This document shows, in pieces, positions 1 to 64,000 of a DNA stretch of 64,000 bases. The notes under the pieces were generated by a model. That model had not been told where the DNA came from, ran no database searches, and was given only the letters and a program-made list of their open reading frames with translations. The stretch comes from an uncultured Chloroflexia bacterium. GTDB lineage: Bacteria > Chloroflexota > Limnocylindria > Limnocylindrales > CSP1-4. The position numbers and the translations under genes are program-made. Positions within the stretch are counted from its first letter, which is position 1, and every line of letters begins with the position of its first letter. The DNA lies in NCBI GenBank assembly GCA_963748235.1, contig CAVVHT010000009.1, positions 1,414,756 through 1,478,755 on the forward strand, written 5' to 3'.

Positions 1-657
1 CCTGATCCGAAGCAGGAGCAGCACGGTACTGACAAGAAGCTGCTCGCGGGCGTCGGCGTTGCCGTCTTTGCCCTCGCCGGTGTTGCGATCTGGCTGACTC
101 TTCCGCAACCAGCCGTGCAGCTGGACATTGCCGGCGCAGCAATCGCAACGGAGCTCGTTGTCCCCGGCGCATCGCCAGGGGCACCTGTTGCCCCTGCGGC
201 GTCGGCGATCATCGTTGACGTCCAGGGTGCGGTGGCTTCCCCCGGACTGCACAGGTTGCCGGCCGACAGCCGCGTCGGCGACGCGATTGCGGCAGCCGGC
301 GGATACAGCCCGTTGGTCGACATTGCTGCTGCGGCGACGCGGCTAAATCTCGCCGAGCGGCTGATGGATGGAGCCAAGGTCCACGTTCCGGCACGCGGCG
401 ACGTGGCGGTCACTGCTGCGGAAACGGCGGCGCCCGCAGGTTCGTCGGGACCGGCGTCGGGTGGCCCGATCGACATCAACCATGCTTCGGCAGAGGAACT
501 CGACACTCTGCCCGGCATTGGGCCGGTCACAGCCGAGAAGATCATCTCCGCCCGCGCCCAAGCGGCGTTCGCGAGTATCGATGAACTGCTTTCGCGAAGC
601 GTCGTCGGGCCCTCGACGATGGACAAGATTCGTGACCTGATCACCGCCCTCCCCTGA
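1..657 (+). CDS. comEA: ComEA-type competence protein, membrane-anchored DNA-binding helix-hairpin-helix protein (5' end outside window)
   Basis: Frame 1 is open from base 1 (hydrophobic LLAGVGVAVFALAGVAIWL) and runs into track ORF 115..657. C-terminal tandem HhH 'INHASAEELDTLPGIGPVTAEKII...IDELLSRSVVGPSTMDKI'. comEC follows directly. Confidence 0.85.
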   Translation, partial: PDPKQEQHGTDKKLLAGVGVAVFALAGVAIWLTLPQPAVQLDIAGAAIATELVVPGASPGAPVAPAASAIIVDVQGAVASPGLHRLPADSRVGDAIAAAGGYSPLVDIAAAATRLNLAERLMDGAKVHVPARGDVAVTAAETAAPAGSSGPASGGPIDINHASAEELDTLPGIGPVTAEKIISARAQAAFASIDELLSRSVVGPSTMDKIRDLITALP

Positions 658-679
658 TCACAGTCGGGCGGCTAATCAC

Positions 680-3364
680 ATGAATCGCGCGGCGTGGCTG
701 GCCGCCGGCTCGATCATCGGCGCCCTGTTCGCCCCGGCATTCCCCGCAGCGGCACTGTCGGTGCTGATGGCAGCCCTCGCCATAGCCCTTGCGGTTCTCG
801 GGTCGCGCCATGGCCGGGTGGTCATCGGCCGCCAGCAGATGCCGGCCCTCGCTCTGCTGGCGGGCACCGTGCTGGTGATCGCTCGCGTCGTCATCGGACT
901 GGCGCTCACCACGCCGGCCGATGACGGCAATCCAGCGTTCGAGACGGACGGAACGGCTCACGAAGCTGTCGTGGTGTCGGTTGGCACGCCCTCCGGTGGA
1001 TTGCAGCGAGCGACCGTCGAGCTGCGGCCGCCGGAACCAGCTGAACGTGTCTATGCGCGGCTGCCGCGCTACCCGGCGGTGGTCATCGGCGACGTCGTGC
1101 GCTTCAGCGGCTCGCTCGAACCGGCATCGATCGAGGGCGGCTTCGGTGAGTTCCTGGCTCGCGGCGGAATCGAGTGGACGACGCGTGCCCGGACCCTGGA
1201 TCGCGTCGGGGGTGACGGGACTCCGGTCGCGGCGCTCGAGGGCATCCGTCGTCAGGCGGCCGAGATGGTCACGCGCGCCCTGCCGGAGCCGCAGGCCGGC
1301 TTGGCCACGGCGATGATGATCGGCCTGCGCGACCTGGTTGCGCGTGACGTGTCGAACGACTTTCGGACCTCCGGCCTTAGCCACGTCGTCGCGATCAGCG
1401 GCTGGCACATCTGCCTTCTGGCGGCGGTTGTTACGGCAGCCCTCGGCGGTCTGTCGCGACGGCCAAGGTCACTGCTCGTTCTGGCTGCAATCTGCTCCTA
1501 CTCGATCCTGGCTGGAGCATCGCCGAGCATCCTTCGCGCGGCGGTGATGGCGTCCGTGGTGCTTCTGGCGCGCGAGTCGGGCCGTGCCGGGCAAGCGCCG
1601 GCTGCACTGGCCCTGACCTGCTTAGGGCTGCTATTGCTCGATCCGGCAACTGTCACCGACATCGGCTTCCAGCTCTCGGTCGCGGCAACCGCTGGGTTGC
1701 TCGTCTGGTCGAAGGGAATCGGCGCCTGGCTGGCATCCAGGTTGCCGCGGCGGACACCGGCGTGGCTGCTCGAGGCGCTCGCTGTGTCGCTCGCGGCCCA
1801 GGCGGCAACGCTGCCGCTGATCCTCTACCACTTCGCGTCGCTCTCCCTGGTCGCCCCGCTGGCGAACCTACTCGTTGCGCCACTCGTCGCGCCGGCGATG
1901 CTGCTGACAGTGCTGGCGTTCGCCGCCGGCGGCCTGATCGGTCTGGGCGTGCCCGCCTTGCTGTTCGCACCGGTGACGCTCATTGGCGCGCTCGGCATCG
2001 GCGCCATGATCGGCATCGCCCACTCGACCGCGGCACTGCCCCTGGCAACGCTCCAGGTTCCTGAGCCTGTCAACATCGTCGCGGCCGCCGCTTCCGTCGC
2101 CCTGCTCGCGTACGTCACCCGTCAGCGGCCAAAACGTAACGCCGGCAAGCGACCTCAACCGGTCACGACGCGTCCGGAAAGCCATTCGTCCAGCGCCTCG
2201 CCGCGCCGCCTTGCCCTCGGCGGCGGCACCGTGTCGCTGTGCCTGCTGCTCGTTCTGATCAACGGCGCGCGACCAGACGGTCGACTTCACGTGACCGTGC
2301 TTGACATCGGCCAGGGTGACTCGATCCTGCTCCAGGGCCCGAACGGCGGCCGGATGCTGATCGACACCGGTCCAGATCCAGACCGCCTGCTGACCCTGCT
2401 CGACCAGCGCCTGCCGGCATGGGACAGGCGCATCGACCTGGTCGTGCTGACCCATCCGCACGAGGACCACGTCGCCGGCGTGGCGTTGCTGCTCGACCGC
2501 TACCGCATCGGCGCCGTGGTCGAGCCAGGCATGATCGGCCTCGGGCCCGGCGACGCGGCCTATCGGCGGCGGATGACCGAGCTCGGCCGCGAGAGCCGCG
2601 TCGTCGCCGCCGGTGATCGCCTCATGCTCGACGGCATCACGCTTGACGTGGAGTGGCCATTTCGTGGGCGTGTGCCGCTGCGCGCTACCGATTCGGGCAC
2701 CCAGATCAACAACGTCTCGATCGTCCTCGACCTGGCCTTCGGCCAGCGACGGATGCTGTTCAGCGGTGACGTCGAGGAGGAGATCGACCCACAGCTCCTC
2801 GCGGCGGGCATCGCGGATCAGCTGACGGCTCCGCTCGACGTGCTGAAGGTTGCCCATCACGGCAGCCGAACCGCGACTACCGATGCCTTCGTCGAGCAGC
2901 TCGAGCCACGGGTCGCGGTGATCAGCGCCGGCTGGGGCAATCCGTACGGGCACCCGTCACCGGAGACGGTTGGGCGCCTGGTCGAAAGCGGAGCACGCCT
3001 GTTCCGGACCGATATCGACGGCTCGGTCGAGATCTCGACCAACGGCGAGGATCTCGTTGCTCGGGCCGGCGGTGGTCGGCCGCGACCAACCGATCCGCCC
3101 GCCCAGCGGCCACTTGGCATCGGCTTCTGCCCCATCCCGCCCGAGGTCCGCGCACGCCGGGCGCGGCGCAGTGCGCCGCGAAGTGGACCCTGGAGGCCCA
3201 CCTACAATCGGCCGCATGGCCATCCCGACGCGGATCGAGGCGGCAGCGATCATCCGTTCGCTGAAGCCCAAGGACACCTTGCTGACGCACAGCGCCGTGA
3301 CCGGCGAGATTGCCGCGTTCATCTGCGCTGCCTTGGTCCGCCGCGGCGTGGTGGTCAACACTGA
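680..3364 (+). CDS. comEC: ComEC/Rec2 DNA internalisation channel with C-terminal metallo-beta-lactamase domain
   Basis: 894-aa track ORF starting at an ATG. Polytopic competence domain ('GLSHVVAISGWHI') and MBL motifs ('LTHPHEDHVAG', 'KVAHHGS'). The last ~150 nt overlap the next gene, so the true 3' end is uncertain. Confidence 0.88.
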   Translation: MNRAAWLAAGSIIGALFAPAFPAAALSVLMAALAIALAVLGSRHGRVVIGRQQMPALALLAGTVLVIARVVIGLALTTPADDGNPAFETDGTAHEAVVVSVGTPSGGLQRATVELRPPEPAERVYARLPRYPAVVIGDVVRFSGSLEPASIEGGFGEFLARGGIEWTTRARTLDRVGGDGTPVAALEGIRRQAAEMVTRALPEPQAGLATAMMIGLRDLVARDVSNDFRTSGLSHVVAISGWHICLLAAVVTAALGGLSRRPRSLLVLAAICSYSILAGASPSILRAAVMASVVLLARESGRAGQAPAALALTCLGLLLLDPATVTDIGFQLSVAATAGLLVWSKGIGAWLASRLPRRTPAWLLEALAVSLAAQAATLPLILYHFASLSLVAPLANLLVAPLVAPAMLLTVLAFAAGGLIGLGVPALLFAPVTLIGALGIGAMIGIAHSTAALPLATLQVPEPVNIVAAAASVALLAYVTRQRPKRNAGKRPQPVTTRPESHSSSASPRRLALGGGTVSLCLLLVLINGARPDGRLHVTVLDIGQGDSILLQGPNGGRMLIDTGPDPDRLLTLLDQRLPAWDRRIDLVVLTHPHEDHVAGVALLLDRYRIGAVVEPGMIGLGPGDAAYRRRMTELGRESRVVAAGDRLMLDGITLDVEWPFRGRVPLRATDSGTQINNVSIVLDLAFGQRRMLFSGDVEEEIDPQLLAAGIADQLTAPLDVLKVAHHGSRTATTDAFVEQLEPRVAVISAGWGNPYGHPSPETVGRLVESGARLFRTDIDGSVEISTNGEDLVARAGGGRPRPTDPPAQRPLGIGFCPIPPEVRARRARRSAPRSGPWRPTYNRPHGHPDADRGGSDHPFAEAQGHLADAQRRDRRDCRVHLRCLGPPRRGGQH

Positions 3365-3809
3365 ACTGGCCGAGACCGCGGCGCTGCTGCATGATGTGGA
3401 CAAGGCTCTGCCGCGCGGTCATGCCCTGCGCCGCCTGGGCCACGGCACAGGCGGCGCCGAGTGGCTACGGACAAACGGGTACGACGACCTCGGCACTGCC
3501 GTGGCCAACCATCCCGTCGGCGTGCTGGCCGCGGCCGAGTCGTACGACGAGTTCGCGCAGCGCGTCGGCCTCGAGGGCTGCATCGTCGCCCTCGCCGACA
3601 AGCGAGCGCTGCAAGAGGTGGTCAGCCTCGACGTCCGATTCGATCGCTGGCGCAGGCGCTACCCGGATAGCGAGACGCTGCCCGTGGCACTGGGGCGCGC
3701 AAGAGAGATGGAGCGAGACATCTGCGCCATGGCGGGCATCGCGGCGGACGAGGTGCAGCGATTGGCGTGGGTCGACGACGCGCTCAAGCAGGCGGCACGG
3801 GCGGCCTAG
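3216..3809 (+). CDS. HD-domain phosphohydrolase
   Basis: In-frame ATG at 3216 inside track ORF 2970..3809. 'HSAVTGEIAAF...LLHDVDK' HD motif. The N-terminal 82 codons of the track ORF are Arg/Pro-rich overlap with comEC. Confidence 0.75.
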   Translation: MAIPTRIEAAAIIRSLKPKDTLLTHSAVTGEIAAFICAALVRRGVVVNTELAETAALLHDVDKALPRGHALRRLGHGTGGAEWLRTNGYDDLGTAVANHPVGVLAAAESYDEFAQRVGLEGCIVALADKRALQEVVSLDVRFDRWRRRYPDSETLPVALGRAREMERDICAMAGIAADEVQRLAWVDDALKQAARAA

Positions 3810-4945
3810 TGCCCACGGCACCTGTCGCCTACTTCTGGGGCGAGGACGCGTGGTCGATCGAGAACGCGGCACGCACGTTCGCGACGGCACTCGCAGCGGA
3901 CACCGGCACGCCGATCGACGTCTGGCGGACGAGCGGCGACGAGGATGACTCGGGCGATGGTGGTGCGGCCAGCGCGAGCAAGCGGCGAGGACGTGTGCTC
4001 GACCAGATCGCGGAGCGGCTCTCGACGGCGACGCTGTTCGGCGGCGGCACGCTCGTCGTCGTCAGGCAGCCCGGCTCGCTGGTGCGCGAGGCGACGGCGC
4101 GCGAGCGGCTGATAGCGCTCATCGCGAACGTGGCACCGGGCAACGCGCTGTGCTTCGTCGACCTCCTCGCTCAGGGATCGAAGGGCCTGCCCACCCAGCA
4201 GGGAGTGCTGCGCGACACAGTCGCCGCTGCCGGCGGTCAAACAAAGGAGTACGCGGCACTCTCGCGCGAGCGCATGGAGTCGTGGCTCACCGGTCGCGCC
4301 GCTGAGCTGGAGCTGACGCTCGGGCCGGGCGCCGCGCGGCTGCTCGCCGAGCGTGTCGGCGCCTACGTGCGCGAAGGGGACGTCGACCGGCGGCGGATGA
4401 GCGAGCTGGCCAATGCCGAGCTCGAGAAGCTGGCGTTGTACCGGCCCGGCGGCACGGCCTCGCGCGACGACATCGAGGCACTTGTCAGCGAGGCCGTGCC
4501 CGGCTCGACTTGGGCGTTCCTCGACGCCGTCGGCTATCGGCGCGCCGGAGAAGCCACCAATGTCGCCGATCGGCTGCTCGACGACGCGACCCCGATGCCG
4601 GTGCTCATCACCCAGATCCACCGCCGACTGCGCGACCTGATCGCAGTGCGCGACCACGTCGCGGCAGGGACGAAGCCCGCCGACCTCGTGCGCGAGATGA
4701 AGCTCCAGCCGTTCCGCGCCCAGAAGCTGAGCGAGCAGGCGCGCACGTGGGACCAGCCTGAGCTGGACGAGGCGCTGTCCGAGCTGTTCGAGCTCGATCT
4801 GCTGAGCAAGGGCATCGCCGGCGATGGATCGCCGCGCTCGCTGTCGGAGGACCGATCTCAGCTGGCGTTACTGGCCTGGATAGGAAAACACGCCAGCCGG
4901 CGTGGGCAGACACCGGCTGGCGTGCGGGTTAGGGACGGCGCCTGA
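3809..4945 (+). CDS. holA: DNA polymerase III delta subunit
   Basis: GTG at 3809 overlaps the upstream TAG (TAGTG). About 378 aa with a HolA-like N-terminus ('VAYFWGEDAWSIENAA', 'LFGGGTLVVV'). Conserved position after comEC. Confidence 0.75.
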   Translation: MPTAPVAYFWGEDAWSIENAARTFATALAADTGTPIDVWRTSGDEDDSGDGGAASASKRRGRVLDQIAERLSTATLFGGGTLVVVRQPGSLVREATARERLIALIANVAPGNALCFVDLLAQGSKGLPTQQGVLRDTVAAAGGQTKEYAALSRERMESWLTGRAAELELTLGPGAARLLAERVGAYVREGDVDRRRMSELANAELEKLALYRPGGTASRDDIEALVSEAVPGSTWAFLDAVGYRRAGEATNVADRLLDDATPMPVLITQIHRRLRDLIAVRDHVAAGTKPADLVREMKLQPFRAQKLSEQARTWDQPELDEALSELFELDLLSKGIAGDGSPRSLSEDRSQLALLAWIGKHASRRGQTPAGVRVRDGA

Positions 4946-4967
4946 GGAGGCGGGCGCCGTGGGTCGT

Positions 4968-5218
4968 TCAGTTAGGCGACCATGCCTCGCGCACGAGAAC
5001 CTGGTCGGTTTCGATCGCGAACGTGCAGCGCCCTTCGGGCACCTGGAGCAGGTCGATCAGATCTGGGTCGAGGTACAGCTGCTGGCACGTCTCGCACAGG
5101 CTGGCCGGCAATCCGAAGAAGAACTGCTCGCGGCCGTCCGGCAGTCGAAAGTGGTATCGAAGCGCGAGCTGATGAGGCTGCGGGTGCAGGCCGGACACTC
5201 ACTGCCGATGCGATCCAT
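4968..5218 (-). CDS. Small zinc-ribbon protein (YgiT/MqsA-like CxxC...CxxC); apparent frameshift near 5185
   Basis: Track ORF 4968..5198 carries 'CETC'. The adjacent frame (ORF 5057..5254) reads 'MDRIGSECPAC' immediately upstream, so the two halves of a zinc ribbon lie in different frames. Confidence 0.35.
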
Positions 5219-5309
5219 GCCGGGGACTCTAGGTGCGTTCCGGTGTACTTCCACATGACCCAGCGGTACCTATCGCTCCGCCGAGTCTCCTAGCCCGGAG
5301 CGTGCCATT

Positions 5310-5645
5310 TCACTGCAATCGCAGGAGCAGCGGTGCCTCCGCCCAGAGCTTCTCGAGCTGGTAGAACTCGCGCTCGGGCTGCGCCATGACATGGACGATC
5401 ACCGAGCCGTAGTCGATCAGCAGCCAGTGCGCATTGGCCGAGCCTTCGCGTCCGATCGGCCGTAGACCCTCGTCGCGCAGACCGCCGACGATGCCGTCGG
5501 CGATGGCGCCGAGCTGCCTTTCGGACGTGCCCGAGCAGATGACGAAGTAGTCGGCCAGCGTGGTCAGCTCGCCGATCTCGAGCAGCACGATGTCCGATGC
5601 CTTCTTGTCCGACGCCAGGTCGACGATCTGTCGCGCCAGCGCCAA
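5310..5645 (-). CDS. rsfS: Ribosome silencing factor RsfS (iojap family)
   Basis: 'DIVLLEIGELTTLADYFVICSGTSERQ...HWLLIDYGSVIVHVM'. TTG start at 5645. A longer N-terminus (ATG ~5760, other frame) is possible if another indel is present. Confidence 0.88.
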   Translation of the reverse strand: MALARQIVDLASDKKASDIVLLEIGELTTLADYFVICSGTSERQLGAIADGIVGGLRDEGLRPIGREGSANAHWLLIDYGSVIVHVMAQPEREFYQLEKLWAEAPLLLRLQ

Positions 5646-5782
5646 CGCCTCTTCCTCGGCAGTCGGAGCGTCCTTCTTGCCGCGGCTTGCCGGGCGCGGG
5701 CGTTCGCCGCCGGCGGGGCAGCCCCGGGCGGAGCTGCTCAGGCTGCTGTCGGTCGTCGGTCATCGGGTCCATCTCGGTCGGT

Positions 5783-6364
5783 TCATCCATAGAGCGCGTT
5801 GTCTCCGATGTAAGCCTCAACGGCTGCGGGCACGAGATAGCGGATCGATCGGCCGTGGCGAATGCGGTCGCGGATGTCGGTCGACGAGTGCCCCAGTCGT
5901 GTCGTGACGAGGACGTGAAGCGGTCTTCGCGGCCCGGAAAGTGGCCGCGAACCAGTCCGTGAGACAGATCCGGTAGCCGAGCCGCGGCACGACCGCGACG
6001 CGCGCCAGCTCGAGGATGCGCTCCGGACTGCGCCAATCGGGCAATGCCGTGCGGCCTCGGCCGAGATGATCAGCGTCCAATCGCACCCGGGTTGCGCGGC
6101 CCAGCTGTTCGAGCGTGTCGACGGTGTAGCTCGGCCGATCCGCGTCGAGCTCGATCGTGTCAGCGACGAAGCCGGGTTGTCGGCGATGGCCAGCTCAACC
6201 ATGCGAGCCGGTGCGCCGCAGCGCCTTCGGTGGCGTCCTTGTGCACCGGGCTGCCGGCGGGGATGAACATCACGCCGGCCAGATCGAGCGCGTCACGCGC
6301 CTGCTCGGCGATGGCCAGATGGCCGAAGTGGATCGGGTCGAAGGTGCCGCCGAGGATGCCCCAT
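5783..6364 (-). pseudogene. nadD: Nicotinate-nucleotide adenylyltransferase NadD, frame-disrupted as sequenced (at least 5 frame changes)
   Basis: '[21 protein letters not shown]' (ORF 6160..6753 frame), '[10 protein letters not shown]' and the C-terminal 'SSTDIRDRIRHGRSIRYLVPAAVEAYI' (ORF 5783..6202 frame), and 'LPDWRSPERILELARVAVVPRLGY' (ORF 5817..6086 frame). The start reads ATGGGGCATC; one G fewer would give [10 protein letters not shown]. Confidence 0.8.
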
Positions 6365-6386
6365 TGCTGGCGGCCGACTGATCGCT

Positions 6387-7678
<1,292 letters not shown>

Positions 7679-7729
7679 GTGCGCTGAATCCTATCTGGGC
7701 GGTCGACCACGCCTCGTGCGTCACGGAGC

Positions 7730-7903
7730 GGCGCAATAGTCCGCCGAAGCGCGTCGAACCCGCGTCGCGGCAGTCAGTACCCCTATTGAGGCGTCGCGGA
7801 GGCTTGCGTCACGCCGACGCAATAGTCCGGCTGAATACGGCCGTACCGCGGCACGCAATCGCCGGACGTTTGAGTCGCTGGGTGGCGCAATGCCGCCAGC
7901 GAC
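7730..7903 (-). repeat. Four short GC-stem hairpins, each presenting a conserved (AC)UAUUGCG-type loop, in the rho-obg spacer
   Basis: Plus-strand core CGCAAT at 7732, 7818, 7854 and 7886. Each sits between complementary 4-8 nt arms (7730-7745, 7813-7831, 7849-7864, 7874-7903). Two ~28-nt near-identical copies lie at 7717-7745 and 7804-7831. Confidence 0.5.
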
Positions 7904-7920
7904 CTCGTGGAAGCGACGGG

Positions 7921-9185
7921 TTAGGCCTCGTTCGCCGCGGCGCTCTTGGTCAGCGAGGCGAGGAACTCGGCGTTCGAGTTCGGTCTTCGCGAGGCGGTTG
8001 AGCAGCAGCTCGATGCCCTCGTTGGTGCCGACCGCGGAGAGCATCCGGCGCATCGTCCAGACCATGCGCAGCGTGCCTTCCTCGAGCAGCAGCTCCTCGC
8101 GGCGGGTGCCCGAGCGCTGGACGTCGATCGCCGGGAAGACGCGCTTCTCGGCCAGCTTGCGATCGAGGATGAGCTCCGAGTTGCCGGTGCCCTTGAACTC
8201 CTCGTAGATCACGTCGTCCATGCGCGAGCCGGTGTCGATCAGGCAGGTGCCGATGATCGTCAGCGAGCCGCCCTCCTCGATCTTGCGCGCGGCGCCGAAG
8301 AAGCGCTTGGGCGGGTACAGCGCGATCGGGTCGATACCACCGGACAGCGTTCGGCCCGACGGCGGCAGCGCCAGGTTGTAGGCACGCGCCAGGCGGGTGA
8401 TCGAGTCGAGCAGGATGACCACGTCGCGGCCGGTCTCGACCTGGCGCTTGGCGATCTCGAGCGCCATCTCGGCGGCGCGCGTGTGGTTCTCGGTCGGCTC
8501 GTCGAAGGTCGAGGAGATGACCTCGCCCTTGACCGAGCGGCGCATGTCGGTGACTTCCTCGGGCCGCTCGCCGATGAGCGCGACCATCAGCAGGATCTCG
8601 GGATAGTTGGCGGTGATGCCGTTGGCGATCTGCTTGAGCAGCATCGTCTTGCCCGCCTTGGGCGGCGAGACGATGAGCGCGCGCTGGCCCTTGCCGAGCG
8701 GGTTGACCAGGTTGATCAGCCGCTGGCTCAGGTTCTTGGGGTCCGTCTCGAGGTTGATCAGCTCGATCGGGTGGATCGGCGTCAGCGCGTCGAAGTGCGG
8801 CCGGCGCTTGGCGGTCTCGGGATCGACGCCGTTGACCGACTCGACGCGCACGCAGGCCCCAGTACTTCTCGCCGTCCTTGGGCTGGCGGATCACGCCGCC
8901 GACGCGGTCGCCGGCGCGCAGGCCGAAGCGGCGGACCTGGGAAGAGGAGACGTAGACGTCATCCGGGCTGGGCATCAGGCCGTGCCGGCGCATGAAGCCG
9001 TAGCCGTCGTCGACGATGTCGAGGATGCCGGTCACGTAGACCTGGCCGCTGCGCTCGACCTGGCGCTGGAGGATGTGCTCGACGAGGTCGTCCTGGCGCA
9101 TCTGGCGCGCGTTGTCGACCTCGAGATCGGCGCCGATCTGGACGAGCTGGTTGAAGTTCTTGGATTTGAGTTCGTTGATGTTCAT
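7921..9185 (-). pseudogene. rho: Transcription termination factor Rho, frame-disrupted as sequenced (2 frame changes)
   Basis: N-terminus 'MNINELKSKNFNQLVQIG...' (ORF 7950..9185) switches at ~8855 to ORF 7721..8851 ('RVESVNG...[10 protein letters not shown]...[11 protein letters not shown]'). After ~7985 a third frame reads '[19 protein letters not shown]' and stops at 7921-7923. Confidence 0.9.
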
Positions 9186-9333
9186 TCGGTAATTGGGCTA
9201 CCTGCTGGGATTGGGTGACCGGAAGCGAATCGCCATGCAGCGTCGACCGGGATGGAGATACGGACCCGCCTGGCACGCGCCACACATGAGAACGGCCAGC
9301 GACCGATCAGGTGGGGGAAACGGGAGTAAGAAG

Positions 9334-9361
9334 ATATTAGCACGCGCCGAGCGTGGGTCAA
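9334..9361 (-). promoter_or_regulatory. Candidate housekeeping-sigma promoter for rho: TTGACC-N16-TAATAT
   Basis: Minus strand reads TTGACC (9361-9356), a 16-nt spacer, then TAATAT (9339-9334). Lies in an AT-richer 384-nt spacer about 150 nt upstream of the rho ATG. Confidence 0.4.
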
Positions 9362-9569
9362 GCACAGCGAAAGCTGGCTTGCACGGCCGACGATTCGCCG
9401 CTCGATGTGCGCCTGGCGAGCCACACTCGGCTCGGATTGCAGAATGTGCGATCAGCCGAACTCAACGCCGCTGCACAGGGCGTCAGCGGCACACCGACGT
9501 GCGATCCATGCCCAATCCTGCGCGTTCCTGGCCGATATGGGCGCTCAGCTGCCCACCGGCGCGGCGCGG

Positions 9570-10259
9570 TTAGTTCTGGCGAACGGCCTCGCGCTGCGCA
9601 TCCTTCTCGGCCGCGGCGGCGCGTGCCTTCTCCCAGTCCTCGCGGAAGGTGACGATGCCCTTGTCGGTCAGCGGGTGATGAACCATCTGCTGGAGCACCT
9701 TGAACGGCACCGTGGCGATATGCGAGCCGAGCATCGCGGCGTCGGTCACGTGGCGCGGGTGGCGCACCGACGCGGTCAGCACCTCCGTGTCCAGGTCGTG
9801 CACCTCGACGATCGTCACCAGCTCGCGGATGACGTCCATGCCGTCCTGGTTGATGTCATCGAGCCGGCCGATGAACGGCGACAGCAGCGATGCGCCGGCC
9901 TTGGCCGCGAGCAGGCCCTGGTTGGCGGTGAAGATGAGCGTGCAGTTGGTCTTGATGCCCTCTTCGGCGAATCGGAAGATGGCCTCGAGGCCCTCCTCGC
10001 TCATGGGCACCTTGACGACGATGTTCGGCGCCAGCTTGGCGAACGCGCGACCCTCGCGGAGCATGCCGTCGACGTCCTCGGCCACGACCTCGGCGCTTAC
10101 CGGTCCGGCCGTCAGGTCGCAGATCTGGCGCAGGATGTCCTCGTACGAGCCGCCGATCTTGCCGTACAGCGTCGGGTTCGTGGTGACGCCGTCGAGCACG
10201 CCCCAACGCGCGGCGGTGCGGATCTCTTCGATGTCCGCGGTGTCCAGGAAGAGCTTCAT
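9570..10259 (-). CDS. tal: Transaldolase, short Fsa/TalC-type
   Basis: Intact 229-aa ORF with 'MKLFLDTADIEEI', 'GVTTNPTL', 'VKVP' and 'TNCTLIF'. Confidence 0.9.
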   Translation of the reverse strand: MKLFLDTADIEEIRTAARWGVLDGVTTNPTLYGKIGGSYEDILRQICDLTAGPVSAEVVAEDVDGMLREGRAFAKLAPNIVVKVPMSEEGLEAIFRFAEEGIKTNCTLIFTANQGLLAAKAGASLLSPFIGRLDDINQDGMDVIRELVTIVEVHDLDTEVLTASVRHPRHVTDAAMLGSHIATVPFKVLQQMVHHPLTDKGIVTFREDWEKARAAAAEKDAQREAVRQN

Positions 10260-10389
10260 CTAGCGGGCTCCTTTCAGCACGCCGGCAAGTCTACGCCTGA
10301 CCGCGGACGGCTCAGTAATCTTTGGCAATGCCCCGCTACAAGATCAGCCCGTTCAGCCGCGACTCTGGCCGACTCGGCGGCGGTCCTGC

Positions 10390-14039
<3,650 letters not shown>

Positions 14040-14054
14040 TCACCGGCAGGCTGC

Positions 14055-14075
14055 GCGGCTGCTCGCTGCAGCCGC
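14055..14075 (-). terminator. Perfect 8-bp GC-rich stem-loop 6 nt after the stop of the last propeller gene (no U-tract)
   Basis: 14055-14062 (GCGGCTGC) pairs with 14068-14075 (GCAGCCGC), with a 5-nt loop. Lies between the propeller array and the pyrG promoter region. Confidence 0.3.
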
Positions 14076-14080
14076 CACGC

Positions 14081-15197
14081 CTACGGCGCCGGCAGGGGCT
14101 GGAGGCGCGCACCCACTCCGGAAGCCTGAGCCGAACGGGATAGCGGCTGACCGTCCCGTCCAGGTCGAGGAACGCGAGCTTCACGTCGTGGTGACCTGCC
14201 AATGCCCTCGCCGACGGCGATCGAGATCAGCAGTCGCTGACCGTCAGGCGTCCAGCGCGGGCCGGTGTAGCGCTCCAGGCCATCCGCCTGGACTCTCGGC
14301 GATGACGGTCTGGCCGCTCCCGTCGGGCTGCATCGATGTAGATCGTCGACGGCTTGCTCATGTCTTTGATCGTGGATGCCGTATGTGCCGAAGACGATCA
14401 CGTCCGCGACCGGGCTCCAGTCGGGATCGCCGGCCCACATGTCCGGGGGAGTGAGGCGTTTGAAGATCGCCGCCGGCTGATCGGCACCGTGGCCACCTGC
14501 GAGCCGATCCACACGTCCTCTTCGGGCTCCGTGTCCCACTGGATTAGCTCGGCGACCGCCGTCCGGCCGTCCCTCGACCAGCGCGGGAAGAGCAGCTCGT
14601 CCGGCACATGGACCGTCGCGACCTCCGTCGTCTCGCCCGAGTCGAGGTCGAGCACCGTCAGGATGCCGACCAGGTCGGATCCGAACCGCTCTCGCCCGTC
14701 CTGGCAGACGTACATCAGCCTGTCGCCGTCGCGGCGAGTAGGCCGGGAAGTTGACGCCCAGCCGGCAGTCGTCGCTCGGTCCGATGAGCTCGCGTCGCCG
14801 CCTGCCCGTCAACGCCGACCGTCCAGATCGAGGTGCCCTCGTACCACTCGCCGACGACGAAAGCGATGGTCTGGCCGTCGGGCGACCAGTCGAGGACCGC
14901 GTGATCCTTGTCCGGCTCGATGTCGGTGGCCAGGGCCCGCCGGCCGGTCCCGTCCTGACGGATCGTTACGACGTCCTTGAAGTCACGCCCCGCGAACCAC
15001 TCGAAGGCGAGCAGCGCCTGGTCAGCCTCCGCTATCGCAGTCGCGGTCGCCGGACTGCTTGGCGCGACGGAGGAGGTGGTCGATGGGGATCCGGGCGGAG
15101 GGGATGATGCGCCGGGTGCCACCGCACAGCCAGTTGCGACCAGCAAAGAAACCGCCAGGACGACCCAGAAAGCCGAAATGCGCATCATCGTGTTCAT
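14081..15197 (-). pseudogene. PD40/TolB-like beta-propeller lipoprotein, paralog 1, frame-disrupted (at least 3 changes)
   Basis: Signal/lipobox 'LLVATGC', P/S/T linker, 'LDWSPDGQTIAF'. Continues through ORFs 14081..14812 and 14398..14715 ('PRWSRDGRTA', 'DPDWSPVADVIVF', 'GPRWTPDGQRLL'). Confidence 0.7.
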
Positions 15198-15265
15198 AAG
15201 GAGGTAGATGCCGCCGAAGACCGATGCGTCTCACGAAGCGACTTGTCGGCGGTGGACGCCGATCC

Positions 15266-16395
15266 CTATTGCGGACGTAGGTGGGCGTGGGTGCGTCGGA
15301 TGCCACCGGATTCCGTGACGAGCGTCCACGACTCAGTCACGAGGTTTCCCTCATCGTCGACGAATGCGATCCGCTCATCGCCCGGTCGAGCACGGACGAA
15401 CATGACTCGATCACCACCGTCCACCCAAGTCGCTTCGATGGCGATGCCTGAGTCGGGCTCAGCCGCGACCAGCTGCGTCAGATCCTGCCCGTCGATGCCG
15501 GCCGAGCTGATTTCGGCTGAGCTGAGGAAATCGGCTTCTGAGGCTGCCGCGGTGAACAGGATGGAATCGCCCGGAGCCCAATCCGGGGCGTCCGCGAATA
15601 CGTCATGGCGGGTGTCAGCCGCTGCGGTTCATCAAGGCCAATGCCGCTGACCGGCGCCACGGCAATGTAGGACTCGGTGCGAGAGGTTTGTGTCGCGTCG
15701 GGATACTTCTCGACGACGAAGACCAGCTGCTCTCCATCAGGCGACCAGCGTGGCGCGTAGTAGGCGCTGAGCCCGTCGGCCGTAGCGGCGACGGTGCTCA
15801 GCTCTCCGGTCGCGACGTCCAATATCTGGATCTCGGACGGACCCCAAGTTCCGTCGGGATCGAGGTCGTATCTGGCCAGGGCGATCATCGATTCGTCGGG
15901 CGACCATGCCGGATAAGCAAGCTGGAGACACGGCGCCTCACAGCTCACGAGGAGATGGGTATCCGACCCATCGGCCTGGGCCACCCAAATCTGCACCTCA
16001 GGCTCGTCAGTGAGGTCACTCTCCAGGTACATGTCGAACGCAATCGAGTCACCATCCGGCGACCAGGCTGGGTGTCCGACGTCAAAGCCGGGGATCGGAT
16101 CGGTCAGCAACGCGTGCTCATCAGTGCCATCGGGTCGAACCAACCGAATCGCATCTGCGCCTTCGCCGGAATCGGTTGCCTGGTAGACGATCCACGGCTC
16201 GCCCGGCAGAACGCCGCTCGACCCTGGTGACGGAGATCCTGTCGAAGGGTCCGAGCGCTTCGCAGTCGGCGACGGCGTACCCGACGCCTCTGGGGAGGCG
16301 GGGCTCGCAAGCGGCGTGGACGCACATGCAAACACCAATAGAGCGGCTATGGCTAGTGCGAGTCGCCGCGCCCGAAACGGTCGCTTTGTGGTCAT
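15266..16395 (-). pseudogene. PD40/TolB-like beta-propeller lipoprotein, paralog 2, one frame change (~15610)
   Basis: 'LLVFAC' lipobox, 'PGEPWIVY', 'HPAWSPDGDSIAF', 'YPAWSPDES', 'APRWSPDGEQLVF'. The tail 'HDVFADAPDWAPGDSILF...RTHAHLRPQ' is in another frame and ends at TAG 15266-15268. Confidence 0.75.
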
Positions 16396-16444
16396 GCCAG
16401 GTAGATGCCGCTCGCGACTCGGGCGTCCCTGGTTCTAAGCGTGT

Positions 16445-17559
16445 TCATGGCAACGGACGAAGACGAGGATGCGTTCCGCCAGGCGCACTCGGGGTCGTAG
16501 TCGCTGGTCGTAGGTTGGATCCGCCTGCGTCGACAGCCCACATTTGCGCCGTGGTGTAGTCCTCGCCGGTCACAAGCACGAAGATGACGCCACTTCCGTC
16601 GGGCAACCAGGTCGGCTGGACCGCATTCAACTCATCGTCGACCAGGGGCTCAGCACCAGAGCCATCAGTCCCCATCGTGTAGAGGTCATAGGCATCGCTG
16701 CCGTCCACAGGACGCCGCGAGTAGACAATCCGGCCATCGGTCGGATGCCAGTCGGGATAGTTGGCCCACTCGTCGGGTTCGGTCAGCTTGGTGATCGTTG
16801 CCGGGCTTGCCGCCAGGTCGACCATGGCAACCGACGTCGATTTCAGCTCCGAGTCCTCGGTGATGTTGGTCCATGTCTCGATCTGGGTGACGATCCTGTT
16901 CCGGTCTGGTGACCAGCGCGGATAGGCGAAGTAGTCGGCGCCAGCGCTCTCGGCGACCGTCGTCACCGCGCCGGATTTAACGTTCACGACTTCGAGCGTG
17001 CTGCCGTCGGTTATGCGGTTCTGATGCTCCCAGCGAACGAAAAGGACCGACTCGCCGTCTGGTGACCAGGCCGGAAACTCGGCGGCATCGCATGGCAGTA
17101 CGCAGTCGTACAGCACTCGGGAATTGCTGCCGTCGGCGTCGGAGATCCAGATGTCGCGATGCCCGTCTTCGTACGGCCAGACGTCGATCACAAAGGCGAG
17201 TTGAGAGCCGTCCGGCGACCAATCCGGATGGAGCTGCCAACGTCACCCGCGTTGTCGCCGGCGGCAATCGGCGCGTCGGGCGTCGCCCAATGCTCGTCTG
17301 TGCCATCGGGCCTGATGACGACGTTGCCGACACTTTCTGCTTCAGGTACACCCCACTCGTAGACGATCCACGCTTGGCCGGGGCGAACTCTTGTAGCTGA
17401 CTCCGGACTCGAGGTTGGTGAATCCGTAGGTGACGGCCTCGGCTCGTCGGTCGCTTGGACAGTGGGCGACGGCGTCGCCACCGGTGGCGCTGAGCCCGCG
17501 CATGCATTCGCAACGAGTGCCAAAGTGATGACCACACCCAAGCCGGTGTTTCGCTTCAT
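16445..17559 (-). pseudogene. PD40/TolB-like beta-propeller lipoprotein, paralog 3, one frame change (~17225)
   Basis: 'MKRNTGLGVVITLALVANAC' (inside ORF 17188..17607), 'PGQAWIVYEW'. Then ORF 16445..17191 ('FPAWSPDGESVLF', 'YPRWSPDRNRIV', 'YPDWHPTDGRIVY', ends 'GGTHPRLRPLP'). Confidence 0.75.
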
Positions 17560-17610
17560 GCAGTACTGATGCCGCTGGAGATCGATCTGTCCCACGATCA
17601 GGGCCATCGG

Positions 17611-18779
17611 TCACTCTGCGTTCGGGCCCCAGGCTGGATGGTTCATTTCCACGTTGGGTGCCTGCACGAGCACCGAGACGTTCGATCCGTCGGAATCCAT
17701 CAGACAGATTGGGAGCCCGCAGCCGAACACGATGCGGGACCCGTCGGGCGAGAAAGCGGGCTTGAAGGCGTCATGTTCGATATCGCCATACAGATAGTCG
17801 GGCGGCGCGGTCGGATCGTCAGCGGGCACGATCTCTATCTGCTGGCCGATGCCCGCGCTGCCGTCCTGGTTCGTGTTGTAGATGATCGATCGGCCGTCGC
17901 GCGTCCAATCTGGATGCACGATGTCGCCAGTGTTCGTCGTCGTCAAACGTCGCTCTTCGCCGGTCGTCAGGTTGCGGATCGTCAGTGCCCACGAATCCGT
18001 GGCTGGGTAGTAGCGGTCGTAGACGAGCTCATCTCCGTCAGGCGACAGGCGCCCTTCGCCACCGTAGGTATTCACGTCCCACAGAGGTCGCTGGTTGGCA
18101 CCGTCGCTATCCATCTGCCATATCGAGTGATGCACGTTGCCACACTCGATGGACCGATCGCAGGGCTCGGGAGCTACGGAGTACACAATCGACCGGCCGT
18201 CCGGTGTCCAGTCGGGCCACTCGGCATAGCCACGAGTGCTGGTCAGGACCTGCAGGTCGCTGCCATTGACATCGATCGTCGCAATCTGGAACGAGCCGTC
18301 CGACATGACGAGGGAGAAGGCAAGGCGACTGCCATCAGGCGAGAAACGCGGCCGCTCCACTTCGCACGAAAGGATGCGGACGGCGTCGGTTCCGTCGGGA
18401 TCAATCATGTAGATACCGCCAAGCAGCTGGGCGACGACGGTGTAGCGGCTGACCGGACCAAAGGCGATCCGCCCAGCGGGGTCGGGAGCCCGTCCTTGAG
18501 CTCGGCGATCTCGTTGAACCATCCGGGAGTTGGCCGGTCAGTGCATGCGGGCACGACCGCCGCGGGGGTGGGGGTTGCAGCCGCACTCGGCGTCGCAGCC
18601 GGCGTCGTGCGAACAGTGGGATCGACAGTCTGTTGGATGCTGGGCTCCGGAGAACGGCTCGCGGCCGTCGTTGGGCCCGGCGAATGTGTTCGGGCCGCGC
18701 CGGGTGAGCATCCACCCAGTAGAAGGGCGGCTACGGTCAGACATGCGAGCGTCCGCCGGCCGCTCATGGCTCGAGCCAC
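17611..18779 (-). pseudogene. PD40/TolB-like beta-propeller lipoprotein, paralog 4, one frame change (~18490)
   Basis: 'LLLGGCS' lipobox in ORF 18405..18779. The body is in ORF 17611..18522 ('RPRFSPDGSRLAF', 'WPDWTPDGRSIVY', 'RLSPDGDELVY', 'HPDWTRDGRSIIY', 'KPAFSPDGSRIVF'). Confidence 0.75.
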
Positions 18780-20138
18780 TGCCAGGTAAGTGACCCGACG
18801 TTGTCTTCGAGCTCGGCCAGCACCACCGGAGGATCATCCGAGCTCGGATCCAGGGCTTCCAGCCACGAGCGAAAGTGTTGCTCACCAGAGGGCGATGGAG
18901 CCAGTTCCTCGACGCGAGAGATCAGCAGCAGTCCGGCATCAGGCGACCAGGCCAGCTCTTGCAGTCCTTCGATCTCCGGGAATTCGTTGGGATCCCCCGC
19001 AGGTCGACCCGCCTCCACGGGTTGGACGACGAGGACTGGCATACCCGAATCCTCGTCCCAGTAGTGGTAGGCGATCGACCCGCCATCAGGCGACCAGCGG
19101 GGATCGCGCTCGTCAAGGGGCGTCGATGTCAACGGCACATCCGACAAGCCATCTGCCGCAACGACGAAAAGATCCAGGTCCGGATACAGGCTGCCGTGGT
19201 CGTGGCCATACACATCGAGTGCCGGCGCAGGCACTCCATCCGGCACACCGTTGTAGACGATGTATCTACTGTCTGGCGACCAGGCAAACTAGGGACTGTC
19301 AGTGCCCGGCCGCGACGTGATCCGTCTCACGTCGCCACTCTCGACATCTACGACGTCGATGCAACTGCGGTAATCGAACCCTCGTTCTCGCCGTTGCTAA
19401 GTCTCTGCATCACCGCGAAGGCAATGCTCTTCCCGTCCGGCGACCAGACCATGTCCCAGTAGTGGATGCCGCCTCTCGATGGAGGTTCGGCCATCAGGAA
19501 CCGGCGCTCGCCGGATTCGACATCGATAGCCAATAGGAGGACGTCGAGCTCTCGTCGCCTTCGCCGTCGCCGTCACGCAACTTCACCACGACCTGCGTCG
19601 CGTCCGGTGAAAACGCATGGCCGATCTGTTGGTGTGCGGAGATCTCGCGTGGGTCCGAGCCATCGGCATTGGCTCGAATACGCGCACGATCCGGTTCAAA
19701 CGTCACCCCAGCCGGTGAAGTAGGTCAGCCACCTGCCGTCGGCCGAGAAGAGCGGTCACGTTCCCTGAGCGATCTCGCGATCATTGCTGCCGTCCGCATT
19801 CATCAGATGGATGTGGTTGTAGGGCGGCTCATTGAGGTCACTGATCACATAGGCGATGAGGCCATTCCGGCCGATCGGCTTGGGCGTCGGTTGTTGAGCA
19901 GAAGGGACGCCGCGACGATCGCAACCACAAGAGCGAGCAGGAGGCCGGTAATGATCAGCATGTAGGAGGGCGACATTGCCGCTCGACCGAGCAACGGCCA
20001 TGTGAACTGTGGCCCCGTTCGCGCGACGGCATCGCGCGCGATGTCGGTTGCGTCGAAGTCCCGCACCAGAATATCGGCATAGGCCTGGACGCGTCGCTCG
20101 AAGCGCGCCTCGAAGCTGGTCATCTCGAACTCACTCAT
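18764..20138 (-). pseudogene. Putative anti-sigma factor (short cytoplasmic segment plus one TM helix) fused to a PD40 beta-propeller; 4 frame changes and 2 in-frame stops
   Basis: ATG 20138 overlaps the sigma stop (ATGAGTGA). 'MSEFEMTSFEARFERRV...MLIITGLLLALVVAIVAASLLL' TM helix, then PD40 pieces in ORFs 19756..20001, 19494..19706, 19348..19533 and 18764..19246. In-frame TGA at 19756-19758 and TAG at 19289-19291. Confidence 0.65.
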
Positions 20139-20673
20139 CCCCCAACTCCTTGCGCAGGCGTTCGAGCAGGCGCGCCAGACGCGCGCGCGTGCCGGACGCG
20201 GACATGCCGGTCGCTCGACCCAGCTCGGTGGAGTTGAGTCCGGCGACGTAGCGCAGGGCGAGAGCGCCCGATCGTCCGGGCGCCAGCTTGGCGAGCGCGA
20301 TGGCCAGGTCGATATCGGTCGATGGCCGGCTGGACGGGTGACAGGTCGAGAGACCGGTGCCACCACCGTGATCTCGCGGACGCTCCGGCGATATCGGCTG
20401 CGAACGATCTGACGAGCCTCGTTGGCGGCGATAGAGCACAGCCACGAGCCGAAGGCGATCGGGCTCGCGCACGCTGTCGAGGCGACGCCAGACGATCGGC
20501 CAGGCTGCGGCGACGGCCTCCTCGGCCAGATCGGCATTGCCGAGTCACGACGTAGCTAAGGCGAACCATGTCCGCGTGATGACGGTGGACGATGGCGCGA
20601 ATGCCGCCTCGTCGCCCTCGACGGCGAGCCGTATCAGCCCCTCCGCTGATCTCCGCGGCGACCGGGGCCGCAT
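20131..20673 (-). pseudogene. ECF (sigma-70 family group 4) sigma factor, frame-disrupted (at least 4 changes)
   Basis: '[25 protein letters not shown]' from ATG 20673, then 'RAIVHRHHADMVRLSYVVT', 'NADLAEEAVAAAWPIVWRRLDSVREPDR', 'WLCSIAANEARQIVRSRYRR', and region 4 'DLAIALAKLAPGRSGALALRYVAGLNSTELGRATGMSASGTRARLARLLERLRKEL'. These lie in alternating frames. Confidence 0.7.
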
Positions 20674-20734
20674 GCCGATCACGCCACACAGATGCTCGCC
20701 GAGCGGTCAAGTGATTTACCGCCCGGCGGCATAG

Positions 20735-21923
20735 TTAGTCGGTCGGCTGGAGGAAGCCGGCATAGCCATAGCCGAGCTCGTCGCCGAACCAGGTCAACTC
20801 GGGCGCGTTGATGTGCGCGGCGCCAGTGCCATCAGCATTCATCAGCGCCCATGTCTGGAAGCCCCAGAACGATGATTCGGCCGTCCGACGTCCAGCTCGG
20901 TGCCCAGCCGTCCGAGAAGTCGCCGCCGACCGAGACACAGGACTCGCAGAGATGAGTGAGGTTCGCGCCGTCCGGCGAGACGGTCCAGATGCCGGTATTG
21001 CCGGGGAAGTCGCCCCATCCCTCCGTTTCCCGGTTGGGCATCGTGCTGAAGACGATCGTTGAGCCGTCGGGCGACCAGTCCGGGTCGGCTGCCCATTCGC
21101 CAACGGGTCTGGGTAGTTCGCGAACGCGGGAGCCGTCGGCCTGGACGATGAAGAGCCGCGTCTCAGTCGCGTACTGGTCGTCGGCGGCCAGCAACGTCCG
21201 CTGGTAGACGATCTCCGAACCGTCGGGCGACCAGCTCGGTTGGGCGACGTAGCCGTCGGACACCGGAAAGCGGGTTTCCTCCAGGTATTCGACCTGGCCG
21301 CCGGCCAGATCGCGGATACCGATCTCGCTGAAGTTCGCGTCAGGGCGCGGGTCGAAGTGGACGAAAGCAATTCGCTGGCCGTCGGACGAGAAGGCGGGCT
21401 CCAGCTCCAGGCACTCGTTCTCATCGCCGCTACAGGATGTCGAGATGAGGGTCGGCGCGCCACCGTCGATTGGGACGGTCCAGACCCGGTACGGAGCGAG
21501 CCACGTCGAGTATGCGACGGTCTGTCCGTCAGGCGAAATGTCCGGTGCAGCCTTCCCGGCGGGCGTCCCAGGAGCAAGCTCGTGCAGGTCGGTGCCGTCG
21601 GCGCGCGCCAGCCAGATCATCCGGTTGTCGAAGTCGAACCCCTCTGATGAGCCATCCGGCGCCTGGCCGAAATGCTCGAACACGATCCAACCTGGCAGAT
21701 CGGTGTAGCCGGCAGACGTGCTGCGCAACGTTGGTCGAGGCGTGGACGACTCCAGGTCGGTCGAGCTGGTTGGGGAGGGCTCGCTGGAGGCACTTGGGGT
21801 AGGAGCCTGCGGTGATGCTGACGTCGCCACCGGCGACGGCGCGGGCACGCCTCCCGAGCAACCGATCACCACGGCAGTCAGGAACGCGGCCGCGACGACG
21901 GAACCACTTCGGATGTTGAGCAT
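20735..21923 (-). pseudogene. PD40/TolB-like beta-propeller lipoprotein, paralog 6, one frame change (~20870)
   Basis: 'AVVIGCSGG' lipobox, 'LPGWIVFEH', 'APDISPDGQTVAY', 'EPAFSSDGQRIAF', 'QPSWSPDGSEIVY', 'DPDWSPDGSTIVF'. The tail 'QTWALMNADGTGAAHI...GFLQPTD' is in the ORF 20735..21577 frame. GGGAGG RBS 5 nt before the ATG. Confidence 0.75.
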
Positions 21924-21979
21924 TGCGACCTCCCGGAGGGTGACTTGTCCCCTGGGAGGTAGATGCGCGATGCAAACAA

Positions 21980-22004
21980 AACGTCCCGCCGGCTGAAATG
22001 TCCC
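21980..22004 (-). promoter_or_regulatory. Candidate ECF-type promoter GGGAC-N16-CGTT upstream of the propeller/sigma operon
   Basis: Minus strand reads GGGAC (22004-22000), a 16-nt spacer, then CGTT (21983-21980) followed by TTGTTTG. About 57 nt upstream of the paralog-6 ATG. The -35 deviates from the canonical GGAAC. Confidence 0.3.
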
Positions 22005-22022
22005 GCCGGGAGCGGCGGAAAG

Positions 22023-22610
22023 TCAGGCGCGCCGAAGAGGTAGGAGGAGGATCAGCCCGAGAACGACGAACGGCGCGAGGATGATCAGCGCCCCAACGAT
22101 CGGTGCTCCGAATGGGTTCCAGGGTGGCTCGCCGAAAGTGACTCGCGGCGCCACCGCCGATGTCACCTCGTTGGCGCTCGCGCTGACCTGGTAGACCCCG
22201 GCGATCGACACGTCGACCTGCCCATACGGCACGCGACCGGTGTTGTTGACGTTGATCGCGAAGAGCGAATCGGACAGGCGCGAGATCGCAACCGGACCGT
22301 TCGGGCCGCCTATCACGACCTGCAGATCAGACGGCATCTCGGCCGAGTCGTCCTCGCCGAAGATCCCGTCCTCCTCGAAGCTGACGTAAACCGAACCTGC
22401 GGGCAGGCTCACTGTTCCCGTGCCCGGCACCTCTACCCGTCCGTAGGCAGACGCGTTGTTGATCGGCAGTCCGCCAAGCATGAACCACACCAGGCCGAGG
22501 ATGGCACCCGTGCCGAGCACGAAGAGGGCCACCCACCACGGCGCGAGCGAGCGACGGCGGCGGGTCGACGGCGGCGGGGGCGGGGGATATGCCACGTATG
22601 GATTAGCCAT
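22023..22610 (-). CDS. Hypothetical membrane protein (N- and C-terminal TM helices, Pro-rich N-terminus)
   Basis: 195-aa ORF with 'MANPYVAYPPPPPPSTRRRR' followed by a TM helix, and C-terminal 'IVGALIILAPFVVLGLILLL'. No recognisable domain. Confidence 0.6.
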   Translation of the reverse strand: MANPYVAYPPPPPPSTRRRRSLAPWWVALFVLGTGAILGLVWFMLGGLPINNASAYGRVEVPGTGTVSLPAGSVYVSFEEDGIFGEDDSAEMPSDLQVVIGGPNGPVAISRLSDSLFAINVNNTGRVPYGQVDVSIAGVYQVSASANEVTSAVAPRVTFGEPPWNPFGAPIVGALIILAPFVVLGLILLLPLRRA

Positions 22611-22662
22611 CAGCGCGGCGAATCTTATTGGAAGTGACGCGGCGAAAACCGGTGCCGGCGAC

Positions 22663-23244
22663 CTACGGAGTAACGCTCGGAGCGGCAGTGGCAGAGCCGT
22701 CGGGAATGATCAGGCGCTGGCCGACGAAGATCAGGTTCCAGTCCTCGACATCGGGGTTCGCGTCGGCGAGCTCTGTTGGATCAATGCCATATAGCAGGGC
22801 GATGCTGGTGATCGACTCGCCTGATGCGACGACATGAATGCCGGCCTCACTGGTCGGCTCGGCCCCGATTGGAATGATCAGTACCTGGCCAACCTGGATG
22901 ACATACGGCTCGGGAATGCCGTTCGCTTCGGCGATCTGCAGCCAGGGCACATCGTATAGGTCGCCAATCGTGCTCAACGACTCGCCCGGCGCGACTTCGT
23001 GAGTGCCGCCCGCCGTGGGGCCGGGCGTGGGCGCCGCGGAGGGCGTCGAGCTGGCGTCGGCAGTCGGAAGCTGCGACTCGGAGCTGGTCGGCGGGGTCGC
23101 CAGCGAGCCCGACGGCCGAGGCGACTGGTTGGCTGTGCCGCCGCCTGGAACGGTTAGAAATCCAAAGAAAAGTGCACCGGCCAAGAGTGAGGCACTGGCG
23201 GCCATCACTACCAGCACGGTGACCAAAAGGGACGTACGAGGCAT
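22663..23244 (-). CDS. Membrane-anchored protein with two LysM peptidoglycan-binding domains
   Basis: N-terminal TM helix, P/S/T linker, then 'HEVAPGESLSTIGDLYDVPWLQIAEANGI...GQVLIIP' and 'HVVASGESITSIALLYGIDPTELADANP...GQRLIIP'. Confidence 0.85.
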   Translation of the reverse strand: MPRTSLLVTVLVVMAASASLLAGALFFGFLTVPGGGTANQSPRPSGSLATPPTSSESQLPTADASSTPSAAPTPGPTAGGTHEVAPGESLSTIGDLYDVPWLQIAEANGIPEPYVIQVGQVLIIPIGAEPTSEAGIHVVASGESITSIALLYGIDPTELADANPDVEDWNLIFVGQRLIIPDGSATAAPSVTP

Positions 23245-23291
23245 GGTCCGATCATAGCCCGGACCGCCGGGGTTAGCCCTTCAGCGCGTGT

Positions 23292-24086
23292 TCACCGCGG
23301 TCCGGGACCGGGCGTCGACCTGCCCGGACCCCACACCTCCGGGCCGCAGATGAACGGTCTCGGCGCGGGCGAATACTGAGCTCGCCAGCGCGGCATGTCG
23401 TCCGCCGTGGCCGGCAGGCGGCCGTCATCGAAGGCTCGCTCTACCTCTGCCTCGACGTCAGCGAAATCGGACCAGTCGATCCACGGCCAGCCCTCGGCGG
23501 CACAGATTCGGACCAGGGCGTCCTTGGCGAAGACCATGTCTGCATGCGCGGCCGCGAATCGGTCGCTTGTGCCATCGCCGACGAAAACCACCGCCTGGCC
23601 CTCGGCCTGATGCAACCGCACTCGCTCGCGCTTGCACGTTCCGCACACGAAACACGAAGGGTGGCTGAACGGAAAGCTCATTCCGGCGCCGCCGTCAGCG
23701 ACGGTGTTCTCGTTCGTTGAGATGTCGAGCTCGCCGAGGCCCAACGAGGCCAGGTTGGAGCGAACGTAGAAGCCGAGACCGTCGCTGACGATCTCGATGC
23801 GCGCGCCGCGCGCGTGCGCCGCGGCAACGAAGGATGGAAAGTGCTCGTCCTGGGGCATCGCAGCCGCCTCGCGGCGCAGCAGGTCGGCGTCCCGAGGCAG
23901 GACATCCATGTCCCACTTCATGAGCGTGCGCGAGCCGATCAGGCCCGCGTCATACAGCGCCTCCCGGCGCGCTATCTCCGCGCTATCGGGGTAGTGGCGG
24001 GTGAGAAGCTCATCGCCTACGTCGATGCGCGAGATCGTTCCGTCGTAATCGATCAGGAAGCTGACCGGCGCGACGAGCGCGCTCAG
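23292..24086 (-). CDS. HAD-superfamily phosphatase (MtnX/PSPase-like) with C-terminal extension; start codon unresolved
   Basis: Track ORF 23292..23921 ('VVFVGDGTSDRFAAAHADMVFAK'). The catalytic 'FLIDYDGTIS' (DxDxT) lies upstream of the first ATG in the same frame. That frame is closed by TGA 24141-24143 and contains only CTG 24086 as a possible start. Confidence 0.65.
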   Translation of the reverse strand: MSALVAPVSFLIDYDGTISRIDVGDELLTRHYPDSAEIARREALYDAGLIGSRTLMKWDMDVLPRDADLLRREAAAMPQDEHFPSFVAAAHARGARIEIVSDGLGFYVRSNLASLGLGELDISTNENTVADGGAGMSFPFSHPSCFVCGTCKRERVRLHQAEGQAVVFVGDGTSDRFAAAHADMVFAKDALVRICAAEGWPWIDWSDFADVEAEVERAFDDGRLPATADDMPRWRAQYSPAPRPFICGPEVWGPGRSTPGPGPR

Positions 24087-24265
24087 ATCGTGCCCGCCTC
24101 CTCGACCGACTCCAGCTCCTGCTCCAGCTCGAGCGCCTCGTCATCGGCTTCCTCGGTGAGCTTGAGCCACACGAACAGGCCGGCCAGCACGGCCAGCGGC
24201 ACGACCACCACCGCGGCGAGCAGGACCACGAGGAGCAGTGCCAGGAGCTTCAACAGTCTTCCCAT
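24083..24265 (-). CDS. 60-aa single-pass membrane protein with acidic C-terminus
   Basis: GGAGG RBS before the ATG. 'LLKLLALLLVVLLAAVVVVPLAVLAGLFVWL' followed by 'TEEADDEALELEQELESVEEAG'. Confidence 0.45.
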   Translation of the reverse strand: MGRLLKLLALLLVVLLAAVVVVPLAVLAGLFVWLKLTEEADDEALELEQELESVEEAGTI

Positions 24266-24332
24266 TCCGACCTCCAGCAGTTGATTGAATCCACGTTAGC
24301 GCAATCCCTCAAGTGAGTCGTCCACGGAGCAG

Positions 24333-24347
24333 GTCACGCCGCGTGAC
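24333..24347. promoter_or_regulatory. Perfect 15-bp palindrome GTCACGC-C-GCGTGAC (candidate operator)
   Basis: Read directly. Lies in the AT-richer 273-bp spacer, ~70 nt upstream of the 60-aa ORF/HAD operon. Confidence 0.3.
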
Positions 24348-24538
24348 AACATTCCGTTTCTGGATCGTTCAGCGGCAGCAAAAGATATCGCCCGGCGAGT
24401 CAAAACGCCGCTAGGGCGCCACTCGACTCGACTACAGCAGGATTTCAAAGAAGGACGCCGACATCGACCGACAGTTGGGTTGCTCAGCGAACCCACGAGA
24501 CTGACGAGCGGTGGTCGCGATCGCCACGTCGACGCTCG

Positions 24539-25042
24539 CTAACGACCTCTGGCCGGACGGGCCGTGGCGACCATTGCCTCGATCTCCTCGCGCGTGAACT
24601 CGACCAATACGTGCCGGAGGCCGGCCCGAGTCGACATCAGCAGGCGGAGCACGAATTGGTGGTCCTGCTCGAAGAAGAAGACGTCGCGCGGCTGCTGCTG
24701 ATCGATGTAGGCGCCCAGGACACGCAGCGCCGTCTCGTAGAAGCCGCCCGATCGTGATGCGCCACCATTGTCGGGGCGGCGGTCCGATCGGCGCGCGAGC
24801 GCCTCGTCCATGAAACCCGACAGGTCGTCCTCGACCAGAGTGACCGTTTCCTTGTCCAGCCGAGCGTTGGGGTCACCCCACGGCCGATCTTCGCCGGGCA
24901 CGAGCGCAAGACCCTGGATGACGAAGCCGTCGTCGGTCTCGTTGAGGCTGATCTCGCGCATTCCGCGCTGGTCGAGCACCGCGCCGATCGAACGCAGCAC
25001 TTCCTCGTACTGCTGCCGCGGCGCTCCTTCGTACATGCGCAT
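24539..25042 (-). CDS. Hypothetical cytoplasmic protein, 167 aa
   Basis: Clean ORF with normal amino-acid composition and two similar halves ('DDGFVIQGLALV', 'DHQFVLRLLMST'). No family recognised. Confidence 0.6.
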   Translation of the reverse strand: MRMYEGAPRQQYEEVLRSIGAVLDQRGMREISLNETDDGFVIQGLALVPGEDRPWGDPNARLDKETVTLVEDDLSGFMDEALARRSDRRPDNGGASRSGGFYETALRVLGAYIDQQQPRDVFFFEQDHQFVLRLLMSTRAGLRHVLVEFTREEIEAMVATARPARGR

Positions 25043-25090
25043 GGCGTCAGTCTAGGTAGCCATCTGCGCGTGGAAATCGGCCAGTCGTAC

Positions 25091-26509
25091 CTACTGGCTG
25101 TAGAGGCTGGCGTCCCCGAACAGCTCCTGCGAGAGCTCGCCGATGGCGTCGAGGTTGGGCACCAGGACCGGGCGCTTGAGCCCGGTTTCGCTGGGCCGCA
25201 TCAAGTCTGCCCATTCGGGATCCTTGAAAACCCACGATTGGCTCGGCTCATCCTCGACTGCCTGCGCGAGATCGAGCATCTCGCCGATCCTGTTGGGCGG
25301 ATAGTTGGTGTTGATCACCAGGGCGAGCGCCTCGGCGATGTCGGGGATGCGCGGCAGGTTCTCCGGCTTGAGCATCTCCTTCTTCAGAGCAGCGAGGACC
25401 TGCTGCTGCCGATGGGCGCGAGCGAAGTCGCCACCGGCCTGGCCCTTGCGGCTGCGAACGAAGCGCAGCGCGTCGGCCGGATTGAGCCGGTGCTCGCCGA
25501 CCGACAGGTAGAACTGCAGGTGGTCGTCGGCGATCTCTCGTTCGTTGTTGACAGTGACTCCGCCAACCTGGCGCACGACCTCCTGGAAGCCCTCCATGTT
25601 GACGCTGGCGTAATAGTCGATCGGGATGCCGAGCATGAAACCGACCTGGTTTGCCAGCGCCGGCATGCCCGGATCCGGGAACTGATCGGGGTATAGCTTG
25701 CTCACGCCGGCGAAGGTATTCAGCTTGCCGCTGTACGTGCCGCCGTTGTAGATCGGGAAGCGCTGCAGGTCGCGCGGGAAGCTGAACATCAGCACTTCAC
25801 CGGTTTCGCTGTTGACACTGACCACCAGCATCGTGTCCGTCCGCGCGCCGACACGGCCCTCCCACCAGTCGATGCCGGCAAGAAGCACGTTCAGCCAGCC
25901 GTCATTCTCTGCGTCGAGAGCAGTGATGTCGAAGCCCGGCGTTGGCCCGGGCTCGATCGACGGGCTGGGCTCGTCGGGTGGCTCGTCGGACGGATCGACG
26001 AAATCGGGCGGTCGAGGCGTCGGTGTTGCACCCGGATCGGGCGTCTGGCCTGCCGGAGTGGGTGACGGGGTGAAGGTCGGCTGCGGGCCGTCATCGAGCG
26101 TCGGATCGCTGGTCGAGTCCGAGATGGCGATGCCGGCGTTGCCGATGCGATAGAGCGACGTTGCGCCCCAGACGTCGACGACGCCGACGACCAGGACTAG
26201 GACGAGCGGTACGACGATGAATGCCGGCGAGGGGCTGCGGCCGTTGCGCCACGCATGGACGATCGCCGCGATCCACCACAGGCCAAGGGCAATGACGCTA
26301 AGCGCGGCCGGGAAGCTGAAGCCGGGATCGAAGATGCGCGCGCCGACACCGACCAGGCCGCCTCCGGTGACGACCAGCAGGACGACGATGAGCAGCACGG
26401 CGATGACCGGCAAGGCAAATATCAGGGCGGCGCGAGACAGCCCCAGATAGGCCTGGCCGAGACCGGGGAAGATGAAGCTCAGAGCCGCGGCTACTGCACC
26501 CGATTTCAT
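25091..26509 (-). CDS. LytR-CpsA-Psr (LCP) family cell-wall glycopolymer ligase with N-terminal polytopic membrane region
   Basis: 'LNVLLAGID...RTDTMLVVSVN...FSFPRDL', 'YYASVNMEGFQEVVRQVGGVTV', 'ALRFVRSRK...GDFARAHRQQQVL'. Confidence 0.9.
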   Translation of the reverse strand: MKSGAVAAALSFIFPGLGQAYLGLSRAALIFALPVIAVLLIVVLLVVTGGGLVGVGARIFDPGFSFPAALSVIALGLWWIAAIVHAWRNGRSPSPAFIVVPLVLVLVVGVVDVWGATSLYRIGNAGIAISDSTSDPTLDDGPQPTFTPSPTPAGQTPDPGATPTPRPPDFVDPSDEPPDEPSPSIEPGPTPGFDITALDAENDGWLNVLLAGIDWWEGRVGARTDTMLVVSVNSETGEVLMFSFPRDLQRFPIYNGGTYSGKLNTFAGVSKLYPDQFPDPGMPALANQVGFMLGIPIDYYASVNMEGFQEVVRQVGGVTVNNEREIADDHLQFYLSVGEHRLNPADALRFVRSRKGQAGGDFARAHRQQQVLAALKKEMLKPENLPRIPDIAEALALVINTNYPPNRIGEMLDLAQAVEDEPSQSWVFKDPEWADLMRPSETGLKRPVLVPNLDAIGELSQELFGDASLYSQ

Positions 26510-26602
26510 GGGTCGCCGCGGCGAGCCCGGATAGGCTCGCGGATTGAATGTCTGGTTCAGGCTGGCGCGCCTCCTGCCCCTAACTTTAGTTGACGAGGTT
26601 TA

Positions 26603-26628
26603 AACGCGTGACGAGTGGTGAACGTTCC
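26603..26628 (-). promoter_or_regulatory. Candidate ECF-type promoter GGAAC-N17-CGTT upstream of the LCP gene
   Basis: Minus strand reads GGGAAC (26629-26624), a 17-nt spacer, then CGTTT (26606-26602). About 95 nt upstream of the LCP ATG (26509). Confidence 0.3.
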
Positions 26629-26749
26629 CGCGTGACGTCGAGGGTGCTGGTGAGCACGGTCGGTGCCTGGGGCACCAGGCGGGCGGGGCCAGCACAGGCG
26701 CCCGATCGTACCGATTGACCTGCGCCGCCGGCGGCCGACCATTGCGCAC

Positions 26750-27679
26750 ATGCCCCGCCTATTGCTGATCCGCAGCATGGCCGTCGCGCTGATGGCCGTT
26801 CTTGTGAGCGCGCCGTCGGCGAGCGCGGCTGCGCCGGTGACGATTCCCGGCGCGCCGAACTGCCCGGTATTTCCCGAGACGAACGTTTGGAACAGACGCG
26901 TCGACACGCTGCCGGTCCGATCGGACTCGTCGACACTGATGTCGAGCATTGGCCTCGACTCGAACCTGCACCCCGACTTCAGCTCGATCAGCGGCGGCAA
27001 CTACGGAATCCCGTACATGGTCGTGGGCTCCGGGGCGCGGAAAAAGAACGTGACCTTCACCTGGCCAGGTAAATCCGACCCCAACCCGTACTTCATCCCA
27101 CGCAAGCCGAAGATCGAAGGCGGGTCGGATCGTCACCTGCTCGTCGTCAACCGGGACACCTGCAGGCTGTACGAGCTCTTCAATCTGCGCAAGACATCGA
27201 CTGGCTGGAAGGCAGGCTCAGGAGCGCAGTGGGATATGAATTCGAACGCCCTGCGGCCGGCCGGCTGGACGAGTGCCGACGCGGCCGGGCTGCCGATTCT
27301 TCCCGGTTTGGTGCGCTACGACGAGGTGGCCGCAGGCGAGATTCGCCACGCGCTGCGTTTCACCACGGATGAGACGCGCAGCGCCTACATATACCCGGCG
27401 CGCCACGAGGCGAGCGACTTGACCGGAGCCCAATTCCCGCCGATGGGCCTGCGCATCCGACTCAAGGCGTCGGTCGACATCTCCGGCTTCGGCCCCCAGT
27501 CACGCGTCCTTCTGCGTGCGCTGCAGCGCTACGGGATGATCTTGGCCGACAACGGCTCGCCTCTCTACGTCACCGGCGCTCCGCACGCCTCGTGGGACGA
27601 CGACGACCTGCACGACCTGCACCAGATCGAGGGCTCCGATTTCGAGGTCGTCGACACGACGAGAATGGTCAACGGCTAG
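26750..27679 (+). CDS. Secreted protein of unknown function
   Basis: ATG 26750 inside track ORF 26663..27679. Signal peptide 'MPRLLLIRSMAVALMAVLVSAPSASAA'. Conserved-looking 'GWTSADAAGLPILPGLVRYDEV', 'IRHALRFT' and 'GMILADNGS'. Confidence 0.7.
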   Translation: MPRLLLIRSMAVALMAVLVSAPSASAAAPVTIPGAPNCPVFPETNVWNRRVDTLPVRSDSSTLMSSIGLDSNLHPDFSSISGGNYGIPYMVVGSGARKKNVTFTWPGKSDPNPYFIPRKPKIEGGSDRHLLVVNRDTCRLYELFNLRKTSTGWKAGSGAQWDMNSNALRPAGWTSADAAGLPILPGLVRYDEVAAGEIRHALRFTTDETRSAYIYPARHEASDLTGAQFPPMGLRIRLKASVDISGFGPQSRVLLRALQRYGMILADNGSPLYVTGAPHASWDDDDLHDLHQIEGSDFEVVDTTRMVNG

Positions 27680-28593
27680 CCGGACACCTTCACCAGCGCC
27701 GTGGCGATCTGGGCCGCGACGCGGGCGTTGTTCTCGATCAGCGCGAGATTGGCCTGAACCGAGCGGCCGTCGGTGATCTCGGCAATGCGCTTCAGGACGA
27801 ATGGCGTGGCCGCCGGACCATGTACTCCTGCTGCCTCCGCGTCGGCGACAGCTTGAGCAGCCGCGGCGTCTGCCTCTTCCCGTGAGAGCGCGGCATCGGC
27901 AGGCAGCGGCACCGAAATGACGATGCCCAATTCGAGGCTGAGCTCCCAATGGGCAGCCGCGATGCGTGCCGCCTCGGACGCGTCGGCCACCGAGCCGGCC
28001 AGGATACGGCCACTCTCGCGGGCGTAGAACCCAGCGAGCTCGTTGGTCTGCCAGCCGAGCACCGGCACGCCATGGGTCTCCAGGTACTCGAGCGTCAGAT
28101 CCAAGTCGAGCATCGATTTGGGTCCGGCGCAGACGACGAGCACCGGCGTCCGTGCCAACTCGTCGAGGTCGGCCGAGATATCCATGGTTGAGGCTCCGCC
28201 GCGATGGACGCCGCCGATGCCGCCTGTTGCGAAGACCCTGATGCCGGCCATCTGGGCGGCGATCATCGTGGCCGAAACCGTCGTGCCCGCCCAGCCGCCT
28301 TCGGCGACCGCCAGGGCGAGCGTGGCACGCGATGCCTTGCGTGGCGCGGTCGCAGCGGCAATCTCCTCGAGCTGAGCGTCGGTCAGGCCGACGAGCAGCT
28401 CCCCGTCGTGGACGGCAACCGTCGCCGGCACTCCTCCGGAGTCACGCACCGCGGCCTCGGCGCGCCGCGCGGCGTCCACGTTGAGCGGCGGCGCGAAGCC
28501 ATGCGTGATGAGCGTCGATTCGAGCGCGACAACGGGCCTTCGCTCAGCGTGAGCGGCCCAGACCTCGGGCGAGATTCGAAGTGCTGCGGTCAC
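27676..28593 (-). CDS. psuG: Pseudouridine-5'-phosphate glycosidase
   Basis: 305 aa with 'VALESTLITHG', 'TTVSATMIAA', 'FATGGIGGVHRGG' and 'VVCAGPKSMLD'. Confidence 0.9.
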   Translation of the reverse strand: MTAALRISPEVWAAHAERRPVVALESTLITHGFAPPLNVDAARRAEAAVRDSGGVPATVAVHDGELLVGLTDAQLEEIAAATAPRKASRATLALAVAEGGWAGTTVSATMIAAQMAGIRVFATGGIGGVHRGGASTMDISADLDELARTPVLVVCAGPKSMLDLDLTLEYLETHGVPVLGWQTNELAGFYARESGRILAGSVADASEAARIAAAHWELSLELGIVISVPLPADAALSREEADAAAAQAVADAEAAGVHGPAATPFVLKRIAEITDGRSVQANLALIENNARVAAQIATALVKVSG

Positions 28594-29561
28594 AGGCCGA
28601 GCTCCGGGCGGGGCGATGTCAGCAGCCGCGACGCCGACCTATTCCCGGCGATCGCCGAGCGTCGCAGCAATGCCGTGGCTCGCGCGCCCCCTGCCGTGTA
28701 ACCGCCGGCGACGAGCGCATGCAGGAAACCCGCGTCGAAGGCGTCACCCGCGCCCGTCGTGTCGGTTGCCGCTATGGACCTTGTCGCCACATCTATCTCG
28801 AGCACCTCGGCTTGATTGTCGCCGCGCCACAGCACGCGGCAACCCGCGGCGCCTTCCTTGATCACGACCAGCGGCGCGAACTCAAGCAGCCGAGCATGCC
28901 GTCGCGCGCCGACGACGGCGGCAGCCTCGTCGGCATTGGCAAACAGGACGTCCGGTGCCACCTCCTGAAGCAGAGTACGCACGGCCGCTCGGCCCGCATC
29001 CACCAACGGCCGGCGCGACGCAAGGTCGACTGATACCAGGGCCCCTCGCTGGCGCATCGCGTGGGCGCCGACCAGTGAAGCGGCCCCGATCGGGCGGCCG
29101 AGGAGCGAATACGCCGGCATATGCAGGACGTCGGCATGCCGGAACCAGGCTGTCTGAACGGCCGTGGCGGGAAGGTCGTCGGCAACCGCACGGTCGGTCA
29201 CGAACGAGCGCTGCCCCGACGGCTCGACGATCGCCGCCAGTCGCGGCGTGACCCCGCGGCGCTCAACGGCATGAACGGTGACACCCGAGGCGCGCAGGGC
29301 GGCCACCAACCGCCGGCCGAGCTCGTCCTGCCCGCGTGTGCCGACGAACGCGGCTGCTCCACCCAGGCCGGCAAAGGCACGCGCCGTGTTGGCCGCCGAG
29401 CCACCGAGCCTGAAGCGGACTGTGCCCGGCACATCGGTACCCGACTCGACGCCGGCCTGGGCGTGCACGACGACGTCGAGCATCACATCGCCGATGGCTA
29501 TCAGTCGCGGCCGACGAGCCGAGGCAAGGCGGCCGGAGCCGATCCGAGGAGTGCGCACCAC
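28590..29561 (-). CDS. PfkB-family carbohydrate kinase (probable pseudouridine kinase)
   Basis: 'LIAIGDVMLDV', 'GGSAANTA', 'DTTGAGDAF'. 4-nt overlap with psuG. GTG 29561 chosen because the upstream part of the track ORF overlaps the tkt promoter region. Confidence 0.8.
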   Translation of the reverse strand: MVRTPRIGSGRLASARRPRLIAIGDVMLDVVVHAQAGVESGTDVPGTVRFRLGGSAANTARAFAGLGGAAAFVGTRGQDELGRRLVAALRASGVTVHAVERRGVTPRLAAIVEPSGQRSFVTDRAVADDLPATAVQTAWFRHADVLHMPAYSLLGRPIGAASLVGAHAMRQRGALVSVDLASRRPLVDAGRAAVRTLLQEVAPDVLFANADEAAAVVGARRHARLLEFAPLVVIKEGAAGCRVLWRGDNQAEVLEIDVATRSIAATDTTGAGDAFDAGFLHALVAGGYTAGGARATALLRRSAIAGNRSASRLLTSPRPELGL

Positions 29562-29688
29562 GCTCGGATGATATGAGCGGGCAACACCCGGCACGCACAG
29601 GCTGTTAACGCGCAACGAGACGGCAGCGCGATACGATGGCTCGGACTCCCTGAGCCGATGATGGGTGGTGTCGATTGATGGTTCGAAC

Positions 29689-31575
29689 ATGACTGACGCG
29701 CACGACGATCGCGACGTTTGGCACGAGCTCGCCCAGCAGCTGCGGGTCGACTCGGTGCGCGTTTCCAGCGCGGCTGGCTCGGGGCACCCGACGTCTTCGT
29801 TGTCGGCGGCGGACCTGATGGCCGTTCTGATCAGCAAGTACCTGCGTCTGCGAGTCGACGATCCGCGCTCGCCGTACAACGATCACCTGATCTTCTCGAA
29901 GGGCCACGCGTCGCCGCTCTACTACTCGATCCTGCTCGCGATCGGCGCGATCGAAGAAGACGAGTTCCTCACCTACCGCCGCCGAGGCAGCCGGCTCGAG
30001 GGTCATCCGACGCCGATCCTGCCGTGGGTCGATGTCGCCACCGGCTCGCTTGGCCAGGGACTGCCGATCGGCGTCGGCGTGGCCCTGGCGGCCAAGCAAC
30101 TCGAGGTTCTCGACAGCCGAGTCTGGGTGCTGTGCGGCGACAGCGAGATGGCCGAGGGCTCGATGTGGGAAGCGTTCGCCCAGGGCAGCTTCGACCGGCT
30201 CGACAACCTGGTCGCGGTCGTCGATGTCAACCGCCTCGGCCAGACCGGACCGACGCGCTACGAGTGGGATCTCGATGTTTATGCGAGACGGCTGCGCGCC
30301 TTTGGCTGGTACACGATCGAGATTGACGGACATGACGTAAATGCGATCGACATCGCGTTCGCCGAGGCGACCGAGATGCGCGGCCAGCCGGTGGCGATCA
30401 TCGCGCGGACGGTGAAGGGCCAGGGCGTATCGGCCGTGGCCGACAAGAACGGCGTGCATGGCAAGCCCGTCGACGACGCCGAGCAGGCAATTGCCGAGCT
30501 GGGCGGCCGGCGCGACATCCGCGTCACGCCGCCGCGCCCGGATGAGAGCGTCGAGCCGCGCGTCCACACAGCGGATGGGCCGCTGACGCTGCCGCGCTAC
30601 GAGCTGGGCGAGAAGGTCGCGACGCGAAAGGCGTATGGCGACGCGCTCCTCGCCCTTGGGTCGGCGCGGCCCGAGATCGTGGTACTCGACGGCGAGGTTG
30701 GCAACTCCACCTACACCGAGCTCTTCGGCAACGCCCATCCGGACCGTTTCTTCCAGATGTACATCGCCGAGCAACAGATGATGGGCGCGGCGGTTGGCAT
30801 GCAGGTGCGCGGCTGGCGACCGCATTCGGCTACTTTCGCGGCGTTCCTGTCGCGTGCCTACGACTTCATTCGCATGGCCGCCGTCAGCCGGGCCGACCTG
30901 TACCTGTGCGGCTCCCACGCCGGCGTGTCGATCGGCGAGGACGGGCCTTCCCAGATGGGCCTCGAGGACATCGCCATGATGCGCGCGATTCACGGCAGCA
31001 CCGTGCTCTACCCGTGCGACGCCAACCAGACGGCCAAGCTGCTGGCGCTGATGGATGAGCAGCGCGGCATTAACTACATGCGCACCACGCGCCAGGCGAC
31101 GCCGGTCATCTACGGCCCGGACGAGGAGTTCACGATCGGCGGCAGCCGCGTGCTGCGTTTCTCGGAGGACGACGAGCTGACCATCGTTGCCGCCGGCATC
31201 ACCGTCGGCGAGGCACTGGCAGCCGCCGAGACGCTCGCCGAGAGTGGCGTGGCGGCGCGGGTGATCGACCTCTACTCGGTCAAGCCGCTTGACGAGGCGA
31301 CCCTGATCGAGGCGGCCCGGACAACCGGACGCGTGATGACGGTCGAGGACCACTGGCCGGAGGGCGGCATCGGCGAGGCAGTGTTCGAGGCACTCGCCGA
31401 GGGCGGCATCGGCGTGGCAGGCAGCCTGCTCGCGCCTCGGCAGATGCCCGGCTCGGCCACGCCGCTGGAAGAGATCGCCGATGCCGGCATCGATGCCGCG
31501 GCGATCGTTGCCGCAGCCACCGACCTGATGAAGAGACAGCGGCCCGAGCCGGCCGCTGTGGCCGCAAACCTGTGA
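29689..31575 (+). CDS. tkt: Transketolase
   Basis: 'GSGHPTSSLSAADLMAVL', 'FSKGHASPLYY', 'CGDSEMAEGSMWEA', 'GSHAGVSIGEDGPSQ'. ATG 29689 lies inside track ORF 29665..31575. Confidence 0.9.
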   Translation: MTDAHDDRDVWHELAQQLRVDSVRVSSAAGSGHPTSSLSAADLMAVLISKYLRLRVDDPRSPYNDHLIFSKGHASPLYYSILLAIGAIEEDEFLTYRRRGSRLEGHPTPILPWVDVATGSLGQGLPIGVGVALAAKQLEVLDSRVWVLCGDSEMAEGSMWEAFAQGSFDRLDNLVAVVDVNRLGQTGPTRYEWDLDVYARRLRAFGWYTIEIDGHDVNAIDIAFAEATEMRGQPVAIIARTVKGQGVSAVADKNGVHGKPVDDAEQAIAELGGRRDIRVTPPRPDESVEPRVHTADGPLTLPRYELGEKVATRKAYGDALLALGSARPEIVVLDGEVGNSTYTELFGNAHPDRFFQMYIAEQQMMGAAVGMQVRGWRPHSATFAAFLSRAYDFIRMAAVSRADLYLCGSHAGVSIGEDGPSQMGLEDIAMMRAIHGSTVLYPCDANQTAKLLALMDEQRGINYMRTTRQATPVIYGPDEEFTIGGSRVLRFSEDDELTIVAAGITVGEALAAAETLAESGVAARVIDLYSVKPLDEATLIEAARTTGRVMTVEDHWPEGGIGEAVFEALAEGGIGVAGSLLAPRQMPGSATPLEEIADAGIDAAAIVAAATDLMKRQRPEPAAVAANL

Positions 31576-33329
31576 CCGACGCGGCCGCGGTCCGTCGTCC
31601 GCAGCAGATCCCCGCCGATCTTGCCGCGGCCATCGATCGAGCGCTCGAGCGCGCGCTGGCCGACAACTGGGTCGAGCGAATCTGGTCGCGCGATCCGAGC
31701 ATCTGGTCGGATGACGAGCGCGTCCAGAATCTGATCTCCGACCGCCTCGGTTGGCTCGACCTGCCGGCCAGCTTCGCCGATCGCGTGGTCACGCTCGAGG
31801 CATTTGCGCTCGCCGTGCGCGAAGAGGGCTTCACGGCCGGCCTGGTGTGCGGCATGGGTGGCTCGTCGCTCGCGCCGGACGTGCTTGCCAGCTCGCTGCC
31901 GCGTGGCGAGACGGGCATCCCGGTGCGCATCCTCGATTCGACGGATCCGACCGCGGTGCAGCGGGCAACCAGTGCGTCGGACCCTGCCCAGACGCTGTAC
32001 ATGATCGCCAGCAAGTCGGGCACAACGACCGAGTCGCAGGCGTTCCTGTCCCACTTCTGGAAGGTCGAGGACGACATCCACGACCATTTCCCGCGCGGCC
32101 TCGCGGGCGTCCACTTCGTGGCCATCACCGATCCCGGCAGCGTCGACGCCATCCCGCACAGCGACCTGTTCCGCGAGACCTTCCTGAACCCGGCCGACGT
32201 CGGCGGCCGCTACAGCGCGCTGTCGTATGTCGGCCTCGCACCGGCCGCGCTGATGGGCAACGATTTGGAAGGCCTCCTGAGCGACGCAGCAGCCACGGCC
32301 GAGCGCTGCCAGGCCGCCTCCGCCGACAATCCCGGGCTGTGGCTGGGCGTCGCACTCGGCACTCTCGCCCGCGCCGGCCGAGACAAGCTGACCCTCGTGA
32401 TCGAGCCGCGCTACGCGACGCTCGGCGCCTGGATCGAGCAGCTCGTCGCCGAGAGCACCGGCAAGCGCGGTGGCGGCATCGTGCCGGTCGATGGCGAGGC
32501 GCTGGGGGATCCAGGCGCGTACGACGAGGACCGCGTCTTCGTGCGCATCGCCACCGGAGCCGATCGCGCATGGCAGGAGTCGACCGACGCAGCGCTGGAC
32601 GCGCTGGCCGAGGCAGGTCACCCGGTCCTCAGACTGTCGATGCTCGGTGGGGCCGGGGCGCTCGGCGGAGAGTTCTTCCGTTGGGAGTTCGCGACCGCCG
32701 TAGCCGGCGCCGTGCTCGGCATCAACCCATTCGACGAGCCGAACGTCACCGAGTCGAAAGACAACACCAAGCGCGTCCTGGACCACTTCCGAGCGAGCGG
32801 CGAGCTTCCGACCGACGAGCCATTAGCCAGCGAAGGCGGACTGACGCTCTTCGGCGACGCTCCACTGCGCCTGACAGCGGGCCACGACGGGCTGCCCAAC
32901 GAGCTGCGTCGGCACCTCGCGCGCGCCCGGCGGAGGGGCTACTTCAGCATCCAGGCGTTCGTCGCGCCGACTCCCGAGCGCGACTCGAAGCTGCGCTCGA
33001 TTGCCCAGCGGCTGCGCGACCGCACTCAGCGCGCGGTGACCGTCGGCTACGGGCCGCGCTACCTTCACTCGACCGGCCAGCTGCACAAGGGCGGTCCGCC
33101 GATCGGCTGCTTCATCCAGCTCACCGGCCGCGGCGCAGAGGATCAGCCAATCCCCGGCTGGAAAGAGACGTTCGGTACGCTCATCGCCGCTCAGGCGGCG
33201 GGCGACTTCGCCTCGCTCGAGGCACATGAGCTGCCCGTTGCCCGAGTCGACCTGTCTGACGTCGACGACGGCCTCGCCGAGCTCTTCGAAATGCTGGCGA
33301 GCGCCCTCGTCGAGCCACTCAGCAACTAG
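31572..33329 (+). CDS. pgi: Glucose-6-phosphate isomerase
   Basis: GTG overlaps the tkt stop (GTGA). 'GMGGSSLAPDV', 'IASKSGTTTES', 'DVGGRYSALS'. Confidence 0.88.
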   Translation: MTDAAAVRRPQQIPADLAAAIDRALERALADNWVERIWSRDPSIWSDDERVQNLISDRLGWLDLPASFADRVVTLEAFALAVREEGFTAGLVCGMGGSSLAPDVLASSLPRGETGIPVRILDSTDPTAVQRATSASDPAQTLYMIASKSGTTTESQAFLSHFWKVEDDIHDHFPRGLAGVHFVAITDPGSVDAIPHSDLFRETFLNPADVGGRYSALSYVGLAPAALMGNDLEGLLSDAAATAERCQAASADNPGLWLGVALGTLARAGRDKLTLVIEPRYATLGAWIEQLVAESTGKRGGGIVPVDGEALGDPGAYDEDRVFVRIATGADRAWQESTDAALDALAEAGHPVLRLSMLGGAGALGGEFFRWEFATAVAGAVLGINPFDEPNVTESKDNTKRVLDHFRASGELPTDEPLASEGGLTLFGDAPLRLTAGHDGLPNELRRHLARARRRGYFSIQAFVAPTPERDSKLRSIAQRLRDRTQRAVTVGYGPRYLHSTGQLHKGGPPIGCFIQLTGRGAEDQPIPGWKETFGTLIAAQAAGDFASLEAHELPVARVDLSDVDDGLAELFEMLASALVEPLSN

Positions 33330-33342
33330 AGGAGGAGCGGCC

Positions 33343-34242
33343 GTGGAGCTGGCCATCGTCGGACTTGGTCGGATGGGCGGCAACATGGCGCGCCGCCTGC
33401 ACCAGGCCGGTCATCGGGTGGTGGCCTACAACCGTTCGCGTGACAAGACCGAGGAGATCATCCGCGAGGGACTCGAGGGAGGCTTCACGCCGAGCGATGT
33501 GGTCGGCATGCTGTCCGCGCCGCGGATCGTCTGGCTGATGGTTCCGGCCGGCGACGCCACTGAGCGAACGATTAACGAGTTCGCCGACCTGCTCGCGCCC
33601 GGTGACACGATCGTCGATGGCGGCAACGCCAATTTCAAGGATTCGAAACGCCGCCACGCGCTGCTCAAGGAGCGCGGCTTGAACTTCGTCGACGCCGGCA
33701 TCAGTGGCGGCGTGTGGGGCCTCGTCAACGGCTACGGGACGATGGTCGGCGGCGAGCGTGAGGCAGTCGAGCCGCTGGAGTCCATTTTCAAGGCACTTGC
33801 ACCCGAGCGCGGCTACGTCCACTGCGGACCGCCCGGCTCAGGGCACTACGTGAAGATGGTCCACAACGGCATCGAGTACGGCCTGATGCAGGCCTATGCC
33901 GAGGGCTTCGAGATCATGCACGCATCGGAGTACCCGCTCGACCTCGCCGCGGTCGCCGACGCGTGGATGCACGGAACGGTCATCCGCTCGTGGCTGCTCG
34001 AACTGCTCGGCCGGGCGTACGAACAGCACGGTGAGGACCTGGGTGAGATCCGCGGGTGGGTCGAGGACTCGGGTGAGGGCCGCTGGACAGTGCAGGAGGC
34101 GATCGACCTCGACGTCCCGGCGCAGGTCATAACCACCGCACTGTTCACCCGTTTCCGGAGCCGCCAACAGGAGAGCTATTCGGCGCGCGTCCTTGCTGCG
34201 CTGCGCCAGCAGTTCGGCGGCCACGCGGTCAAGACCGACTGA
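33343..34242 (+). CDS. gnd: 6-phosphogluconate dehydrogenase, decarboxylating (short ~300-aa form)
   Basis: GGAGGAG RBS then GTG 33343. 'IVGLGRMGGNMARRL', 'GISGGVWG', 'GHYVKMVHNGIEYG'. Confidence 0.85.
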   Translation: MELAIVGLGRMGGNMARRLHQAGHRVVAYNRSRDKTEEIIREGLEGGFTPSDVVGMLSAPRIVWLMVPAGDATERTINEFADLLAPGDTIVDGGNANFKDSKRRHALLKERGLNFVDAGISGGVWGLVNGYGTMVGGEREAVEPLESIFKALAPERGYVHCGPPGSGHYVKMVHNGIEYGLMQAYAEGFEIMHASEYPLDLAAVADAWMHGTVIRSWLLELLGRAYEQHGEDLGEIRGWVEDSGEGRWTVQEAIDLDVPAQVITTALFTRFRSRQQESYSARVLAALRQQFGGHAVKTD

Positions 34243-34243
34243 A

Positions 34244-35953
34244 ATGGCGACCAAGACGCCGGCAAAGGCGCCGGCAAAGGCGCCGGCGAAGGTCCCGACC
34301 AAAACGCCGACCAAGGCGCCGATCAAGAAGGCACGCAGCAACGCTGGGACCACGAACGCTACGCCCACCGCAGGGCAGGCACACGTGTACCGGCCGACCG
34401 AGCCACAGGGCATCGAGAACCCGTTGCGAGCCGGCCTTGTGCTGGAGCGCGTGCCGGAGCCGTGCGTACTCGTCGTCTTCGGCGCGACCGGCGACCTGAC
34501 CGCACGCAAGATCATGCCCGCCGTCTACAACCTGCGCCGGTCGGGGCTCCTGCCCGCCGAGACGTCGGTGCTCGGCTTCTCGCGCCGGCCGCTGTCCGAC
34601 GACGACTTCCGCAACATGATGAGCGAGTCAGTCAGCGCCAACTCACGCGTCAAGGTTGAGCAGGGCCTGTGGGACGACTTTGCCAGCGGTTTGTTCTACC
34701 AGCCCGGCGAGTTCGGCGATCGCACCGCCTACCGCGACCTGGCCGAGCGGCTCGAGCAGATCGACGCAGCCCGCGGCACGCGCGGCAACCGGCTCTTTTA
34801 CCTGGCCACGCCGCCGTCGGCGTACGAGGAGATCGTCGCCAACCTTGGTCGCGTCGGGCTCCACAAGCAGGGCCAGCGCGAGGGCTGGGCGCGGATCGTG
34901 GTTGAGAAGCCGTTCGGGCACGATCTCGACTCGGCGCGCGAGCTGAACGACGCACTGGTCAGCGTCTTCGACGAGTCGCAGGTGTACCGCATCGACCACT
35001 ACCTGGGCAAGGAGACGGTGCGCAACCTGCTCGTCTTCCGCTTCGCCAACGGCATCTTCGAGCCGCTCTGGAATCGGCGCTACGTCGACCACGTTCAGAT
35101 CACCGTGGCCGAGGATCTCGGCGTCGAGGGCCGCGGCGACTTCTACGAGGAGGCCGGCGCGAGCCGCGACATCGTCCAGAACCACCTGCTGCAGCTGCTG
35201 ACCCTGGTTGCGATGGAGCCGCCGATCGCGTTCGAGGCCGACGCGCTGCGCGACGAGAAGGTCCGCGTGCTGCGCGCCGTCGAGACCAACTGGACCGAAG
35301 CCCGCGCCCGGGCGACGGTGGTGCGCGGCCAGTACACCTCCGGCTGGGTCGGCGACAAGCACGTCGTCGGTTACCGCGAGGAGGAGGAGGTCAAGCCCGA
35401 TTCGGACGTCGAGACATTCGTCGCCATGAAGCTCGAGGTCCAGAACTGGCGCTGGGCCGACGTTCCCTTCTACCTGCGCACGGGCAAGCGGATGGCCCGC
35501 CGGGCAACCGAGATCGCGATCCAGTTCAAGCTGCCGCCGCTGATGCTGTTCAGCGAGAGCAACACGCCGCCAGAGCCGAACCTGCTCGCGCTGCGCATCC
35601 AGCCCGATGAGGGGATCATGCTCCGCTTCGCGGCCAAGGTTCCCCAGCTCGGGCTCGACGTGCGCAGCGTGGCGATGGACTTCACCTATGGCCTGTCGTT
35701 CACGCGCGACGCTCCCGAGGCGTACGAGACGTTGTTGCTCGACGCGATGCTCGGCGACGCGTCGCTGTTCACCCGCGCCGACGAGGTTGAGGCGGCGTGG
35801 GCGATCGTCAGCCCGCTCAATGAGCTGTGGCGCAAGTGGACCGACGAGGGTGGCGCCGATGCCGACATGTGCTTCTACGAGGCCGGCACGTGGGGCCCGA
35901 GCAATGCCGACGACCTGATCGAGCACGACGGGCGGCGCTGGCGAAGGCTATGA
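34244..35953 (+). CDS. zwf: Glucose-6-phosphate 1-dehydrogenase with Lys/Pro/Ala-rich N-terminal extension
   Basis: 'VVFGATGDLTARK', 'RIDHYLGKE', 'DIVQNHLLQ'. ATG 34244 lies inside track ORF 34193..35953. Confidence 0.9.
   Translation: MATKTPAKAPAKAPAKVPTKTPTKAPIKKARSNAGTTNATPTAGQAHVYRPTEPQGIENPLRAGLVLERVPEPCVLVVFGATGDLTARKIMPAVYNLRRSGLLPAETSVLGFSRRPLSDDDFRNMMSESVSANSRVKVEQGLWDDFASGLFYQPGEFGDRTAYRDLAERLEQIDAARGTRGNRLFYLATPPSAYEEIVANLGRVGLHKQGQREGWARIVVEKPFGHDLDSARELNDALVSVFDESQVYRIDHYLGKETVRNLLVFRFANGIFEPLWNRRYVDHVQITVAEDLGVEGRGDFYEEAGASRDIVQNHLLQLLTLVAMEPPIAFEADALRDEKVRVLRAVETNWTEARARATVVRGQYTSGWVGDKHVVGYREEEEVKPDSDVETFVAMKLEVQNWRWADVPFYLRTGKRMARRATEIAIQFKLPPLMLFSESNTPPEPNLLALRIQPDEGIMLRFAAKVPQLGLDVRSVAMDFTYGLSFTRDAPEAYETLLLDAMLGDASLFTRADEVEAAWAIVSPLNELWRKWTDEGGADADMCFYEAGTWGPSNADDLIEHDGRRWRRL
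34250..34330 (+). repeat. Coding tandem repeat (about 12-nt unit GCCGGCAAAGGC and variants) encoding TPAKAPAKAPAKVPTKTPTKAPIKK
   Basis: Read directly at the 5' end of zwf. Confidence 0.6.
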
Positions 35954-37209
35954 CCAACTCGCAGTTCAGCACCACCACGCTGGAGCTCGATCAGAGCACG
36001 TCGCGCTGGCACGTCCGTGCGCACAGCATCTCCGAGTGCGTCGGCCAGCTCAGCCGAGTGTGGACCACGGCCGCGGCGGAGACCGAGCACCCCGATGCCA
36101 CGACCGAGGAGGTCGAGGCAACGATGGGCGATCCGCGCATCGGCGAGCAGCTTGGCGACGCGCAATCGGTCCGTGTCCGGATGCGAACGAGCGTGCTGAC
36201 ACTGGTCGTCGTGGCGCCACGGCCCGAGCTGTCGGAACGTGCCCTGGCTGCGATCAACGCCCTCCATCAGCGCCACCCTTCGCGGGCAATCGTCGTGTCG
36301 CCGGGCGATTTCGACGGGCCGTCGACGATGGACGCGCACATCTACGCCGAGTGCAAGGTGTCCGAGCGGTCCGACTCGGAGGTGTGCACCGAGCAGATCC
36401 TGATCAAGACCGGCGGCGAGCTGTCGCAGCACCTGTCGCGCGTCATCACCCCGCTGCTCATCCACGACCTGCCCGTCGTCGTCTGGTGGCCCGACGATCC
36501 GCCGTTCGGCGTCGAAGCAATTCAACGAGGTCGTCGGCACTGCCGACCGGCTGCTGGTCGATTCGGGCAGCTTCCAGGAGGATGACGGCAAGCGAATGGC
36601 CGGCCTGGCCACGGTCGTCTCGGAGGGCGTATCGGTGACCGACGTCGGCTGGCTGCGCCTGACTCTCTGGCGCGAGCTGTTGGCCGGTCTGTTCGACCAC
36701 CCGCTGCTGACACCGCGAGCTCGAGCACATCCGCAGCGTGCGCGTGGACGTCGCTCGGCCGACCAACACCTTGCGCATCTCGAAGGCGGCGTTCTACCTC
36801 GGCTGGCTCGCTTCGCGCCTGCAATGGGAGGTCGACGAGCCGCTCGTCCACGACAAGCAGGACGACGTTCTGCGCGGCTCGTTCCGCCGCGGTCGGCGCG
36901 ATCATCCCGGTCGAGCTGCGACCGGTGCGCGCCACGCTCGACGGGTCGCAGCGCGCGGCTGGGTCCCTCGTCCGCGTCGACGTCGAGGCGACGCGTGCCA
37001 GGTCAACGGTCCGCGCCCGGATCACGCGTCAGGCCGACCACCTGCTGGCCACGGCCGATTGGAACGGCGCCCAGGTGACGCGGCGCGCCGGCCGCCTCGA
37101 GCCGTTCGAGGAGACGCCATTCATTGCCGAGGCGCTCGAGCAATCGGGCAACGACCGCATCTTCGAGCAGTCGCTCATCCGCGCCGTGAGGCTCGTAAGC
37201 AGTGGCTGA
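35950..37209 (+). pseudogene. opcA: OpcA, G6PDH assembly/allosteric partner, frame-disrupted (3 changes at ~36510, ~36715, ~36900)
   Basis: ATG overlaps the zwf stop (ATGA). 'LTLVVVAP...LPVVVWWPDDPPFG' (ORF 35827..), 'FNEVVGTADRLLVDSGSF...VTDVGWLRLTLWRELLAGLFDHP' (ORF 36596..), 'VRVDVARPTNTLRISKAAFYLGWLASRL' (ORF 36738..), and the tail in ORF 36925..37209. Confidence 0.8.
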
Positions 37210-38061
37210 CCCGACGCGCGAGGACGCGCAAATGATCGTCCTCGATGATGCCGACGCAGTGGCGCGCGAGGCCGCCCGACGGGTGTTGGAGAAGCTCCGT
37301 GAAGCGATCGAGGCGCGCGGCGTCGCCCACATAGCGCTGACCGGCGGATCGTCGGCCGTGCCGCTCTACCACGAGCTCACTACGCCCGAGTCGCGTGCCG
37401 CGCTCGACTGGGACCACGTCCACCTGTGGTGGGGCGACGAGCGATTCGTGCCCATCGACCATCCCGAATCGAACGCGGGAATGGCTTATCGGCTGCTGTT
37501 GGCGATGCCCACCCGCGCGGCGCAGACGGGCAGTGGCGGCGATTACGACGACGTCGACGGCGGGCGACGTTCCAGGCCTGCTGATCAATCCGGAGAACGT
37601 CCATCCGGTCGAGGTGGAAGAGACGCTCGGCGACAGCGAACCGGTCGAGCTGGCCGCGCAGCGCTACTGCCGTGACCTGGCACGCTGGGTCCCCACCGCC
37701 CGCCACGGCGTGCCACGCTTCGACGTCATTCTGACCGGCATCGGGCCCGACGGTCACATCATGTCGATCTTCCCGGGCAGCGCGGCACTGGCGCCGGACG
37801 CGCCGGCGGCGATCGGCGTCCCGGCGCCGACGCACGTGGAGCCTCACCTGCCGCGGGTCACGCTCAGCGCGCGGCTGCTGCCATTGGCTGGCGTGGTCTT
37901 CGTGATGGCCTCTGGCGAAGGCAAGCGCGAGGTGCTGGCCAACATCCTCGGGATTCGAGCGCGATCCGCAGCGCTGGCCGGCGCAGGCGGCGCTGCTACC
38001 TAATTCGGTCTGGCTGCTCGATCGCGCGAGCGTCCCGCCCGATCACCCCGCGGCGAGGTAG
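37202..38061 (+). pseudogene. pgl: 6-phosphogluconolactonase, frame-disrupted (2 changes at ~37550 and ~37955)
   Basis: 'HIALTGGSSAVPLY...WWGDERFVP' (ORF 37202..) and 'FDVILTGIGPDGHIMSIFPGS...VMASGEGKREVLANIL' (ORF 37395..). The tail 'RDPQRWPAQAALLPNSVWLLDRA' is in a third frame and ends at TAG 38059-38061. Confidence 0.75.
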
Positions 38062-39374
38062 CCGGCGATCAGGAACCACGCCGCGCCGAGCGCGGCGGAC
38101 ACGCCCAGAGTCAGGAACAGCGACCACTTCAGCCGGAGAAGCGCGACCAGTGCGAAGGCCGTCAGGCCAAGCGCGACGAGATCGAGCGACGCCAGCTCAA
38201 CGGTGTGCAGCCGGAGCGGGCCGATTCGCAGCTCGCCCGAAGTCGCGAACAGCGTCTGCATCGCGAACCACACGCCCAGGTTGGCGATGACGCCAACAAC
38301 CGCGGCAGTCACGCCTGACAGGGCCGCGCTGAGCGTCGGCCGGTTGCGGAGCGACTCGACGTACGGCGCGCCGGTGAAGATCCAGACGAACGACGGCGCG
38401 AACGTGACCCAGGTGACGAGAATGCTGGCCAGCAGACCCGCGACGATCGGGTCGAGGCCCGACGGCTGGCCGAACGCGGCCATGAAGCCGACGAACTGGA
38501 CGACCATGATCAGCGGGCCTGGTGTCGTCTCGGCCATGCCCAGCCCGTCGAGCATCTGGTCGGGCGACAGCCAGCCGTAGACGTCGACCGCCTGCTGAGC
38601 GATGTAGGCGAGCAGAGCGTAGGCGCCGCCAAAGGTGATCACCGCCGCGAAGGCGAAGAACAGGGCGAGATGCGAGAAGACGCTCTGCGGACCGGTGATG
38701 GCCACGGTCAGCACGACCGGCAGCAACCAGATGACCAGCCCAACCAGCAGGACCGCGATGCTTCGTCTGGCGCGCGGCGCCGACGGTCGCGCGTCGTTGA
38801 CCGGCACGGCCTGCGCCGGAAGGGCGCGACTGAGCCGATGGCCGGCAAAGCCAACGAGTGCGGCCGCGACGATGATCAGCGGGAACGGAACGTCGAAGAA
38901 GAAGATCGCCACAAAGGCGCCGATCGCGACCGCCACCTGTAGACGGTTGTGGATTGCGCGGCGGCTGAGTCGCACAACGGCGACGGCGATGAGCGCAACC
39001 ACGGCTGGTTTGACGCCGTAGAAGATGGCCTGCACGAATGCCGTCTGCTGGTACAGCGCGTAGACGATCGACAGCGCCAGCAACACGAGCGCGCCGGGCA
39101 GGATGAACAGCAGCCCGGCAGCGAGGCCGCCGCGCGTGCCGTGCATCAGCCAGCCGATGTAGGTGGCCAGCTCCTGCGCTTCCGGGCCGGGCAGCAGCAT
39201 CGCGTAGTTGAGCGCGTGAAGGAAGCGGCTCTCGTCGAGCCACTTGCGCCGATCGACGATCTCGCGATGCATCACCGCGATCTGGCCGGCCGGCCCGCCG
39301 AAGCTGTTCAGCCCCACGTACGCCCACGCCCGTAGCGCTTCACCGAAGCCAACGCCCGGCGCCTTGTCAGTCAC
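38043..39374 (-). CDS. chrA: Chromate ion transporter (CHR family, two-domain)
   Basis: 443 aa with 'SFGGPAGQIAVMHREIV...RFLHALNYAMLLPGPEA'. Second half 'TFGGAYALLAYI...ETTPGPLIMV'. Confidence 0.9.
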   Translation of the reverse strand: MTDKAPGVGFGEALRAWAYVGLNSFGGPAGQIAVMHREIVDRRKWLDESRFLHALNYAMLLPGPEAQELATYIGWLMHGTRGGLAAGLLFILPGALVLLALSIVYALYQQTAFVQAIFYGVKPAVVALIAVAVVRLSRRAIHNRLQVAVAIGAFVAIFFFDVPFPLIIVAAALVGFAGHRLSRALPAQAVPVNDARPSAPRARRSIAVLLVGLVIWLLPVVLTVAITGPQSVFSHLALFFAFAAVITFGGAYALLAYIAQQAVDVYGWLSPDQMLDGLGMAETTPGPLIMVVQFVGFMAAFGQPSGLDPIVAGLLASILVTWVTFAPSFVWIFTGAPYVESLRNRPTLSAALSGVTAAVVGVIANLGVWFAMQTLFATSGELRIGPLRLHTVELASLDLVALGLTAFALVALLRLKWSLFLTLGVSAALGAAWFLIAGYLAAG

Positions 39375-39478
39375 CGGCGGATCGTCGCAGAACTGAAACG
39401 CGCGCAGCGCCGTGAATGCCTCAAATTCGTGGCAGGAGCGCCGGCCGCAGGGCTACGCTCAGCGCAGGAGGTGATCGG

Positions 39479-40375
39479 ATGATCGGTCGATTGCTATCCC
39501 GGCTGTTGGCGGCGCAGGCTGGCTGGGCCAAGCCCCTGGGCGATTTCAATGTCCGCGTGTTGCGCGCCATCTGGCGCCCGATTCGACCGATCAAGGACCT
39601 GGTGACCGGCAAGTGGCTGGGTCACTCGGTCCACGCGGCGCTGACCGACATCCCGATCGGCGTGATCTCCCTTGTCGTGTTGTTCGACCTGCTCGACCTG
39701 TTCCAGGTCGCCAACGTTCGTCAGGCGGCCGACATCGGCTTGGCTGTCGGCATCGTGGCCATGCTCGGGGCAGCCATCTCAGGCTCGGCCGACTATTCCG
39801 ATACGGACGACGACGCCCGAACGGTGGCCACCGTGCACGCGACCGTGATGGTCATCGCACTCGTCTTATTCGTCATTGCATTCGCGATGCGCGTCCCAGA
39901 CCCGGCGGGTGATCGCACTGTCGCCATCGGCATTGGTCTGGTCGCCTATGTGGTCATGCTCGGCGGAGCGTGGGTCGGCGGCGAGGCGGTCTATGCGCTG
40001 GGCAACATGGTCAACCGCCACGCGTGGCGTTTCTACGGCGAGCCCAAGTGGCAGAAGCTCGACCTGACCGAGATTCCCGAGGGTCAGCCAACGGCGGCCA
40101 AGGCGGGCACGCAGAGCGTGGTGGTCGTGCGCCAGGGAGACGAGGTGTTCGCCCTTCACGCGACCTGTGCTCACGCCGGCGGCCCACTTGCCGAGGGCCG
40201 GCTGGTCGATGGCTGCATCGAGTGCCCGTGGCATTTCTCGCGCTTCGATCTCGCCACCGGCCGGCGCACCCATGGCCCGACAACATTTGACCAGCCGCGT
40301 TACGAGGTTCGTTCCGCGGACGGCGGCGGCTGGGAGCTGCGACGCGTCGGCGGAACGAGCGGCCAGAACGTCTAG
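39479..40375 (+). CDS. Membrane-anchored Rieske [2Fe-2S] protein (DUF2231-like N-terminal TM domain)
   Basis: AGGAGG RBS then ATG 39479. Four predicted TM helices. 'CAHAGGPL...CIECPWHFSRF' Rieske ligands. Confidence 0.85.
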   Translation: MIGRLLSRLLAAQAGWAKPLGDFNVRVLRAIWRPIRPIKDLVTGKWLGHSVHAALTDIPIGVISLVVLFDLLDLFQVANVRQAADIGLAVGIVAMLGAAISGSADYSDTDDDARTVATVHATVMVIALVLFVIAFAMRVPDPAGDRTVAIGIGLVAYVVMLGGAWVGGEAVYALGNMVNRHAWRFYGEPKWQKLDLTEIPEGQPTAAKAGTQSVVVVRQGDEVFALHATCAHAGGPLAEGRLVDGCIECPWHFSRFDLATGRRTHGPTTFDQPRYEVRSADGGGWELRRVGGTSGQNV

Positions 40376-40383
40376 GTGTACGG

Positions 40384-41286
40384 CTAGCGCATCAGCGGGA
40401 CGCTGACGGTCGCCAGCGCCACGCCGGCAATCTGTGTCGGGCGCAACCGCTCGTGCAGGAAGATCGCCGCCAGGATGGTGGTAACAACCGGATAGAGCGA
40501 CGACAGCACGACGGCGACCGACAGCGCGTCAGTCTCTTTCGCGAGCAGGAAGAAGGCGTTGCCACCCATGTCGGCCAAGCCGGTAAGGAGCAGCAGGCCG
40601 ATCAAGCGCCCGGCCGTCAGGTGCGACGCGCGCAGACGGCCGAGGCCGAGGACCGATGCAGTGGCTCGGCCGAGGCCGCGCGTCCGGGACGCACGGAGGC
40701 CAAGAACGAGCAGCGCGCCCAGTACGACCGACACCCCCGCGACGCGAACCACGAAGAGAGGCCACCAGGTCTCACCCGCGGTCGTGGCCTGATCGATGAG
40801 CAGGAAGAAGCCGGCGAAGCCGAGCCCGGACACGACGATCAGCGGCAGCTCGTGCAGCTCAACTCGGACGCGCCGTCGCTCACTGTCGGTCGACTCACCG
40901 CCGGGGAGCGAGGTGAGCACGACGGCAACGAGTGCCAGGGAGATGCCGAGCAGGCGCGCCGGCGGCACGGACTCGCCACCGGCCACCGAAACCACCACCG
41001 GCACGCCGGCGCCGATCAGGGCCGCAAGCGGGGCAATCACACCCATCGTGCCGCGCGACAGGGCGTAGTAGAACGCGCCGAGGCCGATCACCCCGGAGAC
41101 ACCCGCGGCCAGCGCCCAGGGGATCGATCCGGACGAAGGCAGCCCTTCGCCGCTGATGAGCACGAGAACCGCGGCGCCCAACAGGCCGATGCCCTGGCTG
41201 ACCAAGATTGCGAGGAAGACGCTCGAGCGCCGGCTGAGCAGGCCGCCGGCAAAGTCGCCGGCGCCCCAGCTGATTGCCGACAGCAA
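40384..41286 (-). CDS. EamA/DMT-family transporter
   Basis: About 10 hydrophobic helices in two EamA-like halves. The start is uncertain: the frame stays open into the 3' end of the upstream ATPase gene. Confidence 0.8.
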   Translation of the reverse strand: MLSAISWGAGDFAGGLLSRRSSVFLAILVSQGIGLLGAAVLVLISGEGLPSSGSIPWALAAGVSGVIGLGAFYYALSRGTMGVIAPLAALIGAGVPVVVSVAGGESVPPARLLGISLALVAVVLTSLPGGESTDSERRRVRVELHELPLIVVSGLGFAGFFLLIDQATTAGETWWPLFVVRVAGVSVVLGALLVLGLRASRTRGLGRATASVLGLGRLRASHLTAGRLIGLLLLTGLADMGGNAFFLLAKETDALSVAVVLSSLYPVVTTILAAIFLHERLRPTQIAGVALATVSVPLMR

Positions 41287-41309
41287 CCCAAATATCGGGC
41301 CTACCCCGA

Positions 41310-43661
41310 TCAGTGCTCCTCCGGCCAGAGAGGTGGCTCAGGCGGCGATGCCGGCCCTGAGTTCTTGGCCGCGGCCGCTGCCGGCTCGGCCGTCGCAGAC
41401 TTGCCCCGGCCATGGCCGTTGGCGGGTCGCGCCGCAGCCGCGGCGGCCGGCGCCGCCGGCAGTGTCGAGCTTGACCACATCGACATCGGCTCGGCCGTGG
41501 CCGTCGAAGGAATCGGTTCGGGCTCATCGCGCTCATCCGGGCCGGGCAGGACGACGACCTTGTCGGCCAGCTTGTCGAACCGGTCAGAGCAGGTCAGCAG
41601 GATCACCTGGAACTCGGTGGCGATTTCCTTGAGCAGCTGGATCGCGCGCGTGGCCCGCTCATCGTCGAAGGTAACGAAGGGATCGTCGAGCACGATCGGC
41701 GGGTTGGCGTCCTCGACAACCTGGCGGACGATGCCGAGCCGCGCGCACAGGTAGAGCTGGTCGAGCGTGCCCTGTGACAGGCGCCGCGCGTCAACCCATT
41801 CGTCGAGCTCGGGCGAGTAGAGCGAGAACGTCAGCGTCGTCTCGTCGACCTTGAGCCGCCGATAGCGACCGCCGGTGATGCGCTCGATATCGCGCGCCAT
41901 GCGCTGCTCGAGGAAGCGGGCGGCCTTCTTCATCGTGCCGCTCTCGGCCTTGTTGAGGGCGCCGAGGACCTCTTCGTAGATGCGCACGCGGCGCTCGGCC
42001 GCGGCGAGCGACTCCTCGGCCGCGGTCAGGGCCTCGCTGTCGGCGGCGACCTTCTCGGCATCGATGTCGTTGCTCTCGAGACGGGCGCCCGCCTGGGCCT
42101 CGCTCTGCATTGCCGCGTCCCGTTCGGGTCCGAGCCGCTGCACGGCCCGCTGGTAGGCGAGCAGGTGTCGCTGTGGCTCGCGGCCGAGCTCGCCCATGCC
42201 GGCCAATGTGTGGCGGCACTCGTCAGCCTCGGCGGCTGCGGCATCGCGCAACGCGGCGACATCCTCGGAGGGCGGCTCGTCGCCCATCATGCCGCGGTAC
42301 TCACCCTGCCGGGTCGCGATCAGCGACGTGTGCTCTGTCTCCGCGGCGACGAGCGCCTCGGCACCGGCCAGGTCCGATCGACCGAGCGGCGCCACTGCCT
42401 CGGCACGTTCCTGCTCGCCCTGGCGGACGCGCTCGGCGAGATCGGTTCGGCCCGCCAGCCGGCGCGCGATCTCGAATTCACGCAACTCGTTCTGCAGCTT
42501 GATGTCACTCAGCCGACGTCGCTGGCGGGCCATCTCGTACAGCGCGAGTCCGCCACCAACTGCCATTGCCGCGCCGAGCACGATCCCCATCAGGCCGAGG
42601 CCGCCGATCACGCCCACCGCGGCGATGCCGAGGCCGCCGATCAGCAGAACCAGGCCGAGCAGTAGCCACGGCTGCCATTTCGGCGTCGGAATGTCGACGT
42701 CGTAGCCCGACAGGTCGGGCTCGGCGGCCAGCTCGGCGCGCAGCTCGGACAGCTTGAACTCGAGGTCGCGCAGGTGCTCGACAGTCTTGCGCAGCTCGGG
42801 CAGGGCGACCGGTGACGGGTGGCCGGCCTCGAGCCGGCTGATCTCATCGCGCAGCTCGACCGCGCGCTTGTAGTGCAGGTAGCGCCGATTGGCATCGGCC
42901 TCCTTGATCGCCAGCGCCGATGCTCGCTCCGCTTTGACAGCGCCGCCCTGCTGTTCCACCAGCTGGGTCTCGAGCTTGGCGCGTGATGCCCGAGCATCGG
43001 CGAGCTGGGTTCGGTCCGCCTCGAGCTGAGCCAGTGCCTGCTCGCCGGCCGCGACCTGCGCGCGCAACCGCTCGACGTCGGTCCGATGAACCTTGAGGTA
43101 GCCGGGGTTCTTCTGGCCCTCCGTCCGGTAGCGTCGGATGGCCTCTTCGAGCTTGCGCCGCGCAGCGTGCGTGCCCCGATCGGCGCCGCTCATCGACTGC
43201 TGCAGCCGGTCACGGAGCGTGTTCTCGTCCTGGCTCAGGCCAGCCAGCTCCTGCTGGTGGATGCTCGCCGTGGCGCGGAAGAACTTCTCTGATGGCAGGC
43301 CGGTCAGCTGCGCGATGCGCTGTTCGACGGCCGCCGGATCGGTCAGCTTCTCGTCACCGATGGTCAGCTCGACGGTGCCCTTCGAGCCGGCGAACTCCTT
43401 GCGCAGCGAACCGTTCGTGCCCTCCTCCTCGAAGTCGATGTGGACCGAGGCCTCGGATTCGTCCGCGCCCCACGGGCGCAGCTCGTCGAGTTCCTGCGAG
43501 GCGAAGTTAGGGCGCCGGAAGAGGACCATCTCGAGCGCTCGCTGGGTGGTTGACTTGCCCAATTCGTTCGGGCCGCGAACGACGTTCAGGCCGGGCGCGA
43601 GCTCGAGATCCAACTCGCGATGGCGCTTGAAGTTGTCGAGGCGCAGTCGAGTGATGTTCAT
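41310..43661 (-). CDS. SbcC/Rad50-like AAA ATPase of the YhaN (SbcE) type, with a central two-helix membrane hairpin
   Basis: Walker A 'GPNELGKST', long coiled coils, TM segment residues ~331-375 ('WLLLGLVLLIGGLGIAAVGVIGGLGLMGIVLGAAMAVGGGLAL'), signature 'LSQGTLDQLYLCARLG', Walker B 'PIVLDDPF'. Confidence 0.8.
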   Translation of the reverse strand: MNITRLRLDNFKRHRELDLELAPGLNVVRGPNELGKSTTQRALEMVLFRRPNFASQELDELRPWGADESEASVHIDFEEEGTNGSLRKEFAGSKGTVELTIGDEKLTDPAAVEQRIAQLTGLPSEKFFRATASIHQQELAGLSQDENTLRDRLQQSMSGADRGTHAARRKLEEAIRRYRTEGQKNPGYLKVHRTDVERLRAQVAAGEQALAQLEADRTQLADARASRAKLETQLVEQQGGAVKAERASALAIKEADANRRYLHYKRAVELRDEISRLEAGHPSPVALPELRKTVEHLRDLEFKLSELRAELAAEPDLSGYDVDIPTPKWQPWLLLGLVLLIGGLGIAAVGVIGGLGLMGIVLGAAMAVGGGLALYEMARQRRRLSDIKLQNELREFEIARRLAGRTDLAERVRQGEQERAEAVAPLGRSDLAGAEALVAAETEHTSLIATRQGEYRGMMGDEPPSEDVAALRDAAAAEADECRHTLAGMGELGREPQRHLLAYQRAVQRLGPERDAAMQSEAQAGARLESNDIDAEKVAADSEALTAAEESLAAAERRVRIYEEVLGALNKAESGTMKKAARFLEQRMARDIERITGGRYRRLKVDETTLTFSLYSPELDEWVDARRLSQGTLDQLYLCARLGIVRQVVEDANPPIVLDDPFVTFDDERATRAIQLLKEIATEFQVILLTCSDRFDKLADKVVVLPGPDERDEPEPIPSTATAEPMSMWSSSTLPAAPAAAAAARPANGHGRGKSATAEPAAAAAKNSGPASPPEPPLWPEEH

Positions 43662-43662
43662 G

Positions 43663-44829
43663 TCAGGCGAGCGTCACACGCTGAGCGTCGTCGAGCAGCA
43701 ACAGGCCGAGGCGCAGCGCCTCGCGCAGCTCCGCGGCCCGCTCGTTCTCGCCGCGGGCCTCAAGTTCGGCAATGCGGCCGTGCAGGTCGCGCGCCATCGC
43801 GCCTACGATCGTGTCGGCTGGCGCGTCGAAGTCCTCGGGCAGTGGCGCGACAGACACGTCGCGCAGCCGGATGCGCAGGAACGAGCTGGACAGCTGGCGT
43901 TCGAGCTCATCGACGTTGAGGTCGAGCGCGGCCGGCCGGACGCCGATCACGCGCACGTCGATCACTCGGTCTGGATCAGCCTGCTCGCGCAGCGACTTTT
44001 CCAGCTCGGCCTGTGAAGTCAGGGTCGAGGCGTCGACCTCAACTTTCCGGAAGTGGCTGCGGCCGACCTGACGCGGCTCGATCGTCACCTGGCGCTGGCC
44101 GTTGCGCTCTTCGAGATTGACCAGCACGACCTGGCCGGCGCCGTCCTGGTCGAGCGCAACGAGATCGGGAGCGCCGGCGTACGCCCACGCCACACCGTTC
44201 GTACGGCCCTCGCGGAACGAGTGCCAGTGCCCGAGAGCGAGGTAGTCAAGACCGCTGGCGCCGACCTCGGCGTCGGTGAACGAAACCTCGTCCTGGTCGA
44301 ACCGCCCGGGCGCCGCGAATGAGCCGTGGACCATGCCCACCTTCCACTTGCCAGTAGCGCCGTCGGCCATGCCCAACAGCGGGCTCTGCGGCGCGCGCTT
44401 GGTTGGAAACACCTTGGCCACGACCGACATCCCGAGGTGGTCGAAATCGACCCGCGGCCGGCTGTCGGTCAGCACTGTCAGCAGATCGCTGCCTGCCGGC
44501 GCGCCGGCCATCTGGGCCAGGTCGAAGATGCGATAGATCGACCCTGCCTCGTAGCAATCGTGCGTACCCGGGATGATGACCACCGGGATCTGACGCGCAA
44601 CGGCCTTGCCAAGCTCAGTCGCGGCGCGCTCCACGGAGCGGCGCGGCTGACTGTTCGAGTCGAACAGGTCGCCACAGATCAGCACCGCGTCGACCTTTTC
44701 GGCAATGGCCAGATCGATCGCCTTCTGGAACGCCGTGAACTGGCGCTCTCGTTGCGCGGCGGCAGCCGAGCCCATGTCGTCGTGGCGTGCCCCAAGGTGC
44801 ACATCGGCCATCTGCAAAAGACGAGGCAT
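43663..44829 (-). CDS. SbcD/Mre11-like metallophosphoesterase (YhaO/SbcF type DNA repair exonuclease)
   Basis: ATG 44829 inside track ORF 43663..44988. 'MADVHLG', 'CGDLFD', 'IPGTHD', 'GHWH'. The stop lies 1 nt before the ATPase ATG. Confidence 0.85.
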   Translation of the reverse strand: MPRLLQMADVHLGARHDDMGSAAAAQRERQFTAFQKAIDLAIAEKVDAVLICGDLFDSNSQPRRSVERAATELGKAVARQIPVVIIPGTHDCYEAGSIYRIFDLAQMAGAPAGSDLLTVLTDSRPRVDFDHLGMSVVAKVFPTKRAPQSPLLGMADGATGKWKVGMVHGSFAAPGRFDQDEVSFTDAEVGASGLDYLALGHWHSFREGRTNGVAWAYAGAPDLVALDQDGAGQVVLVNLEERNGQRQVTIEPRQVGRSHFRKVEVDASTLTSQAELEKSLREQADPDRVIDVRVIGVRPAALDLNVDELERQLSSSFLRIRLRDVSVAPLPEDFDAPADTIVGAMARDLHGRIAELEARGENERAAELREALRLGLLLLDDAQRVTLA

Positions 44830-45146
44830 GAGTCGGATCCATCTCCCGGAAACTGTTGACGCGGCGCGCCACCCCAATAATGCCATCCGGCGGTCAGGTG
44901 TTGACCATAGGACGGAAGGCCTACGCGGGTCGCGGTCGGCGGCCGAATCTCGTCGCCCTTTTGCGCACGGTGCTAGGCTTTTGGCCATTACCGGTGCGCC
45001 CCAGTTCAGGGACCTCGGCAGAGCACCTGGTTCGCGCGGCGCCCGGCGTTGTTAGTCCCGACGCCACGTCCCACCCGCTCTGGCCGACCACCTGTGACCA
45101 GCATCGGCAGGTACGTCTTCTATTTCTGACCAGGAGGTCCAGGCTG

Positions 45147-45488
45147 GTGTCCTACACAGATCGAACCGTGACGTGCGCCGATTGCGGCGTGGAGTTCATC
45201 CACTCCGCCGCCGACCAGGAGTTCTACGCGCAGAAGGGGTTCGCATCCGATCCGAAACGCTGCCCGAGCTGTCGCGCCTCGCGCCGAGCGATGCGCGACA
45301 CGAGCGGTTTCGACGTCCGCGAGATCGGCGGCCCGCGCGGCTACGAGCGCGGCGACTACCGACCGGCGCGCGAATACTTCGCGGTCATCTGCTCCAAGTG
45401 CGGAAACGCCGCCCAGGTGCCGTTCAAGCCGCGCATGGACCGACCGGTCTACTGCTCCGATTGCTTCCGCGACGTCCAGGCCAGCTGA
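45147..45488 (+). CDS. Double CxxC zinc-ribbon protein (CxxC-x17-CxxC type)
   Basis: AGGAGG RBS then GTG 45147. 'CADCGVEFIHSAADQEFYAQKGFASDPKRCPSCR' and 'CSKCGNAAQVPFKPRMDRPVYCSDCF'. Confidence 0.7.
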   Translation: MSYTDRTVTCADCGVEFIHSAADQEFYAQKGFASDPKRCPSCRASRRAMRDTSGFDVREIGGPRGYERGDYRPAREYFAVICSKCGNAAQVPFKPRMDRPVYCSDCFRDVQAS

Positions 45489-45541
45489 CACCTGCGCAGG
45501 ACTAGACTCTCGGTTCGAGCCACCGAGGAGACGCCTGCCCA

Positions 45542-47122
45542 ATGACTGAGACGATGGAGCGGCCGCGGCTGAAGATCACCTACGCGACGCTGCGCAACGA
45601 CAACGACGACCTGCACGCCGAGTTCGAGGAGGGTCTCAAACAGGCGCGCCAGATGCTCGGCAAAAGCCACCACAATTTCGTCGGCGGTTCTGAGCGCGAC
45701 GGCGAGGGCACGTTCGAAAAGCACTCGCCGATCGACGGATCGCTCATCGGCACCTTCGCCAAGGGCACGCGGATGGACGTCCAGGACGCGATCGCCGCGG
45801 CGCGCGCCGCCTTTCCCGCCTGGTCCGACCGGCCGTGGCAGGACCGCGTGGCAATCCTTCGTCGCGTGGCGGACATCATCAGCGAACGCCAGATGGTCTT
45901 CGCCGCGCTGCTCGCCATCGAAGTTGGCAAGAACCGGCTCGAGGCACTCGGCGACGTCGAGGAGACGGCCGACCTGATCCGCTGGTCGTGCGACATGGTC
46001 GAGCAGAACCAAGGCTTCGACCATCCGATGGGCAACCTCGGCGATCCGAGCGTCCACACCCGGTCGATCCTCAAGCCGTACGGGGTGTGGGCAATCATCA
46101 GCCCGTTCAACTTCCCGTTCGCGCTGAGCGGCGGACCGTCGGGCGGTGCCCTCGTGGCCGGCAACACCGTCGTATACAAGCCCTCGTCCGACGCTCCCCT
46201 GTCGGGCGTCTGTCTTGTCCAGGCGATGCGCGAGGGCGGCGTGCCCGATGGCGTCTTCAACATGGTCGCCGGGCCGGGTGAGACAGTCGGCGCCGAGCTG
46301 CAGGAGAACGAAGGCGTCGACGGCATCCTGTTCACCGGCTCGTTCGAGGTTGGCTTCGATCTCTATCGCCACTTCGCCAAGCAGTTCCCAAAGCCGGTCA
46401 TCGTCGAGATGGGCGGCAAGAACCCGGCGATCGTGACCAGGTCCGCCGATCTCGACAAGGCAGCCGAGGGCGTGATGCGCAGCGCGTTCGGCCTCAGCGG
46501 CCAGAAGTGCTCGGCGAACAGTCGGGTGTACGTCGAGCGCCCGGTCTACGACGAGTTCACGGAGCTGCTCGCCGACAAGGCCAAGGCGATCTCGGTCGGC
46601 GATCCGGTCGATCGCGAGAACTGGATGGGCCCCGTCATCAACCAGCGTGCATTGGCGCGCTACGAGGACGCAGTGGCGGAGGCCCGCCTCGACGGTCGCA
46701 TCGTTGCCGGCGGCGAGCGGCTGCTGGACGGCGGCCTCGACAAGGGCTATTTCGTTGCCCCGACCGTCGTGGCCGACCTGCCCACGGAACATCGACTGTT
46801 CCGGGATGAGCTGTTCCTGCCCTTCGTCGCGGTGGCGCCGGTTGACTCGGTCGACGAGGCGCTCGATCTGGCCAATGACAGCAACCTGGGCCTGACCGCC
46901 GGCATCTACACCGGTGACCAGGCCGAGATCGACAAGTTCCTGAAGCGCATCGAGGCCGGCGTCGTCTACGCCAACCGCCGCGCTGGCTCGACCACCGGCG
47001 CGTGGCCGGGTGTCCAGCCGTTCGGCGGATGGAAGGGCTCGACCGCGACGGGCAAGTCCGGCGGCGGCCTGTACTACGTCCAGCAGTTCATGCGCGAGCA
47101 ATCGCAGACGATCGTCGACTGA
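45542..47122 (+). CDS. pruA: Aldehyde dehydrogenase, probable L-glutamate gamma-semialdehyde (1-pyrroline-5-carboxylate) dehydrogenase
   Basis: 526 aa with 'VEMGGKNPAIV', 'FGLSGQKCSANSR' and 'FNFPFAL'. Length and N-terminal region resemble the RocA/PruA type. Confidence 0.75.
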   Translation: MTETMERPRLKITYATLRNDNDDLHAEFEEGLKQARQMLGKSHHNFVGGSERDGEGTFEKHSPIDGSLIGTFAKGTRMDVQDAIAAARAAFPAWSDRPWQDRVAILRRVADIISERQMVFAALLAIEVGKNRLEALGDVEETADLIRWSCDMVEQNQGFDHPMGNLGDPSVHTRSILKPYGVWAIISPFNFPFALSGGPSGGALVAGNTVVYKPSSDAPLSGVCLVQAMREGGVPDGVFNMVAGPGETVGAELQENEGVDGILFTGSFEVGFDLYRHFAKQFPKPVIVEMGGKNPAIVTRSADLDKAAEGVMRSAFGLSGQKCSANSRVYVERPVYDEFTELLADKAKAISVGDPVDRENWMGPVINQRALARYEDAVAEARLDGRIVAGGERLLDGGLDKGYFVAPTVVADLPTEHRLFRDELFLPFVAVAPVDSVDEALDLANDSNLGLTAGIYTGDQAEIDKFLKRIEAGVVYANRRAGSTTGAWPGVQPFGGWKGSTATGKSGGGLYYVQQFMREQSQTIVD

Positions 47123-47127
47123 CGAGT

Positions 47128-47147
47128 TGCACGCCGCGTGGCGTGCA
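47128..47147 (+). terminator. Perfect 8-bp stem / 4-nt loop hairpin 6 nt after the pruA stop (no U-tract)
   Basis: TGCACGCC-GCGT-GGCGTGCA, read directly. Confidence 0.35.
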
Positions 47148-47151
47148 GTAA

Positions 47152-47179
47152 CCTCCGCTCGTCGCTGACACAGCGGAGG
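47152..47179 (+). promoter_or_regulatory. Stem-loop pairing CCTCCGCT with AGCGGAGG, sequestering the capA Shine-Dalgarno
   Basis: 8-bp perfect stem (47152-47159 with 47172-47179) and a 12-nt loop. The 3' arm contains the GGAGG(G) that sits 4 nt before the capA TTG at 47185. Confidence 0.3.
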
Positions 47180-47184
47180 GACAC

Positions 47185-48390
47185 TTGAACGGCCTGGGGA
47201 ACGGCGTGCGCCTGATCGTGGCGCTGGCCCTGACCTTGCTGGTCGCGTGCACGGCAACGGCCGAGCCCGCGCCACTTACGGCGACGTCCACGACGGCGCC
47301 GCCGACGTCCGCTACTGCGTCGCCCCCGGACGGGCAACCGACAGTCACGTCAAGCCCGAGTTCGATCCCAGCGGTAAAGACGCCGACGGCCACGCCTGCA
47401 GCGTCCCCGCTGATGCCACCGGGCATGCCGGCCCCGACTGGCGGCCCTGCCCTGCCGGCCGATCCAACGCCGACGGATTCGCCGCCGACCGTCCGCTTGA
47501 TGGCGGTGGGCGACGTGATGCTCGCCCAGTCCATCGGCCGGCGCATCGTGCGCAAGGGTCCGCTCACGCCATGGAAGAAGGTGGTCCAGTACTTCGACCG
47601 GGCCGATCTCGTCGTCGCCAACCTCGAATGCACGATCTCGAACCGCGGCACGGCGTGGCCCAAGACATTTACCTTCCGCGCTCCGATCGCGGCGGCCGAC
47701 TCGCTCGTCGCGGCCGGCATCGACGTTGTCAGCCTGGCCAACAACCACGCCCTCGACTACGGCATACCAGCCTTCGAGGACACAATGGACCTGCTCGAGG
47801 CGCGCTCGATCGAGTACGCCGGTGGCGGCTCCAACAAGGCCGAGGCGCACTCGCCGCTGATCGTCGAGCAGAATGGCCTGACGATCGCGTTCCTGGGCTA
47901 CGTGATGCCCTTCTCGGGCCGGCCGGCATTCAACACCCGCCAATGGGCCGCCGAGGCCGACAAAACCGGCCTGGCCATCGGCACGCCAGAGGTCGTTGCC
48001 GCCGAGGTGACTGCCATTCGCGATGAGGTCGACGTCGTGATCGTCATGGTCCACGGCGGGACCGAGTATTCGCGCGGGCCGAACAGGAAGCAGCGCGAGT
48101 TCGCGGCGGCCGCGATGGGCGCCGGCGCGACGCTACTGATCGGCCATCACCCGCACGTGCTGCACGGCTACAAGCAGACGCAGACGACGCTGATCGCCTA
48201 CAGCATCGGCAACTTCGTCTTCGACTATTTCACGGGTCGCAAGAACGACACGGCGATCCTCGACGTGACTCTCTCTGCCGATGGCGTGGAGTCGTTTGAC
48301 TGGATCCCTATCCGCATCCGCAACGGTTTCCCGACACCGGCCATAGGCGACGAGATCCCGCGCATTTTGAGCCAGCTACCCGAGTACTGA
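47185..48390 (+). CDS. CapA/PgsA-family metallophosphatase-like lipoprotein
   Basis: Lipobox 'LLVAC', P/T linker, 'LMAVGDVMLAQS', 'VVANLECT', 'LANNHALDYG', 'VMVHGGTEY'. Confidence 0.8.
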   Translation: MNGLGNGVRLIVALALTLLVACTATAEPAPLTATSTTAPPTSATASPPDGQPTVTSSPSSIPAVKTPTATPAASPLMPPGMPAPTGGPALPADPTPTDSPPTVRLMAVGDVMLAQSIGRRIVRKGPLTPWKKVVQYFDRADLVVANLECTISNRGTAWPKTFTFRAPIAAADSLVAAGIDVVSLANNHALDYGIPAFEDTMDLLEARSIEYAGGGSNKAEAHSPLIVEQNGLTIAFLGYVMPFSGRPAFNTRQWAAEADKTGLAIGTPEVVAAEVTAIRDEVDVVIVMVHGGTEYSRGPNRKQREFAAAAMGAGATLLIGHHPHVLHGYKQTQTTLIAYSIGNFVFDYFTGRKNDTAILDVTLSADGVESFDWIPIRIRNGFPTPAIGDEIPRILSQLPEY

Positions 48391-48410
48391 CGTACACTTT
48401 GGCTCGTTTC

Positions 48411-48423
48411 ATGCAGACTGCAT
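48411..48423. promoter_or_regulatory. Perfect 13-bp palindrome ATGCAG-A-CTGCAT upstream of the aminotransferase gene (candidate operator)
   Basis: Read directly in the AT-richer 63-bp spacer. A third ATGCA half-site lies at 48431-48435. Confidence 0.3.
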
Positions 48424-48453
48424 CGTTTCTATGCAACGGATGAGGGAATAGAC

Positions 48454-49809
48454 GTGACCGAGCTGGCTGAGCGACCTGAAGTGCGGACCGTGCCCGATGT
48501 GCGCATGCCGCTGCCCGGCCCAAGGGCGCGTCAGCACGTCGCCTTCGATCATGAGTTCACCTCGCCCAGCCTGCCGCGCGCTTATCCGATCGTGCCCGTC
48601 CGCGGTAGCGGCGCGGCGGTCGAGGACATCGACGGCAACGTCTTCCTCGACTTCACCGCCGGCATCGCCGTCTCCGCGACGGGCTACGGCCACCCGCGGA
48701 TCACCGCCGCGCTCGAACGCCAGGCACGCGACCTGATCCACTTCAGCGCGTCTGACTTCTACCTGCCGGTGTACGCGCAGCTGGCGGCCAAGCTCGACGA
48801 GATCGCGCCGATGGACGGCCCGACACGCGCCTTCATCGGCAACTCGGGCACTGAGGCAATCGAGGCGGCGATCAAGCTCGCCCGCTTCCACACCCGGCGC
48901 CAGTACATCGTCGCCTTCGTGGGCGGTTTCCACGGCCGCAGCTACGGCTCTGTCTCACTGACCGCGTCGAAGGCGAAGTACCACGCCGGCTTCGGGCCGC
49001 TGCTGCCGGGAGTGCTGCACGTGCCGTTCAGCATGGCCGGTCTCGACGAGCTCGAGCAGCGCGTCTTCAAGCGCCTCATCCCGGCCGACGAGATCGCCGC
49101 CATCGTGGTCGAGCCGATCCAGGGCGAGGGCGGCTACATCATCCCCGAGCCCGACTTCCTGCCCCGTCTGCGCCGGATCTGCGACGACAACGGCATCCTG
49201 CTGGTCGCCGACGAGGTCCAATCGGGCGCCGGCCGGACGGGCAAGATGTGGGCCGTCGAGCACTGGGGCGTGCAGCCCGACATCATCGCCATCGCCAAGG
49301 GCATCGCGTCGGGCATGCCGCTCGGCGCGATGGTCTGCCGCGCCGAGCTGATGACCTGGTCGAAGGGCCACCACGGCTCGACGTTCGGCGGTAACGCGGT
49401 CAGCTGCGCCGTGGCGCTCGAGACGATCGCGCTGCTGGAGGAAGGGCTGATGGACAACGCCGCACAGCGCGGTGACCAGGCCATCGCCGCCCTGCGGCCA
49501 TTGCTCGCCGAGCACCCGAACCTCGTCCGCGACGTGCGCGGCAAGGGGCTGATGCTGGCCGTCCAGTTCGACTCGGGCGAGACAGCCGAGGCCGTGCAGT
49601 GGGCGTGCTTCCAGCGCGGCTTGCTTGTGCTCGAGGCCGGCGACGACGTCGTGCGCATGTCACCGCCGTTGATCATCGACAGCGACGAGGTCGCGACCGC
49701 CGTGCGCATCTTCGGCGAGGCGATCGACGCGGTCGCTGACGACCCGAAGCGGGCCTTCGAGCTGGCCGGCCGATGGGGAGCAACCGAAGAGGGTGAAGTC
49801 GACGGCTGA
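48454..49809 (+). CDS. Class-III PLP aminotransferase (4-aminobutyrate/omega-amino acid aminotransferase-like)
   Basis: 451 aa with 'NSGTEAIEAAIKLAR', 'DEVQSGAGRTGKMWA', 'AKGIASGMP' and 'HGSTFGGN'. Confidence 0.85.
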   Translation: MTELAERPEVRTVPDVRMPLPGPRARQHVAFDHEFTSPSLPRAYPIVPVRGSGAAVEDIDGNVFLDFTAGIAVSATGYGHPRITAALERQARDLIHFSASDFYLPVYAQLAAKLDEIAPMDGPTRAFIGNSGTEAIEAAIKLARFHTRRQYIVAFVGGFHGRSYGSVSLTASKAKYHAGFGPLLPGVLHVPFSMAGLDELEQRVFKRLIPADEIAAIVVEPIQGEGGYIIPEPDFLPRLRRICDDNGILLVADEVQSGAGRTGKMWAVEHWGVQPDIIAIAKGIASGMPLGAMVCRAELMTWSKGHHGSTFGGNAVSCAVALETIALLEEGLMDNAAQRGDQAIAALRPLLAEHPNLVRDVRGKGLMLAVQFDSGETAEAVQWACFQRGLLVLEAGDDVVRMSPPLIIDSDEVATAVRIFGEAIDAVADDPKRAFELAGRWGATEEGEVDG

Positions 49810-49830
49810 GACCGCGCGCCACCCAACTCC

Positions 49831-50751
49831 ATGACCGGCTCATCCAAGGTCGCGTCGATGAGCGACGCGATCGCCGCGCTGGTGCGCGATGGTGACACGG
49901 TCGCCATCGAGGGCTTCACGCACCTGATCTCGTTCGCCGCGGGCCACGAGATCATCCGCCAGCGCAAGCGCGACCTGACCCTGTGCCGCCTGACGCCAGA
50001 TCTCATCTACGACCAGATGATTGCCGCCGGCGTAGCGCGAAAGCTTGTGTTCTCGTGGCTGGGCAACCCGGGCGTCGGCTCGCTCCACGCGGTCCGTCGG
50101 TGGACCGAGGGGCCGGAGCCGCGGCTCGAGCTGGAGGAATACAGCCACTTCGGCATGGTCGCCCGATACACCGCCGGGGCGATGAACCTGCCGTTCTTTC
50201 CGCTCCGCTCGTATACCGACACCGACCTTCCGGTCGCCAACCCGCTCATCCGGCCGGTCGAGTCACCCTACGGCGACGGACCGATCTACGCGGTCCCGCC
50301 GCTCAAGCCCGATGTGTCGATCATCCACGCCCAGCGCGCCGACGCTGCCGGCGACACACAGGTGTGGGGCCTGCTGGGCTGCCAGAAGGAGGCCGCCTTC
50401 GCCGCTGAGCGGGTCATCGTGGTGGTCGAGGAACTGGTCGACGAGTCGGTCATCCGCGCCGATCCGAATCGGACCATCCTGCCCGGGCTGATCGTTGACG
50501 CCGTCGTCGTCGAGCCGTTCGGCGCGCATCCCTCGTACGCCCAGGGCTACTACGACCGCGATAACGCCTTCTATCTCGACTGGGAGCGCGTCTCGCGCGA
50601 GGAGGAGTCGCTCCAGCGTTGGCTGGACGAATACGTTTACGGCGTCGCCGGCCGACACGAGTACCTGGAGAAGCTTGGCCGGGACCGGATGCTGGCGTTG
50701 CGGCCGACGCCGGCCCCATCAGGATCGGTCGACTACGGGGAATACCGGTGA
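49831..50751 (+). CDS. CoA-transferase subunit A (glutaconate/3-oxoacid CoA-transferase family)
   Basis: 'AIAALVRDGDTVAIEGF' and 'IHAQRADAAGDTQVWG'. Followed by a subunit B gene with a GTGA overlap. Confidence 0.85.
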   Translation: MTGSSKVASMSDAIAALVRDGDTVAIEGFTHLISFAAGHEIIRQRKRDLTLCRLTPDLIYDQMIAAGVARKLVFSWLGNPGVGSLHAVRRWTEGPEPRLELEEYSHFGMVARYTAGAMNLPFFPLRSYTDTDLPVANPLIRPVESPYGDGPIYAVPPLKPDVSIIHAQRADAAGDTQVWGLLGCQKEAAFAAERVIVVVEELVDESVIRADPNRTILPGLIVDAVVVEPFGAHPSYAQGYYDRDNAFYLDWERVSREEESLQRWLDEYVYGVAGRHEYLEKLGRDRMLALRPTPAPSGSVDYGEYR

Positions 50752-51473
50752 GCACGGTCGCGGCCGGGTATTCGGCGTCGGAGATGATGATCGTTGCGGC
50801 GGCGCGCGAGCTGGCGGGACAGCGGGTCTGCTTCGTCGGAGTCGGCCTGCCCAACATCGCGGTCAATCTCGCGCGCCGCACCGTCTCGCCCGACCTCGAG
50901 CTAGTCTACGAAGCCGGCGTGTTCGGCGCACAGCCGGCACGCCTGCCGCTGTCCATCGGCGATCCGACGATCGTCACCGGCGCGACCGCGGTAACGAGCA
51001 TGTTCGAGCTGTTCGGCTACTACCTGCAGGGCGGTCTGATCGACGTCGGCTTCCTCGGCGCGGCCCAGATCGACCGCCACGCGAACCTGAATTCGACGGT
51101 GATCGGCGACTACGCGACGCCCAAGACGCGGCTGCCCGGCTCGGGGGGCGCGTGCGAGATTGCCCAGAACGCGAAGTCGATCTTCGTGATCATGCGCCAG
51201 TCGCCGCGCTCGTTCGTCGAGCGGCTGGACTTCCGGACGTCGGTTGGGACGCGCGTCAGCGTCGTGGTCACCGACCTCGGCATCTACCACATGGCCGACG
51301 GCGAGCTGCGGCTCGATTCACTCCACCCGGGCGTGACGCTCGACCAGGTGCGCGGCTCGATGGGCTGGCAGCCGCGCGTCGCCGAGTCACTGACGGAAAC
51401 CCCGGCTCCAACCACAGACGAGCTGCGACTGATCCGCGAGGAGCTCGACCCAGGGGGCGTCTACACGAGGTAG
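50748..51473 (+). CDS. CoA-transferase subunit B
   Basis: GTG 50748 inside track ORF 50619..51473. 'MIVAAARELAGQRVCFVGVGLP' and 'LPGSGGACEIA'. Confidence 0.85.
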   Translation: MSTVAAGYSASEMMIVAAARELAGQRVCFVGVGLPNIAVNLARRTVSPDLELVYEAGVFGAQPARLPLSIGDPTIVTGATAVTSMFELFGYYLQGGLIDVGFLGAAQIDRHANLNSTVIGDYATPKTRLPGSGGACEIAQNAKSIFVIMRQSPRSFVERLDFRTSVGTRVSVVVTDLGIYHMADGELRLDSLHPGVTLDQVRGSMGWQPRVAESLTETPAPTTDELRLIREELDPGGVYTR

Positions 51474-51493
51474 CCACGGCACCGAGGTCGTGT

Positions 51494-52099
51494 CTACGTT
51501 GCGCGGCTTCTCGCTCCGAGCAGCAGAACCACACCAACGCCGATGATCAGCAGCGGCCAGAGTGCGCCGAGCTCGGGCATGTTGATGACCCGACTCGAGA
51601 GCTGGACGAAGCCGATCAGACCGAAGATCGCAGCACCCCACAATGGCCAGACGGAGCGACGCTGGGTGGTTTGGCCGATTGCCCAGATGACCAGGAACGC
51701 GATCGCCAGCATGGCCGACCAAAGGCCATTCACGTCCTCGCCCGCCGGACCGAGCAGGGCCAGATCCTCTATCAGCTCCGACAGGCCAATGGCGAGGGTG
51801 AGCATCCCGAAGACCATCGACAGCCAAGACTTGGCGAAGAACCAACCGGCCAGTAGTGCGACCGCGATCGCCAGCAGCAACAGCGTGGTGATGCTGATCG
51901 CGGGTACCAGGTACTGGAAGAGCAGTGCGACGCCGACCAGTACGAGCAGGACACCGAGCCAAGGGAAGCCGCGGCCGCGGCTGGTCCACGTCCAACCAGC
52001 CCACTCGGGCTCCTTGCTGCGCTCCGAGTAGAACGTCTGGCTGAACTCGTCTTCGCGTGGCGGCGGCCCGCCCGGCGTGACGTTGATCGGCTCAGTCAC
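51494..52099 (-). CDS. Hypothetical polytopic membrane protein
   Basis: 201-aa ORF with about five hydrophobic helices. No family recognised. Confidence 0.6.
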   Translation of the reverse strand: MTEPINVTPGGPPPREDEFSQTFYSERSKEPEWAGWTWTSRGRGFPWLGVLLVLVGVALLFQYLVPAISITTLLLLAIAVALLAGWFFAKSWLSMVFGMLTLAIGLSELIEDLALLGPAGEDVNGLWSAMLAIAFLVIWAIGQTTQRRSVWPLWGAAIFGLIGFVQLSSRVINMPELGALWPLLIIGVGVVLLLGARSRAT

Positions 52100-52123
52100 G
52101 CCAGCAAATCTAGCAGCACCGGG

Positions 52124-52960
52124 CTAGTCGTCGGCTGTAGACGCGAGACGCACGGCGCTCAGAAATGCGCGAAAGGCGGTGATCGGGTCGTCGGCCGTGA
52201 ATGCGATCCCGCGGTCGCCGGTCCGCTCGAAGCCGGGGATCGTGGCGGCTACGTCGGCCTGGCCGGCGTGGGCGAAATCGATGCGCAGATCGATCGGTAG
52301 CGGGAGCAGGAGCGGCTTCATGTCCGACGCACCACCGACCACGCTCTCGACAGTGCGCTGCGCCGCGGTGCGGATCAAGTCTCGGGCGCGCGAAGGATGG
52401 ATGGAGTCGGCCGCCTGCCAGCTGACGCCACGCTTGACGACGACTCGCTCCGCCCACGGCAGCCAGTCGGCCAGCTCCTCGGCCAGCGCGTCATCGCCGG
52501 TGACCATGCCGACCGGGATGCCCAGCGCGCCGAGGTACACGGCATTCATGCCCGCCTCGGTCACCGGCCGGCCGCCCAGCTCGGCTAGGGTGACCCTGCC
52601 CGTGTAGGTGTGGGCGATGGTGCCTCGCGGATGACCGGCGCGGGCGTGGTAACCGACGAACAACGCGACATCGAAGCTCGACTCGCGGGCGGCCTCCACC
52701 ATGCTCCATGGCTTCTTGCCCTGCACCAGCCTGGCGCGCGGATCCATCCGCTCCGGCGTCAGGTTGTACATCGCGCCGTGGCTGTCGTTGACAGTCACCT
52801 CGGTCGCGCCGCCGTCGAACGCTCCCTCAACGGCCGCGTTTGCCTCGCCGACCATCAGCTCGACGGCCATTGAATAGAGGTCGTCGCCCCGGTTTGTCGG
52901 TTTGGCATGGCTGATGCCGGCGACGCCCTCCATGTCGACCGAGATGTACACGCGAACCAT
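52124..52960 (-). CDS. M55-family D-aminopeptidase (DppA-like)
   Basis: 'VYISVDMEGVAGIS', 'VTVNDSHG', 'FVGYHARAG'. Confidence 0.85.
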   Translation of the reverse strand: MVRVYISVDMEGVAGISHAKPTNRGDDLYSMAVELMVGEANAAVEGAFDGGATEVTVNDSHGAMYNLTPERMDPRARLVQGKKPWSMVEAARESSFDVALFVGYHARAGHPRGTIAHTYTGRVTLAELGGRPVTEAGMNAVYLGALGIPVGMVTGDDALAEELADWLPWAERVVVKRGVSWQAADSIHPSRARDLIRTAAQRTVESVVGGASDMKPLLLPLPIDLRIDFAHAGQADVAATIPGFERTGDRGIAFTADDPITAFRAFLSAVRLASTADD

Positions 52961-53707
52961 CTAGCTGTCCTCCTTCGGCCGATCTCGAGCCGGTGACCCG
53001 ATCCAAACCGATCCACCTGCAAAGCGCTCGGCCTTCCAGATCGGCGCTCGGGCCTTGAGCTCCTCGATCGCGTAGCGAGCAGCGTCGAACGCGGCCGCGC
53101 GGTGCGGCGCGGCAGCGGCGATGACGACGCTCGCCTCGCCCAGCTCAACGCGGCCGGTGCGGTGGACGATCGCCAGCCGCCGCACCGCGAAACGCTGCTC
53201 GATCTCGGAACCAATCTGCCGAAAAACCTCGACCGCCATCTCGCCGAACGCCTCGTAGTCGAGTCCGGTGACGTTCTCGCCGGCGTGCCGCGCGGCCTCT
53301 TCCTCTTCGCCCGGCGCGGGCGTGCCCGGCGTCTCCCGCGTCTGGCCGACGAAGACGACTACGGCGCCGTCGGCGGTGGTCGGCACGGTTGCGCGCAGCT
53401 CGGTCAGGAGCGCGTCGCCGATCGGTTGGTCGGTCACCTCGCAGCGCAGCAGCGCGTCCTCGGCGCCGCCGGCCACGGGCGGGATGAGCGCGACCTCGTC
53501 GCCGTCGTAGAGCGGCTGCTCGAACGCGGTGTAGCCGCGGTTGTGGGCGAATCGGACGATGTCGCGCGACGCCTCGATCGCCGGCACGAGCTCGATCAGC
53601 GCCTGCCACGCGTCCTCGACGGTCGACCCCTCGGGAAGCTCGAACTCGCGCTTGCTCCAGCCGGCCTGCTGGCGGAGCATCGCAAAGAGGCGGATGGTGA
53701 CCTTCAT
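52961..53707 (-). CDS. Fused molybdopterin synthase MoaD-MoaE (MoaX-like)
   Basis: The N-terminal 81 aa form a ThiS/MoaD fold ending 'LIPPVAGG'. The remainder is MoaE ('VVFVGQTRE', 'LAIVHRTGRVELGEASVVIAAAAPHR', 'APIWKAE'). Confidence 0.85.
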   Translation of the reverse strand: MKVTIRLFAMLRQQAGWSKREFELPEGSTVEDAWQALIELVPAIEASRDIVRFAHNRGYTAFEQPLYDGDEVALIPPVAGGAEDALLRCEVTDQPIGDALLTELRATVPTTADGAVVVFVGQTRETPGTPAPGEEEEAARHAGENVTGLDYEAFGEMAVEVFRQIGSEIEQRFAVRRLAIVHRTGRVELGEASVVIAAAAPHRAAAFDAARYAIEELKARAPIWKAERFAGGSVWIGSPARDRPKEDS

Positions 53708-53725
53708 CGCATCACCTCGGCACCA

Positions 53726-54556
53726 TCAAACCAGCAGGCCGGATGAGACATACAGCGCCGCGGCGCCGATCGTGCCTGCCATCACGGCGGCGAGGTTGAT
53801 GTACAGCAGGCCGGTGGCCAATTCCATCGATCGCGTCTGGGCCGTGCGCAGCGCCATATAGCACACCACCAGCGGGAAGATCAGCGTGATCACCAAGCGC
53901 ATGATGACCAGCAGAAGCGAATCGTTGAACGCGCTGAAAGCGACCTGCCCGGGTCCGCCGCCGAGTGTTGTCCAGACGATGAACAGCAGGATCTGCAGCA
54001 TGAGCGTGGCGATGAGCATCCGAGACTGGAGGATAAGCGGTGCCTCGGGAAGCTTGGGTGTGACCAGGTACCAGTGGCTCAGCACGACGGCCGACATGGA
54101 GCCGCCGGTCACCGCCGTCAGGACGCACAACTGGACGAGGAACGGGACCGCGTCGACGCTGCTCGGCGCCCAGCCAAACGCTGCCGCGCCGAGCGCGAGA
54201 CCGGCAGCAACCAGGGTCGCCGCGCCGATAACAATCGACGACCGCGGCCGGCGCACTACGAACGCGTCCAGCAACGCGAGGACCCCGAACGCGGCCACGC
54301 CCGCGAGGCGCAGTGCGTCGAGCTCCGGCGGCGCCGGCGTGATGGCCAGCGCCGGCCCAGGTGTCAGGTCGTTGTCGGTCAGCAGCGCGAGACCGGCCAA
54401 GGCCGCCGCGAAGACGCTGCTGAAGCGCATGTAGCCGATGGTCGGCATAGCCCGGTGGCGGGTAATGACCATGAACAGGAACGAGCCAAAGGCGAGCGTG
54501 ACAAGGATTATCCAGGCAGCGAACGGCAGCGCTTCGACGAGTGCCCGGTCCGCCAC
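53726..54556 (-). CDS. Hypothetical polytopic membrane protein
   Basis: 276-aa ORF with about eight hydrophobic helices. Same-strand operon context with the LLM and moaDE genes. Confidence 0.6.
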   Translation of the reverse strand: MADRALVEALPFAAWIILVTLAFGSFLFMVITRHRAMPTIGYMRFSSVFAAALAGLALLTDNDLTPGPALAITPAPPELDALRLAGVAAFGVLALLDAFVVRRPRSSIVIGAATLVAAGLALGAAAFGWAPSSVDAVPFLVQLCVLTAVTGGSMSAVVLSHWYLVTPKLPEAPLILQSRMLIATLMLQILLFIVWTTLGGGPGQVAFSAFNDSLLLVIMRLVITLIFPLVVCYMALRTAQTRSMELATGLLYINLAAVMAGTIGAAALYVSSGLLV

Positions 54557-54565
54557 TCTCGGGGG

Positions 54566-55483
54566 TCAGTCGCGGTCGAGCAGCTCGAGCGCGGCCCTGC
54601 ATTCCTCGATCGCGCCGACCGTGATCGGGTCGAGCACGAGCTGCAGGTGGGACATGCCCACGGCCGCGTAGCCGCGCAGGCCGTGGGCGATCTGTTCGGG
54701 CGTGCCCTTGAGCGGCGGCGTTGGGCGCGCGAACTCGCCGCCGGAGATGCGACCCTCGCCACCGGTCATTTGGACAAGCACCGTCGTCGTGCGCTCGATC
54801 TCGCTCGGATCGCGGCCTGCTGCACGCGCTGCCTCGTCGACCGCCGCGTTGAGCGGCGCAAGGCCCTCCGGCGTATTGCCGAACCAGTCGTGCCACGCGT
54901 TCCAGGAATCGATGAATGGCGCCGCAATAGCCAACATGCGCTCGCCGATCGAGCCGAGCATCAGCGGCGGCCCGTTCGGTCGCGGGCTGCGCGGTACGAG
55001 GGTGCAGTCGCGGATCTCGTAGTACATGCCCGAGAAGTCGATGTAGCCGTCACGGAGCAGCGTGCGGATGATCGTGAACGCCTCCTCGAAGCGCGATGCA
55101 CGGTGGTCGTACGGGAAGCCGTACGCCGTATAGTCGGGCTCGTTCCAGCCCGCGCCCAGGCCCAGGATCAACCGGCCGCCGCTCATCTCGTCGACCGTTG
55201 CGGCCATCTTGGCCAGCATCGCCGGGCTATGAAAGCTGGTGCTCGCAACCAGCGGTCCGAGCTCGACCCGCTCGGTCACCTCGGCCAGCGCAGCCAGCGA
55301 CGTCCACGCCTCCCACGGCCCGATCGGATCTTTGCCGGTGGGCGTATACAGGAGGTGGTCGCCGACCCATAGCGAATTGAAGCCGACCTGCTCGGCGGTG
55401 ACGGCCATCGCACGCACCTCGGCCCACGGCACGTGGCGCTCGACCTCGGGAAGCTGGACTCCCACTTTCAATGGTCTTGTCAT
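54566..55483 (-). CDS. LLM-class (luciferase-like) F420-dependent oxidoreductase
   Basis: 'GFNSLWVGDHL', 'SGGRLILGLGAGW', 'PPLMLGSIGERML'. Confidence 0.88.
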   Translation of the reverse strand: MTRPLKVGVQLPEVERHVPWAEVRAMAVTAEQVGFNSLWVGDHLLYTPTGKDPIGPWEAWTSLAALAEVTERVELGPLVASTSFHSPAMLAKMAATVDEMSGGRLILGLGAGWNEPDYTAYGFPYDHRASRFEEAFTIIRTLLRDGYIDFSGMYYEIRDCTLVPRSPRPNGPPLMLGSIGERMLAIAAPFIDSWNAWHDWFGNTPEGLAPLNAAVDEAARAAGRDPSEIERTTTVLVQMTGGEGRISGGEFARPTPPLKGTPEQIAHGLRGYAAVGMSHLQLVLDPITVGAIEECRAALELLDRD

Positions 55484-55519
55484 GCGGGACAGAGTCTACC
55501 GACGCATACCATCAGGCAC

Positions 55520-58052
<2,533 letters not shown>

Positions 58053-58062
58053 CCACTCCCCG

Positions 58063-58656
58063 ATGGCCGACCCGGGGAATCTGTCGAGACTCGAAGCGCG
58101 CTTCCGCGAACAGGTCGAGGCCAGCATCCAGGCCAAGCGCGAGCTGCTGGGCGGACTGGACTCATGCGTCGCCGTCGCTCAGCTGCTGATCGCCACATAC
58201 CGCAACGATGGCCAGCTATTCCTGTTCGGCAACGGCGGCAGCGCTGCCGATGCGCAGCACATCGCGGCCGAGTTCCTGGGTCGGTACTACCTCGAGCGGC
58301 CGGCGATGGCCGCGACCGCGTTGACCGTCAACACCTCGGCGCTGACTGCGATCGGCAACGACTACGCTTTCGACAACGTGTTCGCCCGACAGGTCGAGGC
58401 GCTCGGGCGGCGCGGCGACGTTGCAGTCGGCATTTCCACCAGTGGCAACGCGGCCAACGTTCTGGCCGGCCTGCGCGCCGCCCGAGAACGCGGCATGGCC
58501 ACCGTGGCGATGACCGGCCGGGGCGGCGGCCAGGCGCGCGAGCTGGTCGATCTCTGGGTCGGCGTCCCGTCCGACGACGTGCCGCGCATCCAGGAGTCGC
58601 ACATCATGATCGGCCACATCTGGAGCGAGCTGGTCGAAGCCGAGCTGTACGGCTGA
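58063..58656 (+). CDS. gmhA: D-sedoheptulose-7-phosphate isomerase (SIS domain)
   Basis: ATG 58063 inside track ORF 58018..58656. 'LFGNGGSAADAQHIAAEF', 'ISTSGNAANV', 'ESHIMIGH'. Confidence 0.85.
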   Translation: MADPGNLSRLEARFREQVEASIQAKRELLGGLDSCVAVAQLLIATYRNDGQLFLFGNGGSAADAQHIAAEFLGRYYLERPAMAATALTVNTSALTAIGNDYAFDNVFARQVEALGRRGDVAVGISTSGNAANVLAGLRAARERGMATVAMTGRGGGQARELVDLWVGVPSDDVPRIQESHIMIGHIWSELVEAELYG

Positions 58657-58659
58657 GTC

Positions 58660-59373
58660 TTAGGCATCGGGTGGTCGCCCGCCGAGCTGAGTGGTTTGCT
58701 GGGCGCGCTCGTAGTCGGCCGGCACACCGATGTCGATGAAGAAGCCCTCGAACTCGGCGCCGTGCAGCCCGCGTCCGATCAACGCCGGCAGTATGTCGCG
58801 CTCGAGCGAGACCGCCGCTCCGGCCGGGATTAGCGCCAGCAAGTCGCGCTCGATTACGTACAGCCCGGCGTTGATCGAGGCCGCCCCGCTGGTCGTTCCC
58901 TTTTCCACGAACGCGGTCACAGCGCCGTCATCGGCGAGCGAGACCGCGCCGTACCGATCTGCGTCGTCGACCCGGACGAGCGCGATCGTGGCTCGGGCTT
59001 TGGCCGCCTCGTGACGGTCAACCAGCTCGTCGAGCGGGATGTCGAAGTACGAATCGCCGTTCATCAGCAGCCAGCGATCGCCGCGCAGCAGCGGCTCGGC
59101 CAGCTTCAGCGCCCCGGCGGTGCCCAATGGCTGCTCCTCGGTCGACACCTCGATCGCCAGCCCAAATTGAGTGCCATCGACGAGATGGTCGGTCAGCTGA
59201 TCGGCGCGGTAGCCGGCGCAGATGACCACACTGTCGAAACCGGCGCGCTGCAGCTGCCCGAGGAGATGCTCCAGGAAGGGCCGCCCGCCGACAGCCGCCA
59301 TCGATTTCGGAACGTTACTGACGCTTGGACGCAGACGCGTGCCGAGTCCGCCGGCAAGGATGATCGCCTGCAC
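58660..59373 (-). CDS. Sugar-1-phosphate nucleotidyltransferase (HddC-like heptose-1-P guanylyltransferase or ManC-like)
   Basis: 'AIILAGGLGTRLRP...PKSMAAVGGRPFLEH', 'PLGTAGAL', 'LMNGDSYFD'. Confidence 0.8.
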   Translation of the reverse strand: MQAIILAGGLGTRLRPSVSNVPKSMAAVGGRPFLEHLLGQLQRAGFDSVVICAGYRADQLTDHLVDGTQFGLAIEVSTEEQPLGTAGALKLAEPLLRGDRWLLMNGDSYFDIPLDELVDRHEAAKARATIALVRVDDADRYGAVSLADDGAVTAFVEKGTTSGAASINAGLYVIERDLLALIPAGAAVSLERDILPALIGRGLHGAEFEGFFIDIGVPADYERAQQTTQLGGRPPDA

Positions 59374-59453
59374 TTCTCAGCGCGCCTCCCACAAGGTGAT
59401 AGCCCAAGCGTACCGCGGCCCGAAGCGCGTCTCGACACGTACCCTGAGCGGCA

Positions 59454-60599
59454 ATGAGCATTAAGGGGAGGTCCAGCGCGGGCCGCAAGCCGCGCGTGGT
59501 GATGGTCTCGGCAAATGCCTATCCGGTGATGGGCGGCGTCGAGACGCATGTCAACGAGGTCGCGCCGCGTGTCGCCGCGGCCGGATTCGACGTGACGATC
59601 TTGACCACCGATCGAAGCGGCGATCTGCCCCGGCGCGACATCCTCGGTGGCGTGCCGACGCTGCGCGCCGTACCGGCCAAGCGTGTAGGAGCCTGGCCCG
59701 CCAAACGCGACTGGTACTTCGCGCCGGGCATCCTGCGCGACGTCGCGCTCGGCGACTGGGACCTAGTCCACTGTCAGGGCTACCACACGTTCGTGCCGGC
59801 GCTGGCGATGCTCGGCGCGATTACGTCGCGCAAGCCGTTCATGCTCACGTTCCACTCCGGTGGCCACGGCTCGCAGCTGCGCACGCGCCTGCGCGGTCCG
59901 CAGCGCAGCGTGCTGCGGCCGCTCTTGGCTCGCGCGCGGAAGCTGGTCGCAGTCTCTCAGTTCGAGGCACGTTTCTTCGCGCGCGAGCTGCGCCTGCCGG
60001 CGTCGCGTTTCGCGACCATCCAGAACGGCGCGGCGATGACCTGGCCGGATGCCGGCGACACGAGCGACGACGCGGCGCCATTGATCCTGTCGGTCGGGCG
60101 GCTCGAACGCTACAAGGGCCACCACCGACTGATCGAGGCCTTGCCCGCCATCCTGCGCGTGCGGCCGGCTGCTCGACTGCGCATCGTCGGCGCCGGCCCG
60201 TACGACGCCGAGCTACGCCGGCTCGCTGCGGCGTCGCCGGTGAGCGACCGAATCGAGGTCGGCAGCATCGACCCATCCGACCGAAGCGGCATGTCGTCAG
60301 TGCTGGCCAGTGCCAGCGTCGTCTGCCTGTTGAGCGAATACGAGGCGAATCCAGTCGCCGTGATGGAGGCGCTCGCCCTGCGCCGCCGTGTGCTTGTCGC
60401 CGACACGTCCGGTCTGTCTGAGCTGGCCACCAGTGGCCTCGCGCGGGCGATCCCGATCGACAGCAGCACAGCTTCTGTGGCGACCGCAGTTGTCGAGCAG
60501 CTGGCGACACCTGCCCCGCAGGAGTTTGACCTGCCGACGTGGGACGAATTGGCCGCCAGCCTGGTCGATGTCTACCGCGAGGTCCTGGGATTGCGTTGA
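59454..60599 (+). CDS. GT4-family (GT-B) glycosyltransferase
   Basis: 'VVMVSANAYPVMGGVETHV' and the C-terminal 'SEYEANPVAVMEALA' E-x7-E-like motif. Confidence 0.85.
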   Translation: MSIKGRSSAGRKPRVVMVSANAYPVMGGVETHVNEVAPRVAAAGFDVTILTTDRSGDLPRRDILGGVPTLRAVPAKRVGAWPAKRDWYFAPGILRDVALGDWDLVHCQGYHTFVPALAMLGAITSRKPFMLTFHSGGHGSQLRTRLRGPQRSVLRPLLARARKLVAVSQFEARFFARELRLPASRFATIQNGAAMTWPDAGDTSDDAAPLILSVGRLERYKGHHRLIEALPAILRVRPAARLRIVGAGPYDAELRRLAAASPVSDRIEVGSIDPSDRSGMSSVLASASVVCLLSEYEANPVAVMEALALRRRVLVADTSGLSELATSGLARAIPIDSSTASVATAVVEQLATPAPQEFDLPTWDELAASLVDVYREVLGLR

Positions 60600-61813
60600 A
60601 GGTTTTGATGCTGACCGAGCTGTACCCGCCATTCATCGGCGGCTCGGAGCAGTACGTGCGCAACCTGAGTCGCGAGCTCGTCAAACGCGGTCACGAAGTA
60701 AGCGTGGCCACTGTCGGGGCGGGCGAGCCGTCGACCGACGACGAAGAAGGAGTCCGCGTCCATCGCCTGCGCAGCACGACCCAGAGCGCGCCGTCGATGC
60801 TGCCCAGCGGCCGGCCGTACCTGCCGCCGTTTCCGGATCCGGCGGTCGCCCGTGCGCTCGGCGACATCCTCGACCGCGAACGGCCCGACATCGTCCACGC
60901 CCACAACTGGATGGTTCACTCGTTCCTGCCCCACAAGCGGCGCAGCGGGGCGCGGCTGGTGATGACGCTCCACGACTATGAGATCGCGTGCGCAAAGCGC
61001 AGCCTGATGTACCGCGGCGCCGAGTGCTCCGGTCCCGGCCTCGAGAAGTGCCTGCGCTGCGCCGGCGCAAATTACGGCACTGCCAAGGGCATGGTCGTGA
61101 CACTCGGAAACTGGGCGACGCGGCCGCCGCTGCTGCGCTCGGTCGACCTGTTCGTCGCCGTCAGCAACGCGGTCGTCGCGGGCAACGAGCTCGATCGCCA
61201 CGGCGCGACTTACACCGTAATCCCGAACTTCGCTCCGGACGACGTCGTAGCAACGGCGGATACGACCGATCCACAGCTGGCCGCCCTGCCCGAGGAACCG
61301 TTCTGGCTGTACGTCGGGGCCCTGTCGGTACACAAGGGAGTGCCAGTGCTGCTCGATGCCTACCGGCGCCTGGCCGACTCGCCACCGCTGGTCCTCATCG
61401 GCCGTTCGTCCGACTTCGACCCACACCCGCTGCCGGCCAACGTGACCCTCATCAGCAACCTTCGGCATGCGGCAGTGATGGCCGCCTGGCAGCGCGCCGC
61501 ACTGGGCATCGTGCCGTCGCGCTTCCCTGACCCTTGCCCCACTGTCGCGATCGAGGCGATGGCGTGCGGCGTCCCGGTCGTCGGATCGCGCAGCGGCGGG
61601 CTGCCTGATCTCGTCGCCGATGGCGAGTCGGGAGTGCTCGTGCCGCCCGGTGACGCCGCCGCGCTCGCGGCGGCACTGCAGCGGATCAATGCTGCGCCCG
61701 ATGCCCTCGACGCCATGTCGGCCGCTGCGCGAGCCCGGGCGCCGCGCTTCATGGCCGGCAGTGTGGTCGAGCGCATCGAATTGGTCTACCGGGCCTTGTT
61801 CGACAATGGTTGA
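60596..61813 (+). CDS. GT4-family (GT-B) glycosyltransferase
   Basis: TTG 60596 overlaps the upstream TGA (alternative ATG at 60608). 'VLMLTELYPPFIGGSEQYV' and 'FPDPCPTVAIEAMACGVPVVGS'. Confidence 0.85.
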   Translation: MKVLMLTELYPPFIGGSEQYVRNLSRELVKRGHEVSVATVGAGEPSTDDEEGVRVHRLRSTTQSAPSMLPSGRPYLPPFPDPAVARALGDILDRERPDIVHAHNWMVHSFLPHKRRSGARLVMTLHDYEIACAKRSLMYRGAECSGPGLEKCLRCAGANYGTAKGMVVTLGNWATRPPLLRSVDLFVAVSNAVVAGNELDRHGATYTVIPNFAPDDVVATADTTDPQLAALPEEPFWLYVGALSVHKGVPVLLDAYRRLADSPPLVLIGRSSDFDPHPLPANVTLISNLRHAAVMAAWQRAALGIVPSRFPDPCPTVAIEAMACGVPVVGSRSGGLPDLVADGESGVLVPPGDAAALAAALQRINAAPDALDAMSAAARARAPRFMAGSVVERIELVYRALFDNG

Positions 61814-62369
61814 GCGCGTCTACGTCATCGGTGGCATGGGCAGCGGCAAGTCAACGCTGGCCGCCGAGATCGGCCGGCGCACGGGAGCGCCTGTCCATGA
61901 CCTGGATCAGATCGCTCGCGCGGGCGGCGGGACCGGGCCGCTGCGAACTGCAGAGGAGCGGGAGGCGATGCTGACCGACATTCTCGAGACGCCGCGCTGG
62001 GTGGTCGAGGGCATACATCTTGGTTGGACCGAGTCCCTGCTGGCCGCCGCCGACGTGATCATCTGGCTCGATCACGTTCATTTCGGACGTGCCAGCGGGC
62101 GAATTGTTCGCCGGTTTTACTCGCAGGCCGTGGCAGAGGCGCGGCGGCAGCGAGGCTGGCGCCGGTTCTTCCGTTTTCGCGACTACGGCAGGCGCCTGAC
62201 AGACCTGGCGCGGGCTATTCCCGAGTCACGTCGTTACCACGGATCGGCGGCAGCGGACGGCCGAGCTGCAACCGTCGATGCCCTGGCACCCTTCGTCGAC
62301 AAGGTCATCCATTGCCGCACGGCGGCCGAGGTCAAGTCCGCCGTCGCTCAGGTGGGTGTCACCAACTGA
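61806..62369 (+). CDS. P-loop NTPase, adenylate-kinase/FlaR-like small kinase fold
   Basis: ATG 61806 overlaps the upstream stop (ATGGTTGA). Walker A 'IGGMGSGKSTLA', 'HDLDQI', 'WVVEGIH', 'DVIIWLD'. Confidence 0.7.
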   Translation: MVERVYVIGGMGSGKSTLAAEIGRRTGAPVHDLDQIARAGGGTGPLRTAEEREAMLTDILETPRWVVEGIHLGWTESLLAAADVIIWLDHVHFGRASGRIVRRFYSQAVAEARRQRGWRRFFRFRDYGRRLTDLARAIPESRRYHGSAAADGRAATVDALAPFVDKVIHCRTAAEVKSAVAQVGVTN

Positions 62370-62379
62370 AATAGAAGGG

Positions 62380-63315
62380 TCAGCGCCAGAGAACGGTCAG
62401 GTCGCGACCGAGCAGGCTTCCGAGGCGCTCAATGTCCGGCAGCAGCTCGGCCCGCAACGAAGCCGCTACCTGCGGGTCGAGCGGCGGACGCTTCTGCGGC
62501 CGAGAGTTAACTCGATCCCAGGCGCGACCGACCGTGGGTCGCGCGCGTGGCGGGATCACCGCTCGAGCCACCCTGATCACGCGCGGCGAAAGCAGCGCCT
62601 GCTGCACGCGCCAGCTGCGTCGTTCGGCGCCTGCGTTGACCACTTGGAAGCTCGGCCGGAAATCCGGATCAACTCGCAGAAACTCGAGCACCGAGCGGTA
62701 GGCACCGGCCGGATCGCGAATGAAGTCATCGAAGAGCACCACGTGGACCTGCTCGCGCCCAAACGTGTCGAAATAGCGCGCAACCTGCTCGCCGTACCGT
62801 CCGACCTCTCGATAGAACAGTGCCTTGATGTTGCGTGCCCGCGCCGGGATCCGACGTCCGGCTTTGCGGTCGGCTTCGGCATCGAGAGCGTCGGCGAAGT
62901 CGGCCAGGTCCTCCGAGCCAGCGTAAAGGCGTCGGCCGTGGAGCGAGTACAGCATCTGCACCGGATGGCGCAGCATGGCGATGATCCGCGCATCAGGGTT
63001 CGCGGCGTGAATGTTGGCTGAGGCTTCTCGGGAGTAGAGGTACCAGGTTGACGCCTCGCCCGTCAGTTGGTCCGTGCGCGCACCGTTGAACAGGGCCAGG
63101 TACGCATCGCGGTCGCGGGTGAACGTTATCGACTCGAGGTAGCTGCCCGAGTCGAGATCGGTCGCGAAGTACTGAGGTTCCTTGAGCGCCGAGTTGTGGA
63201 TCTCGGGATGATCGCCCAGGTAGTCGAACATGAAGGTGGTCCCCGATCGCGGAGCACCCACGATCAGATAATCCGGGTAGCGGACGCCCGGCTCCGCCCT
63301 CCCCTCCGCATTCAC
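62380..63315 (-). CDS. PAPS-dependent sulfotransferase
   Basis: 5'-PSB loop 'IVGAPRSGTTF' and 3'-PB 'IIAMLRHPVQMLYSLH'. 311 aa, cytoplasmic. Confidence 0.85.
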   Translation of the reverse strand: MNAEGRAEPGVRYPDYLIVGAPRSGTTFMFDYLGDHPEIHNSALKEPQYFATDLDSGSYLESITFTRDRDAYLALFNGARTDQLTGEASTWYLYSREASANIHAANPDARIIAMLRHPVQMLYSLHGRRLYAGSEDLADFADALDAEADRKAGRRIPARARNIKALFYREVGRYGEQVARYFDTFGREQVHVVLFDDFIRDPAGAYRSVLEFLRVDPDFRPSFQVVNAGAERRSWRVQQALLSPRVIRVARAVIPPRARPTVGRAWDRVNSRPQKRPPLDPQVAASLRAELLPDIERLGSLLGRDLTVLWR

Positions 63316-63355
63316 ACCGATATTGTGCCTTCAGGACGCAGAATGGTCGGACGAC

Positions 63356-64000
63356 TCAGCGTTCCTGGTAGCCCAAGTCGGGTCCAGCGCCACGGAATCC
63401 GTCTGTGACGCCGCCGATGAGAGTGCCGGCGTCGACGGCAGGAGAATCGGAGCCAAGCAGGAAATTGTCGCCAGCGGGGTCCACGAAGCGTGGGTCCGCG
63501 ACCATACCGTGGGCCTCGAAGCCGGTCCACGTACGGAACGTAGTCAGGCTGTTCGTTCCGCTGCCCATGACCGTCGCGAGATAGCCGGCGCCAGGCATCT
63601 GGTGAACAATGTTGTAGTCGACCACGACTGAGTCCGGCAGCGCGGTGTCGATGCCGTAGACCTTGCCGTGCGAGATCGAGATCACGTTGTTCACGATGCG
63701 CAGCCCGTCGATAGAGCCGCCGAAGCCGCCGAGATAGTGCGACAGAGCAAACACCCAGTACTGCATGCCGTGGAAGGTGTTGTTCGCGATCAGGGTGTTC
63801 GACGCACAACGCAGGACCATCCCCACCGTGCGGTCGGCCGTTGTATCGCCGTAGTTCAGGTTGCGCGTATATGAATTGCCGTTGCACGGAGTCCGGTTGG
63901 CATCAGTGCCGGTCTCCAGGACGTTGCGGTTATCCCAGGTGACGTTGTCGGTGATCTCCCAGTTGCTCGCGGCGTAGATTGAGAACGCGCCACCGTCCCA
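63356..64000 (-). CDS. Right-handed parallel beta-helix repeat protein (5' end outside window)
   Basis: The frame of track ORF 63356..63826 stays open to base 64000. Repeated 'N-x-I/V-x-x-N' rungs ('NTLIANNTFHG', 'LRIVNNVISIS', 'VVDYNIV'). C-terminal 'FVDPAGDNFLLGSDSPAVDAG'. Confidence 0.7.
   Translation of the reverse strand, partial: WDGGAFSIYAASNWEITDNVTWDNRNVLETGTDANRTPCNGNSYTRNLNYGDTTADRTVGMVLRCASNTLIANNTFHGMQYWVFALSHYLGGFGGSIDGLRIVNNVISISHGKVYGIDTALPDSVVVDYNIVHQMPGAGYLATVMGSGTNSLTTFRTWTGFEAHGMVADPRFVDPAGDNFLLGSDSPAVDAGTLIGGVTDGFRGAGPDLGYQER

Follow-up and report, generated by a model that had tools for sequence, protein, structure and literature searches.

What is the role of a run of seven genes in which an ECF sigma factor gene stands among six genes for beta-propellers? 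This question is raised by a locus within the 64-kb stretch of DNA analyzed here (the window). It is most closely related to Chloroflexota MAGs (Candidatus Limnocylindrales), and its genome is that of a soil or freshwater member of the Chloroflexota.

Organization of the locus

An earlier note, made from the sequence alone, had described a unit of seven same-strand genes. We found this unit at positions 21923-14081 on the minus strand, with the genes in the following order:

20735..21923, minus strand: G1, PD40 propeller lipoprotein with lipobox VVIGC, ~395 aa (Pfam PD40; intact copy P0121)
20131..20682, minus strand: ECF (group 4) sigma factor gene (Sigma70 region 4, TIGR02937)
18764..20138, minus strand: anti-sigma, TM helix ~57-79 and C-terminal PD40 propeller (orthologue of asE in the related locus L002)
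17611..18767, minus strand: G4, PD40 propeller lipoprotein with lipobox LLGGC
16445..17559, minus strand: G5, PD40 propeller lipoprotein with non-canonical lipobox LVANAC
15266..16395, minus strand: G6, PD40 propeller lipoprotein with lipobox LVFAC (orthologue in the related locus L001)
14081..15197, minus strand: G7, PD40 propeller lipoprotein with lipobox LVATGC

The stop of the sigma gene and the start of the anti-sigma gene overlap by 8 nt (ATGAGTGA), the anti-sigma stop and the G4 start overlap in ATGA, and the remaining intergenic gaps in the array are 49-68 nt. As judged from the sequence, the sigma gene is translationally coupled to the anti-sigma gene, which in turn is coupled to G4. 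No PD40 or ECF genes beyond the array were found in the rest of the window. The genes adjoining the array are LysM, HAD, LCP, pyrG and dinB.

Origin of the frame breaks

All seven array genes were frame-broken, with ~15-20 breaks in total in 7.9 kb. G1 had one break, caused by a C at 20871 that is surplus when compared with the intact copy P0121; its true C-terminus therefore lies in another frame, which runs to the TAA at 20737-20735, a correction to the earlier note. Single breaks were also located in G4 (near 18470-18540), G5 (~17231) and G6 (~15605-15614). Four were found within the 0.55 kb of the sigma gene (~20597, 20545, 20448 and 20362), at least four plus two stop crossings in the anti-sigma gene, and at least 3-5 in G7. 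These breaks are most likely indel errors of long-read MAG assembly, because the essential genes obg, nadD and pyrG in the same window are broken likewise, as is opcA/pgl; the relatives are long-read MAGs in the style of Microflora Danica. Alternatively, this strain may carry the array as a decaying, non-functional relic, its frameshifts and stops being real mutations in a dispensable, strain-variable island. This reading is suggested by the higher break density in the array (~2-2.5 per kb vs. 1 in 1.7 kb for pyrG, densest in sigma, anti-sigma and G7) and by module loss in the close strain L001, from which sigma, anti-sigma, G4, G5 and G7 have gone; another related locus, L003, retains only a sigma remnant of ~30 codons. 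Also in its favor, the breaks fall outside homopolymers, and GC is lower and the GC3 signal weak across 15-21 kb. However, essential genes in the window are equally dense in frame switches (at least four in ~1.3 kb of obg), the repaired proteins retain full-length similarity and motifs, and in L001, which is also a long-read contig, conserved flanks that are intact in the window are heavily broken up. The alignment of window and L001 contained 25 gap characters in a 5.6-kb flank block and again 25 in a 2.3-kb one. On this evidence, real decay appears unlikely.

Fold and family of the propellers

PD40 repeats were detected in all six propeller genes (Pfam). The five lipoproteins described previously were all recovered, each with its lipobox and a P/S/T-rich stretch after it. 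Against the pattern of a signal peptide ending in [LVI][ASTVI][GAS]C, G1 (VIGC), G4 (LGGC), G6 (VFAC) and G7 (ATGC) fit, and G5 (ANAC) is non-canonical at position -2 (N); its 77%-identical orthologue P0242 has VNAC at the same place. A motif said to be shared, PGxxWIV(Y/F), was present in G1, G5 and G6 and absent from G4 and G7. The propeller paralogues, with a pairwise identity of 24-33%, are old rather than recently duplicated. In L001, the G1 copy is intact (395 aa, 98% identical) and directly followed by a G6 orthologue.

The AF2 model of intact G1 had a pLDDT of 84.7 (>90 within the propeller) and 24 strands, and residues 1-75 formed a disordered lipoprotein tether. Intact propeller homologues of 345-455 aa consist of the propeller only. 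These proteins are no more than six-bladed PD40 propellers carried on a disordered tether. In the PDB, the fold of the model was matched best by TolB propellers (E ~3e-14), with S9 peptidase propellers in the second tier, and databases label homologues “Tol biopolymer transport system component”. Both the fold and the label would suit true TolB proteins of a Tol-Pal-like trans-envelope system. The PD40 repeats, the AF2 strands and the PDB matches all agree with the six-bladed PD40 propeller that G1 has in common with TolB of Tol-Pal (PDB 1crz, 2ivz, 4r40). However, sequence identity to TolB is 16-18%, and the six array propellers scored 54.9-112.7 bits against the TolB profile (NCBIfam TIGR02800), whose equivalog cut-off is 343, with only profile positions 159-398, the propeller part, aligned. 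The N-terminal alpha/beta domain of TolB is absent (no PF04052 match in the array proteins), the tether standing in this region of G1. TolB is soluble and periplasmic, whereas the array propellers are lipid- or TM-anchored; no tolQ, tolR, tolA or pal was present among the genes adjoining the array, and Chloroflexota are generally regarded as monoderm. A true TolB identity is therefore extremely improbable. The earlier note had seen a puzzle in that Tol-Pal is a diderm system; this puzzle dissolves because the array propellers are not TolB orthologues.

Similarly, the second-tier fold matches, together with weak DPPIV_N and Peptidase_S9_N hits, could mean that each propeller is the N-terminal half of an S9 (prolyl oligopeptidase/DPP-IV) peptidase whose gene was split or frameshifted. 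The earlier note had named complete S9 peptidases as a finding that would overturn its proposal. S9 enzymes carry a C-terminal alpha/beta-hydrolase domain, and profile searches detected the Peptidase_S9 catalytic domain in no frame of the array. The proteins (330-455 aa) had only the weak N-terminal propeller matches, each gene closes with a conserved C-terminal motif followed by the signal peptide of the next gene, and the intact homologues end with the propeller. We consider a split peptidase very improbable.

The sigma factor and its anti-sigma factor

ECF (group 4) sigma factors are proteins of ~180 aa that have sigma regions 2 and 4 only and pass the sigma70-ECF model, and the window sigma factor, which is of the stress type, has these features. 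Its gene matched Sigma70 region 4 (Pfam) and the sigma70-ECF superfamily model, and the repaired protein scored 45.2 bits with TIGR02937 (cut-off 42.9). The repaired protein was 53% identical, spanning all regions, to its orthologue sigE of L002, which has both Sigma70_r2 and r4_2. PDB sequence matches were SigE, CnrH, SigK and SigL, and the top subfamily model was SigE-fam_strep (70 bits vs. a cut-off of 141). A co-transcribed cognate anti-sigma and an autoregulatory bipartite promoter, both characteristic of ECF systems, also appear to be present, as suggested by the 8-nt overlap and a conserved putative promoter motif.

The anti-sigma protein (~455 aa) has ~55 cytoplasmic residues, a single TM helix (~57-79) and a C-terminal PD40 propeller. 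Its N-terminus is predicted to face the cytoplasm, with the six-bladed, TolB-like propeller outside the membrane. The earlier description of a sixth propeller fused behind a cytoplasmic segment and a TM helix, and coupled to the ECF sigma gene, is borne out by the overlap and the TM helix prediction. Two helices precede the TM helix (AF2) and are conserved across 8 homologues. Pfam anti-sigma families gave no match to this N-terminal domain at E<=1. A class I anti-sigma domain (ASDI/ZAS), which has four helices in ~80-90 aa and in many cases an HxxxCxxC zinc motif, was considered and rejected: besides having only two helices and no Pfam match, residues 1-56 contain no Cys or His. The ECF classification paper does not mention propellers.

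The layout found here, an N-terminal segment, a TM helix and PD40 repeats in a protein encoded immediately after an ECF sigma factor, is that of Tt-TolB. It has been reported that in Thermoanaerobacter (Caldanaerobacter) tengcongensis, Tt-TolB inhibits Tt-RpoE1 by binding it via a 39-aa N-terminus, and that Tt-RpoE1 is autoregulated from the promoter GTTAC-N16-CGTC (Liu et al. 2012, PMC3397946). Compared by architecture, both loci have an ECF sigma gene followed by a gene for a single-pass TolB-like protein with a short cytoplasmic N-terminus in a monoderm, and in both the promoter, putative in the window, is bipartite, with its elements spaced by N16 and its -10 element of the C(G)TC type. 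They differ in phylum (Bacillota vs. Chloroflexota), in the length of the anti-sigma (645 vs. ~455 aa) and in promoter sequence; moreover, lipoprotein paralogues or tandem modules were not described for Tt-RpoE1/Tt-TolB. The novelty claimed in the earlier note was overstated, since experiments in a monoderm had demonstrated an ECF sigma with a TolB-like anti-sigma before (PMC3397946). That ECF sigma factors pair with anti-sigma proteins of diverse ectodomains, TolB-like ones included, is already established, and current views stand.

A promoter-like motif shared by sigma and lipoprotein genes

An ECF-type consensus, G(G/A)(G/A)(A/T)C-N16-17-GCATCT, was found before sigma genes in six related loci (L001, L002, L003, L011, L012 and L013), where it lies 5-7 nt ahead of the start codon, and before G1, G6 and G7 in the window. 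Four promoter-like motifs were identified in the window:

21960..21987, minus strand: GGGAC-N16-GCATCTA before G1, then a 36-nt leader with a GGGAGG Shine-Dalgarno sequence
20689..20716, minus strand: AATCAC-N16-GCATCTG before the sigma gene, GTG start 6 nt downstream
16402..16429, minus strand: GGGAC-N16-GCATCTA before G6, ATG 6 nt downstream
15205..15232, minus strand: GAGAC-N16-GCATCTA before G7, ATG 7 nt downstream

An exact search of the window for the 10-mer GCATCTACCT gave three sites, which are those before G1, G6 and G7. Allowing up to one mismatch, 9 matches were found in the window (1.74 expected), and the full bipartite motif had 4 matches (0.34 expected). The motif was also upstream of a PD40 gene in L013 and was absent before lipC and lipD of L002. 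Neither a sigma70-type promoter nor a terminator was found inside the array. Three starts, those of sigma, G6 and G7, look leaderless. Before G1, G6 and G7 the -35 element is GGGAC or GAGAC, not the AATCAC of the resident sigma gene. It matches sigA-type promoters of L002, L003, L012 and L013, so a sigma factor encoded elsewhere may drive these three genes.

Related loci

In the earlier interpretation, the array serves for sensing or binding outside the cytoplasm, with a sensor domain drawn from the lipoprotein propeller family; a sigma gene not co-occurring with propeller genes in related genomes would have spoken against this. The survey of related genomes bore the interpretation out. The anti-sigma layout (~57 cytoplasmic residues, TM helix, propeller) was found in 84 of the 121 best G1 homologues, and an ECF sigma gene lay directly upstream of a G1-like propeller in 6 of 8 GTDB relatives. 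Tandem modules of sigma, propeller anti-sigma and PD40 lipoprotein recur between the same flanking genes. For example, L002 has three pairs of sigma and PD40 anti-sigma plus two lipoproteins adjoining pyrG-dinB, and L011, L012 and L013 have repeated modules with a PD40 or Kelch anti-sigma; in L011 and L012 a PD40 gene tightly follows the anti-sigma gene, as does G4 in the window. Strains with 93-97% identity carry different sets of modules. Genes for hydrolases (GDSL lipase, abhydrolase) were frequent near such loci.

Proposed role

We lean towards the view that the locus is an envelope signaling island of Limnocylindria-type Chloroflexota, in which a coupled ECF sigma and propeller anti-sigma are joined by sigma-driven propeller lipoproteins. 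For this lineage we infer sigma binding by the anti-sigma N-terminus, the cue and promoter use, as follows. In the resting state, the anti-sigma N-terminus would hold the sigma factor. Sigma would be released, by proteolysis or conformational change, once the propeller recognizes an extracytoplasmic cue; judging from TolB and S9 propellers, this cue is most likely to be an unfolded peptide or a ligand derived from the cell wall. The freed sigma would transcribe its own operon (sigma, anti-sigma, G4 and G5) from AATCAC-N16-GCATCTG, and it or a close paralogue would also transcribe G1, G6 and G7 from GGGAC/GAGAC-N16-GCATCTA. The tethered lipoproteins would thus be the output; they may also be co-sensors of the anti-sigma, in the manner of RseB, CseA and LpqB.

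In an alternative view, the lipoproteins work on their own at the surface as binding or scavenging propellers (e.g., peptide- or polymer-capturing) that are neither regulated by nor partnered with the adjoining sigma/anti-sigma pair. Most G5-type proteins are lipoproteins that stand alone (76 of the 120 best homologues), identity to the anti-sigma propeller is just 24-33%, lipC and lipD of L002 have no motif, and lipase and abhydrolase genes often adjoin, all of which would fit independence. However, the ATGA overlap joins G4 to the anti-sigma gene, the same tight order is seen in L011 and L012, the motif common to sigma genes also precedes G1, G6, G7 and the L013 PD40 gene, and the array contains no sigma70-type promoter that was found by our search. 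We regard independence as possible but rather doubtful.

Other known systems are comparable in part. RseA-RseB (E. coli sigmaE), CseA (Streptomyces sigE-cseABC) and LpqB with MtrAB are systems with an extracytoplasmic or lipoprotein partner in the operon of a membrane signal transducer, and the LpqB lipoprotein has a propeller-like domain. The array is similar in that the partner would be encoded beside the transducer, although these families are unrelated in sequence to the array proteins; unlike in these systems, the candidate partner here shares its fold family with the sensor domain. Clostridium thermocellum SigI/RsgI comprises several paralogous pairs, in each of which the anti-sigma ectodomain comes from a module family that is also represented among the secreted proteins under its control. 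SigI, however, is not an ECF sigma, and the RsgI sensors are carbohydrate-binding or glycoside-hydrolase domains rather than propellers.

A more speculative proposal, which we consider unlikely as it stands, is that the region from LysM/HAD to pyrG is a hypervariable Limnocylindria-type cassette island, each cassette having a leaderless ECF promoter, sigma, PD40 or Kelch anti-sigma and a matching propeller lipoprotein as co-receptor, with recombination at the conserved promoter repeat GCATCTACCTC adding, removing or exchanging cassettes. If this were true, it would provide a strain-specific repertoire of sensors for surface ligands, e.g., phage, toxins or fragments of foreign cell walls or polymers, and three-component sigma signaling with paralogous sensor and co-sensor, undescribed so far.

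Significance

Soil and freshwater harbor abundant, uncultured Limnocylindria and related Chloroflexota, and almost nothing is known about the envelope biology and signaling of these bacteria. The locus represents a known type of envelope signaling system in a form that is expanded to an unusual degree and reshuffled from strain to strain. It indicates that beta-propellers (PD40, sometimes Kelch) serve as sensor domains in Limnocylindria-type ECF systems, and that one propeller family supplies both the sensor and the tethered lipoproteins, predicted to be under the same promoter type. The locus also provides a testable consensus for the promoter and a set of predicted leaderless starts, and it defines protein pairs that can be screened for interaction and for ligands.

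Organization of the propeller array

The array comprised the following consecutive genes, five of which (G1 and G4–G7) encode PD40 propeller lipoproteins.

21923–14081, minus strand: whole array, seven consecutive genes
G1, first gene, minus strand: lipoprotein, lipobox VVIGC
20682–20131, second gene, after G1, minus strand: ECF sigma factor
20138–18764, third gene, minus strand: anti-sigma factor with a C-terminal propeller behind ~55 cytoplasmic residues and a single TM helix
G4, fourth gene, minus strand: lipoprotein, lipobox LLGGC
G5, fifth gene, minus strand: lipoprotein, lipobox LVANAC
G6, sixth gene, minus strand: lipoprotein, lipobox LVFAC
G7, seventh gene, minus strand: lipoprotein, lipobox LVATGC

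By Pfam, all propeller genes contain PD40 repeats, and the sigma gene matches Sigma70 region 4. The sigma stop and anti-sigma start overlap by 8 nt (ATGAGTGA), the anti-sigma stop and G4 start overlap as ATGA, and the other intergenic gaps are 49–68 nt. The seven-gene propeller/ECF array described in the earlier note was thus confirmed. No further PD40 or ECF genes were found outside it in the 64-kb window. Between the LysM protein gene and G1 lies a gene (22023–22610, minus strand) for a 195-aa protein with a Pro-rich N-terminus and hydrophobic segments close to both ends; it had no match in Pfam, and the DNA alignment of the window with the related locus L001 spans it.

The array was lower in GC (0.63 at 16–20 kb versus 0.67–0.70 elsewhere in the window), and a GC3-periodicity HMM, used for coding frames and frameshifts across the window, called it entirely non-coding. 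Because codon-position GC is weak there, this HMM was unusable within the array; it still served to locate frame-switch patches in the rest of the window. Foreign origin, low expression or sequence error in this region could each explain the low GC and weak GC3 signal at 15000–21000.

Frame breaks

The reading frame was broken in all seven array genes, as mapped with a frameshift-aware dynamic programme that aligned intact relatives to the window DNA. The single break in G1 is a C at 20871 that P0121 (the intact 395-aa copy from L001, 98% identical) lacks, and the true stop of G1 is TAA at 20737–20735. The sigma gene had four breaks; the anti-sigma gene had two stop crossings besides at least four breaks; G4, G5 and G6 had one break each, and G7 at least 3–5. 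Two of six anti-sigma frameshifts suggested by alignment (19023 and 18959) proved to be artefacts, the frame being open from 19288 to 18767.

Genes outside the array were similarly affected. Dense frame-switch patches covered obg and nadD (6100–7700, minus strand), with at least four switches within ~1.3 kb in obg, and opcA and the 6-phosphogluconolactonase gene pgl (35900–38050, plus strand). In addition, a frame shift at 12383, in the 3′ end of pyrG (minus strand), joined this gene to the downstream dinB-family gene in one 939-aa ORF. That housekeeping genes carry such patches suggests that indel errors are spread unevenly through the assembly. The breaks in the array might instead represent real decay, in support of which their density is above that in pyrG, they do not fall at homopolymers, and the locus varies between strains. 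However, assembly indels are the likelier cause, since essential genes are damaged alike, the nearest relatives among public genomes come from long-read MAGs whose contigs are named in Flye style, and alignment of the window with the near-identical L001 over two flank blocks (5.6 and 2.3 kb) showed 25 gap characters per block. The sequence quality is poor.

Propeller proteins

None of the six propeller proteins reached the NCBIfam TolB equivalog cut-off (55–113 bits versus 343 bits), and the profile aligned to their propeller part only; TolB orthology was therefore rejected. For the intact copy of G1, the structure predicted by AlphaFold2 (pLDDT 84.7, pTM 0.80) consisted of a ~75-residue disordered tether followed by an all-beta domain with 24 strands. 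Its top PDB matches were TolB propellers (E ~3e-14, 16–18% identity), and S9-peptidase propellers ranked next. Split S9 peptidases, an identity against which the earlier note had weighed its own reading, were rejected as well, because Pfam and NCBIfam profile searches detected no S9 catalytic domain in the array proteins. In all six proteins a bare PD40 propeller of six blades sits on a lipid or TM anchor, and the resemblance to TolB is confined to the fold. Pairwise identity among the six paralogues was 24–33%, which indicates that they are old; for this reason, the idea that the array arose by recent tandem duplication was rejected.

Sigma factor and anti-sigma factor

The repaired sigma protein passed the sigma70-ECF superfamily model (45.2 bits, cut-off 42.9). 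Its best subfamily model was SigE-fam_strep, with a score under the cut-off of that model, and it matched the solved ECF structures of SigE, CnrH, SigK and SigL. The anti-sigma N-terminus had no Pfam match but was conserved in eight full-length homologues. A model of the 80-aa N-terminus (pTM 0.28) predicted two helices, at residues 3–21 and 30–39, and then a TM helix at 57–79. This region has neither Cys nor His and is thus not a class I/ZAS anti-sigma domain. The ECF reclassification paper makes no mention of propellers, PD40 or TolB.

A shared promoter-like motif

A bipartite motif was present at four positions in the array.

20716–20689, minus strand: AATCAC-N16-GCATCTG, directly upstream of the sigma gene, GTG start 6 nt on
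Before G1, minus strand: GGGAC/GAGAC-N16-GCATCTA form, 36-nt leader with a GGGAGG Shine-Dalgarno
Before G6, minus strand: GGGAC/GAGAC-N16-GCATCTA form, ATG 6 nt past the motif
Before G7, minus strand: GGGAC/GAGAC-N16-GCATCTA form, ATG 7 nt past the motif

The exact 10-mer GCATCTACCT occurred three times in 64 kb, always before G1, G6 or G7; with up to one mismatch it had 9 matches (1.74 expected), and the full bipartite motif had 4 (0.34 expected). Two −35 flavours, GAATCAC and GGGACAC, were observed. The motif also precedes sigma genes in six related loci (L001, L002 (sigA and sigE), L003, L011, L012 and L013), where the start codon always follows 5–7 nt later, and in L013 a PD40 gene has it upstream as well. 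The array itself contained no sigma70-type promoter and no convincing terminator. We read the motif as a putative ECF-type promoter giving leaderless or short-leader transcripts, through which the sigma operon would control itself and which the lipoprotein genes would share. Leaderless translation of G6 and G7 is suggested by the lack of space for a ribosome-binding site. Straight after the −10-like GCATCTA, at 15198–15211, 16396–16408 and 21950–21966, stands CCTCC(TT), a sequence closer to the anti-Shine-Dalgarno end of 16S rRNA than to a Shine-Dalgarno.

Related loci and island variability

A scan of GTDB species representatives recovered relatives only from Chloroflexota MAGs (Candidatus Limnocylindrales, and entries under the titles “uncultured Chloroflexia” or “Chloroflexota bacterium”). 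A single short contig carried the label Ilumatobacteraceae. An ECF sigma gene was directly upstream of the G1-like propeller in 6 of 8 GTDB loci. Among the 121 best G1 homologues, 84 had the anti-sigma layout (a conserved ~57-residue cytoplasmic N-terminus and a TM helix) and only 16 were lipoproteins. The G5-type family was the opposite, with 76 of 120 being lipoproteins. The metagenome contig L002 spans 2.3 Mb, and its pyrG shares 85% DNA identity with that of the window; here a syntenic island adjoins pyrG-dinB and contains three pairs of sigma and PD40 anti-sigma genes and two lipoprotein genes. The contigs L011, L012 and L013, reached via G5 homologues, carry repeated modules of an ECF sigma gene, a propeller anti-sigma gene (PD40 or Kelch) and one or more PD40 lipoprotein genes, with similar flanks (an ABC transporter and HAD at one end, and at the other an abhydrolase or a GDSL lipase). 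Co-occurrence of sigma and propeller genes in related genomes, on which the earlier interpretation depended, was therefore found. A Kelch-type propeller replaces PD40 in some anti-sigmas (L011 7659–9074, L012 5515–7926, L013 12865–14175), and PD40 lipoprotein genes still come next.

L001 has flanks 93–97% identical to the window in nucleotides. At L001 5600–9960 and 11228–12420, a pair of additional sigma modules is inserted upstream of G1, and G1 is joined directly to a G6 orthologue behind the sigma-type promoter; L001 lacks the sigma, anti-sigma, G4, G5 and G7 genes of the window. Judging from these comparisons, the position of the island is conserved and its content highly variable, even between close strains. 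The extra 4.3-kb module block of L001 is flanked on both sides by GCATCTACCTC. In L003 (9740–9960), the conserved promoter motif, here GGGACAC-N17-GCATCTAT, is followed 6 nt later by GTG, a ~30-codon sigma-like remnant and a G1-type lipoprotein gene, an arrangement that looks like the result of a deletion bringing this gene under the promoter of the sigma gene. The L001 flanking repeats and the L003 remnant are consistent with cassette reshuffling at the promoter element.

Proposed mechanism and precedent

The evidence fits best with a classical ECF pair in which the anti-sigma factor would detect an extracytoplasmic cue via its PD40 propeller. The propeller lipoproteins, predicted to be co-transcribed and co-promoted, would be the output of this pair and possibly co-sensors as well. 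Going by what is bound by TolB and S9 propellers, the propeller ligand may first be sought among unfolded peptides or fragments derived from the wall. PD40 propellers were also seen fused to Trans_reg_C winged-helix DNA-binding domains (ToxR/CadC-like one-component regulators) or a Ser/Thr protein kinase domain (database hits P0151, P0158, P0215 and P0241), and these fusions make the PD40 propeller look like an extracytoplasmic sensing unit that is used again in different proteins.

A direct precedent is Tt-RpoE1/Tt-TolB of the monoderm Thermoanaerobacter tengcongensis, in which a TolB-like protein is encoded downstream of an autoregulated ECF sigma gene and its 39-residue N-terminus binds and inhibits the sigma factor (PMC3397946). 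The array shares the order of an ECF sigma gene and then a gene for a putative TolB-like anti-sigma factor. Interpretation as an extracytoplasmic sensing or binding module, proposed in the earlier note, was essentially right given the anti-sigma layout of most G1 homologues and the sigma–propeller synteny; the degree of novelty claimed was overstated in view of this precedent. The island, from an uncultured Chloroflexota lineage, is a new form, expanded and strain-variable, of the known kind of system that pairs an ECF sigma factor and a TolB-like anti-sigma.

Follow-up and report, generated by a model that had tools for sequence, protein, structure and literature searches.

The gene pair lies on the minus strand of the window, the whole stretch of 64,000 nucleotides that was analysed, and consists of an ECF (group 4) sigma-70 gene (20131-20682) followed by a gene for a single-pass membrane protein with a PD40 (TolB-like) beta-propeller, a putative anti-sigma factor (18764-20138). 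The sigma gene was traced by frameshift-aware alignment to the sigma factor of G019 and by nucleotide alignment to L046. The two genes overlap in the string ATGAGTGA (20138-20131, minus strand), in which the downstream ATG occupies 20138-20136 and the sigma stop codon TGA 20133-20131; this coupled start/stop overlap had been described before and was found in place, and the same string is present in L046. A hydrophobic stretch in the translation of the downstream gene, SPSYMLIITGLLLALVVAIVAASLLL (19899-19976, minus strand), is the predicted membrane-spanning segment and corresponds to the helix at residues 57-83 in the model of the intact orthologue P0001. PD40 paralogues on the same strand flank the pair, one upstream (20735-22022), delimited from the list of open reading frames and a coding-frame HMM, and one downstream (17611-18537) that is open over 308 codons and scores 77.4 bits against Pfam PD40. 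The HMM placed a frame switch in the upstream paralogue at 20870/20871, and its true C-terminus, '...GFLQPTD', is read in another frame and ends at 20735.

An intact syntenic orthologue of the locus was found on Logan contig L046, where the genes are ordered LysM, a 193-aa gene, sigma, PD40 membrane protein and PD40 paralogues. Gene order and the 8-nt overlap are the same in L046, in ENA contig L087 (overlap of 8 nt) and in G019, and adjacent pairs of a sigma and a membrane-propeller gene also occur in L093 and L094. The G019 pair is a paralogue, with 56% and 37% amino acid identity as against 90-97% for other G019 genes. None of 24 genomes of the same genus carried the locus above 69% nucleotide identity; the closest relative, G016, lacks the entire 8-kb island, and the island borders coincide with contig ends in G019 and G014. 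The locus sits in a fast-changing island, which adjoins pyrG.

GTG 20682 is the most likely start of the sigma gene, as in the orthologues, and not ATG 20673, the start chosen in the sequence-only reading. It is broken by six single-base indels, three extra and three missing bases, near 20595, 20543, 20450, 20323, 20277 and 20262. The frame damage noted earlier is present in the sequence, and the earlier count of at least four corrections rose to six upon alignment to G019 and L046. The resulting density of about 11 indels per kb was the highest measured, compared with 4.7 per kb in obg and 2-3.6 per kb in the worst long genes elsewhere. Once its frame is restored, the protein shares 81% identity with the intact sigma factor of L046. 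The biggest unbroken fragment of the gene scored just under the cut-off (PF04545, 22.6 versus 24.1), and the family was assigned through the intact L046 protein, which exceeded the cut-offs of TIGR02937 (64.1 versus 42.9), PF04542 (36.7 versus 24) and PF08281 (31.1 versus 25.7) and has the sigma-2 and sigma-4 regions only, as in ECF (group 4) sigma factors. Membership in the SigE family TIGR02983 was rejected; this was the best NCBIfam match, but at 90.5 bits it fell short of the curated cut-off of 141.55.

Upstream of the sigma gene, conservation in the orthologues revealed a promoter-like element, AATCAC-N16-CATCT (20675-20716, minus strand). The 42-nt element is identical to L046 at 41 of 42 positions, when the locus overall is only 72% identical, and it is recognisable in L087 and G019. 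Its conservation and position suggest that it would serve as the promoter of the sigma gene. The element ends 7-8 nt ahead of the start codon, which suggests that the sigma mRNA may be leaderless.

The downstream gene contains at least four net frame changes by alignment, near 19890, 19698/19679, 19530 and 19377, in agreement with the four corrections proposed before. Its intact orthologue P0001 (453 aa, from L046) is about 66% identical, and PD40 (PF07676; cut-off 20.9) was recognised at 36.3 bits in the gene's own fragment and at 55.9 bits in the orthologue. The AlphaFold model of P0001 contains helices at residues 6-21 and 30-40, a membrane helix at 57-83 and a propeller at 93-448. Over the protein as a whole the mean pLDDT was 87.9; values in the propeller blocks were mostly 85-98, and the N-terminal helices were of moderate confidence (61-84). 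The best matches of the model among solved structures were TolB (E = 6e-14) and the propellers of S9 peptidases.

The sequence-only reading had noted that the N-terminal segment lacks the HxxxCxxC zinc motif and had based the anti-sigma assignment on position and topology only. The first point was borne out, as no His or Cys occurs in the first ~50 residues of the protein. A zinc-binding (ZAS) or class I anti-sigma domain was rejected on the lack of HxxxCxxC and on the model, which has only two helices before the membrane helix. A Pfam search with the N-terminal 92 residues gave no anti-sigma family at E values as high as 0.1, and Pfam/NCBIfam searches gave no anti-sigma match for the membrane-propeller partner. 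The assignment now draws on more than position and topology. A comparison with orthologues, proposed earlier, placed a sigma gene immediately upstream of the membrane-propeller gene in 6 of 6 contexts inspected (this genome, L046, L087, L093, L094 and G019 (L003)), and relatives share the N-terminal module but differ in the outer domain (PD40, RCC1 or Kelch-like). The downstream gene has the genomic features by which an anti-sigma factor was operationally defined here, a place directly downstream of, and presumed co-transcription with, an ECF sigma gene and a pairing conserved across relatives. Gene order, overlap and pairing are all kept in orthologues, which upholds the coupling of the two genes, and the reading of the downstream protein as a putative anti-sigma factor is strengthened by the comparison and the model.

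The arrangement resembles SigW/RsiW, SigE/RseA and SigK/RskA in that the sigma factor has sigma-2 and sigma-4 only, the downstream gene is translationally coupled, and the partner has one membrane helix between a cytoplasmic N-terminus and an outer sensor domain. As in other ECF (group 4) systems, the conserved promoter-like element before the sigma gene suggests autoregulation. Unlike class I anti-sigma domains, which have four helices in ~80-90 residues, the cytoplasmic part of the partner is only ~45 residues long, zinc-free and predicted to form two helices. Class II anti-sigma domains such as CnrY and NepR form a two-helix clamp around the sigma factor (PMC6101532). In the model, the predicted sigma-binding part is similar to these in size, with two short helices before the membrane or linker; however, no sequence similarity to CnrY or NepR was found, and domain searches with the N-terminal segment returned no anti-sigma family. 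CnrY is small and lacks a large sensor domain, whereas the present protein joins its two helices to a 360-residue beta-propeller. PD40 repeats make up this propeller, as in TolB and the S9 peptidases, but the protein is not TolB (TIGR02800, 66.8 bits versus a cut-off of 343). It has neither the TolB N-terminal domain nor a peptidase domain; an N-terminal helix anchors it in the membrane, and its partner is a sigma factor.

Both in-frame stop codons reported earlier for the downstream gene were present. The TGA at 19758-19756 (minus strand) lies between '...NDREIAQGT' and 'PLFSADGRWLTYF', with same-frame homology on both sides, and falls on a residue that varies among homologues (Asn in P0001, Ala in P0002-4, Cys in G019); it matches the AAC codon of L046 at none of its three bases. 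The TAG at 19291-19289 (minus strand) lies between '...RPGTDSP' and 'FAWSPDSRYIVY' and aligns, between well-conserved flanks, to a Tyr codon (TAT) in L046 from which it is one base away. Each stop is isolated, at least 58 nt from the nearest frame break and with same-frame homology on both flanks. The locus has 2 isolated stops to ~11 frame breaks, versus 2-3 to at least 179 in the genome (Fisher p = 0.023-0.037). The earlier argument that stops are atypical of indel-type error is a fair one, and this ratio is nominally above that of the genome. Isolated in-frame stops are also present at Tyr codons of conserved genes in another frameshift-rich patch, at C9:717058 and C9:721042. Two stops arising by substitution-type error would need a local error of ~1-2%, near raw-read quality; the probability of at least two stops is 0.11 at 1% substitution error and 0.30 at 2%. 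A context-specific substitution error at CCCTAG was considered, as three in-frame TAGs follow CCC, and was rejected because the string was not enriched (57.6 versus 43.3 per Mb in a relative). The stops called by the frame HMM shared no motif. A compensating pair of indels as the origin of the TAG was likewise rejected, the closer orthologue differing simply by TAT for TAG between conserved flanks. Two scans of public metagenome contigs for exact patterns, one around the TAG and one spanning the gene overlap, gave no match.

All 10-11 frame breaks of the pair and both stops fall in a dense-defect patch (19290-20875) that also takes in one frame break of the upstream PD40 paralogue, in its 3' end. 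No defect falls in the final 525 nt of the downstream gene, an outcome with a probability of 0.016 under a uniform spread of events. The patch is offset from the gene pair and does not follow gene boundaries. Genes directly flanking the pair are far less damaged, with 0-1 breaks per kb. The coding-frame HMM misses short segments and was used for a relative density map only, not for counts of breaks. In the alignment to L046, every indel of the pair adds or removes a single base, and no larger deletion occurs.

Frame breaks of the same kind are spread through the assembly, which has 10 contigs, 72.6% completeness and 0.23% contamination. In the same window, 10 kb from the pair, the only copy of rho has 2 frame breaks at 95% amino acid identity to its intact orthologue, and the only copy of obg has 6 breaks at 79% identity; both genes are intact in relatives. 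Thus the class of defect expected of consensus error occurs in essential single-copy genes whose protein is otherwise conserved. A comparison against a single-contig relative found at least one frame change in 114 of 605 orthologue pairs (18.8%; 672 kb) and at least 179 changes in total. The neighbour of a broken gene was also broken in 34% of cases versus 19% overall, and highly conserved long genes, 79-90% identical to their orthologues, carried 4-9 breaks each. Frameshifts are dense at 5.2-9.2 kb and 14-21 kb of the window and at C9:716-744 kb. Some 80% of the frame breaks elsewhere are extra bases, versus three extra and three missing in the sigma gene, a difference that was not significant. 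Indels are known to fragment gene calls in low-coverage nanopore bins (PMC9262707). The assembly resembles low-coverage long-read bins (PMC9262707; proovframe preprint 10.1101/2021.08.23.457338) in its single-base indels in conserved or essential genes, its lowered completeness estimate and the patchiness of breaks along the genome; it differs in that the indels are mostly outside long homopolymers and in that this locus adds two substitution-type stops.

Substitutions in the frame-restored proteins were compared by relative-rate counts, and no lineage-specific excess of amino acid changes was found in either. The PD40 protein had 23/29/28 changes unique to this genome versus 33/27/26 unique to the orthologue, and the sigma factor 10/8/5 versus 8/5/6. 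Among sites invariant in the four other homologues, the differences were 9 of 109 for this genome and 10 of 110 for the orthologue. If the 11 indels were real and neutral, the usual ratio of ~10 substitutions per indel would predict ~5.7% substitutions and ~25 extra unique changes in the PD40 protein, from which the observation is 3.6 SD away. Extra divergence of up to ~1-2% is compatible with the test.

These data argue that the pair is probably a normal and functional regulatory module whose breaks are mostly or entirely long-read consensus errors, from a metagenome assembly of low accuracy, in one of many local patches; the same type of break in obg, in rho and in 19% of orthologues speaks for assembly errors. 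On this account the two stop codons would be errors as well. The sequence-only reading had suggested that the pair may be a genuine decaying pseudogene. As an old pair in which all frame breaks and both stops are real and accumulated without selection, this is very improbable, even though the pair has the densest disabling changes measured in the window, its neighbours are less damaged and the island is evolutionarily unstable. The balanced relative-rate counts of both proteins show none of the relaxed constraint expected of decay, the predicted ~25 extra changes in the PD40 protein are missing, the indels are confined to single bases in both directions, and the upstream element is conserved. 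Long decay is therefore unsupported, given the lack of a substitution excess, a patch offset from the genes and the intact syntenic orthologue; essential single-copy genes, moreover, are broken in the same way.

A recent genuine inactivation, in which one or both nonsense codons are real (fixed or polymorphic) and most frame breaks are assembly errors, is unlikely but deserves more weight. It would account for a stop-to-frameshift ratio nominally above that of the genome (p = 0.02-0.04) and for the isolation of both stops within same-frame homology, the TAG one base from a Tyr codon. It would also suit an 8-kb island that varies between species, where gene loss is common, and an extra divergence of ~1-2% would pass the relative-rate test. 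Against it, two independent nonsense mutations in one gene with no measurable substitution excess would be unusual, both fall within the window's densest error patch, another error patch holds comparable isolated stops in conserved genes, and conservation is complete both in the promoter-like element and in the sequence of the sigma protein. If real, the stop at codon ~127 would leave the N-terminal and membrane helices without the sensor and could deregulate the sigma factor. Read-through of the TGA or TAG by selenocysteine, a suppressor tRNA or a changed code is scarcely credible. The TGA does align with Cys in one paralogous homologue, that of G019, but the site is Asn or Ala in closer homologues, no tRNA-Sec or suppressor tRNA was found, and both tRNA-Trp have the CCA anticodon. 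TGA and TAG are ordinary stops throughout, the sigma stop included, and read-through would leave the frame breaks unexplained.

If the pair is a working module, as we consider probable, the ECF sigma gene would be transcribed as a leaderless mRNA whose conserved promoter lies right at the start codon, and its translation would be coupled through the ATGAGTGA overlap to that of the single-pass membrane protein. With its short N-terminus of two cytoplasmic helices, this protein would keep the sigma factor inactive, and its extracytoplasmic PD40 beta-propeller would sense a cell-envelope or external ligand. Upon a signal the sigma factor would be set free, most likely through regulated proteolysis of its membrane partner. 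That the N-terminus binds the sigma factor, that the propeller is a sensor and that release takes this form are proposals from the predicted architecture.

Frame breaks, and even in-frame stops, in this assembly should not be read as decay without read support, and pseudogene calls, completeness estimates and gene counts are distorted for this genome and for sister long-read bins. The sigma and membrane-propeller module itself is conserved and combines an unusually short, zinc-free putative sigma-binding part with swappable sensor domains; if the binding and the promoter are true, the known ECF systems would gain a compact sensor architecture. Though this is improbable on balance, the lineage might carry an undescribed family of ECF modules with a class II-like two-helix segment, one membrane helix, swappable PD40, RCC1-like or Kelch-like propellers, leaderless expression from AATCAC-N16-CATCT and arrays of secreted PD40 paralogues, the sensor of this member perhaps recently truncated by real nonsense mutations. 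The 12-nt string 'GCGCATCTAC' was rejected as a specific regulon signal, with ~50 occurrences in the genome, mostly inside genes. A regulon search with the strict AATCAC-N16-CATCT motif returned a single occurrence in the genome.

The ECF-type sigma gene was read on the minus strand from a GTG at 20682 to a TGA at 20131, with its pieces spread over all three frames; its stop and the ATG of the downstream gene share the string ATGAGTGA (20138-20131, minus strand). The downstream PD40 propeller gene (20138-18764, minus strand) contained several frame changes, an in-frame TGA (19758-19756, minus strand) and an in-frame TAG (19291-19289, minus strand), each stop having same-frame homology on either side. 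Its protein runs from an acidic N-terminus that has no His or Cys, through a hydrophobic stretch (SPSYMLIITGLLLALVVAIVAASLLL), to the PD40 repeats. The overlap, the frame breaks and both in-frame stops had been described in a sequence-only reading and were present in the sequence. Pfam detected sigma region 4 in the largest piece of the sigma gene and PD40 in the C-terminal piece of the downstream gene, and identified the genes on both sides of the pair as PD40 propeller paralogues.

Breaks were counted by frameshift-aware protein-to-DNA alignment and by nucleotide alignment to the intact orthologue. The sigma gene, previously judged to need at least 4 corrections, was indeed frame-broken, and alignment raised the count to six indels of one base each (three bases extra, three missing), a density of ~11 per kb that was the highest measured anywhere in the analysis. 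For the downstream gene the earlier count of 4 corrections and two in-frame stops held, with at least 4 net frame changes and both the TGA and the TAG found. The indels were all single-base and in both directions. Defects spanned about 19290-20875 and thus reached, with one frame change, the 3′ end of the upstream PD40 paralogue (20735-22022, minus strand), whose C-terminus '...LMNADGTGAAHINAPELTWFGDELGYGYAGFLQPTD' lies in another frame than its 396-codon open frame, placing a break near 20870. The downstream gene showed no defects over its last 525 nt (p = 0.016 under uniform spread). Extra bases made up ~80% of frame breaks in conserved genes (26 extra versus 6 missing in six genes aligned in detail), and the three-to-three split in the sigma gene was not significantly different.

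None of the genomes of the genus contained the locus at more than 69% nucleotide identity. The pair belongs to a six-gene PD40 array in an 8-kb variable island (window about 14028-22008) that adjoins pyrG on the far side from rho and obg. In the closest relative, whose flanks are 88-90% identical in nucleotides, the site holds 0.9 kb with one hydrolase-like gene; two short-read assemblies (G019 and G014) have contigs ending exactly at the island borders, and more distant relatives (G008 and G018) carry other sigma and propeller sets there. The read-through translation, used as a protein query, recovered P0001, a 453-aa membrane-propeller protein encoded on Logan contig L046. The order on this contig (LysM, a 193-aa gene, sigma of 180 aa, P0001, a 315-aa gene, PD40, PD40) is syntenic with the window, every gene is intact and the overlap ATGAGTGA is identical. 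It was 72% identical to the locus in nucleotides; the two sigma proteins shared 81% identity and the two propeller proteins about 66%.

Immediately before the sigma start, a 42-nt element (AATCACTTGACC...GAGCATCTG, window 20675-20716, minus strand; about 1455-1500 in L046) was identical to the orthologue at 41/42 positions, versus 72% for the locus overall, and was recognisable also in ENA contig L087 and in G019, which carries a paralogous pair. Its geometry, AATCAC-N16-CATCT followed by 7-8 nt to the GTG or ATG start, suggests a promoter giving a leaderless message. A second element, 'GCGCATCTAC' (window 21992, upstream of the propeller genes), was ruled out as a specific signal because it has ~50 copies genome-wide, most of them within coding sequence.

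The assembly (3.04 Mb, 10 contigs, 72.6% estimated completeness, 0.23% contamination) combines high contiguity with low completeness, the pattern that frame-broken marker genes would give. The genome's only rho (7927-9185) and only obg (6390-7678), which lie in the window 10 kb from the locus, are both broken as assembled, rho with 2 breaks at 95% amino acid identity to an intact relative and obg with 6 breaks at 79% identity to its intact orthologue; in relatives the two genes are adjacent and both intact. The rpoB gene was intact. Such indels are known to persist in low-coverage nanopore bins (PMC9262707), and those of this genome may have a similar origin. Among 605 orthologue pairs (672 kb) compared with 1.2 Mb of the single-contig relative G002, 114 genes (18.8%) had at least one frame change, with a lower bound of 179 changes in total. 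Broken genes were clustered (34% of them had a broken neighbour, versus 19% overall), and long genes 79-90% identical to their orthologues had 4-9 breaks apiece. A codon-usage frame HMM placed two blocks of the window, 5.2-9.2 kb and 13-25 kb, among the top 1-10% genome-wide in frame changes and scored the remainder of the window as ordinary.

Had the eleven indels and both nonsense changes built up neutrally, many more substitutions should have arisen alongside them. Relative-rate counts with three outgroups found no excess in this genome over the intact orthologue, either in the propeller protein (23/29/28 unique changes versus 33/27/26) or in sigma (10/8/5 versus 8/5/6). Sites invariant in four other homologues differed at 9/109 positions in this genome and 10/110 in the orthologue. 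For the propeller protein, the usual ratio of about ten substitutions to one indel predicted ~25 extra unique changes, and the observed value fell 3.6 SD short. Long-term decay, as the earlier proposal of a decaying pseudogene pair would have it, was therefore rejected, given the balanced rates, the single-base indels, a damage patch offset from the gene bounds and the conserved upstream element. Consensus errors are the best explanation for the frame breaks.

The two stops required separate consideration. Stop-codon recoding was excluded, since the genome has neither a tRNA-Sec nor a suppressor tRNA and the anticodon of both its tRNA-Trp genes is CCA; the second tRNA-Trp call (82 nt, C9:716078-716159, C9 being the contig containing the window) was odd. 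A CCC codon precedes three in-frame TAGs, that of the locus among them (the third site, C9:726596, is doubtful), possibly by chance. The TAG is one base from the orthologue's Tyr codon (TAT) in a well-conserved stretch, and the TGA lies at a variable position (Asn, Ala or Cys in homologues), differing at all three bases from the orthologue's AAC. The only two isolated, well-flanked in-frame stops in the 672-kb sample, C9:717058 (TAG) and C9:721042 (TAA), both at Tyr codons of conserved genes, lie 4 kb apart inside a frameshift-rich stretch outside the window (C9:716-744 kb), and one of the two genes, at 92% identity to its orthologue, is also frame-broken twice; such stops therefore do accompany error patches. 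The ratio of stops to breaks was nevertheless nominally higher at the locus (2 to about 11) than elsewhere (2-3 to at least 179; Fisher p = 0.023-0.037). For two stops to be likely, local substitution-type error would have to reach about 1-2% (probability of two or more stops 0.11 at 1% and 0.30 at 2%). At 1.1%, the indel rate in sigma points to a consensus close to raw reads at the locus, so that both stops are possibly substitution-type errors. A genuine nonsense mutation of recent date, overlaid by errors, would fit equally well in kind, though we regard it as the less likely reading. The locus is probably an ordinary pair of an ECF sigma and a membrane sensor, situated in an error patch of which this low-accuracy assembly has many.

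The intact orthologous sigma scored as a member with the ECF superfamily model and with the Pfam models of both sigma regions; among subfamilies its best match, the SigE family, was below cut-off. Pfam found no known anti-sigma domain in the downstream protein, which directly followed an ECF sigma gene in each of the six contexts inspected. More distant relatives combine this N-terminal motif and membrane helix with other repeat domains that, judged by motif, resemble RCC1 or Kelch; precomputed Pfam matches for L087 were Kelch, faintly. In the AlphaFold model of P0001 (29-sequence alignment, mean pLDDT 87.9), two helices (6-21 and 30-40) are followed by a disordered linker, a membrane helix (57-83) and a propeller modelled with confidence, the closest solved folds being TolB and S9-peptidase propellers. 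In size and shape only, the two short predicted helices are nearer to the class II clamp of CnrY/NepR than to the four-helix class I domain (PMC6101532). By analogy with the general workings of such systems, the membrane-propeller protein would sequester sigma, the propeller would sense a ligand and proteolysis would release sigma. The 315-aa gene after the membrane-propeller gene in L046 (3745-4692) resembled Peptidase_S41 weakly (E = 0.002, below cut-off), and regulated proteolysis would be in keeping with a tail-specific protease beside an anti-sigma gene; the matching position in the window is occupied by a PD40 paralogue instead.
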